NCBI GenBank assembly: GCA_965219415.1 | Contig: CBDCNP010000002.1 | Span: 2,496,001 to 2,560,000, forward strand | Source: Candidatus Marinacidobacterales bacterium | GTDB taxonomy: Bacteria; Acidobacteriota; Vicinamibacteria; Marinacidobacterales; DATDRI01 | DNA length: 64,000 nt | Direction: 5' to 3' | Shown: piece after piece, positions 1 to 64,000 of the stretch | How the letters are laid out: each line of letters opens with the position of its first letter | Numbering within the stretch: position 1 is the first letter of the stretch | Program-made: the position numbers and the translations under genes | Notes under the pieces: generated by a model | What the model was told of the DNA's origin: nothing | Database searches by the model: none | Seen by the model: only the letters and a program-made list of their open reading frames with translations

Positions 1-1
1 C

Positions 2-622
2 CTCGCCAGCACTCTCGATCGGATCGCCACGGAGATCCGAGGGCTGCAGCGAACCGAGATCCGGGAGGTGGAGGAGTTCTTCGACAAGAAACAAAAGGGC
101 TCGTCCTCCATGCCGCACAAGCGCAACCCAGTGTCTTGCGAGCAGGTTTCGGGGCTGGCCCGCGTCATTCGCGGCAACCTGCAGGCGGCGCTCGAGGACA
201 TTCCGCTCTGGCACGAGAGAGACATCTCTCACTCGTCGGCGGAACGGATGATCCTCCCCTCGAGCTTCATCTTGACCGACCACATACTTCGGAAGATGAC
301 GAATATCGTGGACAACCTCATCGTCTACCCGGAGCGGATGCGTGAGAATCTCGAGTCCATGCGTGGGCTCGTCTTCAGCGGACAAGTTCTCTTGGAGCTA
401 GCAAAAAGCGGGCTATCAAGGGAAGAGGCGTACAAGGTCGTCCAGCGCAACGCCATGAAGGTCTGGAGCGACAAAAGTAACAGGGAAGACTTCAAGTCTC
501 TTCTTGCCAAGGACCCCGAGATCCAGGGGCGGCTCTCGCCGGCAGAGCTCGAAGAGACTTTCGACTACGACAACCAAATACGACAAGTCGATGCCATCTT
601 GGAAAGGGTCTTCGCGCCTTGA
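2..622 (+). CDS. purB: adenylosuccinate lyase (5' part outside window)
   Basis: Fumarate-lyase signature GSSSMPHKRNP and WHERDISHSSAER; frame is open back to base 2; first gene of the pur operon. Confidence 0.96.
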   Translation, partial: LASTLDRIATEIRGLQRTEIREVEEFFDKKQKGSSSMPHKRNPVSCEQVSGLARVIRGNLQAALEDIPLWHERDISHSSAERMILPSSFILTDHILRKMTNIVDNLIVYPERMRENLESMRGLVFSGQVLLELAKSGLSREEAYKVVQRNAMKVWSDKSNREDFKSLLAKDPEIQGRLSPAELEETFDYDNQIRQVDAILERVFAP

Positions 623-861
623 AAGCGAAGGTCTTCGTACGGCTCAAGCCTTCCGTCCATGATCCGCAGGGCGAAACCATCCGGGGTGCCCTAGAGACCA
701 TGGGTTACCAAGGTGTGACCGACGTACGCCAAGGCAAATACTTCGAGATGTCGCTAGAGGCCTCTTCGCGGAAGGAGGCGGAGAGCCAGGTTCGCGAGAT
801 CGCAAACCGCTTTCTATCGAACCCGGTCATCGAGACGTTCGAAGTGGAGCTCTCAGACTGA
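619..861 (+). CDS. purS: FGAM synthase subunit PurS
   Basis: 80 aa with LKPSVHDPQG, VRQGKYF and LSNPVIE motifs; overlaps the purB stop. Confidence 0.95.
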   Translation: MKAKVFVRLKPSVHDPQGETIRGALETMGYQGVTDVRQGKYFEMSLEASSRKEAESQVREIANRFLSNPVIETFEVELSD

Positions 862-1553
862 TGCCGCGCTTCGCGGTCCTCGTCTTCCCCGGCTCCAATT
901 GCGAAGGGGACGTTCTATACGCGCTGACAGACGTGCTCGGTCAGGAAGCGGAGTTGGTTTGGCACAAGGAAACGTCGCTCGATGGTTTCGACGCCGCCTT
1001 GCTACCGGGAGGCTTCGCTCACGGTGATTACCTCCGGCCCGGGGCCATCGCGCGCTTTTCTCCGATCATGAAGGCCGTTGTTTCGATGGCCGAGGCGAGG
1101 AAACCTGTCATCGGCATCTGCAATGGCTTTCAAGTCCTGATGGAGGCGGGGCTTCTTCCCGGTGCCATGTTGCGCAACAAAAGCCTCCACTACGTCTGTC
1201 GCTATGTGAATCTTCGCGTGGAAACTACAAAGTCTCCGCTCACCAATACCTGCACCGCTGGGGACGTACTGCAGGTGCCGATAGGGCACGCCGACGGAAA
1301 CTTCTTCGCCGACGACTCAGAGATCGAAGAGCTCGAGAAGCAGGGCCGTGTGATGTTCCGGTACTCGACACCGAGCGGCGAGTTGACTGACGATGCGAAT
1401 CCCAACGGCTCGCTCAACCACATCGCCGGCATCATGAGCACCGAAGGCAACGTCGTCGGGCTCATGCCACATCTTGATCGCTGCTACCAGCCCGAATTAG
1501 GCACCGATCATGGTCGTCGCCTCTTCCAGAGTCTTATCGCATCGGTCTCATGA
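861..1553 (+). CDS. purQ: FGAM synthase glutaminase subunit PurQ
   Basis: VFPGSNC, GICNGFQ (catalytic Cys), NPNGS and GLMPH motifs. Confidence 0.96.
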
Positions 1554-3778
1554 ACGTCTCTGAAAAGGATCTCCTCGAAACCCACAATCTGACCGAGCCC
1601 GAGTATCGGCAGATCGTCAAGAAGCTCGGGCGCGAGCCCAACCTGACGGAGCTCGGCCTCTTCTCGGTGATGTGGTCCGAGCATTGCAGCTACAAGAGCT
1701 CCCGCATGCACTTGAAGCGACTCCCCACCAAAGGACCGCGTGTCCTTCAAGGGCCGGGTGAGAACGCAGGCGTGGTGGATCTGGGTCACGGGCTCGCCGC
1801 GGTCTTCAAGGTCGAGTCCCATAACCACCCCTCCTTTATCGAGCCTTTCCAGGGCGCGGCGACCGGCGTGGGCGGCATCATCCGTGACATCTTTACGATG
1901 GGCGCACGTCCCGTCGCTTTGATGAACTCGCTCCGCTTCGGTCCTCTGTCGGTCCCCAAGAACCGATCTCTGCTAGAAGGGGTTGTCGCGGGCATCGCGT
2001 CCTATGGAAACAGCACCGGCATACCGACCGTCGGCGGCGAAGTGGCTTTCGAGGACTGCTATAACCTCAACCCCTTGGTGAACGCATTTTGTTTGGGGAT
2101 CGCCCCCAAGAATCGCATCTTCTTGGCGCGTGCGGAAGGGCTAGGCAATCCGGTCTTCTATGTCGGCGCCAAAACCGGCAAGGACGGTATCCATGGCGCG
2201 ACCATGGCGTCCGCGGAGTTCGACGAGGCGGCGGAAGAGAAGCGCCCGACCGTTCAGGTCGGAGATCCCTTCATGGAAAAACTTCTCTTCGAGGCTTGCC
2301 TCGAACTAATGGGCACCGATGCGTTGGTCGCGATACAAGATATGGGTGCTGCCGGACTCACCTGCTCGACCTCCGAGCTTGCGACTCGCGGAGGAACCGG
2401 CATCGCGATCGATATCGCCGACGTCCCCCAGCGCGAAAAAGGCATGACCCCATACGAAATCATGCTCTCCGAATCGCAGGAGCGGATGCTTCTTGTCGCC
2501 AAGGCGGGTCGCGAATCGGAAGTCGAGGCCATTTTCGACAAGTGGGACCTACACGCCGTCAAGATTGGAAAGGTCACCAGCGACGAAATGCTCCGGGTGC
2601 GCGATGCCAGACAGGATGGAAAAGAAGTGGCCGTCGTGCCGTGCCGTGCCCTGGTGGAAGACGGCCCGATCTACGAACGGCCCTTGGAACGGCCTTCCTA
2701 TCTCGATGAGACGGCGCAATTGGATTTGAGCAGCGTTCCTGAACCCGAAGACACCGGCGCTGTGCTAGAACGGCTGATCGCCTCTCATGGATTGGCCAAC
2801 AAGCATTGGATCTTCGAGCAGTACGATCACATGGTGCAGAGCAATACCATCGTGATGCCGGGCTCCGACGCCGGCGTCATTCGCCTCAAGGGAACTCCGC
2901 TTGCCCTCTCGATGAGCCTCGACGGAAACGGTCGCTACGCTTATCTCGACCCCTATCTCGGTGGAGCGCTCGCCGTCGCCGAGTCCTGCCGCAACGTATC
3001 CGCGACCGGAGCGACCCCCATCGGCGCCACCAACTGCCTCAACTTCGGAAGCCCGGAGAAACCCGAGGTCATGTGGCAATTCGCTCGCGTCATAGACGGC
3101 ATCACCGATGCTTGCACTGCACTCGGGATTCCCATCACCGGAGGCAACGTCAGCTTCTACAACGAGACCGAGGGGGAAAGTATCTACCCCACTCCGGTAG
3201 TAGGGGCGGTGGGAATACTAGAAGACAAGACATGCCGGGTGAGTCATCATTTCAAGGGCCCCGGAGATTGGATCTACCTCGCGGGCCTAACCACCGACGA
3301 GCTCGGGGGAAGCGAGTACCTCAAGACCATCCACGGCCGGATCCAAGGACTTCCACCACGGCTCGATCTGGATCAAGAAAAGGCGGTGCAAGCCTTCACT
3401 CGAGATGCGGCGGCCCGCAAGTGGCTTCGTTCCGCCCACGATTTGAGTGAAGGCGGGTTGGCGGTGGCGCTCGCAGAGAGCCTCTTTGGTCCCCTCGGTG
3501 AAACGGTCGGAGCCACCGTCTCTTTGGAGTGCCCCGGTCGCGTGGACGCATTACTTTTCAGCGAAGGGACCAGCCGGATTCTGGTGAGCATTGCTCCGGA
3601 CCACGCGGAGGAGCTCGAATCACTCGCGGAACAACATGGCGTGGCCTTGTCTCGCCTGGGAATCACCGGCGGAAATCAACTTCGTGTACAGATAAACGGC
3701 ATCGACGCCATGTCACTCGAGCTTTCCGAGTTGCGGGACGGATGGTGGTCATCCATAGAAAGGGACATGCATCCATGA
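1550..3778 (+). CDS. purL: FGAM synthase subunit PurL
   Basis: [32 protein letters not shown] and GGNVSFYN motifs. Confidence 0.97.
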
Positions 3779-5178
3779 AGGATGGTTTCCACGACGAGTG
3801 CGGTGTTTTCGGGATCTTCTCCCACCCCGACGCGGCACGACTCACCTATCTTGGTCTCTACGCGCTCCAGCACCGCGGCCAAGAGGCGGCGGGGATGGTC
3901 AGTTCCGCGCCGGACGGACTTCGCATCAAAAAGGCCAAAGGCTATGTCTCCGATGTTTTCAATGAGCAGGCCATGCAGGAGCTAGAAGGCTCTGCGGCCA
4001 TGGGACACGTCCGCTACTCGACCGCCGGGGAGAACTCCGGCGTCAACGTTCAACCGCTCCTCATCGATTGTAAATTCGGCGAGATCGCGGTGTGCCACAA
4101 CGGAAACCTGGTCAATGACCAGGTCCTAAGAAAGGACCTGGTGGACCGCGGATCCATCTTCCGCACCAACAGCGACACCGAAGTCATCTTGCACCTTTTC
4201 GCGAGATCGGATCAGAAGGGAGTAGAGGACGCTCTCCTAGACGCGCTACGTCCGTTGGAGGGAGCCTTCACCCTGCTCTTCATCACCAAGGAGGCTCTCT
4301 ACGGCGTTCGCGATCCGCGAGGGTTCCGCCCGCTCATTATCGGAAAGCTGGGCGATAGCTACGTTCTGTGCTCCGAGACCTGTGCCCTGGACCTCATCGA
4401 CGCGACCTACGTCAGGGAGGTGGAGCCTGGGGAGCTGGTGGTCATCGACAAGAACGGACTCCGATCGATCCGTCCATTCGCGACTGAACAACCCCGCCAA
4501 TGCGTCTTCGAGCACGTCTACTTCTCCCGGCCGGACAGCGTTGTCTTCGGCCGAAGCGTCCACGTTTCTCGTATCGAGACGGGAAAGCTCTTGGCACAGG
4601 AGACAGCGGTCGATGCCGATGTCGTGGTGCCGGTGCCGGACTCCGGTGTGGTCGCGGCGGTGGGCTACTCGATGGCGTCCGGCCTACCCCTCGAGTTCGG
4701 GCTCATCCGCAACCACTATGTGGGTCGCACGTTCATCGAACCGCATCAATCCATTCGCCATTTCGGCGTCAAAGTGAAGCTCAACCCCGTCCGCTCTGTG
4801 CTCGAAGGACGGAGGGTGGTACTGATCGACGACTCCATCGTGCGGGGAACCACCAGTCAGAAGATCGTGGGGATGGTGCGAAACGCCGGAGCTCGCGAAG
4901 TCCATCTTCGTGTTTCCTCCCCGCCCATCACCGGTCCCTGCTACTACGGAATCGACACCCCGCAGAAGAAAGACCTCATTGCCTCCTCCCATTCCGTCGA
5001 GGAGATCCAAGAATTCCTAGGCGCCGACAGCCTCCGCTACCTCTCCCACGATTCGCTCATGGCCTCGGTCCAAAACGGTGCGGATCAATTCTGCTCCGCT
5101 TGTTTCAACGGCAATTACCCGGTCCCGCTCACCGACGAAGCCCTCGGACAAAGAAAGCTTTTCGAGAAGTCTCGCTAG
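3775..5178 (+). CDS. purF: amidophosphoribosyltransferase
   Basis: ECGVFG propeptide/Cys, LQHRGQE, GHVRYST, PRPP loop [10 protein letters not shown]; ATG 3775 overlaps the purL TGA. Confidence 0.97.
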
Positions 5179-5259
5179 TCGAGCTACTGGCCCTCCCATC
5201 GGCGCGGGTTTGCGACACCGCGGACATCATCGGCAAACTCGCGCAGCACAGCTTTCGTC

Positions 5260-5441
5260 ATCCCTCCAGCAGACACCAGAATCGGACGCCGACTCGCCAT
5301 TAAAGGAGCCTACCCTGAGTCCGGGCGCGCAAGGCTGCGCTTCGACGTCGGTGGGCGGAGCTCATCCGGCGGGTGTACGAGGTCGACCCTCTCCTTTGTG
5401 AGCGCTGCGGTGGCCAACTCCGAGTGATCGGCTTCATCACC
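5260..5441 (+). pseudogene. IS91/ISCR-like transposase C-terminal remnant
   Basis: Manual translation of 5337-5441 gives ALRRRWAELIRRVYEVDPLLCERCGGQLRVIGFIT, the typical IS91-family C-terminal CxxC motif; upstream frame is broken. Confidence 0.7.
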
Positions 5442-5721
5442 CGGACTGTTTCATATATACCGTGCGTGTGGGGAAAGGGATTTCGATGCCATTTTTATTG
5501 AGAGTATTGTAGACCAACTCTGTCATTTCAAGCTTCTTAGCAAACTGCTTGTCGTAGTTATCCACCCATACTCGAGCAGACATATCTAGGGAAAAATCAT
5601 TCATGTTTAAGAACAGTACCCGGGGTCCAGGTTCTCGTGAAGTATCGTCCAATTTGCTAATTGCATCCAAGACAAGCTCTTTGACCCGAGCCACATCACT
5701 GCCGTAAGCCACCCCAAAATT
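5437..5721 (-). pseudogene. MscS mechanosensitive channel C-terminal fragment
   Basis: FGVAYGSD...GIEIPFPTRTV; AT-rich; cut at an IS256 end at 5722. Confidence 0.85.
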
Positions 5722-6606
5722 GGGGATGTCCCGGCCGCTGTTGAATTTGGTCGGGTAGCGGCGGCACCTGTGAATACTCTTAGGCAGCAAACTCATCGCT
5801 GTCAAGAGATTTCTGTTTGCTTCTAAGCGCGTGAACGAGAGCGCCCATATGGCGATAGCCTTTGATACGCCGGAACTTTTTCTGCGCGGTGACGACGCCA
5901 AGAGCGGTCCATCGGCGAACCATGGAAGGACTCTTCCAACGCTTGACGTTTCTCGATACTCTGCGAATGGTTCCGTTGAGATTCTCAATGGCGTTCGTCG
6001 TGGCAAGAGACTGGCGAAGTAAGGCGGGCAGCGCGAGCTTCACGACCGTGAGTGTCTCTTCCATCCCTTCACGAAGGCTTCCGGCAGCTTCGTCGTAGCC
6101 GTTTCGCTCGAGCCACGACACCAATGCCTGAAGTCGCTTGCGCGCCTTGTCGGCACTCTTGCACTTGTAGGCTTCCTTCATCGTCTGGAGCACGTAGGCG
6201 TGACGAGACTTGGGAAGGTACGAGCGAAGATTCCGGAGTTTATGGATCTGGCACCTTTGGATGACCGCGAGGTCCCCCAAAACGTCGACGAGTGCCTTGC
6301 GGATGCCTTTGCCTCCGTCCACTACGCAGAGAATCGACTCATCGACGCGCAAGCCCCGTTCGAGAAGGTCCTGCAACATCGCGGTGCACACCCGAGAGTT
6401 CTCCGTCGAGCCCAGCCATATACCCAGGGGCACCTTCGTTCCATCTATTGTGATACCTAGAGTTACGACGACGGTCTGTCCGGCCACCTCAAGGCCATCC
6501 AGCATCAGTGCCGCAAGCTCGAACTCCTCTAGCCGCCGAGACAGGTATTCCTCGAGCTTCTTAGTCGTCTGGCTCACGAGGTGACGGCTGGCGGCACTCT
6601 TACTCG
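5722..6606 (-). mobile_element. IS256-family partial copy (3' half plus IR), interrupted by IS3; continues at 7865-7912
   Basis: Reverse complement of ~8278-9162 with an identical translation; end GGGGATGTCCCGGCCGCTGTTGAA. Confidence 0.92.
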
Positions 6607-6660
6607 TGGACTTGACCCGCTTTCGTGGACACCTAATCCTTTGGGAGACAGGAGTCCACG

Positions 6661-6975
6661 ATGTCAAAGCAGGGAAACAGATACGCGGCCGAGTTCCGGC
6701 GCCAAATGGTAGAGCTGGTGCGAGCTGGCCGCGGCTCCGAAGAGCTGGCGCGAGAGTTTGAGCCCTCGGGCCAGACGATCCGGAACTGGGTGAACCAGGC
6801 GGATCTCGACGAGGGTCGCAGGCAGGACGGTCTGACGAGTGAGGAGCGTGCGGAGCTCCGCCGCCTGCGACGGGAGAACCGTCAACTACGGTTGGAGCGA
6901 GAGATCCTCTCAAAAGCCGCGGCCTGGTTCGCTCGGGAGACCGAGTCGGTACCACCGAAGCCTTCCGATTCGTGA
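6661..6975 (+). CDS. IS3 transposase OrfA (HTH)
   Basis: HTH followed by a coiled coil ELRRLRRENRQLRLEREILSKAAAWF. Confidence 0.9.
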   Translation: MSKQGNRYAAEFRRQMVELVRAGRGSEELAREFEPSGQTIRNWVNQADLDEGRRQDGLTSEERAELRRLRRENRQLRLEREILSKAAAWFARETESVPPKPSDS

Positions 6976-7823
6976 GGGCGAACCAGGATTCACTACCGGT
7001 TGCCACGATGTGCCGACTGCTGGACGTCTCCGCCAGCGGCTACTATGCGTGGCTTGAGCGTGCCCCGTCGGCCCGCGCGGTGTCGGATGCGGAGTTGCTT
7101 GAGAAGATCCGGGCGATTCACACCGCGTCGCGGAGCACGTACGGCGCGCCGAGGATCCTCCACGAGCTACGAGAGACACACGAGCTCCACGTCTCACGCA
7201 AGCGTGTAGCGCGGCTGATGCGCGAGGCTGGCATTCAAGGTGTTCACCGGCGCAAGAGGGCGCACACTACGATTCGCTGTGACGACGCCCGTCCCGCCCC
7301 CGATCTCGTCGACAGGAATTTCGAGGTGGACCGGCCCGACCGCCTGTGGGTCGCCGATATCACCTACGTGCCCACGTGGTCGGGCTTCTTGTTCCTCGCC
7401 GTCGTGCTGGACGCCTTCAGCCGACGCATCGTCGGATGGGCAATGGCTACCCACCTGCGGACGTCGCTCGTCTTGAGCGCCCTCGACATGGCGCTGTTCC
7501 AACGCAAGCCCGGCGACGTCATCCATCACTCGGACCAGGGCACGCAGTACACGTCACTAGCGTTCGGCCAGCGATGCCGGGAGGCCGGGGTGCGACCGTC
7601 GATGGGTTCGGTCGGGGACTGTTACGACAATGCGATGTGCGAGAGCTTCTTCGCGACGCTCGAGTGCGAGCTGATCGAGCGCCGGTCGTTTCGCTACCAC
7701 GCTGAGGCGCGCATGGCGACCTTCGATTTCATCGAAGGCTGGTACAACCCGCGACGACGACACTCCGCCATCGACTATTGCTCGCCTATCCAATTCGAAA
7801 GGAGGTACTATCGCGACGCTTGA
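6972..7823 (+). CDS. IS3 transposase OrfB (DDE)
   Basis: WVADITY, HHSDQGTQY and DNAMCESFF motifs. Confidence 0.93.
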   Translation: MRANQDSLPVATMCRLLDVSASGYYAWLERAPSARAVSDAELLEKIRAIHTASRSTYGAPRILHELRETHELHVSRKRVARLMREAGIQGVHRRKRAHTTIRCDDARPAPDLVDRNFEVDRPDRLWVADITYVPTWSGFLFLAVVLDAFSRRIVGWAMATHLRTSLVLSALDMALFQRKPGDVIHHSDQGTQYTSLAFGQRCREAGVRPSMGSVGDCYDNAMCESFFATLECELIERRSFRYHAEARMATFDFIEGWYNPRRRHSAIDYCSPIQFERRYYRDA

Positions 7824-7912
7824 TCCCTAACTCTTAACCTGTCCACGAAAGCGGGGTCACTTCACTCGTGCCACGAGACTTCAACTTGGCCGCGGGTTTG
7901 TCCAGACTCGAT

Positions 7913-9162
7913 CGCGGCCACGAAGGCGGAACTGACGGAATGGGTGTACGAGCAAGGACTGACAGCTCTGCACCTACTGCTCAGAGAGGACGCCGAGGAG
8001 ATCGCGGGGCTCAAGGGCAAGCACGAGAAGGAGCGAACTCATAACCACTGGGGGAGCACGAACGGAGAGCTGAGCTTCGGTGGTCGTCGCATCCAAGTGT
8101 CGCGACCTCGAGTTCGCTCGAAGTCGGGCGAGGAGGCGTCGCTTCCACACTTCGAAGCCTTCTGCGAAGAAGACCCGCTTCCAGAGCGAGTGTTGAATCA
8201 GATCTTGGTGGGGGTATCGACCCGAAATTACGAATCGAGTCTGGACAAACCCGCGGCCAAGTTGAAGTCTCGTGGCACGAGTAAGAGTGCCGCCAGCCGT
8301 CACCTCGTGAGCCAGACGACTAAGAAGCTCGAGGAATACCTGTCTCGGCGGCTAGAGGAGTTCGAGCTTGCGGCACTGATGCTGGATGGCCTTGAGGTGG
8401 CCGGACAGACCGTCGTCGTAACTCTAGGTATCACAATAGATGGAACGAAGGTGCCCCTGGGTATATGGCTGGGCTCGACGGAGAACTCTCGGGTGTGCAC
8501 CGCGATGTTGCAGGACCTTCTCGAACGGGGCTTGCGCGTCGATGAGTCGATTCTCTGCGTAGTGGACGGAGGCAAAGGCATCCGCAAGGCACTCGTCGAC
8601 GTTTTGGGGGACCTCGCGGTCATCCAAAGGTGCCAGATCCATAAACTCCGGAATCTTCGCTCGTACCTTCCCAAGTCTCGTCACGCCTACGTGCTCCAGA
8701 CGATGAAGGAAGCCTACAAGTGCAAGAGTGCCGACAAGGCGCGCAAGCGACTTCAGGCATTGGTGTCGTGGCTCGAGCGAAACGGCTACGACGAAGCTGC
8801 CGGAAGCCTTCGTGAAGGGATGGAAGAGACACTCACGGTCGTGAAGCTCGCGCTGCCCGCCTTACTTCGCCAGTCTCTTGCCACGACGAACGCCATTGAG
8901 AATCTCAACGGAACCATTCGCAGAGTATCGAGAAACGTCAAGCGTTGGAAGAGTCCTTCCATGGTTCGCCGATGGACCGCTCTTGGCGTCGTCACCGCGC
9001 AGAAAAAGTTCCGGCGTATCAAAGGCTATCGCCATATGGGCGCTCTCGTTCACGCGCTTAGAAGCAAACAGAAATCTCTTGACAGCGATGAGTTTGCTGC
9101 CTAAGAGTATTCACAGGTGCCGCCGCTACCCGACCAAATTCAACAGCGGCCGGGACATCCCC
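7913..9162 (+). mobile_element. IS256-family element lacking its left end; transposase ORF 7944-9104
   Basis: Mutator-type motifs LMLDG, VVDGGKG, QRCQIHK, TTNAIE; right IR ends GGGACATCCCC at 9162. Confidence 0.9.
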
Positions 9163-9265
9163 TCGTGTTCAGAGACTACGTCAACGCAGTGACCCTTGAC
9201 GAGGGGTTCTGGCAGGACTTCGTAAACAGTCCGCAGCGTACGAGGCAACTCGAGGCAAACAAAAC

Positions 9266-9431
9266 GGTGCTTCTGCCATTAAGTGTTGGTGAGATGACGC
9301 TAAGACTTCACAGTGCATTAAGTTACAGCCAAAATAGCGCTCGTGACCTTCGCTGCGCGCTAAATAGAGCGTAAGCGACTCTTTTGCAACGGGATACGTA
9401 CACATTACCAACAGTAAACAGCGCAAGCACC
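9266..9431. repeat. 166-bp IS1-derived MITE, copy 1 (repeat family A)
   Basis: Ends GGTGCTT...AAGCACC; inverted homolog of 34296-34460 and 45655-45820; no coding capacity. Confidence 0.85.
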
Positions 9432-9545
9432 CTTCTGAACGCCACGCCATTGCTTGAAGAAGAAGGGTACGCGCTCCCGACGGCATTGGCCTCGGATATC
9501 CCTGACCCAGGCCGCCTTGATGGGTCGAGCGCCGGGACCTTCTGA
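9432..9545 (-). pseudogene. DUF5131 / phage Gp37-Gp68-like C-terminal fragment
   Basis: GPGARPIKAAWVRDIRGQCRRERVPFFFKQW motif; cut by the MITE. Confidence 0.7.
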
Positions 9546-9665
9546 CGCCCTCAGCGCCTCCGCCGTGCTGTCAGGGATTTCCTGGATGTGTTTGTTTGAC
9601 AGAGTTGCTCTCGGAAGTTTGGCGGAGCGTTGTGGCACAGCATAGAATATCGACGAACCGAAATG

Positions 9666-11038
9666 GAGCTCTTGTCAATAGGGTGTGTAAAAAAGTTCAG
9701 GCAGCAGCAACCTTCGACGACTCCGTTACCCTGTCTCCATCTTCAAATCGAACGCCCAGGTGAACCTCTCGCATCAGCTCCGGTGCGTTGAGCCGGCGAA
9801 AATTCTTCTCCGCAACCAGAAGCAGTTTGAAGATTGTCGCAGTGGCGGACTCGACTTTCTTGAACCTTTTGGCCGCATCCGTTCTCAATCTCAGTGCAGC
9901 GAACGGTGATTCCACGACGTTGCTCGTGCGAAGGTGTTGCCAGTGAGGCTTGGGAAAGGAATAGAAGCTGACCATCCGCTCCCAGTCCTCGTCGAGCACG
10001 TGCGCGGCCCCCGGAAGACCCTTGCGCAAGCACCAATCCTGGAACTTGGCCTTCTTCGTCTCGCACTCCTGCAGGCTGGTGGGGTAGGGGGTCGCCGTCA
10101 ACAGCGGCTTGGCCTGCGCCTGGTCCCTTTTCGGAATCCGGTCCAGTACGTTGAGGATTCGGTGGTTCCAGCACCGCTGCTCCTCAGCTTCTGGAAATAC
10201 GTTTCGGGTCGCGGCCCAGATGTCGAGATGACCGTCACCGATCACCAAACGGGGACATCTCAGACCGCGCTTCTTCAGTCTCCGTAGCAGCGACGACCAT
10301 GACGCTTCGGATTCTCGATGCCCGGCCTCCAGCGTCAGGACGATTTTCGTCCCGTCGGACAGGCCACCAACCGCAACTAGCACCGCCGCCTTGTCCTTCT
10401 CAAGGCCGGCCTTCACGTACACGCCATCTACCCACAGGGACACGAGCTCGAGTTCGTCCAGTGGGCGAGCTAGCCACTGCTCGTACTCTCCCTGCCATTT
10501 CTGTTTCAGCCGCGACACCGTGCTGGGAGAAAGTGGAGCGTCCTCCCCTAGAAGCCCGCGGAGCGCCAGATCGAAATCTCCGTGAGCTAGTCCATGCAGG
10601 TACAGCTCCGGAATCAACTCGCTCACCGTTTCGCTCCGACGCTTGAACAGCGGAAGCACTCGACTTTCGAACCTCTCCTCCACGTCCCCTACTCTCGGCC
10701 GGCGAACCGTCACCGTGCCCACGCTCATCGTCAGCTTCCGAGGCTTACCGTATCCATTTCGATAGCCCGCCGTTGTGTCCACGGGCTTCCGTCTCTCCGA
10801 TTTCTCACGCCCGAGAAGCTCCGTGACTTCGGCTACCATCAGCTCCTGCACCCAATCCTGGATCTTGAGCCTCGCCCACTTCTCCAGCGACTCCCAAGCC
10901 ACCCTTGACGAGCTCCGTCGTTTTGTGGTCTTTTCCTTCATGGCGGTGTCTCCTTCCGTTGGCCCCTTCACGCCGTGTTTCGTGACGCGGAAGGTTACTC
11001 CGCCTTTACTTTATTTCCACACCTTCTGAGGGTAGCTC
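9666..11038 (-). mobile_element. second IS256-family element; transposase 9697-10941
   Basis: YRNGY, WVDG, IGDG, QRCWNH, TSNVVES motifs; imperfect IRs GAGCTCTTGTCAATAGGGTGTG / GAGCTACCCTCAGAAGGTGTG; no TSD. Confidence 0.9.
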
Positions 11039-11178
11039 TCCCCCCTCCCCCTCCCCTTTCTGGAACCGGGCTGTCAGGAATGCCTATGAGCAAGATCGCC
11101 GTATGGCTCCTTAGCAACCGCCTGGCATAGGCCCGGCTGATCGGCACGCCGGGACGTTTCGGAATAGATTGATGACAG

Positions 11179-13972
11179 CTAGTGGCCCCACTGGTAGTTG
11201 ATGCGGGCGTAGTAGTACCCGCCACTTAAACCCCAAGGCGTGAACTGGCTGTAGGGGAGGCCGAACTCGGCAGCGAAAAGGTCCATCCGGTCCGAGAAAA
11301 CGTCAAATATGTTTTGGCCACCGATCGCCAGCGTCACCTCGTTGGCGAGTGGGATGCTGGCCTCAAGGTCGACGATGTACCGGCCGTCCAGAACCGGCGC
11401 GGCCGGGCCGCGGACGAACCGTGCGTCGAAGTGGTCGACCCAGGAGCCGTAATAGTTCAGGCGGCCGAGCAGGCCCACCCGCCCGACGCGCTGGCTGAGG
11501 GCGACGTTCCAGCGGGTCTTGGGCACGCCTCGCGTCAGGCCAAGAATATCGCCGGGGCCGAGCAGGTCCGATTCCTTCGTCACCGCCGTGTCGGTGTAGT
11601 TCATGGTGACGCTGAAGACCGTGTCGCCGGCGAATGCGGTTGGAGTGTAGGTCGAGACGAGGTCGATCCCCTGAGTCCGGCTCGAGAAGTCGTTGATGAA
11701 GAACCGGAAGAAGGCCAGAGTGCCCGCCGAGGTGATACCTTCTGACAGAAGGAGCGCGCGTTCGTCCGTCGTGAGCGTGAAGGTCTGCGACAGGGCGAGG
11801 CGATTGGAGACATCGACGCGGAAGTAGTCGGCGGTCAACGTGAACGGCCCAGTATCAATGACCAGCCCGACCGTCGAGTTGAACGACGTCTCGGGCTGGA
11901 GCGGCTGGCCGCCCCGCAACTCCGCGGCCCTGAAGGTGGACGGCACGTTGGCGCTGTCAACCAGTTCCAGTGTCTCAGGGTCGATAGTCGTCTGTACGTT
12001 GAGCGTGTTCTGCTGGCCGGGCGTCGGCGCGCGGAACCCGGTGCTCACGCCGCCACGCACCGAGACGGCGTCGCCCAGTCCGTAGCGGGCTGACAGCTTG
12101 CCGTTCGTTGTGGCGCCGAAGATGTCGAAGTGCTCGAACCTGACAGCACCGCCGACCGTCCACCGGTCATCGGGGTCCCGCAGCTCGACGTCGCCGTAGA
12201 GTGCGACGTTGCTGCGGGTCCAGGTGCCGGCCGTATAGTCGGGAAATCCGGGAAAGCCGTTGGAGCCGGAGACGAAGCCCTGCGCGGCGTACGGGCCGAC
12301 GTCCCACGACGGCCGTCCGCCGGCCCCGATCGTGAAGCGCTCGTCACGCCACTCGGCGCCGCCGGCGACGTTGATCATGTCGCTGGCGGCATAGGAGAGG
12401 TCGAAGTTGAGATTGATCTCCTCCTGCCGGTACAGACCCGGGTCGAAGTCGCGCGGGGTGTCGGGGCCGAGCGACGCGTTGACGGTGTTGTTGAAGAAGA
12501 AGTCCGACTGGTGGGCGCCGTAACTGGCGCTCGCATCCCAGGTCAGGCCGTTGGCTGCGAGCCGGCGCAGCCCGGCGACCCCCGACATGTCGCTCACGTG
12601 GCCGCCGAACTGTGGGGTGAAGCCTCCAGGCGCGATCTCTTGAAAGGAGAAGCAGTTGGGGTCGGCGAACACCTGCTTGAGGGCTGCCTGATCCGGCACG
12701 TTGTCGGTGATCCTCACGGTGGGGCAGTTGGCGGAGCCCATGCCGTTCGCGGCGAGCATGTCGCCGATGAGCAGCGTCTCGCCTCCATCGAGGCTGTAGA
12801 TGTTCTGCCGCGAGTTGGGATTCCGGAAATAGAAGCCTTCGGTCACCTTTTTGTCGGCGTAGTTGGCATGGCCGTAGAACTGCAGGCCGTTGGTGTGCAG
12901 GTAGCCGAAGTTGCCGAAGAGCTTCAGATCGTCCTCGATCGTCGGGTTGCCCCAGATCTGCGCCGGGTCGGCCACGGCGGTGTTGCCGGCCGCGATGAGC
13001 GCCGCTGCGTCGGCGCGCTGCTCGCTGCGGTTCGTCGGATCGGCGTTGCCGTACTCGAGGCTGAGGTTGGCGAAGCCGCTCTGGCCGAGCGGTAGCCCAA
13101 CATTGCCGGCGACCGTGTACGCGTCGCCGTCGCCCGCGCGGTAGGTGCCGGCGTTGAACGCGATGCTGCCCCCCGCCCGGTCGTCCTTGAGCAGGAAGTT
13201 CATCACGCCGGCAATTGCGTCCGAGCCGTACTGTGCCGAAGCGCCGTCGCGAAGCACCTCGACCTGCCGCAGGGCGATCGACGGGATAGTCGAGATGTCT
13301 GGGCCTTGCGCGCCATCCGTCACGCCGGCGAACCAGGCGATGACCGACGAGCGGTGACGGCGCTTGCCGTTCACCAGGACTAGAGTATGGTCGTGGGCAA
13401 GGTTGCGCAGGCTGGCCGGCCGCACGAGCGTGGCCGCGTCACTGATCGGGATGCGTCGCAACGTTGAACGAGGGCACGAGGGTCCGCAACTGGTAGTCGA
13501 GCGAGGTGCCGCCCTGGCGGACGATATCCTGGAACGGGATGGCGTCGATCGGCACCGGGGACTCGGTCACCGACCGGGGCTGTGCGCGGCTGCCGACGAC
13601 AACCACGTGCTGCTGGATTCCCTCCACCGACATCACGACATCGAGGGCAACTGTGGCCCCGGCGCTGATCTTCACACCGTCGCGCACAAACGTGCTAAAG
13701 CCGGGCAGGGTCAACGCCACGTTGTACGTGCCGGACTGAAGCGCGGTGATGGTGAACATGCCGGTGGCATCAGTGATGGCGGTCTGGACCGCCCCGCCGG
13801 CCGCCGTGCTCCGCACCTCCACGGTCACGCCGGGCAGCACAGCACCCGTGGCGTCTTTGACCGTGCCGCTAATGGTCCCGTCCTCCTGGGCGCTGACGCT
13901 TGGAGCGAGCGCCAGCGCGGCGAGGACCGCCGAGGTGATCATGACGATTGACTGTCGGCGAGACTGAGGCAT
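11179..13972 (-). pseudogene. TonB-dependent receptor with N-terminal carboxypeptidase-regulatory-like domain, single frameshift near 13448
   Basis: ORFs 13439-13972 (signal peptide, GTVKDATGAVLPG) and 11179-13461 (LVLVNGKR, EVLRDGASAQYGSDAIAGV) join if one C is removed; could be a sequencing error. Confidence 0.85.
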
Positions 13973-14100
13973 CTTCTTTCCCTTTCAGCGACTCGGGCGT
14001 GGAGGCAGGCTCCTTCACAGGATTTGCCTGTCGGTCAGCTGTAAGTCACTCAAAACACGCGATTCTACTACGAATACGTGTGATATTCACGTATTCTTTA

Positions 14101-14325
14101 ATCGATGGTCTCGGGATGGAGCAGGTCCTTACCGCACCGCACTCCCCGTGGCAGAATCCATTTGTCGAAAGGATGCTCGGCTCCATTCGAGGTGAGTGTC
14201 TCGACTATGTGATCGTCCTCGACGAGCACTACCTGAGTCGAATCCTACGCAAATACGTCAACTACTATCATTCGTGCCGGACTCATTTGTCACTTGAGAA
14301 GGACGCGCCCGAGCCTCGCCGGGTA
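14101..14325 (+). pseudogene. rve integrase-core transposase C-terminal fragment
   Basis: SPWQNPFVERMLGSIRGECLD...YYHSCRTHLSLEKD. Confidence 0.8.
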
Positions 14326-14464
14326 CAACACGCAACGACTCTTGGAGCCGATCGGAAATGTCGCTCCCGTCGAGTACGAGATGAACTACTATCGGTCGCA
14401 GGAAGGCTCGCTGGAGATGGCGAGACTCAACTAAAACAGTCTCCGGAAAACCCGGAGCGGTTCA
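14324..14464 (+). mobile_element. IS3-family right-end remnant
   Basis: YNTQRLLEPIGNVAPVEYE then IR CTCCGGAAAACCCGGAGCGGTTCA. Confidence 0.75.
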
Positions 14465-14580
14465 GGGCTGGCCGCCAACACTTAATGGCGGAAGCACCGA
14501 CCGGAGACTAATCAAGTTCGGTGCGCGCGGATGAATAAATAAAAGGCACAGGGTGCTTGCTCCGTTTACTGTTGCCGGCT
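14465..14580. repeat. stacked element ends: family A, family C, family A
   Basis: CCAACACTTAATGGCGGAAGCACC (ends 14498), GGATGAATAAATAAAAGGCACA (ends 14550), GGTGCTTGC (starts 14552). Confidence 0.8.
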
Positions 14581-15129
14581 CGTCCGCGTCGTCATGCGAG
14601 AACGGCACTTATGCACAGTTTGGCGCAAGCTGAACTCCGGTGGCGTTAAAATCTGATGTATCCTATTGCACTACAAAGTCTTCCTCTTATGCCTGCAACA
14701 GTCAATGACGCAAGCACCGGCTCGGGAACGCGTTGCTCGAAGCGGAAGAATGCGTCGGCAGTCCCCACGGGAAGGTGCGATGTCGTAAGCGATGGGTGGC
14801 TTGCTCCGTCTCGTGTGATCTCTCTCGGCCAGACCTTGAATCTCTGCCAACAACTGAAGAAGCTGGATCTCCTCTTCGTCCCGGGCGCGGTCTTTCCGTA
14901 TCCTTCCAATCGACAGGCGTGGCGTCCGCGATCCTCTTCGCCAGTTCGGGGAGACGCTCGTTACGGTCGGGCACCCAGTTTCCTTTGTCTACGCACTTCG
15001 TTTCGATTTTGTTGGCCGGCTCGAATCAACGAAATCGCTGAATACCGCGATGGAAGCACCGCAAGATGGAGTTCACCTCCGACGGCTCTCGTGCTAGATT
15101 TCCTTCATCTTTAATTTGCGAGATGTCCC

Positions 15130-15939
15130 GTGGTGAGGAATTGCGATCGCCTGAGCGCCGAGGAGCTCTGGCGTTTCCATAACGACGGATTCATGGTGCC
15201 GGACTGCCGCCTGCCGCAGGACGTGGTGGCGGAGATGCGCGAAGCCTATGATGAGCTGCTGTCAGCCAATCCGGGTTTCTCCTCGGACTTCATGCTGGGG
15301 CCGCACCTGGAGACCACCGGCGCACAGGGTGTTCGGGGCTCACGACGGTGGCTCAGTTTCGTCACTCGACCCGAGCTACTCGACATGGTCGAGCAATTGA
15401 TAGGGGAGGACATTATCCTCTGGGGAACGACCATCTTCGGCAAGCCGGCGCACGGCGGCAAGGCGACTCCCTGGCATCAGGACGGCGCGTACTATCCCAT
15501 TCGACCACTCGAGACGCTGTCAATCTGGATTGCGCTCGACGACGCCGTACCGGACAACGGTTGCATGCGCTTCATCCCCGGCTCCCACAAGGACCGCAAA
15601 ATCTTTTCTCATCATTGGGAAGAGGATCAGGATCTCACGATCAACCGGGTCTGCGACTCGGAGCACTTCGACGAGGCGTCGGCGCGCGATCTAGTTCTCG
15701 CGGCCGGCCAGATCTCGTTTCACGACGTCTACATCATCCACGGCTCGCGCGCCAACCCCTCGGGCCGCCGGCGCGCGGCACTGGTGGGGCGGTTCATGCC
15801 CGGCCATTGCCACTACGACCACGAGCTGGGCCTCCGATTGGCAGAACCGCACAAGGCCCACGACTACGGCAAGCGGGCCTTGTTCCTCCTGCGCGGGCGC
15901 GACCGCTCGGGACGGAACGATTTCTCAGTCGGCCACTGA
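15130..15939 (+). CDS. phytanoyl-CoA dioxygenase (PhyH) family 2OG-Fe(II) oxygenase
   Basis: WHQDG (HxD), IWIALDD, NGCMRFIPGSH and distal IHGS motifs. Confidence 0.9.
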   Translation: MVRNCDRLSAEELWRFHNDGFMVPDCRLPQDVVAEMREAYDELLSANPGFSSDFMLGPHLETTGAQGVRGSRRWLSFVTRPELLDMVEQLIGEDIILWGTTIFGKPAHGGKATPWHQDGAYYPIRPLETLSIWIALDDAVPDNGCMRFIPGSHKDRKIFSHHWEEDQDLTINRVCDSEHFDEASARDLVLAAGQISFHDVYIIHGSRANPSGRRRAALVGRFMPGHCHYDHELGLRLAEPHKAHDYGKRALFLLRGRDRSGRNDFSVGH

Positions 15940-15994
15940 TTCTCGGGTGGGCGTAGGCCGACTGGCTGCGACCGCATCATCCCGACGCGGCGGC

Positions 15995-16162
15995 CAGTCT
16001 GAAAAGGCTATGCAGGCCGGTCTGACCACGCGACGGCTCACCTTTCGAAACATCTTCTTGGCGATGACGATTCCTTTGTGGTCGCGGATCGAGGTTTTCT
16101 TGCTCACTGGGGCGCGCAACCCGGTCTCTTCCGCACCTGAACCACTGCCCGCAGCCGCGTAG
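15995..16162 (+). pseudogene. IS1-family transposase C-terminal remnant
   Basis: AMQAGLTTRRLTFRNIF resembles the IS1-type PAMxAGLT tail; TAG 16160-16162 is followed directly by a family-A IR once the IS110 is removed. Confidence 0.65.
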
Positions 16163-16269
16163 CAACATATCTGGACTCCTCTAGTCAAGCCCCTTTCTTT
16201 CTAGTCACGCCCCTTTCTTAATAAATCTTCCATCGAAGCTGCGCATCCATCGCGTCGTGACGAGTGGGT

Positions 16270-16445
16270 CAGACTGCAAACGTATCTTCGGCCTCAGTGA
16301 GGAGCGTCTTGGGTGCTCCGGGCCATGATGGAAAATCCGCGCGCGAGGAGCCAATCACTTTGAACGACCTCTTAGGGCCAGTGTTGCTATTGGCTTGACC
16401 CCGCGCCGGTCCGACCGGTACGCCATCAGTTGGATGGGTATCGTC
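16270..16445 (-). ncRNA. putative bridge/seek RNA of the IS1111 element (boundaries approximate)
   Basis: Non-coding region downstream of the recombinase gene with segments matching the target (TAGCAACACT; AAGTG) and the donor junction (TTCCATCAT; AGATA). Confidence 0.75.
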
Positions 16446-16497
16446 GCAGCCTCTTTTGGAAGGGAAAAAGGAAAACACGAAAGTGGAGCCTCTAAAT

Positions 16498-17529
16498 CTA
16501 AGCGGCCACCGGCGACTGGAATTCACTCTCGCGGGTGGAGACGGCCCAGACGATCCGGGCGAGTTTGTTGGCGACAGCAATCACGGCCTTGTTGTGTCCC
16601 CGCGAGCGGTGGACCTTCCGAGCCCAGGCGCGGAGCTTGTCGGGCGGGCTCTTGCTGACGTTCGCCGCGCGGAGCACGGCGCGCCCGCCCTGGGTGAGGA
16701 GCATACGGAGGTAGGAGTCGCCACGCTTGGTGATGCGTCCGAGGCGGCGAATGTCGCCACTGGAGTTTTCCTTGGGAACTAGGCCGAGGTAGCTCGAGAA
16801 GCGGCGCCCCGATGGGAAGCGGCGAAGATCGCCGACGAAGCCCACGATGGCGGTCGCGGCCAGAAGTCCGATGCCGGGAATGGCGAGAAGTCGTTGGACT
16901 TCAGGAAGCTGCTTGGTGAGCGCCTTGAGCTCGTGCTCGATGCTAGCGCACTTGTCCTTGAGTTCTCGAATCTCGGAGCAGGCATCACGGAGATGCGAAC
17001 GGAGCACGTCGGGCAAATCAGAATCAGCGTCTTCGACGAGTTCGAAGAGGGCGGGCACGACGAAGTGAGCGCCCTTTGGGATGATGAATCCGAGTTCGCG
17101 CAGGAGCCCGCGTACGGCATTGATGCGTGCGGTCCGTGTGGAGAGCCATCCTGAGCGCAGGCGATGGAGCGCAGCGAGGGTGTGCTGGTGCACGGACTTG
17201 ATGGGTACGGGAAGAAGCTCCTCGTTCCTGTAGGCCTCGAGCAACGCCTTCGTGTCGGCGCGGTCGTTCTTGCTCCCGCGTCGATACGGCCTCACGAGGT
17301 GAGGTGGGAGCAGGACGACGTCGTGTCCCAACCTTCGGAACGTCCTTGCCCAGAAGTGAGCCGAGCCGCAGGCTTCGAGAAGCACGGTGGCAGCGCTCTG
17401 TTTGGCAAAGAACGACACCAATTTGGGTCGACTCACACGGAGTTGCTTGGACACCTTCCCCGCTTCTCCCGAGATGGCAATCTCGAAGACGTTCTTTGCA
17501 AGATCCACAGCGATTGTCGTATCTTTCAT
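16498..17529 (-). CDS. IS110-family DEDD recombinase
   Basis: AVDLAKNVF, LEACG, KNDRADT, IPGIG, YLGLVPKENSSG and ITKRGDSYLR motifs; RBS AGGAGG. Confidence 0.95.
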   Translation of the reverse strand: MKDTTIAVDLAKNVFEIAISGEAGKVSKQLRVSRPKLVSFFAKQSAATVLLEACGSAHFWARTFRRLGHDVVLLPPHLVRPYRRGSKNDRADTKALLEAYRNEELLPVPIKSVHQHTLAALHRLRSGWLSTRTARINAVRGLLRELGFIIPKGAHFVVPALFELVEDADSDLPDVLRSHLRDACSEIRELKDKCASIEHELKALTKQLPEVQRLLAIPGIGLLAATAIVGFVGDLRRFPSGRRFSSYLGLVPKENSSGDIRRLGRITKRGDSYLRMLLTQGGRAVLRAANVSKSPPDKLRAWARKVHRSRGHNKAVIAVANKLARIVWAVSTRESEFQSPVAA

Positions 17530-17624
17530 TCGGACTCCTCCTTTTCGATGCGTATTCGACTGACTTTGGCACATCGATGCCGTCTATGGAGGAGTCCATT
17601 CCATCACTTGATGGCGGAAGCACC

Positions 17625-18080
17625 GGCAGCGAAGCCAGCGATCCTTGTGTGGTTGAATCGACGACACACTTGGGCTGCCTTCTCGAGCCAGCGGGCGACG
17701 GTGTTCCAGGCAATCCCTTTGGTCCGGGAAATCGAGGAAATGCTGACACCCTCGACTCTGAGAGCGGTGACCCCATCGAAAGTAGCTCTTCGATGTTGGA
17801 GACGGTAGTAGGGCGTGCCTTTCGTCGAGGAGAACGTCTTTCCGCACTCGCCGCACCGGTATCGACGGAGTTTCCCGGACCTCGTTCTGTAGAATCCGTT
17901 GTGAATAATGCTTCTGGAACCGACTGTTCCATACGACGAACATGCGGGATTGAGACATCTGCGATTCTTCACTTCGGCTCGGCCCTGACGATGAGAGAAC
18001 TGTGTCTTCAGAATTCTGGTTCAAACTCTAGCACGCAGACCGGTTACGGGCTGGCCGCCAACACTTAATTGCGGAAGCCC
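17625..18080 (-). mobile_element. IS1-family left end with truncated InsA-like ORF (17625-17972)
   Basis: CLNPAC...RYRCGECGKTF zinc finger plus HTH (ISRTKGIAWNTVARW); left IR GGGCTTCCGCAATTAAGTGTTGG. Confidence 0.8.
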
Positions 18081-18214
18081 ATTTTGGCTGTAATTTAATG
18101 CAGCGTAAAGTCTTAGCGTCATCTCACCAACACTTAATGACGGAAGCACCCACGTTCTCCTGGCCGACCGACCAGATAACGGCTGCCTGATCAACAGCGA
18201 ATGGCGCAAGCACC
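18081..18214. repeat. partial family-A MITE plus an additional family-A terminus
   Basis: 18083-18150 matches the MITE half; CAACAGCGAATGGCGCAAGCACC ends at 18214. Confidence 0.8.
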
Positions 18215-18340
18215 CGGGGTGGCCGTCAGGCCGTGGAAAACTTGACAGTATCCCCCTGGCCGCATCCGACTGGACGGAGCCGATCTTCCCGAGATGAAGC
18301 GCTGCAGCATTCGGTTACAATCCTTTTTTAGGAGGGCAAG

Positions 18341-18673
18341 ATGGCTGCAGGATTTCGCTTCGTCTGTAGTGGATGCGACCATAACATCGAGGCGTGGGAT
18401 GAAGGGAACCCCTACTATATTAACGAGAACGGCAAGAAGCAGTACGCTTACCATCCCGACGTTTTGCGGAACCGCTGCATCGGCAACGACTCTCCACACC
18501 TCTGCCTGTCGTGTGGACATGAGTTCATGGTGGATTCAGAGGTACCGATTGCGGCTTGTCCAAAGTGCAAGGCGGGTAAGATCGTGGACACGATGGAGTT
18601 GAGCGGCAAAGCATGTCCCTACTGTAAGAGAGGGGTGTTCGTCGTTGACCCGGGGTGGAGGCCCATATCGTGA
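18341..18673 (+). CDS. small multi-CxxC zinc-ribbon protein
   Basis: 110 aa with four CxxC pairs; AGGAGG RBS at ~18330. Confidence 0.75.
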   Translation: MAAGFRFVCSGCDHNIEAWDEGNPYYINENGKKQYAYHPDVLRNRCIGNDSPHLCLSCGHEFMVDSEVPIAACPKCKAGKIVDTMELSGKACPYCKRGVFVVDPGWRPIS

Positions 18674-19143
18674 CTGCAGCGTCCTGTGTGCCCAGGCCAA
18701 CGAGAAGACCGCGTCGTGGGGGTGGCTGTTCACGCTGCACGAAGCAGGACCGTCGAGACCATCCGTAACGGTCGGGAAGTCGGGGTTAGGGGACGGGTCA
18801 AATCTCTGCAGCCTGACACTGTCGTGTCCGAAAATGGGACCGGAGCCGAAAACTCGAATCCTAGAGGCGTTCTCGAAATTCTCGGAGACCCGCCGACGCA
18901 GCACTGGCTCTGCGATAGGTTGATCCCGAGCAGAGCTCTCCTCCAGAGTATGCGTTCCGTCCAGCTTACCCGCCCGAACTCCTATAATAGCGGCGCGGTG
19001 GTAAATAAAGGAGCAAGCCGCCCAATCGCTTACGACTGCAAGTATGATAGTGGTATCGTTCGGCCGGCGATCAACGCAGCGCCGACTGGCCGGGAGATCA
19101 ATGACCGAATAGAAGCTCGCTCGTCAAATGGACCCGTCACAGT

Positions 19144-19271
19144 GGTGCTTCCGCAGTCAAATGTTGGCGCCTGCCGTGTAACCCGTTCGCGTGCTAGAGT
19201 TTGAGCCTAATTTCTAGAGGCGCAGTTCTTTCGTCGATGTCGGCTGGGCCGAATTTTGGCACAGGACGGGG
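19144..19271. repeat. ~127-bp composite repeat (IS1 left end fused to family-B terminus), copy 1
   Basis: Diverged direct repeat of 31511-31638. Confidence 0.85.
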
Positions 19272-19611
19272 TCACCGAGACAAAAACCGCGCCGGCCGCC
19301 TCGAGCCGTTCGACGAGCTTCGCAAAGTCGGAGAGGGAACGGGTCAGCCGGTCGACCTTGTAGACCACAATCTGCTCGACGAGACCGGCATCGATGTCAG
19401 CGAGCAAGCGCTGCAGGCCCGGGCGCTCCAGGGTTCCTCCCGAGATCCCTGCATCCTCGTAGACAGTTGGCAGCAGCACCCAGCCCTCCGCTTTCTGGCT
19501 CGAGACATATGCAGCGCAGGCCTCCCGCTGTGCATCGAGGGAGTTGAACTCCTGTTCGAGACCCTCTTCAGCGCTCTTTCGGGTATAGATGGCGCAACGG
19601 ATTTTCGTCAT
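19272..19611 (-). pseudogene. large serine recombinase, N-terminal catalytic fragment
   Basis: CAIYTRKS...QEFNSLDAQ, SGGTLERPGL and KVDRLTRS motifs; cut at the composite repeat. Confidence 0.9.
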
Positions 19612-19962
19612 TTAGGCCTTGCGCGGCGGTGTCAGACCGAAAAAGCGTGGTCCTGACCAGTGGGTGCCTGTGATCCGCTTTGTGATGGTGGTAAGGGACG
19701 GATAGGTTTTGCCGTCGAAACGATAGCCGTTGTCGAGTACCTCGACCTGATAGGTCCGGCCATTCCACTCGCGGACGAGATGGGTACCGGCAGAAACGGA
19801 CCCTGTACGAGTGGCAGGGCCTGGTGTAATGCGGCGCATGAGAGCGCGTGAGAGCGAGCTTGGCGGAGCAACCCCGAAGGTCTGCTCCCAGGCCCGCCGC
19901 AGGCTGGCGAGGTCCAAACCGTCCAGAACGACCCTCCGGCCAACTCTTGTATCCTGCGGCAT
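19612..19962 (-). CDS. DUF2924-like protein (possibly internally deleted)
   Basis: GTHLVREWNG...ITGTHWSGPRFFGL; usual position upstream of these recombinases. Confidence 0.8.
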   Translation of the reverse strand: MPQDTRVGRRVVLDGLDLASLRRAWEQTFGVAPPSSLSRALMRRITPGPATRTGSVSAGTHLVREWNGRTYQVEVLDNGYRFDGKTYPSLTTITKRITGTHWSGPRFFGLTPPRKA

Positions 19963-20230
19963 CACCGGACGTTCGCTCTTTTGCGCCGTAAAGTCCAGTC
20001 CAATGGGCGCTTCCGCGGGTGCGCAGTTCGCGGCCTGCAGCTCGTCCTGCAGCCGATTTGAGCCAGCCAACCGTGCGTACCCCAGTGGGCCTGTCGCCCG
20101 CCACCCGCAGCCCAGGGGTCGGAAGCCAGCCCTGCGGCGCGAAATACCCTGGATTCTGCGCGGATTCCAAGGGCGTCTAAGCTGCTGATTTGTGGTCTAT
20201 TTCAAAAGGGCCGAGTTTTGGCACAGGACG
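19950..20230. repeat. extended family-B end
   Basis: Direct homologs at ~22322-22565 and ~42985-43109; ends CTAAGCTGCTGATTT...GGCCGAGTTTTGGCACAGGACG. Confidence 0.85.
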
Positions 20231-20281
20231 CGAACGCCCAGCGGGTCAGCAGTTTGCACCTTCCCAAAGGCCGCCCTTGAT

Positions 20282-20348
20282 ATCGAAGAGCAGATCGAAG
20301 AGATCGAGGAGATCGAAGAGATCGAGGAGATCGAGGAGAACGAGGAGC
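20282..20348 (+). repeat. 9-bp tandem repeat (GAGATCGAR)n
   Basis: Reads IEEQIEEIEEIEEIEEIEENEE. Confidence 0.85.
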
Positions 20349-20521
20349 TCGTTGAATCATGGACACCTAGGTTTCGGCGACACTGAAGGGAGATGGCCAT
20401 ACGCGGCGGCCGCCAACATATTTGATTGCGGAAGCACCCGTGGTGGAGCTCACCGCTCCCGCTACAGCGCTAGGTAAGCCGATTCCAGCATGGCACCAGA
20501 ATAGCAGAAAGTCTCGGCTCT

Positions 20522-22234
20522 TCACGGACTTCTATAGCCGGGGCCTCGAAGGACCTGGCCTGGCCGCTCGTCCGTAATTTTGCCGTCTTCGACCACGGGG
20601 CGTCCGTTCACGAGCACGTGACGAACGCCAACTGAGTAGCGATTGGGCTCCTCGAAGGTCGCGACGTCACGAATGGTCTCCGGGTCGAACACCGTGATGT
20701 CGGCGGCCATACCGGGACGGAGAATGCCCCTGTCCTGAAGCCTGACCCGCGTCGCTGGACGAGACGTCATCTTGCGAACGGCCTCCTCCAAGGTGAGGAG
20801 CTTCTCTTCGCGGACATATTTGCCCAAGATACGAGGAAACGTTCCCCAGGCGCGGGGATGTGATTTGCTCTCGGACAGGGGGCCGTCTTCCGCACGGGCC
20901 GCGGAGTCAGTGTTGATCGAAATCAGCGGGTGTTTCAGCGCGGCCCGCACGTCATCCTCCCGCATGATGGAAATGATGCACGAAGTAGCGCCATAGTCGG
21001 CGATAACGAGATTTATGAGCGCGTCGCGTGGATCCTTTCCCATCTCACGACCGATCTCGGCGAGCGTCATCCCCTCCCACTGGCGCAAGGCGGGGTCGCG
21101 CACCGAACTCACCAGCACTCCTTCAGCGCCCCCCGAGCCGTACCACTGGTTCTCCCAATCGGTAATGGAGGGATCCGCCATCTCGGCCTTGATCCGCGTG
21201 CGCAGCGCCGAGTCCGTCAAGCGTTCGATCATGTCGTCTGTTGTTCCTTCTCGAACCCACACGGGAAGGCATGCAGCGAGGGCGTTCGAGGCTCGATCGT
21301 AGGGGTATTGGTTGGCGCTGACGTCAAGTCCGCGGGCCCGTGCCGTTTCGAACTTCTCAAGCACCTCGGGCATCTTGCCCCAATTCGCCTTGTAGGCCGT
21401 TTTCAAGTGCCAGACCTCGGTCGGAATCTGAGCACGCTCGGCGATCGCGAAGACTTCGTCGAGGGACTCGAAGATGAGGTTCCCCTCTGAGCGTTGGTGG
21501 GTGATGTAGATGCCGCCATAGTCCGCCGCGACCTTGGCAAGCTCGACCAACTCGTCCGTCGAGGCAAAGCGGTTCGGAACGTACTGAAGCGAGCTGCTGA
21601 GCCCGAGCGCTCCGTCCTCCATCGCCTCGGCAACAAGCTTCTTCATCGCTTCGAGTTCCTCGAGGCTTGCGGGACGATCTTCTCGACCGACAACGTAGTC
21701 CCGCACGCCGCCTGAGCCGACGAAGGTGGCAATATTGATGGCAGCGAGAGAGCGGGTCTCGACCCGGTCAAAATACTCCGCCAAGGTACGGAAATCCTGT
21801 TCGACACCGAAATATCGGTAGCTTGCCGATGCAGCTTCCACCATGCGGTCATTCACCGGAGCAATGGAAGCCCCCTCTCCCGTAATTTCGGTTGTGATGC
21901 CCTGCATAATCTTGCTCGCGGCCCGACCATCCACGAGAATGTTGAATTCCGACTGACCCAACATGTCAATGAAGCCGGGCGCCACGACGAGTCCCCGCGC
22001 GTTGATGCGCTCGGCAGCGTTTGCTTCATCAAGGCGTCCCATAGCGACGATACGACCATCGGTAATCCCAACGTCTCCGAGGAACCAGGGAGCACCGGTA
22101 CCGTCAACGATGCGTCCTCCTGCGATGACAACATCGAACGACGGAGGCGTTTGGGAGCTTAGTGCCAAGAACTCCCAAAACGCGGCCACCAAAACCGTGA
22201 CAAACAAGAGCGCCTTGATATGGTTTGCGATCAT
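20522..22234 (-). CDS. N-acyl-D-amino-acid deacylase (amidohydrolase 3), likely exported
   Basis: GGRIVDGTG, VVAPGFID, HPRAWGTFPR, AVRKMTS and ADITVFDP motifs; N-terminal hydrophobic segment. Confidence 0.9.
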   Translation of the reverse strand: MIANHIKALLFVTVLVAAFWEFLALSSQTPPSFDVVIAGGRIVDGTGAPWFLGDVGITDGRIVAMGRLDEANAAERINARGLVVAPGFIDMLGQSEFNILVDGRAASKIMQGITTEITGEGASIAPVNDRMVEAASASYRYFGVEQDFRTLAEYFDRVETRSLAAINIATFVGSGGVRDYVVGREDRPASLEELEAMKKLVAEAMEDGALGLSSSLQYVPNRFASTDELVELAKVAADYGGIYITHQRSEGNLIFESLDEVFAIAERAQIPTEVWHLKTAYKANWGKMPEVLEKFETARARGLDVSANQYPYDRASNALAACLPVWVREGTTDDMIERLTDSALRTRIKAEMADPSITDWENQWYGSGGAEGVLVSSVRDPALRQWEGMTLAEIGREMGKDPRDALINLVIADYGATSCIISIMREDDVRAALKHPLISINTDSAARAEDGPLSESKSHPRAWGTFPRILGKYVREEKLLTLEEAVRKMTSRPATRVRLQDRGILRPGMAADITVFDPETIRDVATFEEPNRYSVGVRHVLVNGRPVVEDGKITDERPGQVLRGPGYRSP

Positions 22235-22613
22235 GGGCGGATGCTAGCAGGTGGTGCTTCTGCCATCAAAGGCGGCTACGCCGCTAGAGGCATTTGAATG
22301 CCCAAGGGGAGCCATCCAACCCCTGTATCCCGCGGCATCACCGAACGTTCGCTCTTGTGCTCGATATAGTCCAGTCTAATGATGGACTTCCGGGTGCGGA
22401 GGTCACTGCCCGTAGCTCGCCCCGCAGTCGATTTGAGCCAGCCGTGCGCGCCCCCGGTGGGCCTGTCGCTCGCCACCCGAAGCCCAGGGGTCGGCGGATT
22501 CCAAGGGCGTCTAAGCTGTTGATTTGTGGTCTATGTCAAAAAAGCCGAGTCCTGGCACAAGACGCGGTGCTGTCGTCGTTTCGCCCTCGTTTCTGTGTTA
22601 CTTTCTTCCCGCC

Positions 22614-23892
22614 GTGCCGTTTCTCACCCTCGAAGACCCCAACGCTAAGATCAAGGGCTCACGCGACCCCCTGGGAGTCCAACCCATCTGGTCGGCGTTT
22701 GGCCGGCACGTCGTCACCAACCTCACGACGGTGAGCACGTCGGTTCGGGGGTTCACGACACTGCTGCTGGGGCGCTACTTCGCAGCCGATCTCGTTGACC
22801 GGGGGATGGCCACTCGGGAAGATGCCCTCGATGTGTTCCTACGAATGGAGCAGATCTGTGCCTATGCGCGGTATGTGGGTCACGGTGTTGATGACGACAT
22901 TCGAGGTATCGAGCGGGTCAAGCGCTTCGATGACGAGCAGCACGGGCGAGTGGACATCCAGGCCGACCGGAGGGGGATGATTCTTTCCGACCAGAAGACC
23001 TATGGACTTTGGGGGTTGTATTCGGTCTCAGCCAGACGGTCCGGACTGATCCCCGAGGGGCCCCTGGACCTGATTCCGGAAGCGCGGGAATTCGTCGAGC
23101 GGCACTATGTGAGCCACCTGAACGGCGCGGCTCGTCCGCTCCATCGGCTGTTGGCCACGGGCGGCACCTTGAACACCCGTGGCCGGGACGTGGTGTTCAC
23201 AGCCGTGGTGCAGATGATGAGCAGTGAACTGACGCCAGAAGAAGTCGCGTTCTACGCGCACTTCCTCCGCGACGGGCTCGCTGTCGAAGATGGGGAGCCA
23301 GGCCGCCAGCAGCGACTGCGGGAACTGCTCCAGGAGGTTGTCGACCTGGGACTGCCGACCGGCAGGGCCGAGGTGTTGCATCTGTCTCGTCGCGCGCGCG
23401 CGCTTTGACGAGGGCCTGGCGACCCGGTTGGAGCGAATCGCGCACCTGGAGGCTTTTCTCGCGCCGAGTGATGCATTGTTTCAGTACCTTCTGGCGCAGG
23501 ACGGCCAGGAACCAGAGCGTGTTGCGGATCGAATCGCGCGCCACTGGGGTGGCCAAGTCCCCAACTTGGACCGTGGCGCGTTTCAAGACTTGCGTGATGA
23601 GATCCGATCTATTGTCGGACAGGCGATGGCTCATCAGATGGATCGGTGTCATGTCGCGCTTCACGCGGGCGACTTCACAGAAGCAATATCGGCACTCCTT
23701 GACTGGAACCAGATCGTGATGAACGACCGGGGTGGTGCTCCGTGGTTGAGATATGGAGCCCAGGGACGGCTCGACGTTCGGTATCGTGGGAACGAGGAGT
23801 TGCTGCCCGCCAAGAGTGATCTACAAGAGCTCTGGAGCAACACGTACTTCATCGACGCGCTGAAGAACGTCACGAAGCAACTGGAGCCGTAG
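22614..23892 (+). pseudogene. putative defence-system gene 1 (GSRDPLG protein), frameshift in a CG tract at 23391-23403
   Basis: ORFs 22524-23408 and 23290-23892 read as one gene; GTG start at 22614 inferred; stop lies 3 bp before the next gene. Confidence 0.7.
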
Positions 23893-23895
23893 AGA

Positions 23896-25962
23896 GTGGC
23901 GGTAAGCACCGTCCCGACGTCGGTTCTCTCACAACAGCTGAGCGACGCGACCCGCGGCCGGCGCGTTCGGTGTGCCGTGTTCACGACCTTCAGCTTCGAC
24001 CCCGCGTTTTTCGAGCTGCACGTCCTGCCGCTTTTGTTCGACCAATCCTTCAGCCAGCCTGACAAGGTTCGACGCATTCAGCTCGAGGACGCGCTTCGTG
24101 CGGTCGACAATGTGGCCGTCTACTACGACATGCGGGCCCTCGCGCAGGACGGTGGCCCGGCGCAGCTCGACTATCGCCGCATCGGGGTCAGTCGTGGGAC
24201 CGGCTACTTTCACCCGAAGGTCGTGTTCCTGCTCGTTGATGACTGGACAGAGGAGGACACGGGGGCCAGAGAGGGAACGTCAGTCTCTCAGGCTCTCGTT
24301 GTGGCGATTCTTTCGGCCAACCTGACAAGGTCCGGGTGGTGGGAGAACGTCGAGTGTGCGCACATGGAAGAACTCAAAGACAAGGATCGCAGCCATGAAC
24401 GCTCCGCGTTCAGGTCCGACCTCCTCTCGCTGATTCGGCGTATTCGGGAGAGCGCAGAGAGGGAGGACGACCACAGCGCACTCAGCCAGATTCGAGCATT
24501 CCTTCTGCACCGCGTGTCACGTGAGCGGACTCCGTTAGCGAAATTCAAAAGGGTCTTCTACACGAGGACGTTCTGTGGACAGAAGAGACAGAGCTTGGTC
24601 GAGTGGCTCTCGGAGAAGCGTCTCGACAGGCTGGGTCTCAACCTCGAAGTAATTTCACCGTTTTTTGACGATGGGGGTGCGGGTCCTCTCGAGAAGCTCA
24701 TCGAGACACTGAAGCTCCGTGAAACGCGCGTATTCCTTCCGACGAAGCCAGACGGAGCGGCCACGGTGACGCACGACACGTACGCCGCCGTAGGCGCGAT
24801 CGCGCGGTGGGCGAAACTGCCTCCAGAGGTTGTCAACCAGGGACGGACCGAGGCGGCGGGTAAGCGTCCGCCGCGACGTGTCCATGCGAAGGTCTATCGT
24901 CTGTGGCGGAAGGGTGGTCCAGATGTGCTCATCGTGGGATCCCCGAACCTCACGACGGCGGGGTTCAGCCATGCCGCCACAGGCAATCTCGAAGCCGCCT
25001 TCTTGGTTGACATTTCCGGCTCGGGTCATGCGCGGCGCTGGTGGATGGAACCACTCGACCGAGACGTTCAGCGGTTTGCGGGCACGGCGTCTTCGGAGCA
25101 AGACGGGCTCGATACTGTCGGACTCGACCTCAGTTTTCAGTACGACTGGAGAACAAGCGAGCTGTCGTATCGCCTCCGGACGGCCGGGGTGTATCGCTTC
25201 GAGGTGACCGATCCTTCCGGACGTGCACTTGTGGCAGTGACGCGGCCGTCGACGGACCAGTGGGTGACGTGTGATGCCGCCGTGAGCGACAAGGTCCAGG
25301 AGATGCTCCGCTCGACGAGCTTCCTGATCATCAAGCACGAGGACACGTCGTGGCGAGTGCTGGTCAGGGAAGAACACATGGCCCACCGTCCCTCACTGCT
25401 GCTCGAGATGACTCCCGAGGAGATCCTTGAGTACTGGTCGCTGCTGACCGCCGCTCAACGAGCGGACCTCATCGAGCGCCTGACGACCGCCGAGCTTGAA
25501 GGTCTGCCGACGGATCGACGTGCGGCGCTACGCGCCAGACACACCGTATTCGATCGGTTCAGCGGCGTCTATCACGCCTTCGGTTGCCTCCAGCGTCATG
25601 TCGAAGACGCGTTGGCTGACCACCGGGAGCGTGATGCCGAGGCGAGGCTGCTGGGCGCGAAATACGATTCGCTGCCATCACTGCGCCAGAAGACGCTCGA
25701 CGCCAAGGAGAGCGATCCGATCGTGCGCTACGTGACGTTTCTGTGTGCCAAGCAGGTTAGTGACCACTTCAGGTGCCAACATCAGAAATTCTTCTCATCC
25801 AGAAAACAACCCCTCGCTCATCTCGACGCCCTCCTGGACCACCTCGGCGACGTGCGGTCTGATCTGCCTCTCGATGTCGCTGGTGCCGACGGTGAGTTTA
25901 TCAAGTGGTATGAGGCGGCCTTTCTGAAGACGGTCACGCACGTGGGAATCGCGCCCCGATGA
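23896..25962 (+). CDS. phospholipase-D-like nuclease domain protein
   Basis: Two HxK motifs with SxN: FHPKVV...SANLT and VHAKVY...GSPNLT. Confidence 0.8.
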   Translation: MAVSTVPTSVLSQQLSDATRGRRVRCAVFTTFSFDPAFFELHVLPLLFDQSFSQPDKVRRIQLEDALRAVDNVAVYYDMRALAQDGGPAQLDYRRIGVSRGTGYFHPKVVFLLVDDWTEEDTGAREGTSVSQALVVAILSANLTRSGWWENVECAHMEELKDKDRSHERSAFRSDLLSLIRRIRESAEREDDHSALSQIRAFLLHRVSRERTPLAKFKRVFYTRTFCGQKRQSLVEWLSEKRLDRLGLNLEVISPFFDDGGAGPLEKLIETLKLRETRVFLPTKPDGAATVTHDTYAAVGAIARWAKLPPEVVNQGRTEAAGKRPPRRVHAKVYRLWRKGGPDVLIVGSPNLTTAGFSHAATGNLEAAFLVDISGSGHARRWWMEPLDRDVQRFAGTASSEQDGLDTVGLDLSFQYDWRTSELSYRLRTAGVYRFEVTDPSGRALVAVTRPSTDQWVTCDAAVSDKVQEMLRSTSFLIIKHEDTSWRVLVREEHMAHRPSLLLEMTPEEILEYWSLLTAAQRADLIERLTTAELEGLPTDRRAALRARHTVFDRFSGVYHAFGCLQRHVEDALADHRERDAEARLLGAKYDSLPSLRQKTLDAKESDPIVRYVTFLCAKQVSDHFRCQHQKFFSSRKQPLAHLDALLDHLGDVRSDLPLDVAGADGEFIKWYEAAFLKTVTHVGIAPR

Positions 25963-27360
25963 CCACCATCACCCGAGACTTCGTGGAGCAGCTGATCGAC
26001 TTCGCGCCAGGCGAGGACACGTCCCTCACGATGATCGCGCAGCAGCAGCTCGATGGGACGGTCGCGTTGTTCAACATGCTGCAGCGGAACCGTTGTGCCT
26101 ATCTGGCTGACGAGGTCGGGATGGGTAAGACCTACGTGGCCCTGGGCGTCATGTCCCTGATCCGCTACCTGAACCCGCAGGCTCGGATTGTCGTCATTGC
26201 GCCACGCGAGAACATCCAACGCAAGTGGATCAAGGAACTCAAGAACTTCGTGCGCGTCAACTGGAAGATCGTTGGCAACCGAGTCAAGTCACTTCAGGGT
26301 GACCCTGTATGGGAGCCGGTCTACTGCAACAACGTGATCGACTTTACGCAGGAGCGGCTGTTCAATGCCGACCGCGACTTTTTTCTCCGCATGACGAGCT
26401 TCAGCGTGGCACTCAAGCAGCCTGAGAATCGGCGAAGACTCCGCACGCTGCTGCGACGGCAGATGCCGTGGATTCCCGCCAGCGCTATACCGACCAAGAC
26501 CCCTGAGGGGTTTCGCGAGGCGTTCGGCGCCGCCTTGAATGCGGGTGTCCCGCGCGCGGACCTCCTGATCGTCGACGAGGGGCACAATCTGAAGCACGGC
26601 TTCAACCCCAAGGGCAGCATCCGCAACCGCCTCATGGGCCTCGCCTTCGGGCATCCCGACGGGCAGAGCCCCGAGCGAACGTGGTACAAGCCACGGGTCA
26701 GCCAATTGCTGCTGCTGTCTGCGACGCCATTTGAAGAGGATTACGCCGCCATCCAGCGGCAGCTGGCGATCTTCGGGTTCGGCGACGCCAAGCTGGCCGA
26801 TTCACACGGTCATCGCACGGTCTGTGTCGCCCGCCTCAGCCAACCCGACGTGTCTGAATCTGAGAAGCGGGACATCGTGGGCCAGCTCATGGTTCGCAGG
26901 GTGTCTGGCCTGTGCATCGGTGGTGAGCTGCATACCAAGAACATGTATCGGCGTGAATGGCGCCAGGGCGGTTACGCGAGCCACGACGACCCGATGCGCG
27001 TCGTCGATCCCAAACAGCGGCTCATCGTCGGTCTGATGCAGAAAAAAGTGGCGGAAGTGCTCAAGGACGAACGCTTTCAGGACAGCTTTCAGATCGGCAT
27101 GCTGTCTTCATTCGAGAGCTTTCTGGAATCGGTTGGCGGGCCGGCGACGACGGCAGGCTCTGCTCGACGACGGCGAACCGGAGTCCGTGTTTGACGGCGC
27201 CCAGGGTACGGATGACGATGAGAGGCGAGGCATCGACACGGAGGCGGTCGAGGATGTCGTGAGTTCCTACCGACGTCGGTTCGGTCAGTCATTGCCGCAT
27301 CCCAAGCTGGACACCACGGCCGACGCCTTCGCATCAGCATTCGAAAGCGGCGAGAAGACC
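25959..27360 (+). pseudogene. SF2/SNF2-like helicase, frameshifted near 27135 and truncated by a family-B end
   Basis: LADEVGMGKT (Walker A), IVDEGH (Walker B), LLLSATP; continues as LPHPKLD...GEKT in ORF 27133-27390. Confidence 0.85.
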
Positions 27361-27678
27361 CCGTCCTGTGCCAAAACTCGGCCCTTTTGAAAGACCATGG
27401 CTGTAATTTAATGCACCGTAAAGTCTTAGCGTCATTTTACCAACACTTAATGGCGGAAGCACCCATGAGATCTGTGTGAGCAGCAGGGCTGCCCGATCGA
27501 ACAACGGCTGCCTGACCAACAGTAGGATTTGCACATGGTACGTCATGATGGATCCGAAGATAACACCCTCGGGCCAGACGATTGTAAAGCCCACAGCCCT
27601 TGGCACCGTCGCAAAACACAGACGCTAAGCTGCTGATTTATCGGCTATTTCAAGAGGGCCGAGTTTTGGCACAGGACG
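27361..27678. repeat. family-B inverted termini enclosing a half family-A MITE
   Basis: CCGTCCTGTGCCAAAACTCGGCCC ... GGGCCGAGTTTTGGCACAGGACG; A half at 27399-27463. Confidence 0.85.
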
Positions 27679-28076
27679 CGGTCCGTTGGGATGGCGTTTT
27701 CGGTGGGGGGTGCGAGAGAATAACGACGTGGTGGCACGCCGCGCTCCGCCTATCGCGGAGCGCCATTGGCCAAGTCACGACCAAGAGGAACGACGATGGA
27801 GCCTGATCAGAAGCCTGCTGCGTCGGGTCCGGTTGCAGCTCGCAGAGTTCTTCGGTGTCCACCCGGATACCGCGTCAGACTACGGGATCTGGTATCCTTA
27901 CAAGGGAACGGGTTGCTCGTCGGCTGTATCTGATTTTTGGTAACAGACGAAGTACATGAGGGATAAACACGGCGATCGTTTTGGAAGTTCTCAATCGAGA
28001 ATCAAGACTCCTGATGCCGGAAGAATTTCTCTCTAGTTGGAGGTTTGACTTTTTCGTCGGTTAGTTGGACCGGAAA

Positions 28077-28100
28077 GTGACGCATCTCATCATGCGTCAC
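28077..28100. promoter_or_regulatory. perfect 9-6-9 inverted repeat upstream of the P-II gene
   Basis: GTGACGCAT-CTCATC-ATGCGTCAC, 30 bp before the ATG. Confidence 0.55.
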
Positions 28101-28130
28101 GGGGAAACCTATACCGAGAGGTGGTAAAAA

Positions 28131-28472
28131 ATGAAACTGCTCAAGGCCATTATTCGCCCAAGCAAAATCGACGACGTGAAGAAGGCGTTATTCGAGATTG
28201 GGGTCCAGGGCGTGAATATCAGCACGATCAAAGGCTACACCCGGGACGTGCGCAAGGAAGTCTACCTGACCACCGAGTACGAAATAGATATGGTCGATAT
28301 GACGTTGCTGCAAACCGTCATCGACGATGACGTAGCCCCAAAAGCCGTTGATGTCATCATCAAAACCGCTTCAACGGGCCATTTCGGGGATGGACGGGTT
28401 TTCCTTATCGACATCGCGTTTGCCGCAGATATCCGCACCGGCGACACTGGATCGGCTGCGATCAGCCGCTAA
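28131..28472 (+). CDS. P-II family signal protein (divergent)
   Basis: MKLLKAIIRP, TGHFGDGRVF and IRTG motifs; RBS GAGGTGG. Confidence 0.9.
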   Translation: MKLLKAIIRPSKIDDVKKALFEIGVQGVNISTIKGYTRDVRKEVYLTTEYEIDMVDMTLLQTVIDDDVAPKAVDVIIKTASTGHFGDGRVFLIDIAFAADIRTGDTGSAAISR

Positions 28473-28765
28473 CTCCGGAAGGGGCTGACGGTCCGTCAGC
28501 TTGGGAACGCGCCGCGCGGGAAATTACAGGACTCGTAACGAATGCCGGGGAAAGAATGGCGCAACCAAATTGAGATGAGCGACGGCGTTGACGTTGCGCA
28601 TAGTCTTTTACCTTCCGCTCCGACAGACAGAGGGATTCCTCGACTCGTTGTTGCGGCTGATGGAACTCGACCTGAAAGCACCGGACCACACCACGCTGTC
28701 GCGGTACCAGGCCAAGTACAGCTCTTGTTGCCCCTGTGCTTTAGGGTAGTGGTCTAGGTTGAAAT

Positions 28766-28870
28766 CCCGTCCTGTGCCAAAACTCGGCCCTTTTGAAATA
28801 GGCCATAAATCAGCAACTTAGTGTCTGTGTTTGCGACCGGGCCCAAGGGCCGTGGGCTTTACAATCGTCT
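28766..28870. repeat. family-B end
   Basis: Inverted homolog of 27577-27678. Confidence 0.85.
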
Positions 28871-28997
28871 TGGGTGGGCGGGTCGTCACCATGCAGATGA
28901 CCACCTAGTCGAGAGCGAATATCGAAGCATGTTCCTGAAGCTGTTTCCACGCTACGCCGGTCGAGCCCGCCGAGGGGCTACCGTCGCCGGTGACCAT

Positions 28998-29278
28998 CTA
29001 CGCGGCACGGCAGTAGTAGTTGAGAATGCCCCCAAGTCGCTCTCGCGACACGATGGGGCCAGTGTCATTCGCGCTTGCCGGCAGAGGAGTGAGGAGCTCG
29101 TTGCCGAGACCTTGGTGGTTCCGTTCTGTGTGATAGTGCACTACGTATTCGGTTACCGCTGTGCGCAGGTGTCGCTCACTGAGAGGTACGAAGCGGTCGA
29201 GACACTCTCGACGTATGGAGAGAACGAATCTTTCCGCGTATGCGTTCAGATTCGGACTATTGGCGGGAAGGCGCAGGG
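28998..29278 (-). pseudogene. rve integrase-core C-terminal fragment
   Basis: Manual translation [21 protein letters not shown]...[13 protein letters not shown]...[11 protein letters not shown]. Confidence 0.8.
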
Positions 29279-29490
29279 TGTGCCTTCTATTTATTCATCC
29301 GGGCGCCCCAAACTTGATTAGTCTCCGGTCTGCCGGCACCATGCCTGCTTGATTTCGTCGTTTGTTCGCGCTCTCATCTCCGCCTTCAAGGCTCGTCGCG
29401 AGCTGGCTCTCGACAATGTCGCTCTTCGGCAGCAGCTCGCCGTCCTCCGCCGTTCGGTGAAACGGCCGCGGCTCTCGAACGTCGACCGCG
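29279..29490 (+). mobile_element. family-C left end with the start of an rve-type transposase
   Basis: TGTGCCTTCTATTTATTCATCC then RRELALDNVALRQQLAVL; inverted homolog at ~31638-31807. Confidence 0.8.
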
Positions 29491-29792
29491 GTAGTCCCGG
29501 CACGCGTCCCCGGTGTGCTTGTTGTAGAGCGTGAAGGAGTAGTCCTCCGTGCAAGAGCGCACCAACTCCCAGGGGCATTCGGTCACATATAGCGTCTCCT
29601 CGGCTGTGGCGGGCGTGATGCCGAGCAGGGCCGCGAATTCATCCGGGCCCCCCAGGGCTTCCAAACGGGCGTGCTCATCATGGCCGGGATCGGAATGCTC
29701 CTCCCGTGCATCGAAGCGGTGCCCCCGTCAAGACCAAAGCCGTTGCCGGTGACCCTCGGCGGCAGCATGCCGTCCGGTAGTCATAACTCCTC

Positions 29793-29886
29793 CCCGTCCT
29801 GTGCCAAAACTCGGATCTTTCGAAATAGACCATAAATCAGCAGCTTAGCAAGTTCGGTGCGCGCGGATGAATAAATAGAAGGCACA
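29793..29886. repeat. fused family-B and family-C termini
   Basis: CCGTCCTGTGCCAAAACTCG...GGATGAATAAATAGAAGGCACA. Confidence 0.8.
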
Positions 29887-30786
29887 GGAGGGCCCGCTCG
29901 CAGAAGCTCTCGAACTTGTCCCGGATGATGATGGCGCAATTGACAGTACCGGTGCGGCGGTCGAGCTCCCGAGCTGGCTGACGATGGAGGGCTTGTTACC
30001 TCCGGTCGAAATGGGGTTATATATGTGGGAATTTAAAAGAAATGATATCAATAAACCGCCTATTATCAGTTATTTAAAGCATTTAAATGGCGGATGGTGC
30101 AGTTCGGAGCTATCCGGTCTCGGTAAAAGGTATTTATAGAGTTTTTCAAGTCTGAGGTGGCCCTTTTGCCGCGCGCGTGGTGGGGCAATGTAGCGAAAAC
30201 TCAGAGAAGCCCTGGTGCCCACGTCGTTCTATCCTATTGTCCTGCAGTGATTTAAAGCTATCCGTCACGTGCTGGTCCCCGCACGCCTCATCGACGGGTG
30301 GTCGTTCGAGCTTATTTGCGAATTGACAGTCAATCCGATTTTCTAGACGGCAATCTCAACCTCCTTGACGCCTGTAAGAGGACCGTGTTGTAAACCCTCC
30401 GACGGAGGCTCCGCTCGTAAATCATTGTAGTGAAAAGCTATTACGCCTCATCGATGGACGCGTCGTCGACGGGAACTCCTTTCCGACTATCGCAGTCGTA
30501 AGGCTCAAGTGGGGGCAAGTGGAGCTATTCGGCTCTTGGCAGCAAACAAGCAGTAACGGTGCAAAACAGGTCATAAAAATGCAATTGGAGGGCATTTCGG
30601 GGCTGAATCGAGCGTTAATCGCTCAGCTAATGGGAAAACGCCGTCGTGTCCAAAAACACAAACGAACTCAAGACCCGCACGCCGCCGATGTCATCATTAG
30701 TGAGGGGGGCGATGCCGTTCGCCGACTGATGGAGATCAAGAGCGAGCGTGGCCGCGGCCGCAGGTTGGCTTACAACGTGACCTGAC

Positions 30787-31510
30787 TCACAGCGTTGCGA
30801 CGAGGGCACGCTGCTCCTCCCAATCGTCGGGAAGCGGATGATGGAGGAGGTAGCTCGAGGTCAGCCCAACGGGCTGGCGACCGTCCACAATGGCGCGGAC
30901 GATGTCGGGGGCCATGAAGGCATAGCCGATGGCCTTGCGCACGCGGGCCTTTGGGATGGCGTCTTCGATGGCAATCTCCTCATAGGTTTTGCCCGCTTTG
31001 ATTCGGTCAAGCCAGGAGAGGGCATTGGCGATATTGCGCAGGAGGGTGCGGTCAACGGATTTCGTGGGGTTGCCCAGAACGAGCTTGGTCTCGACGCCGC
31101 GTCGACGCAAGCGGAACGGTGCGTGGATGCGGAGTGCGTCCTCGCGAATGCGGTCGGGTCCCATAGACAGGCAATCAGCGAACGTATTGCGGTCGAGCAG
31201 GATGGACACAGAGCCTGGGCTGATATCGACCCGCCGGATGAAACGGAGCAGGCTGGCTGCCGAGGCACTATCATCATTACTACCGGAACACAGCCCGTCT
31301 AAAAAGCGACGCACCGAGGCGAGCTCTTGCATCGTCGGAGTGTGGATCAGCGAGGCCGAGAAGGTCGTGGCATCCACATGCTGTCGGATGAGATGCACGA
31401 CGGTCTGTTCCAGCATCGGGGCGGGCAGTCGCCAGCCGGAGAGGTCCTTTTGGCCACTGTGCTGGATGAGGCGCCGGGAGACGTAGTAGCGGAGCCGTTG
31501 CCCGTTTTTC
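30787..31510 (-). pseudogene. large serine recombinase C-terminal fragment
   Basis: KNGQRLRYYVS, WRLPAPMLE, LRRRGVETKLV, LPDDWEEQR; cut by an IS1 end at 31511. Confidence 0.85.
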
Positions 31511-31807
31511 GGTGCTTCCGCAGTCAAGTGTTGGCGGCCGGCGCGTAACCTGTTCGCGTGCTAGAGTCTTAGCCTGATTTCGAGAGGCGCAGTTCTTTCG
31601 TCAATGCCGGCTGGGCCGAGTTTTGGCACAGGACGGGGGAGGACGGCGAGCTTCTGCCGAGGAGCGACATTCTTGAGAGCTAGCTCGCGACGAGCCTTGA
31701 AGGCAGAGACGAGAGCGCGAACCAACGACGAAATCACGGCGGCATGGTGCCGGCAGACCGGAGACTAATCAAGTTCGGTGCGCGCGGATGAGTAAATAGA
31801 AGGCACA
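31511..31807. repeat. composite repeat copy 2 (31511-31638) followed by a family-C end
   Basis: Homologous to 19144-19271 and, inverted, to 29279-29447. Confidence 0.85.
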
Positions 31808-31832
31808 AGCACTCGGGTGTGTAGAGTGCTAA
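31808..31832 (+). promoter_or_regulatory. CIRCE (HrcA operator), left arm clipped
   Basis: AGCACTC-N9-GAGTGCTAA versus consensus TTAGCACTC-N9-GAGTGCTAA; upstream of hsp20-groES-groEL. Confidence 0.88.
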
Positions 31833-31845
31833 TATGTTGAGGTTG

Positions 31846-32188
31846 ATGAGTTACAAATACCACTCGCCCATTGGGATCCTGTGCGTGAGCTTCTTGCGCC
31901 TCAAGAACGGATGAACCGGCGAATCGATCAGACGCTGTCGCGCACGCGCTCCGAGGGAGAGCTGTCGACCACTGGGGCATGGTCCCCCGCTGTGGATCTC
32001 TACGAAACCGAAAAGAGCTTTGTTCTCATCGTTCGCATGGAACCTACGGCCTGTTCCATTGCACGTTCGAGCTCCCGACAAGCATCGATACGGACAAAGT
32101 AAAGGCCGATTTCAAGAAGGGCATTCTGACGGTGACCATGCCGAAGAAGGCGAGCGAGAAAAGCCGTCAGATTCTCATCAGTGGTTGA
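31846..32188 (+). pseudogene. Hsp20 small heat-shock protein, internally deleted and frameshifted
   Basis: WDPVREL...WSPAVDLYET in one frame and FELPTSIDTDKVKADFKKGILTVTMPK in another. Confidence 0.85.
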
Positions 32189-32251
32189 CCGCCGTTTTGG
32201 GAGCTCGACCCCGACGGCCGGTCCTAGATAACAAGGAGGAATAATCGAGAA

Positions 32252-32542
32252 ATGAAGATCAAACCGATAAAGGACAACATTGTCGTGAAGCGGATCGAGG
32301 AGATAGACGAGAAGAAAGTCGGATCCATCATCATTCCCGACACGGCGAAGGAAAAGCCGATGACGGCCGAAGTCATAGCCATCGGATCGGGCCGGACTTT
32401 GAATGATGGAAAGAAGGTTGCGCTCGAGGTGAAGGTGGGCGACAAAGTGCTCATCGGCAAATACTCGGGCTCGGAAGTGAAACTGAACGGAACTGAGTAC
32501 CTCATCCTCAAAGAGGACGAAGTACTCGGCATCGTGGAATAG
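32252..32542 (+). CDS. groES: co-chaperonin GroES
   Basis: IIIPDTAKEKP and VKVGDKVL motifs; RBS AAGGAGG. Confidence 0.97.
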   Translation: MKIKPIKDNIVVKRIEEIDEKKVGSIIIPDTAKEKPMTAEVIAIGSGRTLNDGKKVALEVKVGDKVLIGKYSGSEVKLNGTEYLILKEDEVLGIVE

Positions 32543-32558
32543 CTTGGAGGTATTGTAA

Positions 32559-34211
<1,653 letters not shown>

Positions 34212-34223
34212 GCTACACACTTC

Positions 34224-34260
34224 CCGAGAGCCCGGGTCGCTCACGCGGCCCGTGCTCTCG
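34224..34260 (+). terminator. GC hairpin after groEL (no U-tract)
   Basis: CGAGAGC-C-CGGGTCGC-TCAC-GCGGCCCG-T-GCTCTCG. Confidence 0.45.
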
Positions 34261-34295
34261 TCGTGTCCGAAAACGGGAACGGAACCGCAAGCTCG

Positions 34296-34460
34296 GGTGC
34301 TTGCGCTGTTTACTGTTGGTGATGTGTACGCGTCCCTTCGCAAAAGAGGCGCTTACGCTCGATTTAGCGCGCAGCGAAGGTCATCGGCGCTATTTTGCTG
34401 TAATTTAATGCACCCTAAAGTCTTAGCGTCATCTCACCAACACTTAATGGCGGAAGCACC
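34296..34460. repeat. IS1-derived MITE copy 2
   Basis: GGTGCTTGCGCTGTTTACTG...TTAATGGCGGAAGCACC. Confidence 0.88.
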
Positions 34461-34493
34461 CAATTTCGAGTCAGGTCAGGAGGGTTGCTTGCG

Positions 34494-37400
34494 ATGAAGA
34501 AAATTGCTTTGCTTCTCGGGTGCCTAGTTGTCGGTGCAAGCGCGATCTCGGCGCAAAGCGCAACGAAGCAGTTGCAGAGTGCGGATCTTTCCAGCCTTCA
34601 ATGGCGAAACATCGGTCCCGCACGGCCGAGCGGCCGGGTGACTGATCTTGCGGTCCTCGAGTCGAGGCCGAGTACCTTCTATGTGGCCACCGCGACCGGT
34701 GGCGCCTGGAAAACGACCACCAACGGTACGACGTGGACGCCGGTATGGGACAGCGAGGGCAGCATTTCCTTGGGTGCCATTGCCGTCGCTCCATCCAATC
34801 CCGATGTTGTCTGGGTCGGCACGGGCGAGGCTTGGAGTGCGCGGATCTCTTCCTATGGTGATGGCGTCTACAAATCCGAGGACGGCGGGAAAACCTGGCA
34901 CCACATGGGCCTCCGAGAAACCCGCTACATCGGCCGCATCGCCATTCATCCCCAAGACGAGAACACGGTTTACGTCGCGGCACTTGGATCGCTCTGGGGG
35001 CCAAACGAGGAACGAGGTTTGTTCAAGACCACCAACGGGGGGAAATCTTGGACCAAGATGCTCTACAAGAACCCTCACACGGGCGCAGTCGAGGTTGCGC
35101 TCGCCCCTTCTCGCCCTGAGACGGTATATGCTGCAACCTACCTGCGGGAGCGGCGGGCATGGAACTTCGTGGGTGGGGGACCGGAGAACGGTCTCTACAA
35201 ATCGATAGACGGAGGTGAGAGCTGGGTCGAGCTAACCAACGGTCTTCCCGAAGTGGACATGGGGCGTATCGGACTTTCCATTTGCCGAAGCCAGCCAAGC
35301 ACTATCTATGCGGCTATCGAGGCGCAGCGAGATGCAGGGGGGATCTTCCGCTCCGACGACCGTGGCGCCAGTTGGGAGCGGCGTACCGGAAAGTGGAACA
35401 CACGTCTCGACTACGGAAAGCTCAATTGCGACCCCAACGATCCGGAGAGCCTGTGGTTGATGCACATGCGGCTCTCTCGCTCCGACGATGGCGGGGAGAC
35501 GTTTCGCACCGACGTGGTCGGTCGCGGAGGGCACGCGGACTGGCGCACGATGTGGATCAACCCCACGAACTCAGATCATCTCATCTCCGGCAGTGACGGT
35601 GGCGTTTATCTATCTTACGACCGGGGCAAGAGCTGGAGCTTCATTGGGAATCTCCCAGTATCGCAGTTCTACGACGTCGCGGTCGATATGCAAGAACCCT
35701 TCTACTACGTCTACGGCGGGCTTCAGGATAACGGCACCTTCGGTGGACCGAGTGGAACTCGTTATTCGGATGGAATTACCAATGCCGATTGGAAACTGAC
35801 GACGGGGGGGGACGGTTTCTACGTTCAAATCGATCCCCAGGATCCGACCATCGTCTACAGCGAGTGGCAGTACGGGTTTCTGAATCGTTTCGATACACGA
35901 ACCGGAGAGCGTCACTTCATTCAACCGCAACCTCCGGAAAAGGAGAACTATCGTTGGAACTGGTCCTCGCCCCTGGTGCTCTCACAGCACGATCGCAAGA
36001 CCCTTTACTTCGGTGCGAATTACCTCTTTCGTAGCCGAAACCGGGGCGACAGCTGGGAGACCATCGGTCCCGATCTCACACGCAACTTGAATCCCCATGA
36101 GCTGCCGCTGATGGGCAATGTGTGGCCGAAGGATGCCGTAGCCTACCACGCGGGGACCGCCGATTATGGAAGTATCTCCACCATCGCCGAGTCGCCACTC
36201 AGGGCCGGAGTCCTTGCGGTCGGTACCGACGATGGCTTGATTCAAGTGACGACCGATGATGGGGAAAATTGGTTCCGCGTCGGGACCATCCCCGGTGTTC
36301 CGAACCAAGCGTGGGTGACGCGTGTCGTGCTGTCCGGGCATGACGAGCAGACGCTTTATGCCACGATCGACGCACACCACGACAACGACTTCCGACCTTA
36401 TGTGGTCAAGAGTGCGGACTTAGGTCGCACTTGGAAATCGATTACCGCCAACTTGCCGGAGTTCGGTCACGCGCGGACGCTCGCCGAGCATCCCCGAAAT
36501 CCGAATCTCCTGTTCGTGGGAACCGAGTTTGGCGTCTTCTTATCGCTGGACGGCGGGAACCGCTGGGTCCGGCTCAAGAACAACCTGCCCACCGTCAATA
36601 TTTACGACATATTAATTCATCCCCGAGAGAACGATCTTGTCATCGCCACTCATGGCCGTGGGCTTTGGATTCTAGACGACATCGGAATCTTGGAAAGTGT
36701 GGGACAGGCCTGGGGCAAGGAGCTTCACGTAGCGTCCGTCCGCCCGGCGACCCAGCTCCACCGCTATACCCGTAATCAAGGCTCCATCGGGACGGATCAT
36801 TTTTCGGCGCCCAATCCACCCGACGGGGCCACCATCACTTATTATGTGAATCCGTCATCGCTCGAAGGTGACGGCGGAAAACGCGTGGAAGTCGACATCT
36901 TGGGTGCGGGCGGCGAGTTCGTGCGCCGATTACATACGAATCAAGGGCAGGCAGGCGGTGGCATCCGGCGTTTGATTTGGGATCTGAGGCATCCACTTCC
37001 CTATGACATCACTCCCGAGGAGGCGCGAAACAGTTGGCAGCCTCCCCCGCGCGGGGCATTCGTCATTCCCGGTGAATACCGCGTCCGCTTGCGACTCGGC
37101 GACGAGGAGGTGTCGCAATCGATAACTGTACGAGGCGATCCCGCCATCTCCATCTCCACCGGGAACCGGCGCCTTTGGCACGATACACTGCTTCGTCTCG
37201 CCGAGATGGATGCGGCAGCACGCGGATCGGTGGCTACGGCGCAACAGGTGCAAGAGCAACTAAAGGAAATCGCAAAAGTGCTCGCGTCCAATCCCAACAC
37301 TGCGGCCACGTTGGGCGAGGAATTGCGCAGCCTTCAATCCCAGGTAGACGGTATTTTGGATAACCTCCTGGGTCGTGGCCCTCGGGACGTTGCGGAGCAG

Positions 37401-37646
37401 CCCAAGGCGCCGCCCATTGCCCGACGCATCCGGGAGACCTACGCTTTCGTCGAAGCATCGACCGCCCGTCCTACCGATGACCAATTGCGCATTACCGAGG
37501 AGACGGGCAAGCGACTGAGCGTCGAAGTCGCAAGGATCGATCGTTTGGTGGTCGAAACGATTCCCGCCTTCAACCGGAAGCTCGACACCCTCGGGGTTCG
37601 ATGGACTCCCGGCCGGTCTCCCGGAGTGCGGACTACGACGCAGTGA
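34494..37646 (+). CDS. secreted VPS10/BNR-repeat beta-propeller protein (glycosyl-hydrolase-like)
   Basis: Signal peptide, WRNIGP..SGR, many SxDxGxTW Asp-boxes, ATHGRG; RBS GGAGG. Confidence 0.9.
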   Translation: MKKIALLLGCLVVGASAISAQSATKQLQSADLSSLQWRNIGPARPSGRVTDLAVLESRPSTFYVATATGGAWKTTTNGTTWTPVWDSEGSISLGAIAVAPSNPDVVWVGTGEAWSARISSYGDGVYKSEDGGKTWHHMGLRETRYIGRIAIHPQDENTVYVAALGSLWGPNEERGLFKTTNGGKSWTKMLYKNPHTGAVEVALAPSRPETVYAATYLRERRAWNFVGGGPENGLYKSIDGGESWVELTNGLPEVDMGRIGLSICRSQPSTIYAAIEAQRDAGGIFRSDDRGASWERRTGKWNTRLDYGKLNCDPNDPESLWLMHMRLSRSDDGGETFRTDVVGRGGHADWRTMWINPTNSDHLISGSDGGVYLSYDRGKSWSFIGNLPVSQFYDVAVDMQEPFYYVYGGLQDNGTFGGPSGTRYSDGITNADWKLTTGGDGFYVQIDPQDPTIVYSEWQYGFLNRFDTRTGERHFIQPQPPEKENYRWNWSSPLVLSQHDRKTLYFGANYLFRSRNRGDSWETIGPDLTRNLNPHELPLMGNVWPKDAVAYHAGTADYGSISTIAESPLRAGVLAVGTDDGLIQVTTDDGENWFRVGTIPGVPNQAWVTRVVLSGHDEQTLYATIDAHHDNDFRPYVVKSADLGRTWKSITANLPEFGHARTLAEHPRNPNLLFVGTEFGVFLSLDGGNRWVRLKNNLPTVNIYDILIHPRENDLVIATHGRGLWILDDIGILESVGQAWGKELHVASVRPATQLHRYTRNQGSIGTDHFSAPNPPDGATITYYVNPSSLEGDGGKRVEVDILGAGGEFVRRLHTNQGQAGGGIRRLIWDLRHPLPYDITPEEARNSWQPPPRGAFVIPGEYRVRLRLGDEEVSQSITVRGDPAISISTGNRRLWHDTLLRLAEMDAAARGSVATAQQVQEQLKEIAKVLASNPNTAATLGEELRSLQSQVDGILDNLLGRGPRDVAEQPKAPPIARRIRETYAFVEASTARPTDDQLRITEETGKRLSVEVARIDRLVVETIPAFNRKLDTLGVRWTPGRSPGVRTTTQ

Positions 37647-37710
37647 ATGGGACCAATCGTCGCGGTTCTGAACGCACGCGGCCGCGGGTTGGCTTACAGC
37701 GTGGTCTGCC

Positions 37711-37926
37711 TCAGAGCGTTGCGACGAGGGTGCGCTGTTTCTCCCAATCATCGGGGAGCGGATGATGGAGAAGGTAGCTCGAGGTCAGCCCAACAGGCTG
37801 GCGGCCGTCCACGATGGCACGAACAATGTCGGGTGCCAGGAAGGCATAGCGGATTGCCTTGCGCACCCGGGCCGTAGGGACAGCGTCTTCGGTGGCAATC
37901 TCCTCATAGCGTATGGTGCAAAAACT
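37711..37926 (-). pseudogene. second serine recombinase C-terminal fragment
   Basis: Homolog of 30787-30990 (AFLAPDIVRAIVDGRQPVGL); cut by a family-A end. Confidence 0.8.
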
Positions 37927-38168
37927 GGTGCTTGCGCTGTTTACTGTTGGTAATGTGTACGCCATCCCGTCCAGTGCCAAAACTCGGCTGTGCCTTCTAT
38001 TTATTCATCCGCGCGCCCCGAACCTGATCGGTCTCCGATCTGCCGGGACTATGCCTGCATGATTTCGTCGTTTTTTCGTGCTCGGCCCTGGGCACGGCCG
38101 CAAACCAGACTCTAAGTTGCTGATTTATGGGCTATTTCAAAAGGGCTGAGTTTTGGCACAGGACGGGG
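37927..38168. repeat. stacked A-B-C-B element ends
   Basis: A at 37927, B at 37966, C at 37989, B ending at 38167. Confidence 0.85.
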
Positions 38169-38214
38169 TCTTGCCGGTTCCCACGCTATCGTCAGCGGTG
38201 CAGCACAGCCGGCA

Positions 38215-38613
38215 CTATTGAACGAAGTGATACGTGATCTGGTCGAAGCGGTCCCGCGCGAAGGAGAACACGAAGAACAGCGGCTCCGAGCCGGTGCATC
38301 GGAGCGCGTGCCTGGCATTGGCAGGGATGTAGATTGCGCAGCCGGGCCCGACCGCCGTCGTGTAATCGTCGATCTTCATCTCCCCTCGGCCGCTAACGAC
38401 GTAATAGGTTTCCTGGGGCTCGTGGTGGTGAAGCAGTAGTTGCGCGCCGGGCGGGAGTTGTGCAATGCCCGTGACGAGGCCGCTGCTTTCCGTGCGTTCG
38501 CCTGTGATCAGGAGCTTCCAGCGTATCGCGCTCTTGGTAGCGAGGGTGGTGTTGCGCCAGCCTTCCCAATCGAGGGTGGCTTGGTCGATAATGATAGGTT
38601 TGCGCATGTTCAT
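38215..38613 (-). CDS. cupin domain protein (DddW-like)
   Basis: Cupin motifs HHHEPQETYYVVSGRG and IPANARHAL. Confidence 0.85.
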   Translation of the reverse strand: MNMRKPIIIDQATLDWEGWRNTTLATKSAIRWKLLITGERTESSGLVTGIAQLPPGAQLLLHHHEPQETYYVVSGRGEMKIDDYTTAVGPGCAIYIPANARHALRCTGSEPLFFVFSFARDRFDQITYHFVQ

Positions 38614-38730
38614 TGAACTACCGGTCGACCACCTTTTTTTTGCACTATTTTGTGTGATTTTAATGTGATTCTTAAAGCTAAATGCGTGAAATATTTGTGA
38701 ATTCTTCCATAAATTGCCACCATCGAGACC

Positions 38731-39787
38731 TGTGCATCGTCAAAACTGCTCCGCCCACGAAATCAAGGACTTACGCTCCGCTTGAATTCCGGGCCGAAGA
38801 CGGCGAAACTCCGCCGCTATGCTCAACGTTATTGTCTTCCTCGTCTCACTTGGCGTCCGTGTCATTCGGGCGATGTGTCGGCGCCGCGCCGACCTGGTGT
38901 TGGAGAACGTCGCTTTGCGGCAGCAAGTGACGGTGCTGAAGAAAGAGCGCCCACGCCCACCGCTCGAAGACACGGAACGGGCTTTCTGGGTTGCTCTTCG
39001 AGGTTCGTGGCCCGTGTGGGCGAGCCGCCTGCTCATCGTCCACGCGGACACCGTGGCCCGTTGGCATCGCGACCGATTCCGACGGTACTGGGCAAAGATC
39101 TCGCAGCGCCGCCATCCCGGTCGGCCTCGGATTGATGCCGAGATTCGCCGCCTCGTCCGCACGATGGCGCAAGACGGCTGGGGGGCGCCACGCATCCATG
39201 CTGAGCTCACCAAGCTCGGTTTCATCATCTCCGAGATTACGGTGTCGCGATACCTACCGCGGCATCCTGCGGAGCCCGACCAGCTGAAGCGATGGATGGC
39301 TTTCTTGCGCAACCATAAAGACGATATCGCCGCCATGGATCTGTTCACCGTGCCCACCGCTTCGCTCCGGCTGCTGTACGGCTTCTTCGTCATCGAGCAC
39401 GGCCGTCGGCACATCGTTCACTTCAACGCCACGTTCCACCCGACGTCTGCTTGGGTTATTCAGCAACTGCGTGAGGCGTTTCCCTACGACACCGCTCCGA
39501 AATATCTCATCTTCGATCGCGACTTCATCTTTAGCGCTGGGGTCATCGAGTTCATCAAAGCAACGGGCACAAAACCCGTTCGCACCTCGTTTCGCAGCCC
39601 ATGGCAAAACGGAACCGCGGAGCGGTGGGTCGGCAGCTGCCGTCGCGAGTTCCTTGAGCACGTCGTGGTTCTCGGCGCATGTCATCTCATCCGGCTCGTG
39701 CGAGCTTACATCAGCTACTATCACGAGGACCGTTGCCACTTGGGGCTGAACAAGGACACACCGAGCTTGAGAGCGGTCACGCGCCAA
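38731..39787 (+). mobile_element. rve integrase-core (IS481-like) element, 3'-truncated; ORF starts at 38819
   Basis: TGTGCATCGTCAAAACT end; AMDLF, IFDRD and SPWQNGTAER motifs; cut at 39788. Confidence 0.85.
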
Positions 39788-40044
39788 CCCGTGAGGTCAA
39801 AATACTCATGCGGCTTCCCGATGGTAGAAACGTAGCAGCCCGCCAAAGCCGTTCAAGGGAGCGCACCTTGCGCTCGGACTGAGGGACTGGTCGCTGGCTG
39901 GGAACAGCAGGAGATTCTCCTTGCCTTGATGATTCCTTCCGCTGAACTGGAATGCGTATCCGACCGCGATGGCGGATTCAAGCGGCCCTTGGAAAGGTGC
40001 AAACTGCTGACCCGCTGGGCGTTCGAGTATTTTGACCAGACGGG
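39788..40044. mobile_element. 257-bp internally deleted mini-element with 20-bp TIRs
   Basis: CCCGTGAGGTCAAAATACTC / GAGTATTTTGACCAGACGGG; minus strand keeps the rve tail RNHQGKENLLLFP...GGLLRFYHREAA. Confidence 0.75.
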
Positions 40045-40167
40045 ATCGTCGGTGAAGGGCATCGCGGTGCCGCGAACGACGGTGTCATGGCCCTCGAGTT
40101 CCGTTCGTTCGGTCGTCATGCCTCTATCTTCGCCTGTCGCGGTCACGCTGGCAATGATCCACAGCCT

Positions 40168-41478
40168 TGTGCCCCGCAAAAAGTCGACCCGGTGTCCATC
40201 ATCATTATTAATCCGGGACTGGACTCTAGGGCCCGGACCACCCTCGAGCACATGCTGGAGAGCGTGGTCAGCGCGCGAGGGAAGGTGCTGAGGACGAACT
40301 TCTCGGCGACCAGCCGAGTAACGCGAGCGACCAAGCTGACTCAGGCTGCCTCTCGCCACTCGTATCGATGGTGCAGTCCACCGACTCGCGGCAGTGCGAC
40401 GACTTTCGCCGTAGGAGACGGTCGGTGCGTGACCGTTCTCAAGCTCGGTGTGTCCTTGTTCAGTCCCAAGTGGCAACGGTCCTCATGATAGTAGCTGATG
40501 TAAGCTCGCACGAGCCGGATGAGATGACATGCACCGAGAACCACGACGTGCTCAAGGAGCTCGCGACGGCAGCTGCCGACCCACCGCTCCGCGGTTCCGT
40601 TTTGCCATGGGCTGCGAAACGAAGTGCGAACGGGTTTTGTGCCCGTTGCCTTGATGAACTCGATGACCGCAGCGTTAAAGATGAAGTCGCGATCGAAGAT
40701 GAGATATCTCGGAGCGGTGTCGTAGGGAAACGCCTCGCGTAGTTGCTGAATAACCCAAGCAGACATCGGGTGGAACGTGGCGTTGAAGTGAACGATGTGC
40801 CGGCGACCGTGCTCGATGACGAAGAAGCCGTACAGCAGCCGGAGCGACGCGGTGGGCACGGTGAACAGATCCATGGCGGCGATATCGTCTTTATGGTTGC
40901 GCAAGAAAGCCATCCATCGTTTCAGCTGGTCGGGCTCCGCGGGACGCCGCGGCAGGTATCGCGACACCGTGCTCTCGGAGATGATGAAACCGAGCTTGGT
41001 GAGCTCAGCATGGATGCGTGGCGCCCCCCAGCCGTCTTGCGCCATCGTGCGGACGAGGCGACGAATCTCGGCATCAATCCGAGGCCGACCGGGATGGCGG
41101 CGCTGCGAGATCTTTGCCCAGTACCGTCGGAATCGGTCGCGATGCCAACGGGCTACGGTGTCCGCGTGGACGATGAGCAGGCGGCTCGCCCACACGGGCC
41201 ACGAACCTCGAAGGGCAACCCAGAAAGCCCGTTCCGTGTCGTCGAGCGGTGGGCGTGGGCGCTCTTTCTTCAGCGCCGTCACTTGCTGCCGCAAAGCGAC
41301 GTTCTCCAACACCAGGTCGGCGCGGCGCCGACACATCGCCCGAATGGCACGGACGCCAAGTGAGACGAGGAAGACAACAACGTTGAGCATAGCGGCGGAG
41401 TTTCGCCGTCTTCGGCCCGGAATTCAAGCGGAGCGTAAGTCCTTGATTTCGTGGGCGGAGCAGTTTTGACGATGCACA
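40168..41478 (-). mobile_element. apparently complete rve integrase-core (IS481-like) element; CDS 40341-41390
   Basis: Near-identical inverted copy of 38731-39787 with the full C-terminus GGLHHRYEWREAA; TGT...ACA ends. Confidence 0.85.
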
Positions 41479-42960
41479 GCCCGCGGCGAGCGGCCCGTAG
41501 CCGAAGAAGCCGTTGGAACCGGCCGAGAAGCCCTGCCCGCGTCCATAGGGACCGACTGTCCACGATGTCGGATGACCCTCGGTAGTCTGGTACTGCTCGT
41601 CACGCCATTCCGCGCCAACGGCGAGGTTGACCATCTCGGTAGCGGCGTAGGAGACATCGAAGTTGACGCCGGTCTCCCGCTGCCGGTTGCTACCGAGATC
41701 GAACGCGGTCGGCGTGTCGGGACCGAGCGAGGCGTTGACGGTGTCGGAGATGAACAGATCAGTCTCGTGAGCCCCGACCGAGCCGCTCACGTCCCAGACG
41801 AAGCCGGCCGCAGTGAAGCCACGGACGCCGACGACGAGTGACACGTCCGTCGCTTCGCCACCGAAGTTCGGGGTGAAACCGCCTGGAAACCGCTCCCGGA
41901 ACGAGAAGCAGTTTGGGTCGTCGAACACCTGCTCCAGGGCGGCCGCGTCGGCGACGTGGTCAGTGATCGCGACCGTGGGGCAGTTCGCCGAGCTGGTGCC
42001 TTGCCGCCATGAGCGCGTCGCCGATCAGCAGCGTTTTGCCGCCGTCGATGCTGAAGACGCCGCCCCGCGTGTTCGGGTTCCGGAAGAAGAATCCCCCCGT
42101 CACTTTTTTGCTGGCGTAGTTCGTGTGGCTGTAGAACTGCACGCCGTTGGCGGCGGTGTAGCCGAAGTTCCCGAACAGCTTCATGTCGTCGTCGACCCGC
42201 GGCGAGCCCCAGACCTGAGGCGTGTCGGAGGCGATGTCCGAATTCCCGGCCGCCCGCAGCGCGATCGCATCGCTGCGAGGCGCGCTCCGATTGGTCGGAT
42301 TCGAGCTGCCATACTCCAAGCTGAGGTTGGCGAAGCCGGTGGCGCCAAGCGGCAGCCCAACATTTCCGGCGACGTTGAAGGCTTCACCGTCGCCCGATCC
42401 GAAAGTGCCGGTGTTGAACGCGAGTGTGCCCCCCGATGGAGCATCCTTGAGCTGGAAGTTCATCACGCCGGCGATCGCGTCCGAGCCGTACTGCGCCGCC
42501 GCGCCGTCGCGCAGCACCTCGACCTGCCGCAACGCAATCGACGGAATGGCCGAAATATCGGGGCCCTGTGACCCGAAGGCGACGCCGTTGCCGCCGTGCC
42601 AGTCGATGATCGACGAGCGGTGGCGGCGCTTGCCGTTGATCAGGACGAGCGTATGGTCCGGCGCGAGGTTGCGTAGCATTGCCGGCCGAACGACCGTCGA
42701 GGCGTCGCTTATCGGCTGTGTGTTGATGTTGAACGACGGGACGATCGTCCTAAGCTGCTCCTGCAGGTTGACGGCGCCCTGCCTGGTGATGTCGAAGGAG
42801 GAGAGAACATCGACCGGCACCGGTGACTCGGCGACCGTCCGCGGCTGCGCACGAGTACCGACGACGACCGTCTCCTCGGTATAGCCCTCCAGCAAAAACT
42901 GCATCTCCTCGGAGGACAGATCCATCGCCTCGATCTCCGCCGTGGTCATCCCGAGCACCC
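41479..42960 (-). pseudogene. TonB-dependent receptor internal fragment
   Basis: Paralog of 11179-13972 (LRNLAPDHTLVLINGKRRH); cut at both ends by TGT-ended termini; frameshift near 42000. Confidence 0.88.
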
Positions 42961-43109
42961 TGTGCCTTCTATTTATTCATCCGCCAGCCCATGGGTCGGA
43001 AGTCAGCCCTGCGGCGCGAAATACCCTGGATTCTGCACGGATTCCAAGGGCGTCTAAGCTGCTGATTTGTGGTCTATTTCTAAAGGGCCGAGTTTTGGCA
43101 CAGGACGGG
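42961..43109. repeat. fused family-C and family-B ends
   Basis: TGTGCCTTCTATTTATTCATCC ... GAGTTTTGGCACAGGACGGG. Confidence 0.85.
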
Positions 43110-43496
43110 GAAGGCGTCAAGACCGAGCGTCGTTTCCCGCTCGGTGCCTGCTCCCGTCCGGTCGTGGAAGACGAAGCCGTCGCCGTTGGAGGAAAACACG
43201 AAAGGGATATTGAGGGCCTCGGCGTAATCCAGCCCTTGCGGCATCCCGTCGCTGATGGCGTGGGTGTTATCCTTGGCCTCGATCAGGGCGATGGGGATGT
43301 TGGGCTTGTAATAAAGGATGTAGTCGGCCCGCTTGCCCTTTCCCCGGCTGACCAGCTTGCCGCGAACGATGATGCGGCCCTTGGTGAAGCTGACCTCCTC
43401 GCGAATTTGCGCCATCTCGTCCCACCCGGCCTGGCGCAAGGCCGGTGTGATGAACTTGGTGCAGATGTCACGCTCACTGAGGCTTTTCTTGTCCAT
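43110..43496 (-). pseudogene. hsdR: type I restriction enzyme R subunit N-terminal fragment
   Basis: [33 protein letters not shown] and FSSNGDGF motifs; cut by a family-B end. Confidence 0.88.
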
Positions 43497-43660
43497 TGCT
43501 CCGGCCATGATATCAGCACCAAATTCCAGAAGGGCCATTAGCGCTTGAGGAGGACAGAGTCCTCAAAGCTCGGCTTCGCGGGAGGAAGCTTCGCTCAAAC
43601 CTTGGCGGACTCTAGTTGAGGCCTAATTATCACAGGTAAACCCCCGGCTCTGCCGGGGTG

Positions 43661-43734
43661 TGAAGTGACCCCGCTTTCGTGGACAGGTTAAGAGTTAGGG
43701 ATCAAGCGGCGCGATAGTACCTCCTTTCGAATTG
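43661..43734 (-). mobile_element. right-end remnant of the same IS3 as 6607-7864
   Basis: Near-exact reverse complement of 7791-7864. Confidence 0.9.
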
Positions 43735-45088
43735 GGGATCCGTCCCGCTTCCCGTGGAAATAAGAATGGCGTAACCTCCGGTTAAGCAAAACCAAACCAC
43801 GCCTGTAAAGGCGAGGAGGAGGATTACGCCATGAAGAAGCCTACCACCATATCGAAGGAGTCTGTAAGCGAGTACCGGGAGTTCGTCCAACTTCGGCTGC
43901 GTATGCGGGTACTGGAGGCGATCGAGGTTGTGCTCGAGGAAGAAGTCGACCAAGCGCTGGGGTGTTGTAGCTACGAGCGTGCGGAAGACCGCCGTGGATA
44001 TCGCAACGGAGCCGAAACCCGTCGCGTGACGACGTCGGTGGGAACTCGCGAGCTCCGGGTGCCACGAGCCCGCGTGCGAGACGAGGAAACGGGAGAAACG
44101 ACAGAGTTCAGGAGCGAGCTGTTGCTCCGGTACGCGCGCCGGACTCGTGAGGTCGACGAGGCGATCTTGGGGACGTACTTGTCGGGCGCGAATAGCCGCC
44201 GGATCCGCAAAGCGCTGAAACCACTGCTCGGTGAGGAGCACCTATCGAAGAGCGCGGTGTCTCGCGTGGTTAGCCGGCTGAAGGAGCGCTTCGAGGAATG
44301 GCAGAACCGTGCTCTCAGCGAGGAGGTCTACGCGATCGTTTACCTGGACGGCTTCCACCTGAAAGTGCGGATGGCGAAACGTGTGATCAGCGTACTCGTA
44401 CTGGCCGCGCTCGGGGTCGCGCCAGACGGGCAGAAACGTCTGTTGTCATTGCGTCTGGCGGTGAGCGAAGCCTCGACGCATTGGGGCTCCGTGCTGGAGG
44501 GACTCCAGGCTCCCAAGCTAGTGATCAGCGACGGCCACAAGGGGCTGACGAAAGCGCTGGAGAAGTGGCCGGGGTGCCGGTTGCAGCGATGTACCGAGCA
44601 CAAGCGCGCCAACTTGCTCCAACATTGCCCGGCGCACGCACGCCGTGAGCTCCGGCGTGACTACAACCGGATCGTCTACGCCAAGAACGGGTTCGATGCT
44701 CGCAAAGCCTATGACGAGCTCGTCGCCAAGTGGACGCCTCTCGCGCCGGCCGTCGTCCGAAGCCTAGAGGAGGCCGGTAATCAGCTGCTGACCTTCTACG
44801 AATTCCCTCGTGCCATGTGGAAATCGACTCGAACGACCAATGCTCTGGAGAATCTCAACCTCGAGTTTCGACGCCGGACGAAAACCCAAGCGTCGTTCTC
44901 CAGCGAGGAGTCTGCGGTCGCTTTGCTGTTTGGGCTTATCGCCTCTGGCCAGATTCAACTACGACGCATCGACGGCTACCAACGTCTGAGCGAGGTTCTC
45001 GAACACGCGGAGGTTCCCGCCTGATATGATACTCTGATGACGGAGTGGAGGGCACCGTTCTTTTTCCACGGACCTCGGGACACATCCC
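43735..45088 (+). mobile_element. third IS256-family element; transposase 43831-45024
   Basis: YRNG, YLDG, ISDGHKG, QRCTEHK and TTNALE motifs; IRs GGGAT..GTCCCG...CCGTGGAAA / TTTCCACGG...CGGGAC..ATCCC; no TSD. Confidence 0.9.
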
Positions 45089-45135
45089 CGGGGCGGTTCA
45101 CTTTCAACGGTTGTGTTCGCGCCGGCAATCGAGTC

Positions 45136-45654
45136 TTACCAGAACCCATCCTTCCGCAGTTCCTCTTTACGATCCTCGGCCTGCGCTTCACGCTCGTACT
45201 GGTCAGCGACCCGTCTCAAGAGTTCCGCGGTCCGCGTCCAACGCTGATTGAGTGAAGCTGACCGAGCTGAATACTGAGCCGCTAAACGCCGTTCCTGGCC
45301 ACCGCCACCCAGTGGATCGCGGCTCACTACACCGCGACTGTTGTAGATCTCGATTTCAAGCCCGTCTTCGATCTGCGGATTCTTGAGCTGCTCGAGGATC
45401 TTGCGTAGCGCCCTCGTGAGGCCAGATACCATCCCCGCCCAGTCGGAACGTACCTGAGGATCCGTCCAATGTACTGCTCAGCCACCGTGCGTCGGCGTGC
45501 CGCACTGGAAAGTTCCAATGTCTGTCCGATCCACGCAACAAGCACATCAGCATCCATCGTAGAAGCATCGGCAGAAACGCCGGGCGGTGTCTTCCAGCTT
45601 CCAAGAACGGCGTACGCCGTCTGCGCACGCCGCGCATCAGCCTCCGACACTTCG
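45136..45654 (-). pseudogene. C-terminal fragment of a large conserved protein (NSRG...GGxQER motif)
   Basis: DGIWPHE...IYNSRGVVSR...GGGQERRLAAQY split over several frames; cut by the MITE. Confidence 0.6.
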
Positions 45655-45820
45655 GGTGCTTGCGCTGTTTGCTGTTGGTGATGTGTACGTATCCCTTTGC
45701 AAAAAAAGAGCTTACGCTCCATTTAGCACGCAGCGAAAATCGTGAGCGCTATTTTAGCTGTAATTTAATGCAGCGTAAAGTCTTAGCGTCATTTTACCAA
45801 CACTTAATGGCGGAAGCACC
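45655..45820. repeat. IS1-derived MITE copy 3
   Basis: Direct homolog of 34296-34460. Confidence 0.88.
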
Positions 45821-46326
45821 ACCGGTTGATTAACTTGGCATCAGAAGACTTGAGAGTGTGAGCCAGTTCGAACTTCATTGGAGTGACGTTAGTCGAGTGA
45901 CGAGTGAAGTAGGACGGTATTATAAACGCTTCGATGTAGTTCACGACCGTGTTTCTTAACATTCGTCGGGTTGGCCAACCGCGACCCCGGGCGAAGATCT
46001 GGATCCAGGTCTGGGAAAAGAGGACATCAAGGAGGCTGGACCGCACCTGGACCAGAACGTGCTAGCCTGCTGCGCGGCGGTAGCCACGACCTCGATTCTG
46101 GGCCTCTCGGGCGGCCTCCTTTCCGCTACTGCACGACCCTGTCAGCGCCCGTTTTCCTATTTGGCGCAAAGGTGTCCCTCGAAAATCGGAATTAGAGACG
46201 AAAACCGAAAATGGGGCCCTTTCCGCCCTTCTAGCGCGTCTCTGGTGACACCTATCCCTGCAAAACCCCGCCAACCGCGCGAAAAATCTCATCCGTCTCT
46301 GCAGTGCCACAATTGGGCAGACTGGG

Positions 46327-46422
46327 TGGCGGAGAGGGTGGGATTCGAACCCACGTGCCCGGTTACTAACCGGACAAGACGCTTTCGAGGCGCCCCCGTT
46401 ACGACCACTTCGGTACCTCTCC
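46327..46422 (-). tRNA. tRNA-Ser(CGA)
   Basis: GGAGAGG acceptor stem, anticodon arm GGCGC-CTCGAAA-GCGTC, long variable arm, GGTTCGAATCC, encoded CCA. Confidence 0.96.
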
Positions 46423-46485
46423 GCGCGAGTGCCCGTCGATTCGACGACGTTGTTAAAGGTAGGATTGGGTCTCTAGAGCTTCCTC

Positions 46486-46920
46486 CTATATGTGATCCCG
46501 CCGGTGGCGGAAAAAGTCCTGCATCAGTTTTCGGCAGTCATGCTCGAGAACACCGGAAATGACTGCCAGCCGGTGCGGCACCCGGATGCTTTCTAGATTC
46601 AAAATAGATTCCACGGCCCCGAACTTGGGCTCCTTCGCTCCGTAAACCAGCGTGCTGACCCGCGCGTGAACGATGGCTCCGATGCACATCAGGCACGGCT
46701 CCACCGTTACATATAGCGTCAACCCCCGGAGTCGATAATCCCCAAGCTCCTTCGCGGCTTGGCGAATGGCGACCAGCTCGGCGTGCGCTGTGGGGTCGAC
46801 CGAATGGATGGGCTGATTGAACCCCGTCGCGACGATCTCCTGGTCCTTGGCTAGAATGGCGCCTATCGGCACCTCTCCCAAGTGGAGTGCTTTATGCGCC
46901 GCCTCCAGGGCGTGTTGCAT
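46486..46920 (-). CDS. tadA: tRNA adenosine(34) deaminase (start approximate)
   Basis: EVPIGA, DPTAHAE and VTVEPCLMC motifs. Confidence 0.93.
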   Translation of the reverse strand: MQHALEAAHKALHLGEVPIGAILAKDQEIVATGFNQPIHSVDPTAHAELVAIRQAAKELGDYRLRGLTLYVTVEPCLMCIGAIVHARVSTLVYGAKEPKFGAVESILNLESIRVPHRLAVISGVLEHDCRKLMQDFFRHRRDHI

Positions 46921-47070
46921 TAGCTGTTCGTGCGTCCCGATCCCTGAGTCCTCAGCGACGATGTTTCCGCGCCTCGCCCAGTACCCCGAAAGTCACTCGT
47001 CGCAAGCACATTATATAGGAACCATCCGACTTCGCGCCCGATTGCCCACTGAAATCCTAACGGCCCGAGG

Positions 47071-47148
47071 TGCTAAAAATTTAGCAAAAAGACTTGACAG
47101 GTCGGAGCCTCAATGCTAAATTTCCAGCATAATGCTGAAATACTAGCA
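47071..47148 (+). promoter_or_regulatory. sigma70 promoter with three palindromic operators upstream of the blaI-like gene
   Basis: TTGACA(47094)-17-TAAATT; TGCTA-N6-TAGCA-like boxes at 47071, 47114 and 47133. Confidence 0.75.
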
Positions 47149-47177
47149 CGGGCGGAAATTCGAGGAGGCTAAGACAC

Positions 47178-47585
47178 GTGACAAAGAAACATTCGATGGG
47201 CGAGAAAGCGTATCTAGGTTTGAGCACCCGGGAAAGGCAAATCATGGACTTGTTGTATCGCTTCGGCCAAGCCACTGCGGCCGAAGTCCAGACCAACCTT
47301 CCCGATCCTCCGAGTTACTCGGCGGTGCGGGCCACGCTTCGCATCCTGGAAGAAAAGGGACACGTTAGCCACGACCAGGACGGCCCGCGCTACGTCTTCA
47401 CTCCTACCGTGGGGCAGGACAAGGCGAAGCGCTCTGCCATTCAGCACCTTCTTTACACCTTCTTTAACGGATCGACCGAGCAGGCGGTAGCCACGTTGCT
47501 GGACGACTCAACCGCCGATCTTTCGCCCGAAGAGCTGAGCCGCCTCGCAGAGCTGATCGACAAGGCGCGCGCGAAAGGAGCCTAG
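47178..47585 (+). CDS. BlaI/MecI/CopY family repressor
   Basis: LSTRERQIMD, YSAVRATLRILEEKG and FFNGS motifs. Confidence 0.92.
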   Translation: MTKKHSMGEKAYLGLSTRERQIMDLLYRFGQATAAEVQTNLPDPPSYSAVRATLRILEEKGHVSHDQDGPRYVFTPTVGQDKAKRSAIQHLLYTFFNGSTEQAVATLLDDSTADLSPEELSRLAELIDKARAKGA

Positions 47586-47587
47586 CC

Positions 47588-48560
47588 ATGTCTTGGACCC
47601 TCTTCACTGCGAACATCCTCGTCAAAGGATTCGTTATCCTAGGCGTGGCGACTCTGATGACCCTCGCACTACGACGAGCCTCGGCTGCAGCACGACATGC
47701 GGTTTGGGCCCTGGCGCTACTCAGTCTCCTGGCGTTGCCTTTCTTGTCCTCGGCGTTGCCCTCCTGGCGAATGCCGGTACCGGAGATGTTGCTGCCGGTC
47801 GCGCCTTCGTTCGAAGCACCTCGAGAGCTCAACCCGATGCCACTCCCTCCCAAGCTCGCCGCCGCGCACGAGCCGGCCGCTAGACACCAAGCGAAGGCAA
47901 CGGCCTCTTCTCGAACACCGATCACTTCGCCCCAGGATCCACGGCCATCGGGTGCTCCCTCAGAGCCGTCACCGATTCAGAGCTCCATGACCTGGCAAAC
48001 CTGGGATCCTCACGATCTGGCTGGGCGGTTTCGCGCTTTTCGCTTCGCGCATCCTCGTTGGGCTGGTTCGAAGCCGAATTGCCGTCCGCTCGGCAGCCGA
48101 GATCAAAGATCCCTCGTGGAAACTTCTGTGTGAAGAAATCGCAGATCGGTTCGAGATCGCGCAAAGAGTCAGGCTGCTACAAAGTCCCCGCTCAGCATTG
48201 CCTGTCACTTGTGGATTCTTCCGCTCCTCGGTGCTCCTACCAGAAAGCGCCAATGAATGGACGCTGGATAGGCGGCGGAGTGTGTTGCTTCATGAGATGG
48301 CTCACGTGAAGCGTCGGGACTGCCTCGTCCAGTTCTTGGCACAACTGACCTGCGCCGCACACTGGTGCAACCCGGCTGCGTGGTTTGCGGCAAGGGAGTT
48401 GCGGCGTGAGAGCGAGCGAGCCTGCGACGATCTGGTATTGCACGCCGGTACCCGCCCCTCCGACTACGCACACGACCTTCTCGACATGGCTCGGGCATTG
48501 ACCACCACTCCGACGCCCACCCTGGCCGCGGTCACACTCGCGCATCGTTCAAGACTGGAA
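47588..48560 (+). pseudogene. BlaR1-like M56 peptidase, frameshifted and 3'-deleted
   Basis: SAAARHAVW, LLHEMAHVKRRD and ERACDD spread over three frames. Confidence 0.85.
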
Positions 48561-50923
48561 ACGCCCCGGGTTCACGCTAGTGGCGGTTCTCACCTTGGCT
48601 CTGGGTATCGGCGGAACGACCGCGATCTTCAGCGTGGTGAACGCCGTCCTGCTTCGGCCACTTCCGTTCCCAGAGTCGGATCGTCTAGCGATGGTGTGGG
48701 AAAGAAAGTTAGGCGACCCCAGCGATCGGAACGTCGTCGCCCCGGGCAATTTCGTGGAATGGGACGCACAGCAGGGCGTCTTCGAGCAAGTGGCCGGTTT
48801 CTGGCGAAGCTTGTTCATCCTTACCGGTGAAGGGGATCCGGAAGAGCTGGTCGCCATCGTCACGTCACCCGGCATGTTCCAGCTGCTGGGCGTCGAGCCG
48901 ATCCTAGGAAGAACCTTCCACGGCTTCGGAGCCGAGGATCAGCAGGCGGTCGTGCTCAGCCATCGTTTCTGGCGGAATCGGTTTGGCGGCGACCCGGATA
49001 TCGTTGGAGACACCCTTACTCTAGACGGTGTACCTCAAACGGTCATCGGTGTCTTACCGCCGGGTCCTTCCCTCCTAGAAAGAAGACGTCGATTTGTGGA
49101 GGCCCACCGATTTCGCATGGGCGAATCGGACGGATATGGGTCGCTGGATTCGGGTCTTGGGTCGATTAAAGGAAGGGACGACCCTAGCGCAAGCCCAGGC
49201 CGAAATGGACACCATCGCCGCCCGTTTAGAAAAAGTAGATCCGAGCTTCAACACCGGGTGGCGCGTCAACGTCGTGCCACTCGGTGAAGAGCTGGTCGGC
49301 AACATTCGCCTCTCCCTTCTCGTTCTGTTGGGAGCGGTCGGCTTCCTTCTTCTTATTGCTTGTACCAATGTCGCGAACTTGTTCCTCGTTCGGGGCGCCG
49401 CTCGGCGTAAGGAGATCGCGGTGCGCGCCGCCTTGGGTGCAGGACGCGGACGCTTGGTTCAGGAGCTTCTCACCGAGACCATGCTCCTTGCCGGGTTCGG
49501 CGGAGTGGCCGGTTTGGGGTTAGCCATTTTCGGAATTCCTCTTCTCCTCTCTCTGGTCCCGACCGATCTGTTTCTCCCGCGCGCCGAGTCCATCGGTGTG
49601 GACAAGGCTGTGCTTGGCTTTGCCATGCTCTTGTCGCTCCTCACCGGCACTGTTTTCGGGTTGATCCCAGCTCTCGAAGGCTCGCGGTTCGATGTCAATC
49701 AAGCGCTGCGTGAAGGAGGGAGAAATGTGGGTGAGGGAGCCCGAGGACGGCGTTTTCGAGCCGGGCTGGTCATCGCGGAGGTCGCCCTGGCTCTGATGCT
49801 TCTCGTGGGTGCGGGTCTCCTCGTTCGCAGCCTGATGAGCCTCCATCGAGTGGAGACCAGGCTCGATCCCGGGGGCGTCCTCACGGCTCGAGTCGTACTT
49901 CCGCGGCGCACGTATGAGGAGGACCCGCAGCGGGTCGTGTTCTTCAAAGATGTTCTGGAGCGTGTTCGCTCGTTACCCGGCGTGATCTCCGCCAGCGCGA
50001 TTCAGTGGCTTCCTTTTAGCGGACAGAGCTCCGCCACTGATTTCAAGATCGAAGCCTTGCCAGAGCCACCGCCTGGTGAGTGGCCGGTCACGGCCATTCG
50101 GGTTGTCTCGCTCGACTATTTCCGCGCCGTACGAACTCCGTTGTTAAAGGGGAGAACGTTCACCGAACGAGACCACGCCGACGCACCCGCGGTGGCGGTC
50201 ATCAACAAGACGTTGGCCGAACAGTTCTGGCCCGGCGAAGACCCGATTGGAAAACGCCTCGCCTACAGTTGGGACGATCTCGTGTCCGTCGAGGTCATCG
50301 GCGTAGTCGGCGACGTTCGACACAATGGTCTAGATACTGATCTCTCGCCCGCACTTTTCCGGCCCCATCAACAGATGCCGTCCAACTACATGAACCTCGT
50401 GGTGCGAACCTCCGGCGATCCCGCGATGCTCACACCGGTCATCCGAGGCGTAGTTCAAGCCGTCGACACCGACCAGCCGATTGCGGAAGTACGGACCTTG
50501 GACAGCATCGTGGCGCGATCCATCGGCCAACCACGTTTCAACACTTTGCTGCTCGTTCAGTTTGCAGCGCTGGCTTTACTTCTGGCGGCGGTGGGCATCT
50601 ACGGAGTGATGTCAGACTTCGTGATGCAGAGAACAAAAGAGATCGGTGTTCGCATGGCAGTGGGCGCCCGTGCCACCGACGTTCTGAAGATGGTGCTCGG
50701 CAAGGGCTTGGTTCTCGTGACCTTGGGCTTGTCTATCGGAATCGCCGGCGCCTTGGCGCTGACCCGCTTGTTGGAAAGTCTCTTGTTCGGTGTCACCCCG
50801 GCCGACGTGGCAACGTACGTCGCCGTGGCGTTCCTCTTGAGCCTCGTCGCCGTCGTCGCCATCCTCCTGCCTGCCCTTCGCGCCACCAGAGTCGATCCCC
50901 TCACCGCTCTCCACTACGAGTAA
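48557..50923 (+). pseudogene. ADOP/MacB-FtsX duplicated ABC permease, 5'-deleted, frameshift near 49080
   Basis: [37 protein letters not shown] and VDPLTALHYE motifs. Confidence 0.88.
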
Positions 50924-50932
50924 ACTAGGCTC

Positions 50933-52168
50933 ATGAGCCTCACCGTTGACACCGTGATCGTTGACGGCATCGTCGCAACCCTGAAGCCCGGATCTGAACC
51001 GTACGGGCAGCTCAGTGATGCCGTCATCGGGATCACCGACGGCCGCATCAGCTATGTCGGTCCGGAGGTCGGTGTCGAAGCAAGGAAGCGCTGGTCGGTC
51101 GGCGGCCGGCTGGTCACACCCGCCCTCATCGACTGTCACACCCACCTCGTGTTCGGAGGCGAACGCATCACCGAGTTCGAGCGACGACTCGGCGGCGCCA
51201 CCTACGAGGAGATCGCCAGCGCCGGCGGTGGAATTCTTTCGACAGTCGCAGCCACCAGAGCGGCGTCGGACGACGAGCTTTTTGACTCCGGCGCTCGTCA
51301 CATCCGCTGGCTACTGCAGAGCGGCGTCGCCACGGTGGAGATCAAATCGGGCTACGGGCTGGATGCCCACCATGAGCTACGGATGTTGCGTGTGGCCCGA
51401 CGTCTCGGCGAAGCGTTGCCGGTGCGGGTCGTGACGTCACTCCTCGCGGCTCACGCCATCCCTCCCGAACATCGAGCCGATCCGAACCGATATATCTCCG
51501 TGATCTGCGAAGACATGATCCCGGCCGCAGCCGAAGAGCGTTTGGCCGACGCGGTGGATGCGTTCAGCGAACGAATTGCATTCACGCCGGCACAGGTCCG
51601 CCGAGTCTTCGACGCCGCACGCGACGCCCATCTGGCCGTGCGATTGCACGCCGACCAGTTAAGCGACTTGGGCGGTGCCGCGTTGGCAGCCGAGTATGAC
51701 GCGCTGTCTGCGGATCACCTCGAACATGCGTCCGATGCGGGCTTGAAAGCCTTGGCGACGGCGGGCACGGTCGCGGTACTCATCCCCGGTGCGTCGGCGT
51801 TCTTGAACGAAGAGGCCCGCCCACCGATCGCAAGGATGCGGGAGGCGGGCGTGCGGATTGCGGTTTCGACCGATCTCAATCCCGGGACCGCTCCCTTCGG
51901 CTCGCTGCAAGAAACCATGGCTTTGGCCAGCGCTCGCTTCCGTCTAACGCCTGAGGAGACGCTGGCGGGAACCACTCGCCATGCGGCAGCCGCCCTCGGT
52001 TTGGGGGACACTGGCGTCATCGAGCCCGACATGCGAGCCGACCTTGCAGTTTGGGACGTGAAGTCGCCGGCCGCTTTGTCCTACTGGACCGGGGCGCCGC
52101 TTTGCACCGAGGTTTGGACCGATGGCGTCCTCCACTACGCGAGAGACACGAGCTCCCTTCCTCATTGA
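50933..52168 (+). CDS. hutI: imidazolonepropionase
   Basis: IDCHTHLVFGG, GGGILSTV, EIKSGYGL, LHADQL, SADHLE and TDLNPG motifs. Confidence 0.93.
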   Translation: MSLTVDTVIVDGIVATLKPGSEPYGQLSDAVIGITDGRISYVGPEVGVEARKRWSVGGRLVTPALIDCHTHLVFGGERITEFERRLGGATYEEIASAGGGILSTVAATRAASDDELFDSGARHIRWLLQSGVATVEIKSGYGLDAHHELRMLRVARRLGEALPVRVVTSLLAAHAIPPEHRADPNRYISVICEDMIPAAAEERLADAVDAFSERIAFTPAQVRRVFDAARDAHLAVRLHADQLSDLGGAALAAEYDALSADHLEHASDAGLKALATAGTVAVLIPGASAFLNEEARPPIARMREAGVRIAVSTDLNPGTAPFGSLQETMALASARFRLTPEETLAGTTRHAAAALGLGDTGVIEPDMRADLAVWDVKSPAALSYWTGAPLCTEVWTDGVLHYARDTSSLPH

Positions 52169-52319
52169 CAGTTAGGGGTCCGCCCCCTATCATGTAATCA
52201 AATACAAAATTCAAACCTTTTCAGAATTTCCTGCGACGCACTGACTACGTTTTGCGGTGATTCCACCTGTCTTCAGATACGGTGCACAGCCGAAGACAAC
52301 AACTAGAAGAGGGGGTCCT

Positions 52320-52520
52320 ATGAATCAGGCGCGTGCTATGTGGGCGATGTTGACCGTCGCAGCGACTTACCTTGGTGTAACCGGAGCCTTCGCTCTCCTG
52401 GCTTTTATCGGCCTCGTCCCCTGGACCGAGGCCAGCGAGGTCGTCGAGGCCTTCTCCGCCTTGTCGAGCCTCGGCGTAGGCGGGGTCATCGGGCTTTATT
52501 TGGGCTCCGGTCCCTCCTAG
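52320..52520 (+). CDS. small two-helix membrane protein
   Basis: 66 aa hydrophobic ORF with a purine-rich RBS. Confidence 0.5.
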   Translation: MNQARAMWAMLTVAATYLGVTGAFALLAFIGLVPWTEASEVVEAFSALSSLGVGGVIGLYLGSGPS

Positions 52521-52935
52521 CACCCATCAGTAGCGACACTACAAAACAAAGCAAGATGAACCCGATCGTGACGATCGGCGGGTAGATGAAGTACGCGATG
52601 CTGATGGCGAGAAGACCCGCCGTATAACCTGCGGCCATCCAGGTCACGGTTCGAAGGAACGCGTGATCGTCGCCCCGCGCTCGGACCACGACAAGATTCA
52701 GCACTCCAACGAAGACCAGACTGGCCGCCAAGATCAAGCTGTATCCCTTTAGAAAATCCATCATCGAGCGCTCGATCCCACCGAAGTCGAAGCGGTAGGT
52801 GGTCATCAGCTCGAGCAGCGTCTCCTCGGCCTCGTTAGCGGGCTCCGCGTCGGCGAAGTGACCTAGCGTGTGGAGTCCCGCCGTCACGACCATCCCGTAC
52901 GAGGCCAGCTTGAACCAGAAGGTGCTCTTCTTCAT
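52486..52935 (-). CDS. hypothetical multi-TM membrane protein
   Basis: Hydrophobic segments; 13 bp downstream of the ArsR-SRPBCC gene. Confidence 0.75.
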   Translation of the reverse strand: MKKSTFWFKLASYGMVVTAGLHTLGHFADAEPANEAEETLLELMTTYRFDFGGIERSMMDFLKGYSLILAASLVFVGVLNLVVVRARGDDHAFLRTVTWMAAGYTAGLLAISIAYFIYPPIVTIGFILLCFVVSLLMGARRDRSPNKAR

Positions 52936-52948
52936 GTCTTACGCGCGC

Positions 52949-53740
52949 CTATTGGATCAGGTGGGTCGGCAGTGGCTCTCCGGTCTCGAGTAGAGTCTTC
53001 AAGCTGTTGAGAAGAATGGGCCACCCTCCGAAAGTCTCCTTGTAAGTCTTGGTTTCCCCGTCGAACTCATCGTGGATCACGGTGAGCTTCACCAGGTCCG
53101 AGTCTCCGAAACGCCCGATTGTGTACGAGGCACGGGAGGGCTTATCTCCGTTTTGTGGGAAGGAGAAGGTGTGAACGAGTTTCTTTCCCGGTACGACTTC
53201 GAGAATCTTTCCTGTGAGCGCCGATACTTTCTCTCCCTTCTCGTCTTTCATGAAGTAGTTCAACGACGAACCGGGTTCTAGGTCGCTTTCGATCTCGGTG
53301 CCATAAAAGTACTGCCGTGTTCGATCGGGATTAACGAGCGCGTCCCAGACCTTTTCGGGAGTCGAGCGGATATAGAGCACATAAACCTGCTGCAGCTTCG
53401 TTTCTGTGGTCACGGTTTCCTCCTTTTCGAGCCCGTACTTCAAGGCCGTCAACCTGGAAGCCCAGCGGGCGCTGTACTGGGACATCCAGCGGTCGGAAAT
53501 GGCCTGGATGGGGATCGCGTTGAGATAGAGCTCCTTGGTCTTGCCGTTCCGACGCCGCACGATGAGACCCGCGTCCTCCAGGACCCGAAGGTGCTTGAGG
53601 ACGGCATAGCGCGTGAAGGAGAAGTGGGAGGCAAGCTCTGAAACGGTCATTCCGGGCGTTTCCTTTACCAGATCCAGCATCATGCGACGATTGGCGTCGG
53701 CTAGTGCCTTAAATGTTTGACTATCAGAGACTTCATTCAT
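52949..53740 (-). CDS. ArsR-family HTH fused to SRPBCC/AHSA1 domain
   Basis: FKALADANRR...KHLRVLEDAGLI; IRSTPEKVWDAL...GWPILLNSLKTLLETG. Confidence 0.9.
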   Translation of the reverse strand: MNEVSDSQTFKALADANRRMMLDLVKETPGMTVSELASHFSFTRYAVLKHLRVLEDAGLIVRRRNGKTKELYLNAIPIQAISDRWMSQYSARWASRLTALKYGLEKEETVTTETKLQQVYVLYIRSTPEKVWDALVNPDRTRQYFYGTEIESDLEPGSSLNYFMKDEKGEKVSALTGKILEVVPGKKLVHTFSFPQNGDKPSRASYTIGRFGDSDLVKLTVIHDEFDGETKTYKETFGGWPILLNSLKTLLETGEPLPTHLIQ

Positions 53741-53830
53741 GTGAGCTATAAGTCACTTAATCATCGTCCCAGGGAAATATACGGACATAAAAGACGGATG
53801 TCAACATTAAAGTGACCTTTTAGTCACTTT
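53741..53830 (-). promoter_or_regulatory. promoter and paired GTGAC-N6-GTCAC operators for the ArsR-SRPBCC gene
   Basis: Minus-strand TTGACA(53804-53799)-17-TATATT; perfect AAAGTGAC-N6-GTCACTTT at 53809-53830; degenerate copy at 53741-53756. Confidence 0.7.
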
Positions 53831-53859
53831 TAATAGGTGCCACCCTTTTGTTGGCGAAG

Positions 53860-55548
53860 CTAGCGGAACGGGAAAGAACGGAGAACTCCCAACCCTTCCA
53901 CGACGACGACCAACTCACCCGCCGGGAGGGGACCGAGGACTTCCTCGCCGGAGCCCGGCCAGTCGATGCGCAGGGTTTGGATCTTCGTTCGCTGGCCCAA
54001 GCCAATGTGCACGACCCGCTCGTTCTGGGACGCATAGCTCGAGCCCGCCAGGAGCTCGATCGTTGTGCGCTCGTCTTCTCCGAGGTCCAAGAACAACTTG
54101 GCGCCTACCGCGTCCCGGTTGGCAAGGCGCCCGATGAGCAGAAGGCGAAGCGAGTTGCCCGAGGGAGTCTCGTTCCAAAGAAGGTCCGGCCGATCACCGG
54201 AGTTCGTGAAAAGGAGATCCAGATCGCCGTCGCTTTCGAGGTCTGCTGCGGCAAGACCCCGGCTCACCTTGACCGGCTCGAAGCCCGGACCCGCCTCCGT
54301 GATCTCCTCGAAATGGCCATCACCCCGGTTCCAGAAGAGTTGATTCCGCTGGGGGTACGATGTGCCCTCGGTCAACTCCGCGGTATTGTCGTAAATGTGC
54401 CCATTCGCCACCACGAGGTCAACGAATCCGTCATTGTCCAAATCGGCGAAGGCAGTACCGAAGCCAAGAACGCGGAGCGACGGACGAGCCAGTCCCGCTA
54501 GGGCAGAAACATCGGTGAAAAACTGGTTCTCGCCGTTCCTGTAGAGAGTATTGAACTCTCCCTGGAAGTTCGTGACGAAGAGATCCATGTCCCCGTCGTG
54601 ATCGTAGTCGCCGATATCCACTCCCATTCCGGCTTGGGCCCGTCCATTCCCGCCGTAGGCCGTCCCCGATTCGAGACCCACCTCCGAAAAACGCATGCCC
54701 CCGTGGTTGCGAAAGAGAAAGTTGGCGACCGTATCATTGGCGACATAGAGATCGGTAAGACCATCCCCATCGTAGTCGAAGGCGACGACACCGAGTCCCT
54801 TGCCGTGAGATAATGCGACTCCCGCTTCTAGGCTCACATCCTCGAACGTCCCGTCGCCTCGATTGCGGTAGAGGGCATCGGGGAGACCCCGGAATAGGAC
54901 CGGACCACAGTAAGAGCGCAAGACCTTGCCGCCTTTGCGACTAGAACAGACGGGATTGTTGTCGAAGCTGAAGTTCAGGTAATTCGCAACGTAGAGGTCC
55001 AGGTTCCCATCCCCATCGAGATCCGACCAACTGGCGCTGACACCCCAAAGAGGGTTGACGAGACCAGCCGCCTCCGTCACGTCGGTGAAGCTCCCGTCGC
55101 CGTTGTTGCGAAAGAGCCGGTTGGGACCGAACTCGGTGACGTAGAGGTCGGGGTCCCCATCGTTATCGTAATCGGCGGCCGCGGCCCCCATGCCGTAGCC
55201 CTGGAAGTCCAGGCCAGAAAGAGCCGTCACCTGCGAGAAGCGTCCGGTGCCGTCGTTGCGGTACAGTGCACCGCCGACCGGGTTTGTCGGCTCGAAGCCG
55301 GGAAGCACGCCGCCATTTACCAAATACAGATCGGGATCCAGATCCCCGTCGTAGTCGAAGAAGATGGCTCCCGAGCCCAAGGTCTCCACCACGTACTTCT
55401 CTCCGGACGCGCCGGTGACGTGAAGGAAGTCGATGCCCGCAGCGGCCGTATGGTCGGTAAATCGGATTGTCGGGGATTCTTCCGAATGAGCTCCGGAAGG
55501 GGCGGCTAGCGTAATGGCCACGGTTAGTCGGAGCAACCATGGGCTCAT
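53860..55548 (-). CDS. CRTAC1-family FG-GAP / ASPIC-UnbV protein
   Basis: Repeated DYDxDGDxDLYV motifs; C-terminal NRDAVGA...GSSYASQ...HIGLG; signal peptide from ATG 55548. Confidence 0.9.
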   Translation of the reverse strand: MSPWLLRLTVAITLAAPSGAHSEESPTIRFTDHTAAAGIDFLHVTGASGEKYVVETLGSGAIFFDYDGDLDPDLYLVNGGVLPGFEPTNPVGGALYRNDGTGRFSQVTALSGLDFQGYGMGAAAADYDNDGDPDLYVTEFGPNRLFRNNGDGSFTDVTEAAGLVNPLWGVSASWSDLDGDGNLDLYVANYLNFSFDNNPVCSSRKGGKVLRSYCGPVLFRGLPDALYRNRGDGTFEDVSLEAGVALSHGKGLGVVAFDYDGDGLTDLYVANDTVANFLFRNHGGMRFSEVGLESGTAYGGNGRAQAGMGVDIGDYDHDGDMDLFVTNFQGEFNTLYRNGENQFFTDVSALAGLARPSLRVLGFGTAFADLDNDGFVDLVVANGHIYDNTAELTEGTSYPQRNQLFWNRGDGHFEEITEAGPGFEPVKVSRGLAAADLESDGDLDLLFTNSGDRPDLLWNETPSGNSLRLLLIGRLANRDAVGAKLFLDLGEDERTTIELLAGSSYASQNERVVHIGLGQRTKIQTLRIDWPGSGEEVLGPLPAGELVVVVEGLGVLRSFPFR

Positions 55549-55818
55549 TGCTTCCGGGGCTTCTGCCCCGAGGCTCGGGTCCTTCTCGAGTGCGCGCGTA
55601 CAGCTGCGACCGTTATTACTAGCACCGCCAGCATTATAGCGGCATTCATGCCCGCCCGCGCCTATCCAAAGATCGGACTTGAAGAGGTGGCAGCCTTTAG
55701 TATATAAGAATCGAAGTCGGGCTCGCGTATGCATCCGGATTTTTGGATTGCTCCTCCAAAGACCCGGATTGTGCTTAGGCGGCGTAGCCGTAAGCCTTTT
55801 GAATTCAATGCCGGCCTG

Positions 55819-55835
55819 TTGGCCCGCAGCTTGCG
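55819..55835 (+). promoter_or_regulatory. putative sigma54 (-24/-12) promoter
   Basis: TGGCCCG-CAGC-TTGC with GG-N10-GC spacing, ~180 bp upstream of the TonB receptor. Confidence 0.55.
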
Positions 55836-56014
55836 TACTGTGTGATGGGGGGTTGCCGTGATCCGACCTTTAGAGCAGAGCCCCAAGCCGGGAGACGCCG
55901 ACTGGGCAGCGATGGAGGTTGTTCAGCTGTTGCCGTACGTCTTCCCTTCCCCACCGGGAACCCCTTTCTGGAGTCAAAATGTAGTCAGACGAAATGTTCC
56001 TAGGGAGGAACTCT

Positions 56015-58792
56015 ATGTCAAGATTTATCTTTCTAACTCTCCTGGCGCTCCTTGCCGTCCCGCCGGCAGTTTTAGCCCAGTCCGAGTTCACGTCGGGGGG
56101 TATCGCCGGCACCGTCAAGGACGAGACGGGGGCGGTGATGCCAGGCGTCACCGTGATCCTCACCGGCGAGAAGGTTCAAGGCTCTCAAACTTTCGTAAGC
56201 ACGCCAAACGGGGCCTACCGATTTAGCGGCCTGGCGCCCGGCTCGGTCGACCTGGAATACTTAATGGATGGTTTCGCAACCCTGCATCGCCAGCAGATCG
56301 TCATCTCGGTGGGACAGACGGTCAATCTGAACGTCGTGCTCAAGCTCAGCGACGTGACCGAGACCGTCACCGTCATTGGCGAAACGCCCATCGTCGACAC
56401 GCGTTCCACCAAAATGGACACCATTTTGGATCAGGAGTGGGTCGAGAACGCTCCTACCTCACGCTTCGTCTTTTTCGACTACCTCAACCAGGCCCCCGGC
56501 GTCAGTCTGACGTCTTTCGGTGGTAGCGGCTCGAGTGTCATGGGCTCCGGGCGCGACGAGAACTCCTTTATGTTGGATGGGACCAACATCGTCGCCACCG
56601 CCTACGGTAACTCCTTTCCCTGGCCGGACATCGACGCCATCGAGGAGGTCGAGATCCTCTCCCTGGGCGCCCCCGCCGAATACCCTCACGCGGCTGGCGC
56701 CGTCTACAACATCGTGACCCGCTCGGGATCGAACGACTTCCACGGCGACGCCAACTTCTATTTCCAAACCGATGGCATGACGGGCCGGAATACCTCCGAC
56801 GAGGAGGACGACGGCTTGCCCTTCCGCCGGGACGGCTTCACGGACTTCACCGCCCAGCTGGGAGGACCCGTCGTCCACGATAAGCTCTGGTTCTTCGTCG
56901 GTTTCCAGCGCCAAGTTGACGCCCAGACGCAGCCTGGCTCGAGCGCCTCCCACGTGGTAAAGAAGCGCAATTGGATGGGGAAGGTCAACTACCAGGCAAA
57001 CGACGCGAACAAGATCAATTTCATGTGGCATCGTGACTATTTCGACCTCCCGGGTACGCCCACCGCCAACGATGGTCCCGGCACGGTGGGCAGTGAGACC
57101 GGGTATACTGACGCAATTAACCTGGGCTACACCAATATCATTTCCCAGAACACTTTGCTGGAAGCTCATTTCTCCGGCTTCTGGGCACCCGGTATCCTCC
57201 AGGTCATCGATGAATCAGGCAATCCGGATTCTAGCTTACCCATTGGAACGACTCGCTTCTACAACCTGGACACCGGCATGGTCACGGGTGGGGTCTGGGG
57301 ATGGTATGACTCCACGGCCTTCGAGACGGGTCTCAATGGGAAGCTGACTCATTACGCCGAGGACTTCCTGGGAGGAGACCACGAGTTCAAGTTCGGGGTG
57401 CAGTGGGAGCGTGGGGGTGTGGACGGGAGCGCCGCTTCAAACGACTATATCTTCACATACGACGTCGACGGGACCACCTATGCCTATGGCTACGATTACG
57501 AGCCTTACGCGTACTCGGGCATCCAGAGAGGCATCGGTTTTTGGTTCGACGACTCGTGGCAAGTCAACGACCGCCTCACTCTGAACTTGGGTTTGCGGTT
57601 CGACAACAAGCGTGCTTCGGTCAGCGACCTCGTCGTCACGGACGGCGATGGGAATCCCACGGGTGCGGAGTTTCCTGGCATCCCCAACGTTTTCACCTGG
57701 ACCCCCGTCTCTCCGAGGTTAGGCCTCAATTACCAGCTTACCGAAGACGGTAAGACGATCGTGAAGGCCCACTACGGTCGCTACTACCGCGCCATTGTCG
57801 GTTGTGAGTACTGTGTCTCCATCGGATCCTCGCCGAACAGAACCTTTTTCGGAGACTACGACGTGGGGACCGATACCTTCTTCAACACGGTGCTGGACGT
57901 CGTCCTACCCGGCGCTAACGGCGTAAGTCCGAACTACACGGACCCCCACACCGACCAGTTCATCGTCGGGGTTGACCGGGAGCTCGGGAACCGGCTCGCC
58001 CTCCAGGTGAACTACGCATACAAGCGGGGTCAGGACTATCCTGCCTGGCGAGACACTACCGGGGTGTATGAGCCGACCGTCTACATCGACAACCAGGGGG
58101 TAGACGCTACCGGCCAAGCTATCACTCTCCAACGGTTGGTCAGCGACCGGGCGCTGAGGGAATTCGAGATCGACAATGACGACAGACTGAAGACCAACAT
58201 CCATGCCTTGACGGTGCAAGTGGTAAAGAGGATGTCCGACAACTGGCAGACGAACACCTCCATTTCCTGGGTGAGGTCCAGAGGAGCCCTGCGCTCCTCA
58301 AACCAAGGGGCGCGCGGGGGTCAGAACACCGCGCTGACGTTCAATTCCTTCGGCAAGAACCCCAACGACTTCACCAACATCGACGGAATTCTGTCGGCAG
58401 AACGGCCGTGGATGTTCAAGTCGTCGTTCCTCTACCATTTCCCGCACGATTTCCTGGTGGCAGTGAACTACCTCGGTCAGAGCGGGAAAGCGTGGCCGCG
58501 CCAGATTCAGGTCAGCTCAGACGTTACGGGGATCCCCAGCCTAATCAATGTGGAGAAGAGAGACGGTAGCCGTCGCGTGGAGACCTGGCACAACCTCGAT
58601 GTCAGGCTCCAGAAGTTGTTCCAAATCGGCTCCCAGGCCAGAATCGGAGCATTTTTCGATTTCCTGAACGTTCTTAACACCGGCACCAACGAGGACGTTT
58701 TGAGTCGGCGTGGAGATAACTCCAGCTTCGGCGTACGGAGCAACTTCCTGCCCCCGCGACGAATCATGCTGGGGGCGAAGTTCAGCTTCTAG
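56015..58792 (+). CDS. TonB-dependent receptor (carboxypeptidase-regulatory-like N-domain)
   Basis: Signal peptide, GTVKDETGAVMPG, TRSGSNDFHG, LTLNLGLRFD, terminal Phe; RBS GGAGG. Confidence 0.92.
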   Translation: MSRFIFLTLLALLAVPPAVLAQSEFTSGGIAGTVKDETGAVMPGVTVILTGEKVQGSQTFVSTPNGAYRFSGLAPGSVDLEYLMDGFATLHRQQIVISVGQTVNLNVVLKLSDVTETVTVIGETPIVDTRSTKMDTILDQEWVENAPTSRFVFFDYLNQAPGVSLTSFGGSGSSVMGSGRDENSFMLDGTNIVATAYGNSFPWPDIDAIEEVEILSLGAPAEYPHAAGAVYNIVTRSGSNDFHGDANFYFQTDGMTGRNTSDEEDDGLPFRRDGFTDFTAQLGGPVVHDKLWFFVGFQRQVDAQTQPGSSASHVVKKRNWMGKVNYQANDANKINFMWHRDYFDLPGTPTANDGPGTVGSETGYTDAINLGYTNIISQNTLLEAHFSGFWAPGILQVIDESGNPDSSLPIGTTRFYNLDTGMVTGGVWGWYDSTAFETGLNGKLTHYAEDFLGGDHEFKFGVQWERGGVDGSAASNDYIFTYDVDGTTYAYGYDYEPYAYSGIQRGIGFWFDDSWQVNDRLTLNLGLRFDNKRASVSDLVVTDGDGNPTGAEFPGIPNVFTWTPVSPRLGLNYQLTEDGKTIVKAHYGRYYRAIVGCEYCVSIGSSPNRTFFGDYDVGTDTFFNTVLDVVLPGANGVSPNYTDPHTDQFIVGVDRELGNRLALQVNYAYKRGQDYPAWRDTTGVYEPTVYIDNQGVDATGQAITLQRLVSDRALREFEIDNDDRLKTNIHALTVQVVKRMSDNWQTNTSISWVRSRGALRSSNQGARGGQNTALTFNSFGKNPNDFTNIDGILSAERPWMFKSSFLYHFPHDFLVAVNYLGQSGKAWPRQIQVSSDVTGIPSLINVEKRDGSRRVETWHNLDVRLQKLFQIGSQARIGAFFDFLNVLNTGTNEDVLSRRGDNSSFGVRSNFLPPRRIMLGAKFSF

Positions 58793-58829
58793 AAGCCGCC
58801 CCGCCGCACGACAGCGACAAAACCACCTG

Positions 58830-58864
58830 GAGCCCCGGGGGAGCAGCCGGGGGCTCTTTTTTTT
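58830..58864 (+). terminator. rho-independent terminator
   Basis: GAGCCCCGG...CCGGGGGCTC stem followed by T8. Confidence 0.85.
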
Positions 58865-58921
58865 CTTAAAGCCCCCCCATCGGGTGGTAGCGGAGGAGAA
58901 TTTGGGCGCATAATCACCGTC

Positions 58922-60505
58922 ATGGGCTCTTTGCCGAGCACGTTCTGCCTCATTTTGCTCTTGCTCCCGCTTGCCGCTTCTTCGCAAACCGCCAAGGAGC
59001 GGGGAGAGCTCCTAGAGGAACGAGGATGGGCAGCCCTTGGTCAGCAGCGTTACCGGGATGCGCTCGTCGCCTTCGATGAGCTCCTTTCCAGGGAGCCGGA
59101 CCGTGCCTCGGCCCATTACGGCAAGGGACTGGCGTTCACCGGTATTCTGAATTACTCGGCAGCCGCAGGCTCTTTCGAGAAAGCCGTTTCCCTGAAGCCC
59201 GATCTCGCAGATGCCTGGCGCCGACTGGTGGTGCTCTATTCCCAGCTTCAGCGCGACCCGAGTACGAAGCGTGCCTATGAGAAGGCCCGCCGGCTTGCCA
59301 AAGTGCCGGAGGAGGATCGGCTTAGCCTGGCCCGCGCTTTGAGAAAGACGAGTTGGATTGCGGAAGCCCGCGCCTTGCTCCATGAAGCTGAACCTCTAGG
59401 CGTAAATGAGCACTTCGAGCTCGGTCTACTCGCATTGGAGGAGGACGATTACGCGGGGGCGGCCGGACATCTCCAGACGGCGACGTCGGATCCCTCGCGC
59501 TCCACCGCCGATGCGGAGTATCAGTACGGGCGGACACTCGAAGCTCTCGGGAATACGGAGCAAGCCATCGAGCACTATCGGCGGGCCATGTCGAAAGATC
59601 CCCGGATGCGAAGCGCCCGTTTTCGCCTGGGGAATCTCTTGCTGCGGTCGGGAAGCCCCGAGCAAGGTCGGGCTCTGCTGCGAGGATACGAGGAGTTCCG
59701 GCAGTGGGATCGGAGGGTGGGGCTCCTACTCGCCATGGTTACCTCAGGAACGCTTTCCGAAGTTGTGGAGAGAGAAAAAACCCGTGAGCTCGTGGATCTA
59801 CTTCTCCAGGGTGGTGCTCTCGAGGACGCGGCCGTACTCATCGACTCGGCACTCGCCAAGAACCCCGACGACCGCGCTTTCCTAGTGGCCCACGCAAGAT
59901 GGCTCTTATCGTCGGGCCAGCCCGACGAGGCCCGGGCACTCGTGGAGCTACTCCTTTCCTTTCCAGACCCTCCCCCAGATGCACTTTGGCTTTCTGCCCG
60001 GCTCCATATTCTTCAGGGCGAGTCCCCGGAAGCGATCGAATCCTTCCGCCGCCTGCTCGCGATCGATCCCGATCCGCCGGCCGTCCTCCTGAAGGAGGTT
60101 GCCACCGCGTACGCCATGAACGCACAGACCGAGGAGGCGGCATCCTACTACCAGCGCGCCCTGGAAAAAGATCCCCTTCTGGCGGGAGCCCACGCCGGGC
60201 TCGGCTCGCTTCTGGAGTCCGCGGGGCGCTCGGAAGAAGCCGAGCGGCGCTATCGCCGCGCTCTCGAGATCAATCCTGATCTTCTTTCCGCACAACAACT
60301 GCTGGCCGAGCTTCTTCTGCGGAGAGGGGATGCTGAGGAAGCTGCCGACCTTTTGCGAAGGAGTGTAACTACCAACCCCACCGACGCGCTTCTCCGGCGC
60401 AACCTCGCCCAAGCGCTCCAGAGGCTCGGCAAGGAGACAGAAGCAGAAGCGGAGCTCGAGAAAGCTCGACAGATCGAGGCTTGGAAAAAGCCGCCGACCC
60501 AATGA
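58922..60505 (+). CDS. secreted tetratricopeptide repeat protein
   Basis: Signal peptide and multiple TPR motifs (AHYGKG..., YRRALEINP). Confidence 0.88.
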   Translation: MGSLPSTFCLILLLLPLAASSQTAKERGELLEERGWAALGQQRYRDALVAFDELLSREPDRASAHYGKGLAFTGILNYSAAAGSFEKAVSLKPDLADAWRRLVVLYSQLQRDPSTKRAYEKARRLAKVPEEDRLSLARALRKTSWIAEARALLHEAEPLGVNEHFELGLLALEEDDYAGAAGHLQTATSDPSRSTADAEYQYGRTLEALGNTEQAIEHYRRAMSKDPRMRSARFRLGNLLLRSGSPEQGRALLRGYEEFRQWDRRVGLLLAMVTSGTLSEVVEREKTRELVDLLLQGGALEDAAVLIDSALAKNPDDRAFLVAHARWLLSSGQPDEARALVELLLSFPDPPPDALWLSARLHILQGESPEAIESFRRLLAIDPDPPAVLLKEVATAYAMNAQTEEAASYYQRALEKDPLLAGAHAGLGSLLESAGRSEEAERRYRRALEINPDLLSAQQLLAELLLRRGDAEEAADLLRRSVTTNPTDALLRRNLAQALQRLGKETEAEAELEKARQIEAWKKPPTQ

Positions 60506-60511
60506 GTCGGC

Positions 60512-63247
60512 TTACCTCTGAGTCGGCTGGGGCGCCTCTTTCTCTTCCTCCTTAGGTGCTTCGGGCTCGGGCGGTGGGCTCCAGAAATCAGCGCTGCCCA
60601 CGGCCTTGGCGGCATGCTCTCCGTGGAACAGGGCAGAGTTGAAGACGATGCGGAACGTGCCAAATGGTTGGCCCCGCCATTGTGGACGAAAGCCAAGCAG
60701 AACGACGTGGCCCTTTCCGTGGCGGACATCGAGCGCGGCGGCGAAACCGTTGATGTGCTCCTCACCCAACAAGTAGCCCGAGAGAAGGGGAGAGCCCGCT
60801 TCTTGGTACTTCGCTAACGCGGCCCCTTCGAAACCCTCGGTGGTGGTGAACACAGGGCTCCGACCCACGAAAACGCTGGCCCTACCCGGCATGCCTGCCA
60901 TCACCGGATGGACAGTATCAACCGCAACTTCTAGAAGGGAACCTCCCACATAGAAACTCTTGCTGTCGAGATCGGCCACGACATTCTTGACCGGCAGGTT
61001 GAGCTCCTTGACGGCGAAAGCGCTGCTCCGGTTGAAGCAAACCAGCGTCCCGCCCGCCTCGACGAACTCGCCGAGCGCACGGACGCCGCGGCTACCGATG
61101 CCGCCCGCATAGCGGGGTGGGACGGACCCAGGCTGGAAACCCTCCAAGATCGTCTTCGCGTCGACGTCGGCGAATAAGATTACGTCGAAGCGATCGCCTA
61201 GCGGACGTGAATGGAAATCAGCATCTCTCAGGTTCGTGAAATCGAAATCATATTGCTCGAGCAACCAGCGCGTCCATCCCTCGTCCATGCTCGCGCGCCA
61301 GGGCCGATAGAGTCCGATCCGTGGACGGGGTAAGGATGTACCGGAGGCACCGCTCCGCTCGGCCCGCAGATGCAGCTCGCGAGCAACCTGGTCGCTGAGG
61401 CCGGTGACCACGTAGCGACCATCGCGAAACCGCACCCGTCCGCCTTCGCGCCAAGCTCGATTGACGACACGAAAAGCATTGTTCTGCGCCGGGCTCAACG
61501 CCAGAGCCGCTCCCGAGCCGGTTACTTCTCCGGCCGGCGGAACGATGCCAGCCGCAACCGCATCGGTATCGAATCCTAAGCCGGGAGCGCTGTCGAACGG
61601 GGCGGCATCGATCTCGCGACTCGCCGGATCCACGTTATCTCGAAACGCCGGGCGCCAGTCGGCGACCTTCCCTTCAACGGGTTTCATCGCCGCCCGAACG
61701 TCATCCGACAACGGCGTCGTCACTTCGATCACCTCGACATCAAACTGATAGGGCAAGGTCCAGCCGGCGACATCATAAGGCTGCTCGGGCGGCGCGTCCT
61801 CGGAAGCACGCAGGTCGGGATAGCTCTGGATCTCCAGAACGTTCCGGGCAAGCTCGGCGAACTCTTGGTTCATCGGGATCACCCAAGTCCCTTCGGGGTA
61901 GGTGTTGCCCTCGATGCTAACCGGACTTTGCAGCTGATGAACCCTCACGCCGTTGAAAGCCAAACGCCGGAGCAGCTCGACCGGCGCGACCGGGTCCCTC
62001 TGTTGCTGCGGTATGAAATACGCGTACGGCGGATCGTTTGTATATTTACGAATGGTGTCCCGGCCGGCCTGATACCGGTTGTAAAGAACACGCTCCTTGT
62101 ACTTTGCGGCGAAGCCCAGGGTCGCATGCGAGGAGGTGAGTATGTACTCGACCGCATCCCGCAGACGCCACCAGCCACCCGGCCAGGGACTCGAGTATAG
62201 GGACTCGGGGCGTAGTTCTTTTCGATTGTCGGGGATGTCCCGGAGAGTATAGAAACCCGGCGTGGCGTACTGGAAGAGCGCGGTCTCGGTGAAGAAAGCG
62301 ACGGCGTTCTGAAGATTGGGCAGGTGATCGACGTAGCCCGGATACCAGACATCGAAGGTTTCCATGTGCGTCGCACCGACCTGGCCGCGCTCCTCCAGTG
62401 CCTGTGCGATCAGCATGCCCAAGGTGTTGACGGTCCGTGACATCACCGGATGGACCCGATTCGCGATCGGATCGGCATAGGGCGGCAGGAAGATCCGAGT
62501 CGGAAAGGGCGACGACTGATGTGGTATGTAGCGAATTTGTGGCTCCCAGTAGCGCCACGTCCGTTCGATGACCCGCGACTCGACCATGTTGAGCATATAG
62601 GCGTCACGATTGTTGTCGTGGCCGACATACTTCTGATAGAGCCACGGCATGCGCGAGGTCTCGTAGGGGGTGCCGACGTTGGGCTCATACCAATCCGCGA
62701 CGAGGGTCTGGCCGTCCGGATTGATGGACGGCCAAAGGAGCACGATGAGATTCTCGTGAATGGCCTGGATCTCGGGATCGTCGACCCCCGCCACCAGGTC
62801 ATATGCGAGCTCCATCGTGTGTTGGGCGTGAGCGACTTCACTTGCGTGCAGACCGCCGTCGATATGGATGATGGCCTTGCCCTCACGCGCGAGTTGCCGT
62901 GCTTCGTCATCGGTCAGCTCTGGCGGGCCTTGCGGGTGGGCCAGCTTCTGTGCGATCTCCCGGTGCCTCTCGACGTTGGCCAGGTTTTCGGGCGAGGAGA
63001 TGAGCGCCATGTACCAGGGGCGGTTGAAAGAGGTCCGCCCAATCTCGAGGAGTTGCATCCGGTCGCTAGCGGCGTCGAGCTGCCGGAAATAGCCGAGCGA
63101 GTCCTCGTAGGAAGCCAATTTGAAGTCGGCTCCCACTTGATACCCGAGCACCGACTCCGGTGTCGGCACGTCCGACTGCACGGCGAAGGAACTGGAGCAC
63201 CACGCTAGCCACAAGAAGGACGCAGTGAGAATCGGCACTTTCTTCAT
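60512..63247 (-). CDS. M14 zinc carboxypeptidase family protein with C-terminal GATase-like domain
   Basis: GLHASE, INPDG, GHDNNRD, PYDVAGWTLP and MDEGWTRW motifs; signal peptide. Confidence 0.88.
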   Translation of the reverse strand: MKKVPILTASFLWLAWCSSSFAVQSDVPTPESVLGYQVGADFKLASYEDSLGYFRQLDAASDRMQLLEIGRTSFNRPWYMALISSPENLANVERHREIAQKLAHPQGPPELTDDEARQLAREGKAIIHIDGGLHASEVAHAQHTMELAYDLVAGVDDPEIQAIHENLIVLLWPSINPDGQTLVADWYEPNVGTPYETSRMPWLYQKYVGHDNNRDAYMLNMVESRVIERTWRYWEPQIRYIPHQSSPFPTRIFLPPYADPIANRVHPVMSRTVNTLGMLIAQALEERGQVGATHMETFDVWYPGYVDHLPNLQNAVAFFTETALFQYATPGFYTLRDIPDNRKELRPESLYSSPWPGGWWRLRDAVEYILTSSHATLGFAAKYKERVLYNRYQAGRDTIRKYTNDPPYAYFIPQQQRDPVAPVELLRRLAFNGVRVHQLQSPVSIEGNTYPEGTWVIPMNQEFAELARNVLEIQSYPDLRASEDAPPEQPYDVAGWTLPYQFDVEVIEVTTPLSDDVRAAMKPVEGKVADWRPAFRDNVDPASREIDAAPFDSAPGLGFDTDAVAAGIVPPAGEVTGSGAALALSPAQNNAFRVVNRAWREGGRVRFRDGRYVVTGLSDQVARELHLRAERSGASGTSLPRPRIGLYRPWRASMDEGWTRWLLEQYDFDFTNLRDADFHSRPLGDRFDVILFADVDAKTILEGFQPGSVPPRYAGGIGSRGVRALGEFVEAGGTLVCFNRSSAFAVKELNLPVKNVVADLDSKSFYVGGSLLEVAVDTVHPVMAGMPGRASVFVGRSPVFTTTEGFEGAALAKYQEAGSPLLSGYLLGEEHINGFAAALDVRHGKGHVVLLGFRPQWRGQPFGTFRIVFNSALFHGEHAAKAVGSADFWSPPPEPEAPKEEEKEAPQPTQR

Positions 63248-63258
63248 CCTTGACTCCT

Positions 63259-64000
63259 TTAGTTCTCCGTAAGCAGCAGAAGTTTTCCGTCGAGCGCGCC
63301 ATTATATTCGCCGCTCTCGATGCCTATCTTTCCACCTACGATCACGGCCTCGGTCCCCCTGCTGTACTGACGCGCGTCCGTGTGAGTGCCGGTATCCTGA
63401 ACGGTCTCGGGGTCGAATATCACGAGATCGGCCTTGTATCCTTCGGCGAGCAAGCCCCGGTCCTTCAATTGGAGGAACTCGGCCGGAAGGGAAGTCATTT
63501 TCTTCACCGCATCCTCGAGCGTCAGAACCTTGTCTTCCCTGACGAATTTCCGGAGCACCCTGGCCTGACTGCCGAACGCGCGAGGGTGACCGATTACGGG
63601 GTCGTCGGTGTCTTTCGGAATTGGCAACGCATCGCCATCACTCGAGAACATCAGCCAATCTTCCTTCATCGCGTGCACCATGTCGTCTTCCGACATGACG
63701 CCGCAGGCGACGTACAGGTCGGGTTCCTCAAGTACGAGGTCTGCCGCGACATCGAACGGATCTCTCCCCTGTTCTGCCGCGATGTCAGAAAGGATTTTTC
63801 CGATTAACTGCGCATTCTTCTCCGCCACGACGACCAGATAACTATCCCAACCCGCCTGGGCCACCGAGCTCGGGTGTTGAGGGCTGCCGACCAGTACGGA
63901 CTGCCTTATCTGCTGGCGTTTCGACTCATCCGACAGGGCCTTTGCGAGCTCGGCGACATACTGTTCTCTGATAGACTTCTTCTCTGCGTCCTTCAGGTCC
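63259..64000 (-). CDS. N-acyl-D-amino-acid deacylase (5' part outside window)
   Basis: HPRAFGS, AVKKMTSLPA and ADLVIFDP motifs. Confidence 0.88.
   Translation of the reverse strand, partial: DLKDAEKKSIREQYVAELAKALSDESKRQQIRQSVLVGSPQHPSSVAQAGWDSYLVVVAEKNAQLIGKILSDIAAEQGRDPFDVAADLVLEEPDLYVACGVMSEDDMVHAMKEDWLMFSSDGDALPIPKDTDDPVIGHPRAFGSQARVLRKFVREDKVLTLEDAVKKMTSLPAEFLQLKDRGLLAEGYKADLVIFDPETVQDTGTHTDARQYSRGTEAVIVGGKIGIESGEYNGALDGKLLLLTEN

What the first reader, a model, noticed from the sequence alone, without database searches (positions are those of the whole stretch)
16160..17624. IS1111 element with a readable bridge/seekRNA aimed at the terminal repeat of an IS1-family element
Seen: removing the element plus one CA core copy restores TAGCAACACTTGATGGCGGAAGCACC. 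This is the stop codon of an IS1-like transposase remnant followed by a family-A terminal repeat (others read CCAACACTTAATGGCGGAAGCACC; a sibling variant is at 22253). The minus-strand 3' non-coding region contains four matching segments. TAGCAACACT (16389-16380) matches the empty target 10/10. AAGTG (16360-16356) matches the other target strand. TTCCATCAT (16333-16325) matches the predicted circle junction TTCCAT-CA-TATCT 9/9. AGATACG (16287-16281) matches the other donor strand 6/7. Established: IS110/IS1111 recombinases use non-coding RNA loops that pair with target and donor. Inference: this element is an RNA-guided parasite of IS1 ends. It would disable its host IS and could exploit a multi-copy site (about 18 family-A termini here, although most match the guide only over CAACACT).
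Basis: partly seen in the sequence, partly recalled or inferred. Interest (0 to 1): 0.85.

Follow-up and report, generated by a model that had tools for sequence, protein, structure and literature searches.

The report
IS1111 element targeting IS1-like ends
This is a small mobile DNA element of a known RNA-guided type (IS110/IS1111 family) whose guide RNA is aimed at the end of another, very abundant mobile element in the same genome; it is a clear new example of a known behaviour.

Summary
Window 16168-17604 is a 1437-bp IS110-family element of the IS1111 type, with its transposase on the minus strand and a 330-nt 3' non-coding region. The genome holds 29 complete, near-identical copies. Every right end found abuts CA-CTTGATGGCGGAAGCACC, the outer 20 bp of the right inverted repeat of a 1.2-kb IS1-like element and its about 245-bp derivatives.

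Among 439 near-cognate termini, 28 of 107 TAGCAA-type sites are occupied, against 2 of 329 of the other classifiable sites. Occupied host copies are scattered among empty ones, so the insertions were independent.

The target-matching segments lie on the two sides of an internal loop between conserved helices. The donor-matching segments flank a second conserved helix. In four relatives' lineages (46-98% transposase identity) the loop sequences change together with the flanks.

The mechanism rests on homology and covariation; no RNA or activity data exist. Precedents are IS4321/IS5075 in Tn21 inverted repeats and IS1383 in IS1384 inverted repeats. It is therefore a new member of a known kind. 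That it disables its host is untested.

The parts
16006..16167 (+). Remnant of the host IS1-like element (host positions 1021-1182). It holds the 3' end of the host transposase frame, its TAG stop (16160-16162), the inner part of the right inverted repeat (CAA) and the left copy of the CA core (16166-16167).
   Evidence: blastn against a full-length 1200-bp host copy, 95% over 162 bp; host ORF ends ...PLPAAA*
16168..17604 (-). IS1111-type insertion sequence, 1437 bp without the CA core. This copy has a 6-bp deletion next to the right subterminal repeat; 24 of 29 complete copies in the genome are 1443 bp.
   Evidence: Junctions read; 34 blastn rows in the genome; lengths
16498..17529 (-). Transposase/recombinase gene, 343 aa (DEDD RuvC-like N-terminal domain and C-terminal Tnp domain with GLVPKENSSG).
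   Evidence: Pfam PF01548 45.7 bits and PF02371 85.5 bits; NCBIfam NF033542 'IS110 family RNA-guided transposase' 302.9 bits, cutoff 140; 27 copies in the genome encode the identical protein
16267..16416 (-). Predicted bridge/seekRNA core of about 150 nt: a target-binding stem-loop followed by a donor-binding stem-loop. The RNA ends are not known.
   Evidence: Fold; consensus structure of 8 homologues; 93.4% of cells paired against 33-46% when partners are slid, and 6 pairs with compensatory change, 0/500 shuffles
16380..16389 (-). Left target guide UAGCAACACU, on the 5' side of the internal loop. It has the same sense as the empty site TAGCAA-CA-CT.
   Evidence: 10/10 match, 4/2000 shuffles; unpaired between helices
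16356..16360 (-). Right target guide AAGUG, on the 3' side of the same internal loop. It is complementary to CA-CTT.
   Evidence: it covaries in L017 (CAGCG with CA-CTG), G040 and L039
16325..16333 (-). Left donor guide UUCCAUCAU, directly 5' of helix UGGCC/GGCCG. It has the same sense as the predicted circle junction TTCCAT-CA-T.
   Evidence: 9/9 match, 27/2000 shuffles; donor matrix
16281..16287 (-). Right donor guide AGAUACG, 3' of the same helix. It is complementary to CA-TATCT in 6 of 7 positions (C opposite the A of the core).
   Evidence: it reads AGAUAUG (7/7) in the 94% family and AUACACG in L039, whose left end is TGTAT
16172..16181 (.). Subterminal inverted repeat TGGACTCCTC, preceded by the 4-nt terminal extension TATC (16168-16171).
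   Evidence: Read; perfect 10-bp complement of 17589-17598
17589..17598 (.). Subterminal inverted repeat GAGGAGTCCA, followed by the 6-nt terminal extension TTCCAT (17599-17604).
   Evidence: Read
17605..17624 (+). Right copy of the CA core plus the outer 18 bp of the host right inverted repeat (CTTGATGGCGGAAGCACC). Sequence beyond 17624 differs at every copy.
   Evidence: 33 of 34 blastn rows end in this 20-mer or a 1-nt variant of it, followed by unrelated DNA
17624..18078 (-). Fragment of a second IS1-like copy (host positions 4-458, N-terminal zinc-finger/HTH part) in the opposite orientation, abutting the first copy's inverted repeat.
   Evidence: blastn 93.6% over 455 bp; ORF 17604-17972

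Best explanation
Window 16168-17604 is an intact IS1111-type member of the IS110 family.

Proposed cycle:
1. The element excises as a circle whose abutted ends read TTCCAT-CA-TATCT. This junction probably creates a promoter (TTGACT, 18 nt, TGGAAT).
2. Transcription produces the 343-aa DEDD/Ser recombinase and, from the 330-nt 3' non-coding region, a two-loop guide RNA.
3. In the first loop, UAGCAACA(CU) pairs with the bottom strand of the target TAGCAA-CA-CTT and AAGUG pairs with its top strand.
4. In the second loop, UUCCAUCAU and AGAUACG pair with the two strands of the circle junction.
5. Recombination at the shared CA places the element, always in one orientation, 20 bp inside the right inverted repeat of a 1.2-kb IS1-like element, just after that element's stop codon.

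The repeat is present in over a hundred copies, on full-length elements, on about 245-bp derivatives and on remnants. This gave the element a multi-copy landing site, and it underwent a recent burst in this genome.

Shown here: the sequence matches, their position in conserved loops, covariation with flanks, and site-specific occupancy. Inferred: expression and processing of the RNA, its binding, and the chemistry.
For: Family:
- Pfam PF01548 and PF02371 both match.
- NCBIfam 'IS110 family RNA-guided transposase' scores 302.9 bits against a cutoff of 140.
- The protein is 45.9% identical over 99% of its length to an ISPa25-family transposase.
- The C-terminal domain aligns with the solved IS621 and ISCro4 recombinases.

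Site specificity in the genome:
- There are 29 complete copies.
- 33 of 34 blastn rows end in CA-CTTGAT(G/A)GC(G/A)GAAGCACC followed by unrelated DNA.
- Among 439 termini with CACTT in register, occupancy is TAGCAA 28/107, CGCCAA 1/83, CACCAA 0/179 and TACCAA 0/31. Fisher's test for TAGCAA against the rest gives 1e-16, and for TACCAA against TAGCAA 6e-4. Copies are kin, so these p-values overstate the case.

Independence of insertions: the nearest relative of an occupied host copy is an empty copy in 19 of 28, an occupied copy in 6, a tie in 2 and none in 1. Left flanks fall into at least 3 sequence families.

Structure: the target guides sit on the two sides of an internal loop between helices that are conserved down to 46% protein identity. 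93.4% of cells are paired against 33-46% in slid controls, and 6 pairs change on both sides, 0/500 shuffles.

Covariation (longest exact matches to own target against others' targets):
- Window/98%/94% family: 9-10 + 5 for own, 4-6 + 3-5 for others.
- L017: 10 + 3 for own, 3-4 + 4-5 for others.
- G040: 9-10 + 5 for own, 3-5 + 3-5 for others.
- L039: 8 + 8 for own, 3-5 + 3-5 for others.
- Donor guides follow the ends: UUCCAU/TTCCAT, UCCCAU/TCCCAT, UCUCAU/TCTCAT, and AGAUA/TATCT, AUACA/TGTAT.

In relatives, two clean insertions lie outside any inverted repeat, at sites that still read AGCAA-CA-CTTGA (L019 and L020).

Literature, read in named sections and passages:
- IS1111-type elements have subterminal repeats, a 3' non-coding region and a seekRNA whose top-strand complement comes first (PMC11187229, sections 4, 6, 9). 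The order is the same here.
- Bridge RNAs were predicted in the right end of 93% of IS1111 elements, and rG:dT pairs are tolerated (PMC11208160, passages).
Against: - No RNA, circle-junction or transposition data exist for this element. Only contigs, not raw reads, were available.
- The right target guide is only 5 nt and the right donor guide matches 6 of 7. Neither is significant alone.
- The 176-nt fold is not more stable than shuffles (z = -1.37, 20 of 200 shuffles fold as well).
- Rfam 15 gave no relevant match at E <= 1.
- No helix closing the donor loop on its basal side was established.
- For the 54%-identity relative L091 I could not reconcile guides and flanks; its ends are unresolved.
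- Several relatives' copies (L015, L016, L023, L033, L001, L009, L010, L026) have flanks that do not match the guide and abut partial copies of the element. These are read as rearrangements, not proven.
- The guide's core reads CG where the DNA reads CA in L017 and in the right donor guide of the window. This is unexplained.
- The window copy carries a 6-bp deletion beside a subterminal repeat, so this particular copy may be less active.
Confidence: 0.88

Rival explanations
1. Passenger model. One ancient insertion into one IS1-like copy was followed by spread of the composite through the IS1-like transposase. The constant flanks would then reflect the host's transposition, not targeting.
For: The outer 20 bp of the host repeat stay at the tip, so the composite might still be mobilisable. 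6 of 28 occupied host copies have another occupied copy as nearest relative.
Against: - Occupied hosts belong to at least 3 unrelated inner-flank families and include full-length elements, derivatives of under 600 bp and remnants.
- The nearest relative is an empty copy in 19 of 28, about what random labelling gives.
- One insertion lies in a CGCCAA-type terminus.
- Relatives have insertions outside any inverted repeat, at sites matching the guide (L019, L020).
- Guides covary with different targets in L017, G040 and L039.
Confidence: 0.04
2. Protein-read target. The recombinase or a host factor recognises the inverted repeat directly, and the matches in the non-coding region are leftovers or chance.
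For: No RNA data here. Two of the four matches are short. Fold stability is unremarkable.
Against: - The 10-mer and 9-mer matches are rare in shuffles: 4/2000 and 27/2000.
- The loop sequences change with the targets while the helices are kept, across 46-98% protein identity.
- RNA guidance has been shown experimentally for four IS1111-type and one IS110-type element (PMC11187229, abstract and sections 4 and 9).
Confidence: 0.05
3. The element is now a fossil. It was RNA-guided in the past, but the copies in this genome no longer move.
For: No polymorphic or circle-junction evidence could be obtained. The window copy has a 6-bp deletion.
Against: - 27 copies encode an identical, uninterrupted 343-aa protein.
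- Full-length copies (25 rows aligned over query positions 1-1421 or 1-1434 of 1434) are at least 99.9% identical, and two more at 99.4%.
- The guide loops are identical in all 29 complete copies.
- The element was not found in the 7 other genomes of the same family. This points to a recent arrival and burst.
Confidence: 0.15

Closest known systems
[quoted passage not shown]
   Same: An IS1111-type element with subterminal repeats that inserts at one position and in one orientation inside the terminal inverted repeat of another transposable element, a multi-copy target.
   Different: The host here is a 1.2-kb IS1-like insertion sequence and its short derivatives, not a Tn3-family transposon. 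The organism is an uncultured Acidobacteriota-type lineage (relatives' record titles). The guide and target sequences differ.
IS1383, whose specific target is the inverted repeats of IS1384 in Pseudomonas putida H (Muller, Lauf & Hermann 2001; title only, in the reference list of PMC11208160)
   Same: One insertion sequence aimed at the inverted repeats of another. This is the same ecological relation as here. Durrant et al. cite it among the papers on subterminal inverted repeats.
   Different: I could not read the paper. No sequence comparison was made. The scale here is far larger: 28 of 107 cognate ends occupied in one genome.
ISPa25 / ISKpn4 / ISPst6 (IS1111 family, attC-targeting) and ISEc11, ISPa11 with demonstrated seekRNAs (PMC11187229)
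   Same: The transposase is 45.9% identical over 99% of its length to an ISPa25-family transposase. It also shares the 3' non-coding region, the order of matches (complement of the top strand first), the GL-P----SG motif and a size of 343 aa.
   Different: The target differs. The subterminal repeat is 10 bp rather than the usual 11-13. The terminal extensions are 6 and 4 nt (core not counted), against the 7 and 3, or 6 and 3, stated in the paper.
IS621 bridge RNA (IS110 group; PMC11208160, PMC13626964)
   Same: A two-loop logic: a target loop and a donor loop, each with a left and a right guide overlapping a shared core dinucleotide, and tolerance of rG:dT.
   Different: The RNA is encoded 3' of the recombinase gene, not 5'. 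The core is CA, not CT. The subterminal repeats are long. The protein is alignable only in the C-terminal domain (E = 9e-8).

Membership tests
IS110 family (DEDD recombinases) | N-terminal DEDD RuvC-like domain and C-terminal Tnp domain | tested here: met
   PF01548 scores 45.7 bits (cutoff 29) and PF02371 scores 85.5 bits (cutoff 21.3). NF033542 scores 302.9 bits (cutoff 140).
IS110 family (DEDD recombinases) | Sequence-specific, orientation-specific insertion with only a shared core dinucleotide at both junctions | tested here: met
   CA is present at both junctions. The site and orientation are the same at all 33 right ends found.
IS1111 group | Subterminal inverted repeats (usually 11-13 bp in PMC11187229; 7-17 bp in PMC11208160) | tested here: met
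   A perfect 10-bp repeat, TGGACTCCTC at 16172-16181 and 17589-17598. This is inside the wider range and one short of the 'usual' range.
IS1111 group | Asymmetric terminal extensions beyond the repeats (7 and 3, or 6 and 3 bp) | tested here: inconclusive
   The extension is 6 nt (ATGGAA) on the transposase-proximal side and 4 nt (GATA) on the other, with the CA core not counted. It is asymmetric but does not match the stated numbers. The count depends on how the core is assigned.
IS1111 group | The longer non-coding region lies downstream of the transposase gene | tested here: met
   330 nt downstream (16168-16497) against 75 nt upstream (17530-17604).
IS1111 group | Transposase of 330-350 aa with a GL-P----S(t)G motif | tested here: met
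   343 aa, with GLVPKENSSG in the translation. The motif definition comes from PMC11187229, section 6.
IS1111 group | seekRNA with the complement of the top strand 5' of the complement of the bottom strand | tested here: met
   In transposase orientation, UAGCAACACU (complement of the top strand) precedes AAGUG. The rule comes from PMC11187229, section 9.
IS1111 group | The RNA is made, co-purifies with the transposase and is required for movement | not testable with these tools
   Only contigs of public runs could be laid.
Bridge RNA (two-loop guide) | Target and donor guides in separate loops framed by conserved helices, covarying with target and donor | tested here: met
   The basal closure of the donor loop was not established. 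There was no Rfam match.
IS1 family (the host element) | Transposase matches the curated IS1 model above its cutoff | tested here: not met
   NF033558 scores 85 bits against a cutoff of 100. It is the best-scoring family (E = 6e-24). Pfam DDE_Tnp_IS1 scores 22.0 against 24.1. Hence 'IS1-like'.
IS1 family (the host element) | Terminal inverted repeats of about 23-26 bp bounding a short element with an N-terminal zinc-finger/HTH and a DDE domain | tested here: met
   28 copies of 1198-1212 bp are bounded by GGTGCTTCCGC.../...GCGGAAGCACC, with one long frame of up to 391 codons between stops; one search lists a 424-aa ORF with an upstream GTG start in L071, and I took the gene from 210 (355 aa). 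The IS1/IS1595 zinc domain is weak (20 bits, cutoff 28).
IS1 family (the host element) | Direct target duplication at the ends (the 8-9 bp figure for IS1 is recalled, not from a call) | tested here: not met
   No duplication is visible in the 12-nt flanks of 28 full-length copies or of 12 listed short copies. These were inspected by eye only.

The most novel reading that the evidence does not exclude
The element is an obligate hyperparasite of one IS lineage. It follows the IS1-like element between genomes, and it either rides its copies or selectively damages the autonomous ones.

Observations in favour:
- The five other genomes of the order with the close element (G039, G048, G052, G053, G054) all hold the target repeat, with 7 to 125 hits each. 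Eight genomes hold the repeat without the element.
- The element is 98% identical at the protein level in a different bacterial family, yet was not found in 7 genomes of its own family.
- It is under-represented in full-length hosts, 3 of 28 occupied against 28 of 79 empty (p = 0.015). It is possibly over-represented in short derivatives, 13 of 28 against 20 of 79 (p = 0.056).

If true, this would be a natural case of RNA-guided control of an IS expansion.
Probability: 0.2. Interest if true: 0.55.

Novelty: new member of a known kind. Interest (0 to 1): 0.33.

Why it matters
This genome works as a natural specificity screen for an IS1111-type guide. It offers 439 near-cognate sites differing at one to three guide positions, with occupancy of 26% for the perfect match and at most about 1% for the others. 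Close relatives supply a set of naturally reprogrammed guides: four guide/target pairs in one alignable scaffold. That is useful material for people engineering IS1111-type recombinases, which are less studied than IS621. It also documents transposon-on-transposon parasitism in an uncultured marine lineage. It does not open a new kind of mechanism.

Tried and rejected
1. Rfam scan of 15500-18500 at E <= 1. It returned only two chance-level hits (a miRNA and a snoRNA model) and no bridge-RNA family.

2. Single-sequence folds. The 176-nt fold shows the target loop, but its energy is not unusual (z = -1.37). The 333-nt fold gives long-range pairs that I do not trust.

3. RNAalifold also paired the two donor guides with each other and cols 4-5 with 97-98. 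I treated these as by-products of guides that overlap the same core and left them out of the pair count. An outer helix GGUCGGAC/GUCUGACC is possible by eye in the window and in G040 but was not tested formally.

4. L091 (54% identity, G054). Its ends could not be fixed and its loop sequences did not match the candidate flanks. It is unresolved and was not counted for or against.

5. Public runs. All runs were Logan contigs.
- Contigs from two marine-sediment libraries on record as RNA (X17, X18) lie on parts of the transposase gene, for example 16516-16716 and 16925-17211, and barely on the non-coding region. The tool warns that this does not show transcription, and I draw nothing from it or from uncovered parts.
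- No circle-junction joint was listed.
- The X15 and X18 joints inside the non-coding region have short sides (21-23) and come from metagenomes at 92% likeness. I do not interpret them.
- No habitat is inferred.

6. A first donor-guide matrix used a faulty pattern and picked segments inside the gene, so its donor half is void. One search crashed on my pattern. One search is the valid version.

7. The junction promoter is a consensus match only (9 of 12, against 7 of 12 at best in the linear copy).

9. Supplementary files of the papers were not opened. The supplementary target logos and bridge-RNA tables of PMC11187229 and PMC11208160 might already list an element with this target.

10. Searches for precedents were only. 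I do not claim that an IS1-end-targeting IS1111 element is absent from print.
Full report
THE OBSERVATION

The sequence is as described. On the + strand the left junction reads ...GCG TAG CAA CA|TATCTGGACTCCTC... The right junction reads ...GAGGAGTCCATTCCAT|CA CTTGATGGCGGAAGCACC. The only letters shared by the two junctions are CA. The element is therefore 16168-17604 (1437 bp) plus one CA. Removing 1439 bp restores TAGCAACACTTGATGGCGGAAGCACC. The four segments lie exactly at the stated minus-strand coordinates.

Against shuffles of the 330-nt non-coding region, the 10-mer TAGCAACACT is reached in 4 of 2000 and the 9-mer TTCCATCAT in 27 of 2000. The 5-mer and the 6/7 match mean nothing alone. 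The window holds 9 matches to the 23-mer repeat at up to 3 mismatches, with 0 expected. It holds 19 hits to the terminal 11-mer at up to 1 mismatch. Only the occupied site is of the TAGCAA type.

WHAT THE ELEMENT IS

The minus-strand ORF (343 aa from the ATG at 17529) matches Pfam DEDD_Tnp_IS110 and Transposase_20. It also matches NCBIfam 'IS110 family RNA-guided transposase' at 302.9 bits, cutoff 140.

It is 45.9% identical over 99% of its length to an ISPa25-family transposase on a plasmid. ISPa25 is treated as an IS1111-type element in PMC11187229 (section 9). The C-terminal domain aligns with the solved IS621 and ISCro4 recombinases.

The element has these features:
- perfect 10-bp subterminal inverted repeats (16172-16181 and 17589-17598)
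- terminal extensions of 4 and 6 nt
- a long non-coding region downstream of the gene (330 nt, against 75 nt upstream)
- the GLVPKENSSG version of the GL-P----SG motif

These are the IS1111 hallmarks listed in PMC11187229 (sections 4 and 6). The one exception is that the extension lengths are not exactly the stated 7 and 3 or 6 and 3.

WHAT THE TARGET IS

The genome (8.05 Mb) holds about 600 termini of the ...ATGGCGGAAGCACC type (603 hits at up to 2 mismatches). Twenty-eight copies of 1198-1212 bp are bounded by GGTGCTTCCGC... and ...TAGCAACACTTGATGGCGGAAGCACC. Each carries one long frame (up to 391 codons between stops) ending at that TAG.

The protein's best family is NCBIfam IS1, at 85 bits and E = 6e-24, below the 100-bit cutoff. 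Pfam hits are weak. I therefore call the element IS1-like.

There are also about 245-bp derivatives with the same ends. No target duplication is visible at either kind.

In the window the host copy is a 162-bp remnant (host positions 1021-1182). Its outer repeat abuts an inverted fragment of a second copy (host positions 4-458).

GENOME-WIDE TEST

blastn finds 34 rows for the element. Of these, 29 are complete copies: 24 of 1443 bp, 2 of 1423, and one each of 1437, 1444 and 1463. The window copy is the 1437-bp one, with a 6-bp deletion beside the right subterminal repeat.

Thirty-three of the 34 rows end in the same 20-mer, or a 1-nt variant, followed by unrelated DNA. The remaining row is a fragment of the left, non-coding end (query 1-285) without a right end.

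I counted all termini with CACTT in register (439):

| Left half of site | Occupied | Empty |
|---|---|---|
| TAGCAA | 28 | 79 |
| CGCCAA | 1 | 82 |
| CACCAA | 0 | 179 |
| TACCAA | 0 | 31 |

A further occupied site is a nested copy. Three right ends had no left end within 1.7 kb. Fisher's test for TAGCAA against the rest gives 1e-16. The single-mismatch class TACCAA against TAGCAA gives 6e-4. Copies are related, so these numbers overstate the case.

The inner flanks of occupied sites fall into at least three sequence families. The nearest relative of an occupied host copy is an empty copy in 19 of 28, an occupied copy in 6, a tie in 2 and none in 1. This is what independent insertions predict, and not what spread of one composite predicts.

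THE RNA

In the fold of 16270-16445, helices GCGCGGGG/CCUCGCGC and GCCAAU/AUUGGC enclose an internal loop. Its 5' side is AGCAACACU and its 3' side is UUCAAAGUG, capped by a short hairpin. UUCCAUCAU and AGAUACG lie directly 5' and 3' of a second helix, UGGCC...GGCCG.

An alignment of eight homologues at 46-100% protein identity keeps these helices. Cells are 93.4% paired, against 33-46% when partners are slid. Six pairs change on both sides, and 0 of 500 shuffles reach this. The structure was derived from the same alignment and the sequences are kin, which flatters these figures.

The order of the matches is the one reported for IS1111-type seekRNAs: the complement of the top strand comes first, in transposase orientation (PMC11187229, section 9).

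COVARIATION WITH TARGETS

Relatives came (70 loci; the record titles name Candidatus Marinacidobacterales MAGs and a few others) and (7 of 55 genomes of the order).

- The 98% family (G048) has the same guides and sits in the same repeat. All 15 loci I printed have the repeat on the 5' side, and 11 of the 15 have TGTTGCTA on the 3' side. The other four abut partial copies of the element.
- The 94% family has the same target guides. Of the 12 loci I printed, 6 have the repeat and 6 do not. Two of the latter (L019, L020) have clean flanks that rebuild AGCAA-CA-CTTGA sites outside any repeat.
- L017 has loop sequences GAUAACAAUCG and CAGCG, and its flanks read GATAACAAT-CA | CA-CTGGAG.
- G040 (61% identity, two copies) has GCAACUGCGU and GUCCGGACG. 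Its flanks read (G)CAACTG-CG | CA-TCTGGAC, inside a palindromic repeat hit in both orientations.
- L039 (46% identity) has AAGGAUCG and GUCUUUG. Its flanks, in transposase orientation, read GGTCTT-TG | CG-ATCCTT.

A matrix of longest exact matches gives own-target values of 9-10+5, 10+3, 9-10+5 and 8+8. Foreign targets give 3-6 + 3-5. Donor guides follow the element ends in the same way. The 94% family needs two wobble pairs in the left donor guide. For L091 the ends stayed unresolved.

AN UNEXPLAINED DETAIL

At the second core position several guides read G where the DNA reads A. This applies to the right donor guide of the window, and to both target guides of L017. In G040 and L039 the junction on the non-coding-region side reads CG while the other reads CA. 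An rG:dT pair would explain the left guides; such a pair is tolerated in IS621 (PMC11208160). The C-opposite-A in the right guides remains unexplained.

MECHANISM

By analogy with the experimentally studied members, the steps are as follows (PMC11187229; PMC11208160; PMC13626964, abstract and section 4).
1. The element excises to a circle.
2. The abutted ends probably create a promoter. TTGACT, 18 nt, TGGAAT scores 9 of 12 across the junction, against 7 of 12 at best in the linear copy.
3. The recombinase and the RNA are made.
4. The RNA's two loops pair with both strands of the repeat and of the junction.
5. Recombination occurs at CA.

All of this is inference for this element. No raw reads were available.

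DISTRIBUTION

The close element occurs in G000 and in five genomes of another family of the order (G039, G048, G052, G053, G054). It was not found in 7 genomes of G000's own family. All copies in G000 are nearly identical, and 27 encode the identical protein. This suggests recent arrival and a burst.

The target repeat, at up to 2 mismatches, occurs in 15 of 55 genomes. These include all five genomes with the close element (7 to 125 hits each) and eight genomes without any relative of the element.

Occupied sites are full-length hosts in 3 of 28, against 28 of 79 for empty sites (p = 0.015). They are short derivatives in 13 of 28, against 20 of 79 (p = 0.056). These points feed the bolder hyperparasite reading but do not establish it.

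COMPARISON AND NOVELTY

An IS1111-type element aimed at the terminal inverted repeats of another transposable element is known. IS4321 and IS5075 target Tn21-family repeats. IS1383 targets the repeats of IS1384. For both I saw titles in reference lists only. RNA guidance of the family has been known since 2024.

This is therefore a new member of a known kind. It has an unusually clean natural specificity record and a handy series of naturally reprogrammed relatives.

The claim that the insertion disables the host IS is not tested. The host stop codon is intact and the outer 20 bp of the repeat are displaced by 1.44 kb.

Noticed in passing
window 16181-16220; all G000 copies: A 20-nt unit near the non-coding end of the element (CTAGTCA[A/C]GCCCCTTTCTT) varies in copy number: 1 unit in 2 copies, 2 units in 26 and 3 units in 1. 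The G048 relatives have one unit. The unit nearest the end carries the TTGACT that would serve as the -35 of the junction promoter.
   Followed up: partly
window about 17586 (table 4): The window copy alone lacks 6 bp (TGTCAG on the + strand) next to the right subterminal inverted repeat. 27 other copies have it, and one has a variant.
   Followed up: yes
L001, L009, L010, L026 (G048); L013-L016, L023 (G053): Full copies are followed by one to three tandem partial copies of the 3' part of the same element (for example query 1022-1405 repeated in L001). Their 3' flanks lie inside the element's own gene. This may be self-targeting at weak pseudo-sites or recombination between copies. G000 has one such case at C3:3315127-3316831.
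   Followed up: no
L078 / L084 (G040): The 61%-identity relative sits in a palindromic repeat (CGCAACTGCG, 8 nt, CGCAGTTGCG) whose spacer resembles the element's own left end. The two copies are in opposite orientation relative to the surrounding repeat of about 500 bp.
   Followed up: partly
G000 genome-wide: There is a very large expansion of one IS1-like lineage and its short derivatives, with about 600 termini in 8 Mb and several terminal-repeat subfamilies (CACCAA, CGCCAA, TACCAA, TAGCAA). No visible target-site duplication was seen at the 28 full-length and 12 short copies inspected.
   Followed up: partly
window 15130-15939 (+): The ORF just left of the host remnant (269 aa) looks by eye like a phytanoyl-CoA dioxygenase-type protein. 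This was not searched. The IS remnant begins about 65 bp after its stop.
   Followed up: no
window 17624-18078 and 18128-18150: IS fragments are nested here. A second IS1-like copy, truncated at its position 458, abuts the first copy's repeat, and a further terminus lies 50 bp beyond its left end. This region is an IS graveyard.
   Followed up: partly
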